38,131 nt of DNA from Basidiobolus ranarum. Its lineage: Eukaryota. Under the pieces are notes generated by a model, which made no database searches, was not told where the DNA came from, and saw only the letters and a program-made list of their open reading frames with translations. The DNA lies in contig JASJQH010006925.1 in assembly GCA_040143965.1 (NCBI GenBank), positions 1-38,131 of the forward strand. The letters run 5' to 3'. How positions within the stretch are numbered: position 1 is the first letter of the stretch; every line of letters starts with the position of its first letter. Below are positions 1-38,131 of the stretch, in pieces. The position numbers were made by a program, and so were the translations under genes.

Positions 1-1455
1 ATCATCATCATCATCGTCCTCATCTGCATCCATATCAAACTCGCCTACTGAGAAATCTTGAGGATAGTCATCATCAAAGTCTTCGTCGCCGTTCTCATAG
101 TCCAAGGCTTTACCAGTGAACCAGTCGATAGCATTAGGGATAATCTTTTCTTTGAATTCTTCACCAAGTTCATAATCGGCATCCATTCTTTCACCAAACT
201 CTTCTTCATCAGTTTCGGAAATATCGTCAGGAATTTCAAGAGTTTCAAAGAAATGGAAGAAAGTCTCGGCGGGGACAGTACGCTTGACGACTCTGGTTTT
301 GTTGGAGCTCTTGTGGCGTTGCTTCTTTGTCTCTACGGTTACACTTAAGTCTTTGCCCTCCTTCCATTGAATTTTGGTACTACAAAGAACGATTAGCGAA
401 AGGTGCTACATTTTACGATGAAGAGATAATTTAAACCAACCCTTCAGAATGCTCGAATACCAATTCCCCATTCTCTGGAGATTGCTGGTAGTAGTAAGTT
501 TTGCTTAATACAGAGTTTTCGAAATACTCATTTTCTGAGAACTTGAAGTCAAGTTTGAATCCCTGGCGAAAGGATGAGGGTAAGTGATAGATAAATCAAG
601 AGAGGATCAACTTTCAAACCATTACCGGTTTACCATCCAAATAGGACAGACTAATGTCATCCAAATGTTTCAAAACCTTTTGGTCATTCTCAGTCAATAA
701 TTCGCTAATGTGGAAATGATTGTTCAACACGGTCAACCAAAATTCAGGAATTCCTTGTGCTTTTTCTTGCGAGGATTCTTCCTCAGTATTAGACAACAAT
801 TCTTCAGTCAACTCCTCGTCGATTTTTTTACCAGCTTCGATTTCCTCAAAAGCAGGTTGTACTTCTCCTACAATGATTTGACTGCGTTGTACGAAGAGTG
901 GTTTGCTTAATTGGTTGTATTTCTTCTCCAACTCCAAGATCTCCAAGTGGAATTGGGCTTCAAGAGACGAATATTTATTCTAATGAGGAAGAAAGTTAAT
1001 ATAGCAGAAATGGTCAGTAAGTTCTACGTCACTCACCTGAAGATTCTTGAGGGCAAAGATGCGCTCCTTAACCTCTAAAGGTAAGGCATTGAGGTTGGCA
1101 GATTCACCCATAAGTGAACCGATCTGTCCTTCCAATTCCTCCAAAAATTCATTGTTTCCTTCACCAAAGTTCGCAGTGATCTCCTCACTAAGATTTGACA
1201 AGCCTGGAGGTTTAGATGAGCTGATAGGGGAAGTAAAACTAGGAGTATTGTTAGGTGTGGGAGAAACGAAGTCGGTATTTCTACCATTTTTGATATCTAC
1301 ACCAGCTAAATAGAGAGAGGATGGTTAACAAAGTAATTCTAGATGGCGTGAAAAAAATTACTTCTTTATAGAAGAGAATCGCAAGAGGTGATAAGAACAC
1401 CATTGACGGGATATATTAAGGAAAGAAAGAAAATTGTACCTGGATGATTATTCAT
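1..1455 (-). CDS. NAP1: Nucleosome assembly protein 1 (NAP family histone chaperone), 3' end runs off the window
   Basis: Exons 1455-1440, 1305-1037, 979-626, 562-441, 379-<1, all GT-AG and in phase. Motifs SPTPNNTP, ALKNLQ, LEKKY..L..PL..QRSQIIVGEVQP, GIPEFWLTVL, ENEYFENSVLSKTYYY, IQWKEGKDL..TVETKKQRHK, TFFHFF; acidic tail begins at the window edge. Confidence 0.95.
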
Positions 1456-1698
1456 TCCAATAGTAGTAATCTCACGTTGGTTGCGGTTAAAATGAGTAAG
1501 AAAAGGAAGGTAAAAAAATGAGAGTGAGCAGGGTTTTTTCACTAAGAATCGGTATTTTAAAACGCAACTGAAAGAAATTCTTTGAAATCGCATCCAGTCA
1601 ATTTCGATTAGATACCTATTTGATTGGTGTTCAACAATTGTACTCTGTCAAAAAAATTGGGTATGTGCTAAAGCGAAACGATTTGTACAGTAAAGCAT

Positions 1699-1720
1699 TT
1701 GTATTGTATTGTATTGTATT
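1699..1720. repeat. (TTGTA)4 microsatellite downstream of FET3
   Basis: ttgtattgtattgtattgtatt read directly. Confidence 0.8.
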
Positions 1721-1800
1721 ATAGGGCCAGAGTATAGAAATGTCAAGTGAGAATGTATGCTATACACAAATTTATTTTGAACAAAAGAAACGTTTCTATA

Positions 1801-3726
1801 CTATAAATCAGATTCTTGACATTTTTGCTCTACACTGGGGTCTTCTTTAGAGAACCACACTAGGGTAGAGATGCCAATGATAGCAGATAAAATGCATCCT
1901 ACTAAAGCCCAAATTCCTTTAGCTGTGAATTTCCCGGGTAATGGGTTAGGTCCAGTGGGGTAGCCACTGAAGTCTAGCCCTTCATTTCCAACAGCATTTC
2001 CACTCGTTTTAATTCCTTGGGCAACGCAGTGATCAATTGATTGCTGAGGAATCTTCATACTAGCCTGCAATTGTAGTGGTGCCTCCACAATGGTAGCGAC
2101 CAATCCAGACTCTAGATGCCATTCGATGTGACAATGGAATGGCCAGATTCCTGGATTATCAGCTCTGAATCTGATAACTACATGACCCTGGGCAGGCACC
2201 TGTACTGTATCTCTACGAATCGGATTAGCTTGCTCTTTTACTGGATTTTTGACGCTATCGTATCCACCACCATTTTCAGCACTACGCGACATTACTTGAA
2301 ACTGATGTCCGTGTAGATGGAATGGATGGGCGTCAGCATCCCAGTTGTTAATTACCAATTCAATCATTTGATTGTGCTCAATAACATACGTATTGGTATG
2401 TTTACCATAAACTCGTGGATCGCTAGCCATGGCTCCCATGCTATAGGCGGTGAAGATAGAGGGTACACTTGGGAATAGATATGTTACGTTATTAAACATA
2501 CCACGATTAACCCCATTATCCAAGACATTAAAGAACACGTTAATTTCAATGCGATTGTCAGGAGGAGCCGAGGTAGCGGCGGTAATTGGAACCAAAGAGG
2601 TATCATCGAATTGCATGTCGGGCTGAGCGGAATCTGAGGGTATGTAAAGCGCGGCTTTAGGATCGTATATAATGGTTGCATTGATGTTTGGATTTAGATT
2701 AGGGTTCACCGCCGGGAACATGGATACGTCTACATCCGCATGCATAATGAAATTATTGGCAGTGGAATTTTTGGCGCGAACCAACACAGAATAGCGTTGG
2801 GCAGCAGTGATAGGTAGTGTTTGAACGGTTTTAGAGTTTAAATCCACTCCATCTGCTTCAATGATCTCCAAATCGTGACCATCAATATGGAAATTAAACA
2901 TCGAAAAAGCTGACATATTAATAATACGTAAGCGATAGACTTTTCCTGCTACGAAATTGAAGGTGGCGTTTTGAGACCCGTTTATCTCGCCAGCGTCTGG
3001 TACTGGCTCAGCTCCCGATGGATTGTAAATGCTCAGGTATTTCGACAAGAGTACATCATGTTGCTCATAATACCAGTCAGACAAGGCTACGATATATTCG
3101 GCATCATAAGTGTACTGCTCTTTCTGTGCATGCAATACAATAGGGGCTCTAAGACCGTCTACGTACTGGCCACGGAAATGACTATGAATCCAGTAAGTTC
3201 CATGCTGTTGGATCGGAATTCGGTAAGTGTAATTTCCACCAGGTGGGATTGGGCTAATATATAGTGTTAATGGGTTTAGTTTCCCAAGAGATCTGTATAT
3301 ATGACTTACCATTGCTGAAACATAGCAGCGCCGTCATAATAAGTTGTTCCATTTTGTAAGACTCCGTGCGCGTGCAGAGTGGTCCCAACATCCAGGGAGT
3401 TGTGCTAAAGAGCAGACTTGTTAGTATAACCTTAATAGAGTAGTGTGAATGAAGCACATACCACATTGATAACCAGATCGTCCCCTATAGTAGCCTCCAG
3501 ATGGGGAACTCTAAGAAAATAATTAGTTAGGTTTCAATGTTTACGTATGAAATTCAACCTACGGAAATTGCCCATTGACTCCAATGGCTCTTCGTGGATG
3601 ACCACCAGTTGGGTCAACATTATCCACGTAAGTAATATTCCAGTTGTAGACCTTGTCTGCTGCATGAACGTAGGCCCCCAACACCAGGCCAGAAAGTAGA
3701 AGCTTCTTGAGAGATTCCGTTATCAT
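1801..3726 (-). CDS. FET3: Fet3-type multicopper ferroxidase, 586 aa, with signal peptide and C-terminal TM anchor
   Basis: Exons 3726-3563, 3510-3462, 3404-3310, 3253-1801 (1761 nt). Copper ligand motifs TLHAHG, YWIHSH, HPFHLHGH, HCHIEWHLESGL; Fet3-like GAEPVPD; C-terminal hydrophobic helix; head-to-head with FTR1. Confidence 0.95.
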
Positions 3727-3820
3727 GATTGTAAAGAAGTGATCCAAGCAAAAATGAAGGAACTGAAGAGAAAACTGGCAGATCAGTTGTACTTAAAGGT
3801 TTTTTAGATTTGAACCTCAA

Positions 3821-4727
3821 TTATCAGATTTCCCGTATATGGCATCGCTTTGTCTGGTGAAATTAAAGAGGTTTATGGATGAAATTGGAGTATATTTTAA
3901 TGAAGATCCTTTCGAGTCGTTTATGGGAGATGTACAAGAGGAATGAGGGGTTTTTGTTGTCGAATAGAGTGATTGCAAACGGAAAAGCCCGTAAGACAAT
4001 AATCAAACATCATAGTACTGTCACTTAAACCCAAGTTCTCGATTTATCCATACAAGAAACTTTGTACTACTGATTGACCACTGATTGTTAACCATAAACC
4101 ACTGATTATTATTGTCATGCACAAGCTCGATATAACTATCATATCAGATCATCCTTGAACCATACCATTAGCTATAGCATCTCATTAGCAGCCTTATTCC
4201 CACAAACAAGGTAATTTTATAAAACAAGATTATTGCTAATCTGATCAGGTCAACTGACACCAACATAGGGGAGATAATGGGGCATTAGGCTAAATAGATT
4301 AGGGTGTATCTTCAAGAACTAGACTAAAACTCTTAAATTCAAGAGCTAGACTAAAACTCTTAAATTCAAGAGCAAAAATCCGCTTTTTCTCCCCACAAAT
4401 TTTCTTTAAAGTCCAGGTAACGCCTCTGAGTCACGATGGTTATATCCTTACTGTAACACGAATGTGCAGGATTGGTAGGAGGTAGCGCAACTTTTACTCC
4501 ATTTATCATTTACCGCTCCGTACGCAAGGCAGGTTGCGTAAGATCTAGACCTCAAGCGGTATAATGAACAGATGATATACAGACTAAATCAGTAAGGAGC
4601 TTGCGCTATTAAGGAATCCGTTAAGGAATCCTCTAAAGCTACGTGCTTGTTTATTCTTGCCGAAAACCTGATTCATTCGCGGTCTGAAAATAGCTCAATC
4701 TGATTGAAACCATGCGCCATCTGATAT
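3821..4727. promoter_or_regulatory. Bidirectional FET3/FTR1 promoter with five ATCWGAT iron-responsive GATA-repressor-type sites
   Basis: TTATCAGAT at 3821-3829 (ATCTGATAA on the minus strand), ATCAGAT 4143-4149, ATCTGAT 4239-4245, 4698-4704 and 4719-4725. Matches the ATCWGATAA consensus of SreA/Fep1/Sre1-type repressors. Confidence 0.7.
4319..4372. repeat. Perfect 27-bp tandem duplication in the FET3-FTR1 intergenic region
   Basis: CTAGACTAAAACTCTTAAATTCAAGAG at 4319-4345 and 4346-4372. Confidence 0.95.
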
Positions 4728-4936
4728 GAGAGCTGCCCTGTGTAATTGCACATTTATTAGTAGTTATAATAAAATGTAATCTGGATAGGATACCTAATTG
4801 AAAGGTCAAAAAACATGAAAATACTTTCCTGCGATTTTTGTACATAAAACGAAGAGGTTGCCACCACACTTATCAAAGTCGAGATTTATCTTCTTTTGCT
4901 TTCAGCTTTCCTAGTCATATTTGCTATCTATTCCAA

Positions 4937-6078
4937 ATGGCCAAAGATCTATTCAGTATTCCGATATTCTTTGTTCTCTTTCGAGAAACAATTGAGGCTG
5001 CCATCATTGTCTCCGTCCTGCTTTCTTTCTTAGCTCAAGTATACCAGGACGATACCGTGTTATACCGTCGCTTGAAGAGGCAAGTGTGGCTTGGAACTCT
5101 TCTTGGTCTGCTAGTCAGTTTGGGTATTGGTGGTGCGTTTATTGCAGTATGGTACACTGTTGCTTCCAACCTATGGGCTAAAAGTGAAAAACTTTGGGAA
5201 GGATGCTTTTCATTGATAGCTGTCATCATGATTAGCGTAATGGGATTAGCCATGCTTAAAACGAGTAAGATGCAAGACAAGTGGAAGGTAAAGTTGGCCA
5301 ATTCCTTGAATGATACAGAAGCCAAGGGACTTCGAGCCAAATCACGGAAATACGCTTTATTCCTATTACCTTTCATCACCGTTCTGAGAGAAGGCCTTGA
5401 AGGTCTTGTGTTTATTAGTGGTATATCCATCAGCGAGCCTGTCAGTTCCATTCCCATTGCTGCCATATGCGGTATACTAGCGGGTTGCTTTGTCGGTTGG
5501 CTACTCTACAGGTGATTTTTTATCCATGTATACTCATCGACTCATCACACTAACTTTGAAATATTAGAGGAGGAAACATAGTGAAGTTCCAGTGGTTCTT
5601 TGTAACCTCAACTTGCATTTTATTTTTAGTAGCGGCAGGCCTGTTCGCTAGAGCTATCGGATTTTTTGAGGCTCATGCATGGGCCATCAGAACCAATGCT
5701 GCTGATGCTGAGGCTGATGAAGCAGGTGGAGTCACTTTCGACGTTCGTACAAACGTTTGGTAAGTTTCTCTATGAATTTCTTTTACTTGATTGAAGACTA
5801 AAGAAGATCATTTCAGGTATCTTGATTGTTGCAACCCTGAAAACCCCAACCAAGGTGGCTGGCAAATTTTCAACGCCATTCTGGGGTGGAACAATATCGC
5901 GTCCATTGGCACCATTCTTGGATACGTGCTATATTGGTTAGCGATTGCCGCTTACCTTGTCTTCCTCAAGACTTATCATGGCCGTAGAATCAGAAGAGCC
6001 GATCCAAGTAAGAAGACTGATATCAAGTATAAAAGTTTAGTGATTTCCAATCACGATGGGGAATCATCAAGGAGTTAA
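4937..6078 (+). CDS. FTR1: High-affinity iron permease Ftr1, 342 aa
   Basis: Exons 4937-5511, 5568-5759, 5817-6078 (1029 nt). N-terminus MAKDLFSIPIFFVLFRETIEAAII; two RExxE motifs (RETIE, REGLE); DCCNPE and GWQIFNAILGWNN. Confidence 0.97.
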
Positions 6079-6870
6079 ATGAAACTACATTCAATTTTAA
6101 CATGTAAAATTTTTACCTTAAAAGATTTTTGTTTGGAAACTCAATGTTACATAAATTTTACCCAATAGTAGTGAATATACTCATATGGAAGTTTTTCCAC
6201 AAGCTCCACAATCATATTGCAACTAGCATATACGGGTCTTACCAGGTATAGAGCAGGTGTTCGCGTGACAATGGTGGAGTGTCATACAAGAACTAGTATT
6301 CGTCCGCACACTTTCCAACCATTACACAAACAACTCGCCCCAACTCATTTCTACATATTCATTCAATTAAGGTTGGCAGTTAGTAAGGTTGTTAGTTCAC
6401 ATTCTCGAAGCATACTCTACGTAGCTCTAGGCTTATACAATCTTCAAACTCATAAATACTGGTGATACAAAGCCACTTGGGAGTTATCAATAGTGTTAAG
6501 ATGAAACTATCCCGAGGCATTAAGATATACAGTATATACCGGAGAACCTCATTACTTGTCTTAATCCTGACGAACATGGATTTCGATCATCAGCTAATGG
6601 AAATAGAGAATATATACAAACCCTTTTGGGAAGTAACATAAATGGCGAGGGAATAAAGCTGGCGAATATTAGACATCATGACTCCGCATTGGAATCGTTC
6701 TGCAGTAACTCAAGTCGTAGGTATTCGAAGCAATTCTCATGAACTTCTAAAAGAGAGACTAATCGACTACTTATTCAGTACAAAAAGATTAAAGTTGAAC
6801 AATAGGTAGTTTATTGTGTACCAGTCACGTTTTAAAAGTTACTTTGAAAGTCTTGATATGGCTTTCAGAG

Positions 6871-9502
6871 TTAGGGTGAGAAAGTAGCTTTGCTAATATC
6901 GGGGAAGGGGAATTTCTGCAATGAAGGAGCAGCGACCTTTCCACTGACATCGATAAACACTGACATGAATTGGGTTGCCTTAAATTCATCCTTATTTGCA
7001 ACAGCTGAAAGAACCACAGTACCCTTGTCTTGACCTTGGGTAGCACCGTTTACCTGAACAAGGGTGGAATTAAATGGGAAGGAGAGTTTCCATTGATCCG
7101 AAATAACACTGCCAGGTTTTTGTGAGGTGATCTTGATCTGTAAAAATTCCAAAGTAAGCCAATAGGTTTGATTCATATCTCTACTTAAAATGTACTTACT
7201 CCCATTTGGAATTGGTTAGATTCAAGTTTAAGGTTGCTAAAAGTAATCAAAAAGTTGCCAATGGCTCTGTGTATCAAGAAATCAGTTGGTTGAGTAGCTT
7301 TAATGTCCACTGCAGCTTCTGGAATACCACGGCGTAATCTTTTACGAAGAGTAGAACAAACACCCAAGTCAGTCCAGACATTCTGCGAGTTAGATCCGGG
7401 AGTGTCATTTTGGGTCCACCATTTCGCTTGCCAGAGGTGACCATTATAGCTAACCTTTTGAGCACCATTGTACGATGTACTTGCACTCCAGGCCGATACT
7501 CCAGCACAAGAACCGCCAGGAGTCTGTGTATTAGTGGGTGAAGTAGAAGTAGTTGTAGTCGAACTCTTCTGAGTAGTAGTAGGTGCTGTTGAGGTGGTCA
7601 CTGGAGGTTTGGATGTAGCTGTAGAAGTGGTTGAAGTAGCTGTGGTAATTACTGTGGTACCACCACCGTTTCCACTGCATCCACTAATTGCACTCCAATA
7701 ACCAGATGTGGCACCTGGTGCTTGACCCTGAGTGTACCAAAGAGCCTTCCATAAGTAGCCATCATATGAGACCACGGAGCCACCAGGATAGGAACTAGCT
7801 TGAGTCCAGGTTCCCGCAGAACTACATGCTGGAAGATTTGGCTTGACATTACAACCTCCACCGTTCTTCAAGAACTGAGTACATTTGGATGGGAATAATA
7901 TGATGAGTAAGGTAAATTAATCATGTAGATTGAAGTTGTTTGGCTACCTTTTTGGTTGCTTGACCATAGTTACTACCTCCAACGCTATTACCCCAGGCTT
8001 GTGAAGCATCCCAGAACATCACACCACCAAAACTACTGAAATTGGCTCTAGTTTGTTCGACCACGGTTTGTAGTTGATCGATTGAAATGTAGCTTAAGAT
8101 GCAAGGTTAGTAAGGTGACGTGAAGCCGTATGACATTATTTATCGTACCCTGATCCAGCAGCCTTGGGTGCAGCAGGAGCACCAATGTAAACTTTGACAT
8201 TAGGATTGGGGGAAATATGAGTAGCCCAGTAATCCCAAACACCAAAGTTCCACGCTTGGTAGTTATTGTAGTATTGCAGACCACCTATTCATCCGAGACA
8301 AGTTAGAATCAAAGCAAGCTCAAATAGAGTATGATTATTGAAGTTACATGGGTTATTATAGAATTGGACAAAGACTAGATCAAACCAGGCATTGTTCAAA
8401 GTGCTACTCAATTGACCATCTAAAGGTTGCATGGTAAAGAACGTTAGATTACGTCTGATTGATTGTCATATTTGACATACCCGGGTAAACGCATTGAGGC
8501 GCAGCGGCGATCAAATATTTTTTACTATTATCTTGCTGGTAGTATGAACGGAGTTGGTTGACGAATGCAACATAACCTGTGGGACCACCACCTTCAATAT
8601 CAAGATCAACTCCATCTAAAATGGCATCACCAAAGGGTCTTGTGTCAGACTTTCCACCTAGGAATAAGTTCCTACAAAATATTTGACCGTTAGGGCTAGT
8701 GTGAATATAATTTTGAGATAATTTGTTACTTACCAGACTTGTGTGGCGAAACCTTTGGCCTGCGTGTCGTCTTGGAATCCGTATGAACCACCAGCTCCTC
8801 CGAGAGAAAGAACAATAGATTTACCACGAGACTGGCAGAATTTAATGTCATCACCAATGCTTGGGCAATTGACCATATTGGTTCCGGGGAAGGTGGCATT
8901 ATCTTTCACATTACAAGTCTATGAACCGGTAAGTTAGAGAGAAAGCAAACTAAATCAATAAAAACTGAATCTCACATTCGCTAGATTTAACTCGGGAAAC
9001 CCGCCCTTTCCGAAATAAGTGTTTAAAAATGCTGTACAGAGGAGTAATTAGATTCTGTCAAGATCTGAAGTAGTACTTGGGAATGTTGCCACTTACAAAC
9101 TGGAATCACATCAGCTGTATCATCTTGACAGTAGTAAGCCAGATTTTTCTGCCAGCCACTCGAGTCACCACCACCACCACCGTAGCTATTTTGACCCCTG
9201 TGAATATCAATGATTACAAGGAAGTAGCGTATTTAGAATTGGTTGATAATGCTTCCGATCATAATCTAGATTTACCAATCTACATCATTAAAAAGTTAGT
9301 TCACGCTCTCAAGAATATCACTAAGAAATACGTACATGTCACAAGATTATTGTTGCAAGTAGCCTTTAGATGCATTAACAAAATATTTAGTTAATTCCTC
9401 ATGGTTCAAATTGCCAAATGAACTTACATCAAACGCCACAGAGGAGTCGATGGTCAACGAAGCAGCAGCCAATACAAGGAGAGTTTTTGCGCGAAGACCC
9501 AT
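6871..9502 (-). CDS. Secreted GH18 (class III / subgroup B) endochitinase with two CBM5/12-type modules, Ser/Thr linker and C-terminal extension, 644 aa
   Basis: 12 exons: 9502-9428, 9363-9336, 9279-9276, 9197-9097, 9031-8976, 8918-8734, 8671-8481, 8419-8348, 8284-8149, 8092-7948, 7874-7200, 7137-6871 (1935 nt). Signal peptide, YWGQNS, LSLGGA, catalytic [33 protein letters not shown]; chitin-binding WKALWYTQG and WQAKWWTQ. Confidence 0.95.
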
Positions 9503-10803
9503 GGTAGCTGAGGGAGTAGATTACTTTCTGAGGTTACAGTTCCTTGTGGAGAAGCTTAAATACTTTCTCGATGTACAGGCATTGAGTTTACGTAGGAACT
9601 TGGTCACCCGTTACTGGGACCATTGATCTCAAGTAATAATTTGTGACACTTTGCAAATGCTTTAATCTTTCCTTTTTAAGTTCATGATCGTCCGATATTA
9701 TATTGCTCAACAACTTGACATGTCATACTCTTTAGCCACGTTTGTGTAGGCAATGTGAACGCGAGCAGTGTTAACTCTTACGTAAATTGGCTTTCTATAA
9801 CAAATTGCCAAAAACATATTCCACCTCTAGTGCTAACCTTTATCGAATTGCAATACCTCGAAGGTGACGGTAAGGGAGTAAAATGATCAAACATGCCATT
9901 GTATTTTCAGCATGATAGGACGAGTGATCAGTCTTCAACTCGAATCTTTTCTTGGTTAGATGAGATGTAGTGTTCCCGGTGAACAGGAAAACTTCATTAG
10001 AGATCGCCTTAAATTGGATAAATTACCCCTCCTGGGAATTCAGTTTATCACGAGGACCAAATATCCGTATCAGCTATGACCCATCATAAAAAAGTCAAGT
10101 TGAATGGTTGACTCTCTAGTTAAATGAAGGTGTGGAGGTCACATATCCAAATTGCTTCATGGATTGCGTATTTTACCAGTAAACTTCTTCACTAATATTT
10201 GCAACAACCCTCACAATCTCATTTACTCCTAACATGGCAAGGTTCGGGAATATTTTATGGATAGTGTAGTTTTACTAATGGCTCGGAGAATCAATTCTTG
10301 CTATCCTGCAACAAATCCTTCAACAATGATAATGATATTTCCGACAATTCCGACAATTCCGCCTTCTCCCCAGAAATTGGACATAATCAATCAATCGATT
10401 CGGTGAATTGGGAGAATTCGCGTGGCATAAATTAATCGATATGAATTATCACTACAAAATACTATTCAACATAAGCTATGCTATTGATTTTCACACTCTT
10501 GATTTTCACTACCCAAAACACCAATCAACATTAAACGGATTAAACTAATAAACTTAAATTTGGATATAAACAGCCAGATATTCATATCCTGGCATAGATT
10601 GATTTTTCGCGCAAGTATTACTTTCAAAAGAGCATGAACACTACTTCAAAGCAAGGAATTGACTATGTTAGCAAGAGAATTGTTGGACCGATCGAATTCA
10701 TAGGAGGCTTTAGATGGCCCGACCTAGCTCAACTCAAATTGGTGGATTGTTTCAAATGTTGCATCAAAACTCGATATTTTTCACAAACCCTTTGACGAGG
10801 CCC

Positions 10804-10841
10804 AAGTACTGATAAAATGGAAAAGTACTGATAAAATGGAA
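10804..10841. repeat. Perfect 19-bp tandem duplication, each unit carrying a TGATAA GATA box
   Basis: AAGTACTGATAAAATGGAA at 10804-10822 and 10823-10841. Confidence 0.9.
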
Positions 10842-10900
10842 GGGTTGTGTAACTCTCTCACGGTAAGCTTTTATCAATATATGGAAGCATGAAGCTGGAG

Positions 10901-10928
10901 GCCCATCATTGACAGCCCATCATTGACA
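10901..10928. repeat. Perfect 14-bp tandem duplication
   Basis: GCCCATCATTGACA twice. Confidence 0.9.
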
Positions 10929-11616
10929 TATGGGTTATATGCAGAATACGATTGAAGTACCAATTCATCTACTGAATATAGCCTAAATAGGAGAGTTACT
11001 ATTTACCAAGTAGATGCATCCAATGTTCAACGAGAGGTTAAACTAGAGAAGTCCACAATAGTGAAGTGGCTTACTGTGGTGATCTGGATTTATTCATCGT
11101 TCAACACTGTCTGTTACTAAACCAGAGATTCATTGCAGGTGCTCATCACAATCGATCTGTTCTGAACTATCTACCACTCAACAGAAATCATCAGAATGAT
11201 CGAAATGCGATGTTTTGTGCAATATTATTTGTTCGGAATAATCCAAGTTTGAACGATCGATAGATGCGCCCAATCACTTGACACGTTCGAATCAAGAGCC
11301 GAGAAACTCAAAGTAATCATCCAAAACAAGCTAATGCAGGCCGAGGTAAACCAATAAAATCATTAGGCAGATACTTCATCCACTTAAGGAATCATTCAAA
11401 ATGGTTTTAACGTTCGAATTAGGTGACGGTAGTCAAATTGTCATAAGATTTGTATACTTTACATCAAACTGACTCTGAATCGAGAGAGAAAAACTCCAGA
11501 CTGAAAATATTTCATTATAAAAAGGTGCGAGGCGACCATTGAGAAAATCATCTCATTCCATTAAACATTACATTCGATAATAGACTCTAGTTTCTTACTC
11601 AAGCTTTGGACCAAAC

Positions 11617-13281
11617 ATGTCAGCTCAAGAAAGCACTGCAACCGAGTCTGTTCCTGTTTCTTTTTTGCCTACTACTGTTAGCGACACTTATCCTGATGAA
11701 GATGAGAAGAAGCAGAAATCTGAGGATCCTGAAGAAAAGCCTACCTTTTACCAACGCTTTCGTCTTCCTATCCATATTGCTGCGATAATGCTATACACTG
11801 GTTACATGATTGCTGTCTGGATCCTTCACGGCCGTGATAGTCTTGTCATGTCGTTAATTTGGGCGTTTGTTACTTTGAAGGTCATGTTCTATCATGTCCC
11901 CACTACTATCCTTACCAAACCACTAGGCTGGTTTTTTTCTCGCTTAATCAGATTCGCCATGAGATTCCCAAGCAAGGTTCGCTGGATCGGCTCTGTTGTT
12001 CTCACTGTTGGCCTTATTGTTGGAGTTACACTTGGTTTGCCAGTGGAAACGGGTCACAGTAATTTGACAGATAGAGTAAGATCTTTGGGTGGATTGTGCG
12101 TGTTTATACTTACTCTTTATGCCACATCAAGTAATCGCAAGAGAATTCCTTGGGCAACTGTTATAGTCGGTATATTGATGCAGTTTATCCTTGGTTTATT
12201 CATTCTCAAGACCTCTGTTGGCTACGATGTCTTTCACTGGTTATCAGACTTGTGTTCTACTCTCCTTGAATTCTCAAACGATGGTTTAGCATTCATTGCT
12301 GGTGAAGACGTAGCCAAGACTCAAGTATTCGCTACCACAGTGCTTCCTGCTGTGCTTTTCTTCGCTGCCATTGTTAAGATTGTCTACTTCTTTGGTGGTA
12401 TGCAATGGATGGTTAAGAAGGTAGCCTGGTTCATGGTCAGAGTGATGGGTACTAGCGGTGCCGAGTCTACTGTCGCCGCTGCCTCACCTTTCGTTGGCCA
12501 AGGTGAGTCCGCATTACTTGTTCTTCCTTTCTTGGAGACAATGACAAAATCCGAGATTCACTCCACCATGGTATCTGGCTTCGCTACTATCTCTGGTTCA
12601 GTTTTGGTTGGATTTATCTCAATGGGTGTTGATTCACAATCACTTATTACTTCATGTGTCATGTCTACCCCATGTGGTCTGGCTATTTCAAAAATGCGGA
12701 TTCCTGAGACCGGAGAGCCCGTGACCAAAGGTAAGGTTCGTATCCCAGAATCCGAAGATAAAGAATCCAATTTCTTGCACGCTGCTGCCAATGGTGCTGC
12801 TCAAGGTGTTCAGTTGGCGTTCTTGATCGGAGCCACGGTCCTTGCATTCATGTCACTCCTCGCTTTAGTGAACGCTTTACTCACATGGGCCGGTAACTTT
12901 ATTAACATCGATCATCTGACTCTCGAATTGATCATGGGCTATGTATTTGTTCCTTTCATCTGGTTGGTTGGTATTCCTCAAACGGATTGCATAGATGTAG
13001 CTCGCCTCATGGCTACCAAAATGTTCGTCAATGAGTTCGTTGCTTTTGGTAACCTTACCAGCCCAACAATGGTCCAAAAATTACTTCCACGCACCCAAGC
13101 TTTGGCAGTTTACTGTCTTTGTGGATTCGCCAATTTCGGATCTATCGGTATTCAAATTGGTGCTTTGGGATCTATGGCACCTTCTCGTAGACAAGACCTT
13201 GCCCAACTTGCCTTCTCTGCTATGTTGTGCGGTACGATGTCGACCCTGATGAGTGCTACCATTGCAGGCATGCTTATGTAG
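11617..13281 (+). CDS. Concentrative nucleoside transporter (CNT/SLC28 family), paralogue A, 554 aa, intronless
   Basis: Single long ORF; motifs GTSGAES..AAASPFVGQGES, SGFATISGSVL, KMFVNEFVAF, YCLCGFANFGSIGIQIG..APSRR; many TM segments. Confidence 0.96.
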   Translation: MSAQESTATESVPVSFLPTTVSDTYPDEDEKKQKSEDPEEKPTFYQRFRLPIHIAAIMLYTGYMIAVWILHGRDSLVMSLIWAFVTLKVMFYHVPTTILTKPLGWFFSRLIRFAMRFPSKVRWIGSVVLTVGLIVGVTLGLPVETGHSNLTDRVRSLGGLCVFILTLYATSSNRKRIPWATVIVGILMQFILGLFILKTSVGYDVFHWLSDLCSTLLEFSNDGLAFIAGEDVAKTQVFATTVLPAVLFFAAIVKIVYFFGGMQWMVKKVAWFMVRVMGTSGAESTVAAASPFVGQGESALLVLPFLETMTKSEIHSTMVSGFATISGSVLVGFISMGVDSQSLITSCVMSTPCGLAISKMRIPETGEPVTKGKVRIPESEDKESNFLHAAANGAAQGVQLAFLIGATVLAFMSLLALVNALLTWAGNFINIDHLTLELIMGYVFVPFIWLVGIPQTDCIDVARLMATKMFVNEFVAFGNLTSPTMVQKLLPRTQALAVYCLCGFANFGSIGIQIGALGSMAPSRRQDLAQLAFSAMLCGTMSTLMSATIAGMLM

Positions 13282-13994
13282 AGGTGACACCATTTTACGT
13301 TCATACTAGCACAAAACCAAGTGATTTTAGATGAATACCACTGTATAATATAAAGTATAATATAAATATTGGATCAGCTCACTTTTTCGGTTCATACTAT
13401 ATTAGTAGTAACAAATAAGGAACATGTAGAATTTTCCACTGATCCAGATTTAGATTTGCTTTTCATCATACACTTGTGTCTGCTGACCAAATTCCTATTT
13501 GATGGAAATTTTTCCATCAGGAAGAGCAAATAGGTAATGCAAGTTCAATGGACGATTACTAAGATACCATGCGAGTTTCCATTCGCTCTATCTAAATATC
13601 AATAACTGAATCTGGAATATCTTCAACCTGATTACTAGAAGAATCTTATCTTGCCATTTATAGATCAGATAGAGCGTTTTTCTTTAGATCGAATGGTTTT
13701 TATTTTACATAATATATATAATGAAATTACTTACAAATCAACAAAATGTACATAGATTACGGAACAAAACAAATTAAGTTTAAAGTTACTGAATTAAATA
13801 TTGTAAAAGTTTAGATAGGGATATGAACAGATTTATGAGCAAAGACCAGTTTGAAATCTAAGAAATTATATTGTATAGGTCTTAATAGGGGTACAGATTT
13901 AGATTGGATAATATTCTTTTGCCATGAAATGTCATATTTGAAAATGTTGGAAGCTATGTACAGATCTACATCTTCATTGACAATTCAAATGGGT

Positions 13995-15677
13995 TTACAT
14001 AAGCATACCAGCAATGGTGGCACTCATAAGGGTCGACATAGTACCACACAACATAGCCGAGAAGGCAAGTTCAGCAAGATCTTGTTTACGAGAAGGAGCC
14101 ATAGATCCCAAAGCACCAATTTGGATACCAACTGATCCGAAATTGGCAAAACCGCAAAGGCAGTAAATAGCCAAATCTTGGGTACGTTGAAGTAAACTAT
14201 GAGTCTTTTCCATGGCCATGAGCTGATCAAAAGCAACAAACTCATTGACAAACATTTTGGTAGCCATAAGACGAGATACTTTGATGCAATCGACTTGAGG
14301 AATACCAACCAACCAGATGAAAGGAACAAACACATAACCCATAGCCAGTTGGAGAGTTAAGTGATCAATGTTGATGAAGTTACCGGCCCATGTGAGCAAA
14401 GCGTTCACCAAAGCGAGGAGTGACATGAATGCAAGGACAGTGGCAGCAATCAAAAAGACCAAGTGAACACCTTGAGCGGCACCATTGGCAGCAGCGTGCA
14501 AGAAATTGGATTCTTTATCTTCGGATTCTGGGATATGAACCTCACCTCTAGTCACGGGCTCCTCAGTCTCAGGAACACGCATCTTGGAGATAGCCATACC
14601 ACATGGAGTAGACATGACACAAGAGGTAATAAGTTGCTGTGGGTCAACTCCCATCGAGATAAATCCAACCAAAACTGAACCAGAGATAGTAGCGAAGCCA
14701 GATACCATGGTGGAGTGAAGCTCAGATTTTGTCATTGTCTCCAAGAAAGGAAGAACGAGTAAAGATGACTCGCCCATACCAACGAAAGGTGAGGCGGCTG
14801 CAACAGTTGACTCGGCACCACTAGTACCCATCACTCTGACCATGAACCAAGCTACCTTCTTAACTATCCATTGCATACCACCGAAGTAGTAAACGATCTT
14901 TACAATAGCACAGAAGAAGAGGACAGCGGGAAGTACTGTGGCAGCAAATACAGGGGCTTTAGCGGCACTATCACCGACAATAAATTGTAAACCGATATTA
15001 GAGAACTCAAGGAGACTAGTACACAAGTGTGAGATCCAATTGAAGATATCGTAGCCAACAGAGGTCTTAAGAATGAATAAACCAAGAATGAATTGCATCA
15101 AGACTCCTCCAATAACTGTAGCCCAACGGATCCTCTTACGATCAGTAGAAGTAGCATATAGAAGGAGGAGGAAAGCACATAGACCACCCAAAGATCTGAC
15201 TCTGTCTGTCAAAGAACTGTGACCACCTCCAGATGGCAAACCAAGGGTAGTACCAGCGATAAAGGCAACAGTGAAGACAACAGAAACAATCCAACGAATT
15301 TTGCTTGGGAATCTCATGGCAAACCCGATTAACTGGGAGAAAACCCAACCTATCGGTTTGGAAACAATAGAAGTTGGGACATGATAGAACATGACCTTTA
15401 AACTGACAAATGCCCACAATAGAGAGGGAACAAGAGTTTTATGACCGTGAAGAATCCAGGCAGCAATCATGTAACCGGTATATATCGCTATCGCAGCGAT
15501 ATGAATAGGAAGACGAAAGCGTTGATAAAAGGTAGGTTTTTCCTCAGGATCCTCACTTTTTGGCTTCTTCTCATCATCCTCGATATACGTATCGTGGATA
15601 GTAGTTGGCAAAAGAGAAACTGGAACAGAAGTGACTGTCTGGTCCTTAACTTCTTGAGATGACATTTCTATATCCAT
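13995..15677 (-). CDS. Concentrative nucleoside transporter (CNT/SLC28 family), paralogue B, 560 aa, intronless
   Basis: Same motifs as paralogue A and highly similar along its length (identical C-terminus MSTLMSATIAGMLM); has SPFVGMGES where A has SPFVGQGES. Confidence 0.96.
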   Translation of the reverse strand: MDIEMSSQEVKDQTVTSVPVSLLPTTIHDTYIEDDEKKPKSEDPEEKPTFYQRFRLPIHIAAIAIYTGYMIAAWILHGHKTLVPSLLWAFVSLKVMFYHVPTSIVSKPIGWVFSQLIGFAMRFPSKIRWIVSVVFTVAFIAGTTLGLPSGGGHSSLTDRVRSLGGLCAFLLLLYATSTDRKRIRWATVIGGVLMQFILGLFILKTSVGYDIFNWISHLCTSLLEFSNIGLQFIVGDSAAKAPVFAATVLPAVLFFCAIVKIVYYFGGMQWIVKKVAWFMVRVMGTSGAESTVAAASPFVGMGESSLLVLPFLETMTKSELHSTMVSGFATISGSVLVGFISMGVDPQQLITSCVMSTPCGMAISKMRVPETEEPVTRGEVHIPESEDKESNFLHAAANGAAQGVHLVFLIAATVLAFMSLLALVNALLTWAGNFINIDHLTLQLAMGYVFVPFIWLVGIPQVDCIKVSRLMATKMFVNEFVAFDQLMAMEKTHSLLQRTQDLAIYCLCGFANFGSVGIQIGALGSMAPSRKQDLAELAFSAMLCGTMSTLMSATIAGMLM

Positions 15678-16920
15678 AGGAACGTTTTTACTTTAAAAGT
15701 ATCGTAGTGAATTGAGCTGATGATGATGATTTGTATAAGCGAACTCTCTTCATCTTTTATAATTTTCTTACAAATCCTTCGATACCTGCCTAACTTTAAT
15801 TTGGACCCAGGTACGGAATTCTTGATGGAATTCGGTGGTGATCTTTGAGCCATCCGGACTCCTACAGAACTCATTCCATATATGGACTTATCATTTAGGA
15901 TATTTCTGTGTCTGACTTGATTTACCAAATCCATAGAATTCACCTGGGGTTGGTCGTATTACTTGCCTCGAAGACTCACGGCCAGAGCACACCAATCATA
16001 GTTACCAGGGTTCAAAAGCAATTGAAATGATTTGGTTAGACTCGATCATTGGAATGTCACTACAACCTTATTCGAAAGTATGGAGAAATTGTGGCACTCA
16101 CACGTTTGTCTACTGGCTGCTTGTTATTGTATATGTTTATGGTTTTGTGATTCCATGAACCTTCTACCAATCTATTTCAAGAGAATCCTAGAGAATCCAC
16201 TGATGTTTGAAACTTTCATACGGTCTAGCTTGTTACCATTTTGGTTTTAGTGTCTCAATCTAAGCATTGTTCACTTTCGTATAGGAAGTTAATACAAAGT
16301 AAAAGCCACGCGTTAATCCCTATTAGTATATTAATTTTGCATGGAGTCAGCCACAAAACTGTTTCCACAATTCCTTACCGCTAGTATTGTGTAAAGTTAT
16401 TGACTTGGCTGGGACAAAAGAAGGCGCCTCACGAATCACAATGGAGCCTTTTGTAGTTTATAGAATCACAATGTTGCTGCTTATGTACTTTATCTTGACC
16501 AGACTATCCGTATTAACCACAGAAGCCAGCCTTCTATATGCTATGATTTACTTGTCTTTTTTCGAGTATATCTTGGCTAATATTGGATGCATTGTCTTTG
16601 TAAATACAGTGTTGTAAATGAGGGCATTCTCAACTTCGCGCGAAACACCGTATTTACGATTATAGTTGTTACATTGGAACCATCCAGTACATATATCGTT
16701 TGGTTGAGAAGACACTTACGAGAATGCACTCCTACTAGACTTGTGTATTGATTTTCCCGCCACTTAACATCTGAGAGAACTACAGCTGTGGTGTGGTAAT
16801 TCGCTTTGGAATTTTACTGTCAAAAGTAGTTCTTAGCATCTGTTATGCCAGCAATAGCAAGTAATTTGCATATCAATTGACAATATGTTTGCTTAATAGC
16901 AGCAATTGCAACTAATCACG

Positions 16921-17040
16921 GTTAATTTCGTGAAGACCATACTAAAATGTTAACTTGTCAAGTCTAAACATATGTCAACGGTTAATTTCGTGAGCATCAT
17001 GCTAAAATGTTAACTTGTTAAGTCTAAACATATGTCAACG
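16921..17040. repeat. 60-bp tandem duplication (55/60 identical)
   Basis: Lines 16921-16980 and 16981-17040 align without gaps and have 5 mismatches. Confidence 0.95.
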
Positions 17041-17158
17041 GTACATTGAGTGGTAACTGCTGTTATTACCCGGTAAATATACCCATCAGAGTTCACCAGT
17101 GGTCAAACTCAGAATCGGGTGAGAAAATTCAGAATCACTTCCATCTTTGGAGTAGCTA

Positions 17159-17248
17159 CTATCTGATAATATTATCTTGATAAGGCCAGTTATCTTAAAC
17201 GAGATTGAACAAACTCGCTATTGTAGGGTTATCACGATAATTGGATAA
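17159..17248. promoter_or_regulatory. Dense cluster of GATA boxes, several as inverted pairs, about 500 nt upstream of the GATA-factor gene
   Basis: GATAA at 17165, 17179, 17236, 17244; TTATC at 17172, 17190, 17229; ATCTGATAA at 17161-17169. Confidence 0.6.
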
Positions 17249-17746
17249 CACGCTTCGTGTCGATTTGGTATAACGTGTCGGACTTTTCTGACAATTCTGT
17301 AAGCTGGGTACTCGGGTCAACGCTCTGTTCAGCATTTTAGACAATAAATCAGTGAATTGTTTATCTTGTGCCCATCAAGTTAAATAATGCCGTGACATTT
17401 AAATGCCGATCTATGTTTATGAGTTGTGATCTAGCGTAAATGCTGACCTAAATATGGTCCAATCAAGTCTCGATTAGCGTGATCATCACGAATCAAATAA
17501 ATGTCCATCATTCCCCTTGTTTTGATTTGATTTTTTTCTTTTTTATCTGGCTTCTTTTGTTTTCCTTTGCGTTTGCCTTTATCATTGGTGACGCCATTGT
17601 AACAAAAGTTGTACCAACCCATTCAATTGTGCCATTTTCTCCGACGCCTTATGTCGGTTGTATTGAGTATTCTGCGATTCGCGAAAACATACTTTTATCG
17701 ATAGACAAACTTAATTTTCTACAATACGCACGTCGCAAACAACGTT

Positions 17747-19116
17747 ATGGAACCATTACTGATCTCAGATGAGAAGGATTTTTTTGATACCTCAAGATAC
17801 GCCTCGATAAACCTAAAATCCACTTTCAACCTAGCCAGCTGCTCTAACGCGTAACTATAGTAATTATATCTTTTTGTATCCTTCATGACAACTCATTATT
17901 CTTGATATAGTGATATACTAGAAAGCTTTACAGAGTCGAGGAAGCGGTGGATTTCTTCCTTGTTCGATCGTGTGTCCACTAGCAAAACGCCACATACCTC
18001 CTTGGGCAGTTGTACCATAATGATCGGTCCACACGTATTCCCCAATAGTCAATTCTACAAAACGCACGCTAAACTTGGTTTATTAACGAGCCACACTCTA
18101 GAGGATTACTCTCACTCGTCACTCAAGAATATTACTCAAATATCTACTCCACCTACATCTCCTATCTCACCTTCCAAAGATAAATTTGATATTGTGTTTG
18201 AACTTGAAGATAGTCCCGGATCATGGTGGTTACTGCCCAAGGATGTCAAACTTAAGACACAGTCTCTTAAAGAGCCATATCAGGTATTGACGCGCTTTTA
18301 TTTACAAAGACACGCCGTATGCTAAAACTAACTATTTGGGAATAGGTTTCAGTGACATTTCCGCCACTCTTGGCCAAATCTCTACCTGATCCCATTTATC
18401 AACAAACAAATCAAAATTTCTTCTATATTTTTGGAGTGCAAAAAGAACTTTGGGCTGAGTTGCAATTGGCGTTGATCGATTTTTATATTAATGATGAGTA
18501 TGAAACGCACTATACTCGACCCAAAATCATTCTCAAACATCCCAAAAACTCTAAAATTAGCCATGATTCGTACGAAAACTATTACAACCTTTCACAGTCT
18601 GACTCTGATCAGTATGATTCAGATTTTGTTAATGACACTTGGGGTTCCAGCCCTTGTGCTCGTAAATATCAGAAAGTCAGCTCTGGAGTAGCAGGTAAAT
18701 ACGACCTTTTATTTTCAGACATAAGAACTATCAATAGTAATCAATTGGAAATAGATAAAACGCCAACCAAAGTATTGATTACGCCTAAGCGTATCAATCT
18801 CTCTGTTACTTCTAACTCAGGTGGCATGGGTAAAAAATGCGGCTATTGCGGATGTAAGAGTACTCCGATGTGGCGTAGAGGTCCAGCTGGTCCTGGAACA
18901 CTTTGCAACGCTTGTGGTGTGAAATGGAAACATGGGAAGATCTTGCAAGAACAACCAGTCAAATATGAAAAGCTAGTGCTAAGCTCTCGTGGGAGAGCCA
19001 GCAGTTCTAAAGATTTGTCTTGTAAAATGACACCAGTGGTTTTGATTAATTCCCGGATGACCCGCGATAATACGCCTGTCTCTTCGATGGGTGATGACGA
19101 TGGCATTAATGAATAG
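17747..19116 (+). CDS. GATA-type zinc-finger protein (C-X2-C-X18-C-X2-C) with N-terminal Swc3-like region, 415 aa
   Basis: Exons 17747-17850, 17911-18283, 18346-19116 (1248 nt, phases consistent). Finger [31 protein letters not shown]-terminal blocks [26 protein letters not shown] and [18 protein letters not shown]. The GATA call is secure; the Swc3-like call is tentative. Confidence 0.85.
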
Positions 19117-19568
19117 TCATAATCGTGGAACGTTTGTACTGAAAGCACCCTATTTTAGGGTACGCTTTCTCTCCTGATGGACACTATTTGGAGTAGCATC
19201 TCGCTCTTCATCCGCGATCCGTCACGTATACATGCGTATGTGACGTTGTATTTCAGCTCTGTAATATTACCGATGCTCCAGAAAGAAAATATGTATTTTA
19301 GCTATATTATAGACAATCATCATAAAAGTGCAATTATTGCTTTTTCCGACATAGACAATTAGACTTGTACCTATTTGTTGACTTTATAATGTTTACATCA
19401 AGTAATGACCACATGTTATAACGTACATTTCCTATGAAAACCATGGAGATTAAACTAAATTGATGCAAATAATCAAGGGAATCAAAGGATTTTTTTCGGG
19501 GATTTTTTTGCAGAAATTCATGGGTTTTCCTGAAAACTATGAGGATGGGGAAATACGTGATAATTAAT

Positions 19569-21812
19569 TTAGAAGTTTCCTTCGGGACAAATCATTCGTT
19601 TGTAGTCCTTAATGCCTTCACCGGTGAATTTGGTGAGCTTGTGTTTATCACAAACCCAAATTTCATTACACACCGAGTCAATGAAACGTTCGTCGTGAGA
19701 AACAACTGCGACACCACCAGTAAACTGTTTGAGGGCATTTGTCAGTGCATCGATAGAGTCCATATCCAAGTGATTGGTAGGCTAAGCGATTACAAATAGA
19801 TTAGTTTAAAAGTGAGCAAAGTGATGAGCGAAATGGATTTCATGACTTACTTCATCAAGTACCAAGAAGTGTGGATCTTGAATGGCTAAACATGCGAAAG
19901 CAACTCTACTCTTTTGACCACCGGAAAGGGTTTGGATAGCTTGCAGACCGACCATACCGGAGATACCGAATTTACCAAGGTAGCGTCTATATTCTTCCTC
20001 AGTACGTCCAGGGTAAGCCACAGCCATGTATGCGACTGCGGAAAGATTGAGATCAAGTTGGTCAACGTGATGCTGAGTAAAGTAAGCAAGACGAAGACGT
20101 CCATGTCTGTGAACTAAACCAGTTCTTGGCTCCAATTGGCCAATCAAGAGCTTGAGCATAGTGGATTTACCAGCACCGTTAGGACCAACGACAGCGATAC
20201 GAGAGTCCATTTGCATATCAAAGCTCACACCACTAAGAATAGTCTGACCATTGTTATATCCGAAAGTTACTTCGTTCATTTGCAAGATTGGAGGACTCAA
20301 CTTCTCAGTCTCAGGGAAACTGAATGTTACAATGGTCTCATCCTCAGGTTTCTCAAGCTCTGGTAGTTTCTCCAAAATCTTGATTTTACTCTGAGCTTGA
20401 GCAGCACGCTTAGCATTGAATCTCCAACGGTCGATGAAGTCTTGAAGATGTTGACGATATTGAAGTTGTGATTCATATTCGCGGAGTTGGTTTTTACGAC
20501 GTTCTTCTTTAGTGGCATAGAATTGAGTGAAGTTTCCTTTATAGTAGTCGAGTTTCTCAGAGTGTTGATGAAGAATGTCAGTAGCAACTTCATCCAAAAA
20601 CTCTCTGTCGTGAGATACGACAAGCAAGGAGTTGGGCCATGTCTTCAAATATGATTCCAACCATACCACCGCTGGGATATCCAACATATTGGTAGGTTCA
20701 TCAAGTAACAGAAGATCTGGTTTACAGAAGAGTGCACGAGCAAGAGAGAGACGCATACGCCAACCACCAGAGAATGAAGAGGTGGGGTTGCGAATCTGAT
20801 CAACTCGGAAGCCTAAACCAGAAAGGATAGCTGCAGCTCTAGCCTCAGCCTTATCTGACTCAATATCATTAAGCTTAGAGTAAACTTCACGCAACTTAAG
20901 TTCAATTTCTCCTTTTTCATCTTCGGCTTCATCAGTTTTGCTATCAGCCTGTTCTAATTCCGACATTCTTGAAGTTAACTGTCTCTCTTCGGCCAACAAG
21001 TGCTCACGGAAGTAATCAGCTTTGAGTACAGATACAATAGCAGGGGTGTCATCTCCAGCCATTTCTTGCTCAACATGAAGAATACTGATATGAGTAGGAA
21101 TACTCACTTCACGCTTAGAAATGGTACGAAGAAGAGTGGATTTTCCGATACCGTTTCTACCGATAAGACCGTAACGTCTACCGAATGCGAGAGTAAGGGA
21201 AGCATTAGTAAGAATACGTTTACCAGCAAAGGAAATATCGAAGTTTTCCAATTTGATATCCTTGGATTTTCCACGGGTAGTGGTATAATCGAGAATAGGG
21301 TTGATAGAAAGAAGTTCAACTTCATCTTGTTTAAGAATCAATTTACTAGCTTCATAATTGGATTTACGTTCTCTCTTAAGTAGTTTCTCTCGAATCTTCT
21401 TCTCAGCCTTCTCTAACTTCTTTTGGTCTACTTGGGAGGCCATCTTTCTACCACTAACAGCTTCCAAATCAATATTTCTAGCTGCCAATTTAGAAGTAGC
21501 TGAAATGTGACTTTGGGAGAGCATATGGATGGGAGTCTCCAGTTTGGTTAGACCACTAATCTTTTTTTCTTGGAGTACGCCGTGGTAGTCGAACATTTTA
21601 GTAAGTTCCTCACATAATTTCTTTACCAAATTAACGTCACCACCGGCATCAACTAGCATAGGGCCTACAAATTCATTGACTGAAGCGTCTTCGTCTTCAT
21701 TTTGAGGCTCTGATAACCAGCCCAGGAGATATTCTACAATAGGATCATCCACATTGGGAACTGCCTTACGAATCAAACTCTCAGCTTTTGCGGTTTTCGT
21801 TTCTGCTACCAT
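19569..21812 (-). CDS. GCN20: ABC-F family ATPase Gcn20/ABCF3, 724 aa
   Basis: Exons 21812-19851 and 19781-19569. Two nucleotide-binding domains: GRNGIGKST / FSGGWRMR / LLLLDEPTN and GPNGAGKST / LSGGQKSR / LVLDEPTNHLD; no TM domains; N-terminal extension typical of Gcn20. Confidence 0.95.
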
Positions 21813-22248
21813 ATTTTCAAAAGAGAATTGAAGGGGAATTTAGTGAACGAATACTAGTTCTATGCACTGGACAATTCTAGCGTTAGTTGACACTATTACC
21901 TAGATTAGTATCTAGTATGAAAAAAATGACCAGTTACCTTGACCAAGCATCATCAATGTGAATATTGAAGGGGTTTTTTTTTTAGAAGTCAATAGATCTG
22001 AGAGTTTTGGTTTGTTTGAAAATTAGCTAATTTAAGTCTCAAATAGGATTATTTAAAGCCACTCTCCCATTGAATTTTTCAAGTAAGCGTACAGATATGT
22101 CAATGAAAATAGGATAATATTCGTCACCAAATCATGTGATATTTTTTGAAATTAACAGTAAGATATATGTTGTACCCTTCATGGCTGAGAATGCGGTAGG
22201 TTGCTTGAGGCTAGTTCTAGAAGAAAAAACCTCATTCCTCTCTAAAAT

Positions 22249-23866
22249 ATGTCACAAGCCAGTAAACCACCTCAAATACAAGAAATAGAGGACGATGATG
22301 ATGCCAATAATAATAATTTAGGGTACGCCTGGGAAGAAGAATATAAAAGAAGTTGGGATGTGGTACAAGAGGATGAACAAGGTTCACTTCGAAGTGTGGT
22401 TGCCAATTTACAACAACAAAAGCGTAGACGGTGAGTTAGTTTATTCTCTTCCCTTACTCGAATCATAGTCAATAAAATTGGAGGTTTCAATTCTTTTTCT
22501 GAAAACCACCGTTTTAATGGAAATTTTTTCTTCTTCCACTTAGTCTTTTACGTGATACTTCGACTATTCGACGTGGAATCATTCGTCACTTGTACTTAAT
22601 CTTGGATATGTCGGCTGATATGATGGAAAAAGATTACCGTCCACACAGGTTGGGTTTAACTGTAAATTACGTGGAAGCTTTTATTCTGGAGTATTTCGAC
22701 CAGAACCCTATCAGTCAAATCGGTTTGATCATTACTCGAGATGGAATTGCTGAGAAGTTAACTGAGTTGAGTGGTATGTTGACAACACTGGATAACGATG
22801 TGTGTTGATAGCCATTCTAAGCTAATATTCTTTGTTGGACATCTAGGCAACCCTATGGATCATATCCGAGCAATTAGAAACAAAAACAACCAAGATTGTG
22901 TTGGTGAACCGTCACTCCAAAATGCTCTAGAAATGGCGAGAAATGCACTCAGGTTCGATCAACATTCAATAGTGAATACCATAGAACTTAGCTAAAGCAC
23001 AAAGCGAACTATTTTCTAATCGAATTCTTCATAGTCATGTACCTTCCCATGGATCACGGGAGATTCTGGTGATTTTTGGTTCATTAACAACTTGCGATCC
23101 CGGGAATATTCACGAAACCATCCAGTTGCTTAAAAACGAAGAGATACGGTGTTCAATGGTTCAATTATCAGCAGAGGTTCAGGTATTCAAGACTCTGTGT
23201 AAAGAAACGGGTGGAAAATTTTCAGTCGCCATGAATGACATGCACTATAGAGATATCATGTTTGAAACCATCCCACCACCTCCCACTACCACTGCCAATA
23301 GCTCATCGAATTTAGTGAAGATGGGATTCCCCACACGAATTGTAGAATCTATTCCATCGTTTTGTGTATGGTAAGGTTGGACTTGCGTTTGTCAGTTGGC
23401 CAAGTACTGAACTCAAATAACTCCTTCATCCCTAGCCATCAAAAACCTGTTCTTGGTGGCTTTGTGTGTCCTAGATGCAAATCCAAGATTTGTGAACTAC
23501 CTACCGATTGCGACGTGTGCAATTTAACCCTAGTCTCCAGTCCACATTTAGCGCGTTCATACCATCATTTATTCCCAGTGGAAAATTTCGTTGATGTCGA
23601 CATTGCTCAGTAAGTCCCTCAGTTGTTAACACCACCCACGCATACACGTACTAACATTCATTGTATTAACCAGATGCACTAGTACTTGCTGTTTTGCTTG
23701 TCAAATGACTTTTGAGAACAAGCGAGACGATACCACCGAAGAGAATCTACTGTCCGATATTACACCTCGTTTTCAATGTCCCAAATGTAAAGAGCATTTT
23801 TGCATTGAATGCGATTTGTTTTCTCATGATATCTTACACAACTGTCCTGGTTGTTCACAGAAATGA
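22249..23866 (+). CDS. SSL1: TFIIH core subunit Ssl1/p44, 406 aa
   Basis: Exons 22249-22430, 22544-22773, 22847-22952, 23035-23370, 23436-23609, 23674-23866 (1221 nt). GYAWEEEYKRSW, RRGIIRHL, YFDQNPISQ, GEPSLQNALEMA, GSLTTCDPGNI, SSPHLARSYHHLFP and C-terminal zinc finger ending LHNCPGC. Confidence 0.96.
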
Positions 23867-24345
23867 CTTCTCTTACATTATCAATAGAAAGTGAAGCTTT
23901 GTAAAATATGCCCTTGGTCTTACTAACTTCTAATCCTTTTACGATGGATTTGAGTCACAAGCCTTAGTTTGGAATAAATGAGCCTTCATACACACGTTAG
24001 AAATAAGCCCATTTACTTTCATACACATCTACAATATTTCACAACCCCTTCCAAACGCCAGTAAATAAATCGAATATTCTAAACCTTGAGTGTTGCTTCT
24101 GTTTCAACCAGTTCTAATTCTAATCCCTCACAAGGTTAATGCGAGTTTCTAAAAATAATGAAATCATCCTAGGCGTAGAATGTCCCGATGTGGTAGTATC
24201 TCAAGTTAAGATTTAGAAAGCTCGAAAGGTTCATTTATGCACTCCAATTTCACTTATTTATATGTTTACTATAGTAGAAGAGGATCACTTTCTTTACAAA
24301 AGTACTCCTAACGTCTCTAACAAGCTATCTCGTGATTTAAGTCCA

Positions 24346-25130
24346 ACAAAAGGAAATATTCTATATGAAAATATTAAATTATTTTGAGCTAGAAGACCGA
24401 AAGAAAGCGTCAAACAGTCTCAACTCTGTAATGAAAACCATTCCTCAGATTTATCTTACCCTAGTTGAGAAGGATCCTTCCGAGAAAGAGAGAACCGACC
24501 TTTATAGTAAGCAATTCTATTGGGAGAAACCACATATTATCCTTCCAAGTCGATAGGATGAAAGAACTTTTTGAAACTGAGTTTTTCAGTCCCTGAGAAT
24601 GGTCAACAAGTGAACGAATGGTTCGAGAAGAAAACACACGATCGTTTGGTACGACCCTTTGAAGATGATAAGGCCTTTTCTCAAAGTAATATCATATTAC
24701 TTAATTCCGTAAGAAGCAGAAACCATTATGACAAGATAAATTTGGTGCTAGTATAATTCTTCCAAGAGAGGTTTACTTTTCAAGAAGCAGAAACCATTAT
24801 GACACCTGAAGATTGGTATTTCATATTTTTAGAATGTACCATAAAAAAGGAAGGAAACGTTTTTCTCCCAAGATTCGGGCTGGAGTAAAGTTTAAAGTTA
24901 AGTGAAAGACTTCAACAGTTTGGTATTCAAAAATAATTCGACAGAAAACAATCTGACTTGACTGAAATCTCCTCACTACCCATAGTAGTGAAGGAAGTAA
25001 ATCATAAATGAAGGAAACAGATGACTTGATTTGCTTATTCTGCTGATTTAAAATGGAAATGAATCTTGCGAGTGCATTTACTGCTGTCATCATGCTAGCT
25101 ATATTTCATGGCAATTTCATCACCTTTTAA
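24346..25130 (+). pseudogene. Degenerate serpin (serine protease inhibitor) pseudogene, apparently intronless
   Basis: Serpin blocks in the correct order across frameshifts: TKGNILYE/ILNYFEL, FIVSNSIG, MKELFETEF, QQVNEWFEKKTHDRL...NIILLNSV, FGASIILPRE, FQEAETIMTPEDW, EGNVFLPRFGLE*SLKLSERLQQFGIQK*FDRKQSDLTEISSLPIVVKEVNHK, and weakly AIFHGNF. In-frame TAA at 24886 and 24934; internal deletion. Confidence 0.82.
24711..24804. repeat. 23-bp direct repeat inside the serpin remnant
   Basis: AAGAAGCAGAAACCATTATGACA at 24711-24733 and 24782-24804. Confidence 0.95.
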
Positions 25131-25275
25131 TTTTGAATGCATTAGCATTTTATTTTTGAATTCACAGATCGTAGCTATGTTCAAGATCCACATTGAAATA
25201 AAGCTCATATCATTAATGTTAGGTAAGATTGTTTATTGTATAATGAATGGGAATGCAACAATTGAATAAAAAGAG

Positions 25276-25728
25276 TTAATGTTCGCAGTGAGTCTTGTAA
25301 GCATCTTCGTCCATCAAACCATCTAATTCAGCAACATCAGCAAGCTTGATCTTGCAAAGCCAGCCTTCGTCTTCGGGAGAGGTGTTAATCAAACCAGGGT
25401 TAGAATCTAAAGCGCCATTGGACTCTACAATCTCACCAGCAAGAGGGGAGTAAATGTCAGAGGCAGCTTTGACTGATTCGACGGCACCAATTTGGGCATT
25501 GGCTTCGACAACAGCTCCAGTTTCGGGAATATCTACGAAGACAACATCACCTAAGGCCTTTTGAGCGTAGTCGGTGACACCAACGGTACCAACACCATCA
25601 GTAACTGAGACCCATTCATGGTCTTCGGTATATTTCTTGATGGTAGAGTAGTAAGCAGCTCTGTGGAGAGGGGAGGCTCTAACAGAGAAGTTACGGAAAA
25701 GAGAGAAGGAGAAGGTACGAAGAGACAT
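25276..25728 (-). CDS. GCV3: Glycine cleavage system H protein, mitochondrial, 150 aa
   Basis: Intronless ORF; Arg/Ser-rich presequence; KYTEDHEW, GVTDYAQKALGDVVFV, lipoyl-lysine motif VESVKAASDIYSP. Confidence 0.97.
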   Translation of the reverse strand: MSLRTFSFSLFRNFSVRASPLHRAAYYSTIKKYTEDHEWVSVTDGVGTVGVTDYAQKALGDVVFVDIPETGAVVEANAQIGAVESVKAASDIYSPLAGEIVESNGALDSNPGLINTSPEDEGWLCKIKLADVAELDGLMDEDAYKTHCEH

Positions 25729-26094
25729 TTTTCAAAATGGTGAGGAAATTCATGAGGACAGAGTCTAGTTTAATAGTGGTTGACGTATCACCCCCAATTT
25801 GGACCCAACCAAACATTGACCAATGCAAAAGTGGGCTCCATAGATAATATTCAAATCATTCCTTATACTGTCACGGTGATACCAGCAGATGAGATACTGA
25901 TTGGACTGATTATCTTGGAACTGCTTAATTGATCGATTCTTAATTGAATTTTGGCGATTATCTTATATTTGTAACCGATCTCGAGTTTGAGTTCATGGGA
26001 AAGCGTATATAAAAGCGTACATAAAACCATATAAAACGGGATTTTATTAGGCTAATTGCTATGAAGTATATGTACATCTAGGTGGATTTACAGT

Positions 26095-27848
26095 TCAGGT
26101 CTCCGTAGTGGTGATGATCTTTTTGGCCATAAATTTGTCCCCCATTTCCCAAGCACAATAGGCCCTTCCTACAGCGAAAAAGGTGTGCAACTTAGGATGG
26201 GATTTGGATATTTCTTCAGTTTCTTCTGGATTCATCATCTTTAGTAGCACTTGCGCATTACAGATGTAGCTAGCGGCTTTAGTGAGTTCATTTTCAGTCA
26301 TGCAGAGGCTAGGCGGTAGAGAGTTAGTTTAATGTATAAGGAACTATAGTGTTCGTCACACATACCGATTGGTCAGGGTGTTGCTAGTATCCTTGAGTAA
26401 TTTCTAATGATATGTGAGATTCAAGGCCATGCCAATTAATATAAAATGTTAACGATACCTTGACGGCATAGCGGTAGAGCAATCCCTCAGCACATCTCAC
26501 CCAAAACAGAGGGCTCCTGGGGTAGACTTTGGAATGAGCAATCTTTTGAAAACACTCATTAATCTGGCTCGGTTCATTACACATCAAGCTAGCCAGAGTG
26601 AAGTTCATCAATACTTGAAGGTATGTGGCATGTGAAAACTCTAAATCATTTTGGAGTTCTAGATAAAGCTATGAGAGTGAGTTGACCATACGATTCAAAA
26701 CAAAAATACAAACCATTTAATTCTTCTTCGCTGGTTTTGAGCGCATCTTCAATCTCGATAAGAACCGCCGAAAATAGACCTCGTGCTAGTTTGACTTCCC
26801 CTTGACAAAATGCGATACAACCAAGGTTGTTCTGCCTACATAGTTGGAACTTCTTCGCTTTCACTGGAGATCTAATGCGACCATGAATAATCCGACAAGT
26901 TTCCAAAAGATCCATTGCTCTCGTCATATCTCCCTTTGCATATTCTATTCTAGTAGCCAAATAGGCTGCAGTCAGATATCGCTCCAACTGATGATCGTTG
27001 TAATCGCTACTTTTATGATCTTCATCAAAACTTCGAGGTAACAACCTGTTTAACTGAACTCCGGCCGAATCGTACTTTCCTTCCTGTATGGAAATAAAAG
27101 CTCGAGTCAATGCGATTCTATATTTCGTGTTATCCAAGTCAAGTTTAGCTTTTCTATGGTTTGTACTAGAACTCCGAAGAGGTGTTATGGCGGACAAAAT
27201 TTCCTCGACTTGCTTCTGTACACCATCAGAAGAGGCTATTTCATCAGTTTTCCCAGTAAGTTTTGCCAACCACAAATCCTCCACTCTGTTGTTCGAGTCT
27301 TCTTGATTGGGTACTTCCTCAGATAAAATATGTTCACTTTCCACTAACATACTTTCTATCTTGTTTACTATACTCTCAGCTCTTTCTCCTTGGGAAATGT
27401 TCAAGTAAGCGTCCACCAACAACCATAAAATCTTCTGTCTAATATCCGAATTTAACCAATGACCATCTCCAGTATGACTAAGTATCAATTGGAGCAACTC
27501 AATGCACTCACTAAAACGACGCTGTTGAAAGCATAATATAGCTATGTTGTATTTCGTTACGACCAGATCAAGGATTCTTTTCTTTTTAGAGTTATAGAGA
27601 CCTCTCCCCGAAGGTATATCTGGGGGGAAATCGGTGACTAGAGTTTGTAATGAAGAGGCGACTTCAGCGATGGTAGTTGAAGAGCCTTTTAATAAATAAT
27701 TTATCAACTGTAAATTATGTAGTACTTTTACATCTTTATGTTGACGTAACCCTGATAATTCACGTAGGCATTTTTGTGAAGATAAATAGTCTCCTGCTTG
27801 ATAATATGCGGTGGCTGCTCGGGAAAGTGCAGTTTCTAAACTGGCCAT
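26095..27848 (-). CDS. CNOT10: CCR4-NOT complex subunit 10-like TPR protein, about 528 aa
   Basis: Exons 27848-26714, 26658-26459, 26403-26366, 26308-26095 (1587 nt). CNOT10-like blocks: AYYQAGDY...DVKVLHN, YNIAILCFQQRRF, NNLGCIAF, ECF..IA...VYPRSPLFWVRCAE. Confidence 0.75.
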
Positions 27849-28116
27849 ATGAAGGTGGTAACGTAGTGAATGATAAAGTGAAAGACAAATGACATAATTC
27901 CAACGTTTCAATAATAATCATAGATTTCAACTTACTGGTGAATTGAATCATTAATGAAATATGGTAATTGGGGGGGGGGAGGACATCGAAGGAATACCCC
28001 CAAATGAAGTGATTAGAAGTCTTAATGACTAATCAAAAATCTTCTATCTTCAACACTTATCCTTGGAAACGGGATTTACTTTTGTGTACATATTATATAC
28101 TACAGAGGTTTTATCA

Positions 28117-28988
28117 ATGGCAATCATAAATCGTCTTTGGAATTTACGTATACCGCGTCAAGCTCAATACAAAAATATCTATCAGCCTCTTTTTTCGCGG
28201 TCTCTTTCTCAGAGTGTCTCTCTTCGTACGCCTGATTCAAACACCGTTCCAAAAGCTAAACATGGTACGAGTTCACCTCTTACCCCTACACCCATCAATT
28301 ACTTTAGAACTTAGCTTTTGGCCCAGTTTAAATGTACCAGCCCACTAACAAAACCACCTGCTAATAGATACCAGTTCAACGGCACAGGAGCTACGCTTAG
28401 CACTTCGTAATTTTGCATCTTCAGGTGCATAGACTATCCATATTTATTAGAAGAAGTTCCAACTTCACCTAGAACTTACTAACCCATAGATTTACCTCTT
28501 ACTTCACTCTAGTTGTGGTCATTACGACCACACATCCTACTCGACCCCAAGAGAAAGTAGGTATTACCTTAAGTTCGTTTACCTCGGTCTCGTTAAAGCC
28601 ACCGATTATCTCATTTTGTGTTAAACCACCCTCAAGATTCTCGAAAACTCTACATGAATCCAATAGATTTGTAGTCAACATATTAGGAACCAAACAAATT
28701 CCTTGTAGTCGAGCATTCTCCACACCCAATCTTCCACAAGATCCATTTGAGGAGATTTCTCACTCTCTCTGTCCTTATGGTAATCCAGTGTTGGATGGAA
28801 ACCTTGTAACACTACATTGCATCACTGAGCGTGTACTGGATGTTGGGGATCATGAAGTTTGGATGGGTGAAGTGATTCAAGTAGAAAACAATCATACAAC
28901 GAACGATTCCCCTTTAATTTATCATGATCGAAATTATGCCACCGTTAACGATGTCTTGACTTTAAGTCCAACCGAAGAAATCGACTAA
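28117..28988 (+). CDS. Flavin reductase-like FMN-binding split-barrel protein with putative mitochondrial presequence, 226 aa
   Basis: Exons 28117-28264, 28368-28424, 28513-28988. LRLALRNFASSVVVITT, GITLSSFTSVSLKPPIISF, FVVNIL, VGDHEVWMGEV, PLIYHDRNY. Confidence 0.9.
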
Positions 28989-29117
28989 TCGAACACCCAT
29001 GTCGATACTGATCTGATACTAATCTCATACATCCACTCATCCACGCCCACAACATAAACATTAACATGCGAATAAAATTGATCTTCATTTTACTAGAGTA
29101 CATTGGTTGTTCCAAAT

Positions 29118-30400
29118 CTAACTATACATCCAATCCAGAACATTTGCCGTTCCTGTGTATATGTAGTAGGTTCCTTCCAATACGGTCCAACTTACACATG
29201 CTTCGCTTAGGAATCCATTCATTCCCAAGTAAAGCCCCTTCCAGCCTCGTTCGCGTAAGATAGAGAGAGCACAGTGGAACAGGCCAGAGTATTTGGTAGT
29301 GGATAAATTGGCATCTTGTGCAATCAAAGAATAAACGATAGTTTCCATTGGATATGTGATCAGTCTAGCTAACAGATGGCTACCAACTACGCACACCAAC
29401 TCTGGGAAGAAACTATGTAACATGGTTTCTCGTTTGTTGGATTTCTTAGTGGAAAGGAGCATTCGACAGAATCTTAAATGACATACTGCCTGAATATAAT
29501 CAAATATATAATGATGAATGTAGGCACTGATTAACGTAGTCCAGGGTATTCTTCCAACTTCTGGGTGAAATAAAGTGAGCCAAAAATCCACTGTCAACTT
29601 TTTGATACTGGAGAGTTCACTCTTTTTCGTGACCAATCTTGAATCATAGCCACCAAGACGTAACAACACCGAAGTACGGTAAAAAGGATATAACGGAATG
29701 TACAACAGAAAGTGCATACTAATTAAGATGTAAATTAAATGTGAGTCTCTTCAATACAGTGTATATATGTGAATATTCACCCTGCTATTCCAAGATCCCA
29801 GACTCGACGAGGGATAGTTGATTTACTCTTGAGTTGGTTCCCCTTGACACTCACTACATTGCATCCTGCTTCATATATAACAAAGGCACTTTGGCAGAGT
29901 AAGCCAGCACCATACCCAATCCACAAGGACTTGAGTCCCTCTTTACGTATCAGATCCTTTAAAATGTTCAAGTTATGGAAGGGATGTTGTTTCGCTAAAG
30001 AGGGATATCTGGTTGGGAACACCTAAAGGAAAAGAATTTTAGTAAGAAAATAAATGATATGACTTTGATGGGTAAATTCAATACTACCTGATGTCGATTT
30101 CGGATAGATATAAAGGGATATGATAGAAAAGAACTGGATACGAGAGAAGTTACTGCTGAAGTAAGTCCAAGAATATTTTCATATTGTTCTGGAATTCGTT
30201 GAGATGGTTAGATACTATGATAAAAAAGGATTCAATGGGTGAAATAATATACCTTTATTCTCGTTGGGAGTATTATAAAACCCTATTGAGGCAAGTATCT
30301 CGTTTTCGACATGTTGAACATCTGCTTCGGGTGTGCAGTTATCAGTAGGTAGAATGGGACGTGAACCAAAACCCAGTTCCCAGATAGCAGTCAATGTCAT
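29118..30400 (-). CDS. Divergent mitochondrial carrier-family protein, SLC25A46/Ugo1-like, 363 aa
   Basis: Exons 30400-30253, 30188-30088, 30022-29781, 29718-29118 (1092 nt). Carrier motifs SYPFISIRNRHQV, KEGLKSLWIG, YPMETIVYSL..Q, YSGLFHCALSILRERGWKGLYLG. Confidence 0.75.
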
Positions 30401-30556
30401 AAGTAAACTCTTGGAAAAAGGGAATAGCAATAAAGACTGTATAGGGAGGCTTATGTAAGTTACGCTTCAGTTTGGATAGTAATTTATATCAAATCTATAT
30501 CAAATCATTGGTATTCAATATCTAATACTAAATGCTATATTTATTGGTGATTATTC

Positions 30557-31275
30557 TTAGTATTCTATGAAACTCAAAATATTCTTGATCCTTTGTTTCA
30601 CTACCTCATTATCACATCTAACAGAAGTAGAAATATATGGTGGATCCACATGTGCACTATCCATGATATGGACAGTCAAATCCTCTGGTGTCGAAGTCGT
30701 AGGGACTCGACTCTAGAAACATCTATAATGTTAACTTCAGTTTAGAGAACAATAGAATAAGTAACTGTACCTCTTTAAGGTGTTCAATCAGTATAGATTT
30801 TCTTCTCTCCATCTCCAAACTATGCGATTCATACTTCTCCCCTTCTTCCAAGATCAAAGAAGACAATAAGTCAAGAGATACCTTTGGTTTATCTTCAAAG
30901 ACTATTGGGGGGAAGCAATATATTAATATTTCGATAAACTTATGTTCTTCCTTCAACGCGCTTACTTTGGAACTTTGAAACTGCATGGTCCAAGATTATC
31001 AACACCTTCACTTTGGTGGATTCCTTTACTTCTTCAGGTTGCTATTATTCAGTAGTTAGTTTTTCTAGATACTTTTCATTACTTCTTTTGGAAGTTATTC
31101 TTACGAGAGTGTTTACCTGTTGTATCAAACATAAACTATGTGTACTTGGGTCAAAATTGAAAAAAATCCCCTCAATATCGATACCTTCCTTTAGAGAGAC
31201 ATGAACTTGTGAACCAATATTCGCTAGTAAACATGAATAGCTGTAAGTTAACCAAAGTGGCTTAGTCAAAGACAT
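30557..31275 (-). CDS. GEMIN6: Gemin6-like Sm-fold protein (SMN complex), 173 aa
   Basis: Exons 31275-31117, 31041-30966, 30901-30771, 30712-30557 (522 nt). Sm-like VHVSLKEG..IEGIFFNFDPSTHSLCL and ILDHAV; C-terminal ERRKSILIEHL..RVP...VDPPY....CDNEVV..RIKNIL. Confidence 0.75.
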
Positions 31276-31679
31276 AGCGTTAAAGGGAGAAGAATAAATT
31301 TCCCACTAGACAAGGGAGCAATGATATAGATTCGATGATTTAAGAAAAAAAAAAGATTCCAAGAAACAGACACCATCAATAACCGCTAAAAGATAACAAT
31401 CGTCAAGATATCACACATCCACCAACTACTCATAATGGAACATCCTATCACCTGCTAACTATCCTATCGTGTAAGGTAAAATTGGTCAGAAAAGAAACAA
31501 AAGAAGTCTTTATTTTGTGCTGTACTCTATTGATAGTAGGGAAGAAAAAGTTTACAATTTCAATTCAATGCTTTATCCTTGAATCAAAATAACACGAAGG
31601 AATAAACCAATTGTTTCATATGGATAGAGTGAGAAAATTTCACTCGGTGCTTCTTGAAAGTAAATGACAAACAGTCAGT

Positions 31680-31933
31680 TTATAACTCAAAATCAGCTTG
31701 TTGAGTCAAAAGGAGACCGAAACGCTTCTTAAGGGTGACACGGTGACGAGAGAACTTGTCATCGGGAGAGAAACGGGCTAAATGGAGATGAATCAATACC
31801 ACTTTCAAATAATAGTGAGCAAAAGAAAGTAATTACCAGGATGGGCAGACTTGGTAACTCCACCGGTAGGAGTGGTCTTCTTAAGAGTGTAGACGCGCTT
31901 GCCGTCGTTACCGAGATAGTACATCAAATGCAT
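31680..31933 (-). CDS. NOP10: H/ACA snoRNP subunit Nop10, 64 aa
   Basis: Exons 31933-31837 and 31777-31680: [19 protein letters not shown]...[33 protein letters not shown]. Missing from the ORF track because it is split by an intron. Confidence 0.97.
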
Positions 31934-32251
31934 CTTTAAGGAGTATACTAGTGAAAAGGAAAAATCAAACTAAAGGAAGCAACAAGAGACTTGTGTTAAA
32001 TGAATCAATAAAATGATAAGAATTTTTTTTATGAAAATTATGGACGTCTCTGAGAAAAAAAAGAATGAATTTTTTTCGATCGCTTCTTGCTAGCGAAATG
32101 GTTTTTTTTCGCGATAAATAGGAATTTAAGAAATGTTATGAAATAATGTTTAGCGGGATCATTGCTTGATTGGATGTTTATATTTGAAAATTTCAAGTGA
32201 ACGCCAGCTAACAAATGATTTGGTGTAAGGGATAGGATCAGGGATAGGAAT

Positions 32252-33637
32252 CTATCGAGAGGTATTACAGAGTGTGGCGTCGATCTGTTCAAGGTTTGGT
32301 AGTGCCATTTTGACCTTCAGTCTGTAGGTGGCTGAGTTCTCTCTATGCATAGGATTTCCCTCAAGATACACGGTGGTTAACGTGGTGGTATTCTTGAAGC
32401 AGCTTTCCAGGTCTTCAAAAGATGAGATTTGGTTGTAACTAGCCTGTGATATGGACAATGGCTAAGTATGAGCATTCTGAATGCATGTATACTGAAATGA
32501 GAAACGTTACCCAGAATTCCTCAAGTTCTGTCAAATGTGAGAGATTCTCAAGCTTGCTAACCCGATTGTTAGACACATCCAAGACCCTGAGTTTCCTCTA
32601 GAAAGAGAGGGTTAGTGAGGAGGCGAAGAGCTGACATATAAATAGGCATATATCTACATTGTTCTCTAGACCCTCGATCTTTTCCACACCGTTGTGACTA
32701 AGATAGAGCTCTTCCAAGTTTTCGAGTTGTTCCAAACCTTCGATTTTAGTCAAACGATTACTTTGGATACTGAGAATTTTCAAGTTTCTCAATGCGCCTA
32801 AATTCTGAAGTTGGGAGAGGAGGAGGTGATCAGTGGTTAGTTGAGGTGTTCATTTTTGTTAGGATGATTAGACATATACCTGAAACTGAGTAATCTTGTT
32901 TTTACCCAACCAAAGCTGTTCCAAGTTAACCAAGTAGTCTAAATTTTCTATAGTCTAGCTATGGGGTTAAAGGGTGAATGAAAGACGATACATTGGGAAA
33001 ATATTTGAATACCCGAATACGATTAGCACCTAGTTCCAAATTCGTAACGTTCACAAGGGTATCTAGTCCTTGAATCTTGGCTATTTTGTTGCTCACAAAG
33101 TAAAGGTTTACAAGCTTGGTGAGTTTCTCCAAATTCTTAATGTGTTTAATTCCATTAAAAGATAGGTCGAGGTTTCTAAATAGCAAGGTTTCCAAGACTG
33201 TTAGTTTCATCAATACGGTACCTGTCATTTCTATCCGGTATACTTACACTAGGTTTACCAGTGTTTCAAGATTTTCGATGCGTGAAAGACGATTATCATA
33301 AAGATCCAATTCTTCCAACTGTTCTAGCTCATCCAAACCTTCAATCACCTCAATCAAGTTTTGACGAAAACAAAGTGACTTATAATGGGAATGTAACATG
33401 TGAGTGGCGGTCATTTATTATTTTGCCAAAGCAACAAACCTTGAGATTCTGGAATCTAGCTAAGCCTAAACTTGGAATGTCAGTGATTCTTGAGTGTGTG
33501 AGTTCCAAGTTCTGTTCCAATAAATCTATAAGTTTTCTATTGTAATATGTAGTTGCTTTCTTATATCACGGTGAAGTTACCTCAACATCTGAAGGAACGT
33601 CTTCCAAAAAAGAACCCTCATTCTTTGTCTCTTCCAT
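32252..33637 (-). CDS. SDS22: Protein phosphatase 1 regulatory subunit Sds22/PPP1R7 (LRR), 307 aa
   Basis: Exons 33637-33581, 33511-33440, 33378-33248, 33175-33013, 32954-32880, 32804-32658, 32597-32511, 32443-32252 (924 nt). SDS22-type LRRs (LDLSFNGIKHIKNL, LELGANRIR, LWLGKNKI, LSIQSNRL) and LRR cap TVYLEGNP...YRLKV..ALP.L.QIDAT. Confidence 0.94.
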
Positions 33638-33889
33638 GCTGACGAAGTATTTAGGTATAGGAATGAAGGATGATTAAACGATTTTCAGTTCAAACTATGT
33701 AATTTGTTAATGATTGAGGACCCAAAATTCCGAGTTCCTGGACCAATTTCGATTGCATAAATTAGTTAACAAGTGATTCAAACTGGCCAATTCAAAATAA
33801 AAACAAAGTTGGTTAGTTGAGTAATAACAAGTGTTGAATGAACCTCTGACTACACTTATTTGTTACTTTTTGTCAACACTAAAATTATA

Positions 33890-34484
33890 ATGGATATTCA
33901 TATCTCTGCAGACTCTCTAACTACCACAGAGACCAGTAATAATATTCATTTGTTGCCTTGTAAAATTGAATATGATGGAGCTGCCAAAGTAGATGCTTTC
34001 TTTCTCACCCAACCCGAATCTGAATCTGGTATTTAAATATCTTAGACTTGGTATACGCCACACTAGTTTAATCAGTAGTTTAGTTAGTACTTCCAGTTTT
34101 CGTGGTCGCGCATTGAAATCCAAGACAGTATCTCTTCCGGAGGGCTATAAAGGTCCTTTTTATTTCTTTAAACGGTGTGTAGACATTATAACCAACATTT
34201 TACGTACAATAGGATATGTCTTTAGAGAGTCCAAGAATTATGAGGAAGACAACCGGGTCTGGTGTGCAACAGGGAAATTTGATGAATTTCAAGTTTGGAA
34301 TCATGATGCTGAACCCACTACATCCAACGATAACTTTGTCAAAGCTTTAGACTGGCTTAGGGTATCAGAGCTTGTAAGCATCAACGTGATATACTTTTTA
34401 TCGAATTTAAGATTAATGCTCACTCACATGCCACTTTACTGTTCCTAGATTCACACACCAATTCCGCTTTCCAATGGTCTCTAA
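33890..34484 (+). CDS. RNASEH2C: Ribonuclease H2 subunit C, 134 aa
   Basis: Exons 33890-34028, 34084-34152, 34213-34373, 34449-34484 (405 nt). IHLLPCKIEYDGAAKVDAFF, SFRGRAL....V.LPEGYKGYV, F..WNHD..P, ALDW..VSELIH. Confidence 0.92.
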
Positions 34485-34643
34485 TGAGCAGTTATATATG
34501 TTTATAGTGTATGATTTAGATGATTTACCTTTAATAAATCCAATCATTTGAATGGTCAATTTATTTGATCAACGCGTGTTTAATAAAGCTACAGGGTTCG
34601 GTTCTTAAATGGATACATTTACATGCTGTAAAGAGACTCGAGA

Positions 34644-37305
34644 CTACCATACGAATAAACATTTCTCTCTAAGAACTCGCGTTCCCAAATGCCTCCATTC
34701 CCATTCCGAGATAAAGAGATCTTTGGCAGTGTCTAATTTGCTAAATACAGAGCCACCTTTCCATGACAGCAATCTTGGATCAATCTCTCTAGGCGCGGGA
34801 AGTACCTCTACCTTTTCGAGACCAGGTTTAGCCTCTTGAATTCTACGAAATAGGTTGAGTTTCTAGATACATGGGAGCACTTTATCATCGTAAAAACTTA
34901 CTTGTCTTCCAACATTCGATTGAATCCATTGATCAAACCACCACCACCGGTGAACACAATGCTCGTAAATAGTCTTTTATGCTCTCCTATTCCAGAGTTA
35001 CCAATGCTCTTTAAGACTGCCGCTTCTAGGCCTATCACCATGTTGTCAGAGTCAACGATGTCTTCAATTGTTTCTTCTTTCTCGCTTGCACCGGCATTTG
35101 ATATGGGCGTGTCCGCGCCATCCATTACACTGCTTTGGGGGGTAAAGGGTTGAGGCGATGAGACGGCCGAGTTGGCATTGATGATTTTCGATTTGGAAAA
35201 GGGGGTTGAGGGTCCAATCTAATTACTCGATGAGTATTGGACTATGGAGTGCATGTCAATGTTAAAGAGAACTGACCGTGGTAGGCTTATCAATGATCTC
35301 ATCGAATCCATCATCTGTGGAATACGACAGATAGTTTACTTTGTCAGAGGAGGGCACATGCAGTACTTGTGGGAAAAAGAGTCCCTATTATGTTGGGTTA
35401 ATATGACAAATGTGGTTGACACGAAGAACACAGGACTTACCATGGGTGCTAAGATAACTTCATCATAGAGCTTCAACTGATACTTCCTAGCTGTCTTGTT
35501 GGGCACTCTGACAAAGAAATCCGCTACGTGAACGCTGATTTCGGCCTAAACAGAACACTTAGTCTTACATTCACAATATTCAAGACATCAGTGACCACAT
35601 TACCTCGCTCATTGTGCAGTACTTCTCTTTGAGTTCTTCGGCCAATTGCCAATCATAGTTCTGACTCAGGTCAATTTCGGTGTATGGGAATTGATTCCTC
35701 TTCAATAACTTCATGAAGAAAGAAGTCACGTTGTCACCACCGAAGTTCAGACGCACCCTGAGTACCAAACGTTACTAAATTTGCCAGCCGACTTGGGCCA
35801 CAAATAAACATTTACCTGGAATCGGGTATGCACATTCCATCCTCAACACACGACACGCTGGTCTTCTGTGCGCCAATGTCCACAATACACGCAGTAGACA
35901 TACCAGCTCCAAAAGTAGCCATGACAGATTCCTTTATAAAATGTTAAGATTCAGACTTTGTACTTTCACTCACCAAGCAGCTTTACCTGATGAATCAAGA
36001 CTCCTTTGAATTTCATGTCGTTCAAAAGCATATTCACCAACTCTGTTACATAGACTTTGTGGTACAAGTCAGGAATGACCAACACAATGTTGTAGTTCTA
36101 GAGAATTCGTTCAAAATCTGTCAGCCAAAATTCAATACTATACAGTAATCGCTGAAAGTAAACATACAGAGAACTCTTTAGCTTCTATTTTCAACTCTTC
36201 TTCAATCGCCATTCTCCAAATCACACGAATATCGGCCACTACCTCTTGAATTGATGTATAGTCGCTTGTATTGAATGATCCATTTTGTACGGGATAGGTT
36301 AGACGATAATCCGGATGTAACTGAGGTATACGTAAAGCCTATTCATTTTTTAGCAGATTGCTTGAACACAAGAATCAAGAAAGTCCCGCTACCTTCTTTC
36401 CACTCAAACATTCAGGTTTTGAGGAAACATCGGTCCATTCTACTTTGTAGGGGTCGTTATGATCGGGAATCGTTTCTGGCGTAGAAGATGAGTTGAAAGA
36501 AACAACTTGGGATCTAGCGTTATACACAGATCTTCTTTTTGCCGCTTTCATTCGTTGCTTAAGCTCATCTTCAATGATCATCAAATCCTCTTTTAAATCA
36601 TCTATCTAGTGAAACCTGTGAATTATTATTCTACTTTTAAAGCGTTTGTCTGATTTAGAAACATACTTCTTCGTCGCTTTCAGTCTCAGCATTGGGTTCG
36701 ACTTCCATCTTGTCACTATCTTTTCCAACAACAGAAGCATCTACAGGAGGCACTGAAGGAAAGTTAACACGACGAGCTAAGCAATGAGGGATTTGTTTAG
36801 GGAACGCGTCAGTAGCGCGTCCGATACGTAGAAAACGTGAACCGGGATGAATCACAATCACGTCTGAACCTGGTCCGCTGACCCTTTCCTCTTCCTCACT
36901 ATCCTCAGATTGTTCCGAATCCTCAGATTCGGGTGATTTTTTATCATCCTCAACCTCCATGTCCTCAGTCTGGTAATGTTATAGATTCAAAGGTTAATCT
37001 TGTTGAGTTTTTTGAAAAATAAATGCGCTCGAAGTATATATCAATATCACCTTGGATTCGATTACAGTTGGTTCAGGCTTTGGTTCCGGGGGTAATAAAT
37101 ATGATTTTTCGGTACGTAAATATGAAGAAGTCACATTACGTGTCTGTAGTAAAGAAGCCACGGGAATGGAAGTGTAACGTAAACTTTGTGCTTGTTCACT
37201 TTGAACGGGATTGTAGTTAGATTCAGGACCAACTTCTGAATCCATTCCAGTAGTTACAGAGTCCAAGTCATCCTCTTTCTCTTTACGCCAACCTTTAGGT
37301 GGCAT
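34644..37305 (-). CDS. ARP8: Actin-related protein 8 (INO80 complex), 683 aa
   Basis: 11 exons: 37305-37051, 36969-36667, 36605-36393, 36338-36168, 36097-35987, 35931-35816, 35757-35604, 35545-35441, 35384-35277, 35218-34902, 34842-34644 (2052 nt). VIVIHPGSRFLRIGRATDAFP, IPDHNDP, QESVMATFGAG..TACIVDIGAQKTSVSCVEDG, PREIDPRLLSWKGGSV. Confidence 0.94.
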
Positions 37306-37521
37306 TATGTAGAACAGATACAGGAAAGAATCACAATACAAGAGAGTTACGAAAAAAGAGGTCAAGTACTTCAAGATAAATTGGATTTCTTCTTTCTTAA
37401 CTATGAAGTAAATTAAATCAACTTCTCCGAAATTCTACTTAAAACTTGATTGATCGCAATCACTCAGAGTGTACAGAAATTCCAAGCCCAATCCCATAAA
37501 CAGCAGTAAATGGTGAAAATG

Positions 37522-37527
37522 TATAAA
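37522..37527 (+). promoter_or_regulatory. Putative TATA box of the U4 snRNA gene
   Basis: TATAAA about 30 nt upstream of the predicted U4 5' end at 37554. Confidence 0.5.
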
Positions 37528-37553
37528 GATATGATCCACTGTTAGTAAACAGT

Positions 37554-37699
37554 ATCCTTGTGCATTGGTATACCCACACCTGTGAAGTTTCAACTGAGGT
37601 TGGGTTATTGCTGATTGAAAACTACTACCAATACCCCACTTTCACGACTTCACAGAAGTCGGGAAAGTAATTTTTGGAGGGATCTTTCAGTAAGATCTC
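37554..37699 (+). ncRNA. U4: U4 spliceosomal snRNA
   Basis: 5' ATCCTTGTGCA (U6 stem II partner); K-turn 5' stem-loop CCTGTGAAG...CTGAGG; TTATTGCTGATTGAAAACT...CCAATACCCC (stem I and central domain); 3' hairpin ACTTTC-A-CGACTTC/GAAGTCG-G-GAAAGT (37638-37668); Sm site AATTTTTGG (37669-37677); terminal hairpin GGGATCTT/AAGATCTC. Confidence 0.93.
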
Positions 37700-38131
37700 A
37701 TAATTTATCTACAAATCAAAATTTAATTTCATTCAATATTATAGTGTTCTTTGTTATTAACTCGGCCCATGCGTATGCAATTGTTACAAAAATAAGCAGC
37801 AGTTTTGTTTGCTTGTATTGATCACTAATGATAAATAATTTGGCATTTGACTCGGTTAGCAAAAGTTGGCCATATAACTTAACCGTATTAGATTGTTAGA
37901 GTATGCTGTAAAATGACTGTTTGATCAGCTTCAAAGCTATTCCTAGAGTTGGAACTTAGCTTCCTGACAAGCTTTAGTTAGACTAAGATTTGTCTCCATT
38001 GGGGTAGATACTGTTAAAATATGTTGGAGGATCTTGACATAATGGGGGTAGACTTTGAGTATTAGAAGCAACTTATGATAGTGTGTTTTTAGTTAGTTTA
38101 TTCTTAAGAGTATATGGTGACTTATATAGTA

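Follow-up and report, generated by a model that had tools for sequence, protein, structure and literature searches.

We analysed a window of 38,131 nt, that is, positions 1 to 38,131 of the forward strand of contig JASJQH010006925.1 (Basidiobolus ranarum, assembly GCA_040143965.1). In this window the gap between the genes SSL1 and GCV3 holds a decayed serpin gene, a serpin pseudogene that persists in B. ranarum as a dead remnant. Its parts and the genes used as landmarks are collected in Table 1. GCV3 is present in four copies in the assembly, i.e. the window copy and three others that are 77-85% identical to it (L010, L011 and L012), and the tested SSL1 exon in one copy. Among the other genes of the window, as judged by eye, positions 1801-6078 carry a divergent pair which we take to be a Fet3-like multicopper oxidase and an Ftr1-like iron permease, and positions 7185-8937 of the minus strand presumably carry a chitinase-like gene with two small Trp-rich chitin-binding modules at its end around a Thr-rich linker. 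Two one-exon nucleoside-transporter-like paralogues, 91% and 82% identical to one Basidiobolus meristosporus protein, lie tail to tail at 11617-15677.

Table 1. Parts of the serpin relic and neighbouring landmarks, in window positions.
Feature	Position	Strand	Evidence or remark
Nucleoside-transporter-like gene, synteny marker about 11 kb from the relic	11617..13281	+	90% cluster holds K493DRAFT_322897
SSL1 (TFIIH p44), left neighbour, multi-exon, extent estimated from open frames	22518..23866	+	Pfam Ssl1, E 2.6e-40
Decayed serpin gene, old ATG to old stop	24262..25196	+	935 nt; P0015 CDS is 1152 nt
N-terminal part, helix A to strand 2A region	24262..24560	+	Segment score 125, shuffle maximum 39
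Helix E, strand 1A, helix F, start of strand 3A (VNEWFEKKTH ... ILLNS)	24561..24711	+	Segment score 145, shuffle maximum 32
Large-deletion junction, filled by exact 23-nt copy of 24782-24804	24711..24733	+	Alignment
Best-preserved part: sheet B/C strands, helices G-I, strand 5A to VNHK	24735..25011	+	Pfam Serpin, E 5.7e-14; segment score 270, shuffle maximum 45
Destroyed proximal hinge, 26 surplus bases at the family's intron position	25012..25067	+	Spacing compared with paralogues
Distal hinge and reactive-centre loop (ASAFTAVIML), strands 1C/4B/5B, old stop	25068..25196	+	Segment score 66, shuffle maximum 31
GCV3 (glycine cleavage H protein), right neighbour, one exon, convergent with the relic	25276..25728	-	Pfam GCV_H, E 3.2e-43

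Identity and anatomy of the relic

The six frames of the relic were scanned against Pfam with stops read as X. Frame 3 of the plus strand matched the Serpin family (PF00079; MEROPS I04) with 52.5 bits against a cut-off of 27, and the same scan gave no Pfam family in the other five frames, including those of the minus strand, which rules out a coding feature there. A genome-wide profile search picked up 24775-25011 independently (E 1.9e-8). Frameshift-aware alignment of the relic to a set of 16 proteins gave the highest scores with two proteins of B. meristosporus CBS 931.73, K493DRAFT_345533 (hereafter P0015; score 515, 51% identity) and K493DRAFT_319740 (P0017; 496, 50%), over about 295 aligned residues. 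P0001-P0003 scored 283-306, four other Basidiobolus proteins 63-151 and seven non-Basidiobolus serpins at most 87, and the maximum among 25 shuffles aligned to P0017 was 43. Each of the four coding segments listed in Table 1 also scored above 100 of 100 dinucleotide shuffles. We therefore considered chance motifs to be ruled out by the Pfam match and the shuffle controls together. The first-pass annotation, made from the letters alone, had called a serpin on a series of short motifs and had named the Pfam model as the check; all of these motifs are present, on the plus strand and across three frames, and the profile match bears the call out.

In the alignment to P0015, residue 1 falls on the ATG at 24262 and the last aligned residue is 382 of 383, followed by the TGA at 25194-25196, so that the relic ends where its orthologues end. 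The extent first proposed, 24346-25130, was too small. Along the relic, the N-terminal part has lost about 24 codons near 24370 and has frameshifts near 24370 and 24500; the next segment has a frameshift near 24582 and keeps the shortened spacing of its clade (see below). After ILLNS about 50 codons are missing (P0015 residues ~176-227), in agreement with the deleted strand region already noticed here, and the source of the 23-nt copy at the junction lies 71 nt downstream; this copy looks like a templated insertion made during break repair. The best-preserved part has a frameshift near 24774 and stops at 24886 (TAA), 24934 (TAA) and 25009 (TGA), and the last part a frameshift in the loop near 25101, two further frameshifts, a stop at 25157 and a loss of 6 codons.

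In total, the 935 nt contain at least four in-frame stops, about nine frameshifts and three multi-codon deletions. The stops and nine frameshifts are common to the alignments to P0015 and P0017, the exact places of the frameshifts being alignment-dependent. The first reading had the two TAA stops right and had overlooked the TGA stops at 25009 and 25157 and the ~9 frameshifts. It had also described the hinge and reactive-centre loop as scrambled, which holds only in part: the proximal hinge is destroyed, while P12-P10 (ASA) are kept and the stretch ASAFTAVIML, the motifs of strands 1C and 4B and the SYVQDP before the stop are still recognisable. Since the first frameshift comes about 36 codons past the start codon and core strands are gone, the relic makes no serpin and cannot encode the serpin fold. 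The GC content of the relic is 0.343, compared with 0.395-0.436 in five intact coding sequences and 0.347 in its 5' flank.

Intact relatives, the hinge intron and the loss of the gene

A profile search of the B. ranarum genome, with 11 candidates scored, yielded 8 matches that fall on six loci. One is the relic and the other five encode the full-length proteins P0001, P0003, P0012, P0013 and P0014, annotated as hypothetical or serpin-domain proteins, so that the intact copies expected elsewhere in the genome do exist. All five belong to subfamilies other than that of the relic. In B. meristosporus we found four serpins (P0002, P0015, P0016 and P0017). On contig C4, near a serpin gene, the start of another gene (L001:3717-4163) matches Pfam RNR_Alpha (E 5.5e-12); it possibly encodes a class II enzyme.

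A maximum-likelihood tree was computed from 39 rows chosen from 230, namely near neighbours in a FastTree tree plus named animal and bacterial proteins. In it the relic, P0015 and P0017 form a clade with support 100/98, and the end branch of the relic is 0.50 long, compared with 0.11 and 0.19 in the orthologues (plus a shared 0.098). P0015 and P0017 are collinear with the relic from start to stop; they are full-length open proteins, annotated as hypothetical or serpin-domain, whereas the relic is broken throughout. Our literature search found no functional study of either. Searching the B. ranarum genome with P0015 (13 matches from 11 candidates) returned no intact orthologue, the best intact match being 44-45% identical over the main exon; this assembly is fragmented into 13,754 contigs and may be missing one. 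As far as the two assemblies go, the subfamily of the relic thus consists of two intact genes in B. meristosporus and the relic only in B. ranarum, which agrees with the birth-and-death turnover suggested for the family at first. Disabling lesions together with an intact orthologue in a relative make the relic a candidate unitary-type pseudogene.

The region is probably syntenic with the scaffold of P0015. Precisely, the transporter counterpart K493DRAFT_322897 (91% identity) lies on a B. meristosporus contig of 214,922 bases and the contig of P0015 also has 214,922 bases, hence the assignment rests on equal contig size and not on gene order. Two kinds of copy were looked for in B. ranarum and rejected. 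A recent DNA duplicate was discarded on the grounds that a DNA search of the genome matched the relic locus alone. A second SSL1-GCV3 block, homeologous and with the serpin intact, was discarded as well, SSL1 being single-copy and the flanks of the other GCV3 copies being without a serpin: in the stretches examined, the flanks of the three other GCV3 copies gave no serpin match, and in the comparison of the window with the examined stretches of the five serpin contigs the serpin alone matches, among the matches listed.

All five intact paralogues are interrupted at the hinge by a single GT-AG intron of 59-75 nt, and its removal yields the annotated protein. The claim that this serpin was intronless therefore fails for the family; the first exon of the intact copies, of about 1 kb, corresponds to most of the stretch on which that claim was based, and in the relic itself an intronless state is not readable. 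In fact, 59 nt separate 25009 from 25068 in the relic, where 33 would be needed if it were intronless, and the surplus stretch of 26 bases contains a branch-point-like CTGAT at 25043. The surplus bases are likely an intron remnant. Among the intact copies the intron is placed 4 nt apart in L001, L002 and L005 with respect to L003 and L004 (phase 1 in a Gly codon, or one codon upstream in phase 0), which suggests either intron sliding or two gains. The 338-residue model of P0016 (K493DRAFT_341021) in B. meristosporus stops just past the hinge glycine, at the start of the family's intron; that gene model probably ran into the intron.

The hinge stretch 25012-25067 contains neither a GT donor nor a suitably placed AG acceptor, as could be expected if the relic had arisen as a processed copy by retrotransposition, or by a late dispersed duplication, and were not the original gene. 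We consider such an origin very unlikely, given that the surplus bases with CTGAT lie exactly at the intron position, that no poly(A) tract is present downstream of the stop, that the assembly holds no parent gene of the subfamily and that the region is probably syntenic with that of the intact P0015. That the breaks are assembly errors in an intact gene, for which the fragmented assembly and the exact 23-nt duplication (a conceivable misjoin) could speak, is barely credible in view of so many stops, frameshifts and multi-codon deletions beside neighbours with open frames and of a long branch and lowered GC that indicate real decay.

Relationships and origin of the family

Fungal serpins are found mostly in Neocallimastigomycota and Entomophthoromycotina according to the parts of PMC8778642 used here, a table of which lists 8 serpins for B. 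meristosporus, a single one for Conidiobolus and 12-13 for three anaerobic fungi. The closest relative that we found outside Basidiobolus is a serpin of the amoebozoan Dermamoeba algensis (P0054, EukProt EP01097). It was the top outside BLAST match for eight of the nine Basidiobolus serpins, with 36-40% identity to seven of the nine, and scored 323 bits, the next domain scoring 234. An HKCR motif before the hinge occurs in 8 of 279 domains, all from Basidiobolus or Dermamoeba, and a short spacing of 28-29 residues between strand 2A and helix F, about 7 below the mode of 36, in 13 of the 185 domains in which it could be measured (94 could not). P0054 has both traits and, like the Basidiobolus serpins, has no evident signal peptide; it differs in coming from another eukaryotic supergroup and in being a single transcriptome record.

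In the tree, Basidiobolus and Dermamoeba form a clade (99/97) in which Dermamoeba is nested among the Basidiobolus paralogues (99/92). Monophyly of the Basidiobolus serpins was not rejected in an AU test (p 0.157), and the nesting is therefore not firm. We searched the literature for Dermamoeba and serpins and found nothing, nor did we find the amoeba grouping in print, in a search that had most subscription journals outside its reach. Two further searches are to be read with their limits. The one with the C-terminal 101 residues of the Dermamoeba protein gave 14 proteins from 267 candidates and was insensitive, since it did not recover even the Basidiobolus proteins; in the HMMER search, which covered 1.84 billion representatives, multi-domain serpins crowded the list, and its results are the best 150 of 39,364. 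A metagenome contig of eukaryotic appearance (L050:80-1310, with a WD40-like neighbour, as judged by eye) carries a serpin that has the short spacing without the motif of the clade; despite this spacing it is placed elsewhere in the tree.

Two origins of the family were weighed. In the first, the family is a serpin subfamily of microbial eukaryotes, which was either passed between amoeba and Basidiobolus lineages or inherited from an ancestor of both and widely lost. P0054 as best outside match, the two rare traits (HKCR and the short spacing), and the clade support speak for it; against it stand the single amoeba sequence, which comes from a transcriptome assembly and may be a contaminant, the uncertain nesting and the thin sampling of eukaryotes in the tree. 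We give this origin about an even chance of being right.

In the second, which takes up the bacterial acquisition first suggested for this gene, an old transfer from gut bacteria reached the ancestor of Basidiobolus and was followed by intron gain and duplication, a course that we regard as possible and on the unlikely side. The next branch outside the clade is a serpin from an Alphaproteobacteria metagenome-assembled genome (MAG), P0018 (95/89), which is also short-spaced; beyond it follow two named MAG loci (Bacteroidaceae and Clostridia) and two metagenome proteins (92/96), and a tree with the clade joined to animals falls 24.6 log units short of the free tree. Bacterial transfers moreover make up 2-5% of Basidiobolus genes in the account of PMC7466969 used here. 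However, P0018 has the longest branch (1.6) and is only 27-31% identical, the grouping with animals is not rejected (AU p 0.066, from a constraint with five named animal serpins and eight named bacterial ones), the 15 confirmed loci in GTDB are 23-32% identical to the query, and every intact copy has an intron. The consulted parts of PMC8233489, the largest serpin phylogeny that we considered, describe how similar serpins of distant lineages gather in a 'hub', and leave the fungal serpins as unclassified orphans.

A recent transfer, as one form of the bacterial acquisition first imagined for this gene, is not supported: the nearest outsider is amoebozoan, the best bacterial BLAST matches to the Basidiobolus serpins reach about 28-33% identity and all five intact copies bear introns. 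Close donors were also sought by pattern scans, which find only sequences with the chosen motifs, and none was accepted: 15 of 56 pattern matches were confirmed in GTDB, all at the low identity given above, 10 of 89 in metagenomes (22-31% identity) and 0 of 25 in viral contigs. The sets used for the tree had no identified serpin of anaerobic fungi, ascomycetes, plants or archaea, and the clade thus cannot be placed among those groups. The word 'serpin' is absent from the main text of PMC7466969, whose supplements may list these genes as transfer candidates, and from the text and two supplements of PMC11291939. For the serpins of Nosema, the part of PMC9820262 used here leaves the origin open.

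The living serpins and the meaning of the loss

Serpin is the sole Pfam family in P0015, P0017 and P0014, and the precomputed domains show the same for each of the nine Basidiobolus proteins; the two orthologues of the relic match the family with 244 and 231 bits. The predicted model of P0015 (pLDDT 83) is folded as a native serpin, its loop at 333-349 being disordered, and superposes on intracellular inhibitory serpins such as human SCCA1/serpin B3 (2zv6, TM 0.83) and bacterial miropin (5ncs) with TM 0.83-0.84; both share with it a small-residue hinge and are only 24-25% identical, hence the likeness is one of functional analogy and not of close kinship.

Inhibitory serpins have a hinge consensus of Gly at P15, Ser or Thr at P14 and small residues at P12-P9. 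A hinge of this type is present in seven of the eight full-length Basidiobolus proteins examined; the exception, P0014, has TVVPP, a proline-rich hinge that should not insert and makes P0014 a probable non-inhibitory serpin. P0014 (L005:966-2206) and P0016, 60% identical, represent a subfamily kept in both species. The loops vary among the copies. In most of them Ser or Cys comes after an Arg or Lys, and those of P0015 and P0012 are hydrophobic. In five proteins with an inhibitory hinge and in P0054 the Arg or Lys stands one place ahead of the usual P1, as counted from the hinge glycine, a count that is ambiguous by one residue. This placement suggests a loop one residue short and targets of the trypsin type. 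In a crude hydropathy window, the N-termini of ten clade members scored 0.8-1.8, compared with 2.7-3.3 in four secreted-looking controls. A secreted role against gut proteases, as first proposed, is weakened by these N-termini without a hydrophobic leader, and a secreted shield appears unlikely.

The proposal of an undescribed anti-protease system stands in one respect and not in another: Basidiobolus serpins had already been counted in a 2022 supplement, and no functional study of them was found. The only functional test of a fungal serpin that we found in the literature concerns the myco-serpin MBR_07878 of Metarhizium brunneum, the knockout of which lowers virulence on Drosophila (PMC13236867; Basidiobolus is not mentioned in the passages used here). 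As described there, MBR_07878 resembles the Basidiobolus serpins in being a single-domain fungal serpin of patchy distribution, although it is an ascomycete protein. None of the proteins found in our searches bore the name of Metarhizium or of any other ascomycete, and a close kinship is therefore not indicated. The celpins of Piromyces (Neocallimastigomycota), proposed to guard against environmental proteases (Steenbakkers 2008, as cited in the consulted part of PMC8778642), also come from an early-diverging gut-dwelling fungus. As they are described there, they carry CBM_10 modules and belong to an extracellular cellulosome, unlike the single-domain, signal-less Basidiobolus proteins; we rejected membership among the celpins, as the proteins studied here have a Serpin domain alone, no CBM_10 and no hydrophobic leader.

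Taken as a whole, the observations are very probably explained by the death in place of a chromosomal serpin gene in the lineage of B. ranarum, with living relatives that are mostly cytosolic suicide inhibitors. The relic would descend from one of four subfamilies of serpins that predate the split of B. ranarum and B. meristosporus. In the living proteins, as their fold and hinge suggest, a protease would cut the exposed loop, the Ala/Ser-rich hinge would let the loop enter sheet A, and the enzyme would be trapped. The cytosolic placement is read from the lack of a hydrophobic leader, and that the living Basidiobolus serpins are cytosolic suicide inhibitors is likely as far as such sequence features can tell. 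Signal-less serpins of this kind might meet proteases leaked inside the cell, or those of a gut or predator when the cell is eaten or lysed; between the fungus's own proteases and those of whatever eats its cells, the chances are about even. Loss of one subfamily would fit a small family with turnover, the members of which are partly redundant.

A wider reading takes the Basidiobolus proteins as an arsenal of signal-less serpins with diverse bait loops, common only to this fungus and the amoeba, which moved between amoebae and fungus and serves as a cytosolic defence against predators or gut proteases, the relic being a lost specificity class. The signal-less defence proteins of mushrooms are a precedent for cytosolic defence. 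We hold this reading to be doubtful, well behind the death in place of one gene among mostly cytosolic inhibitors.

The relic is a further member of a known superfamily, with nothing unusual in itself. As an ordinary dead gene, it is of value as a pointer: fungal serpin families are few, and in this one it shows turnover. It further marks a difference in gene content between two Basidiobolus species, one of which is an opportunistic pathogen. Following it up brought out a well-supported grouping of the Basidiobolus serpins with an amoeba protein. In this family the intact paralogues and not the relic would be the testable material.
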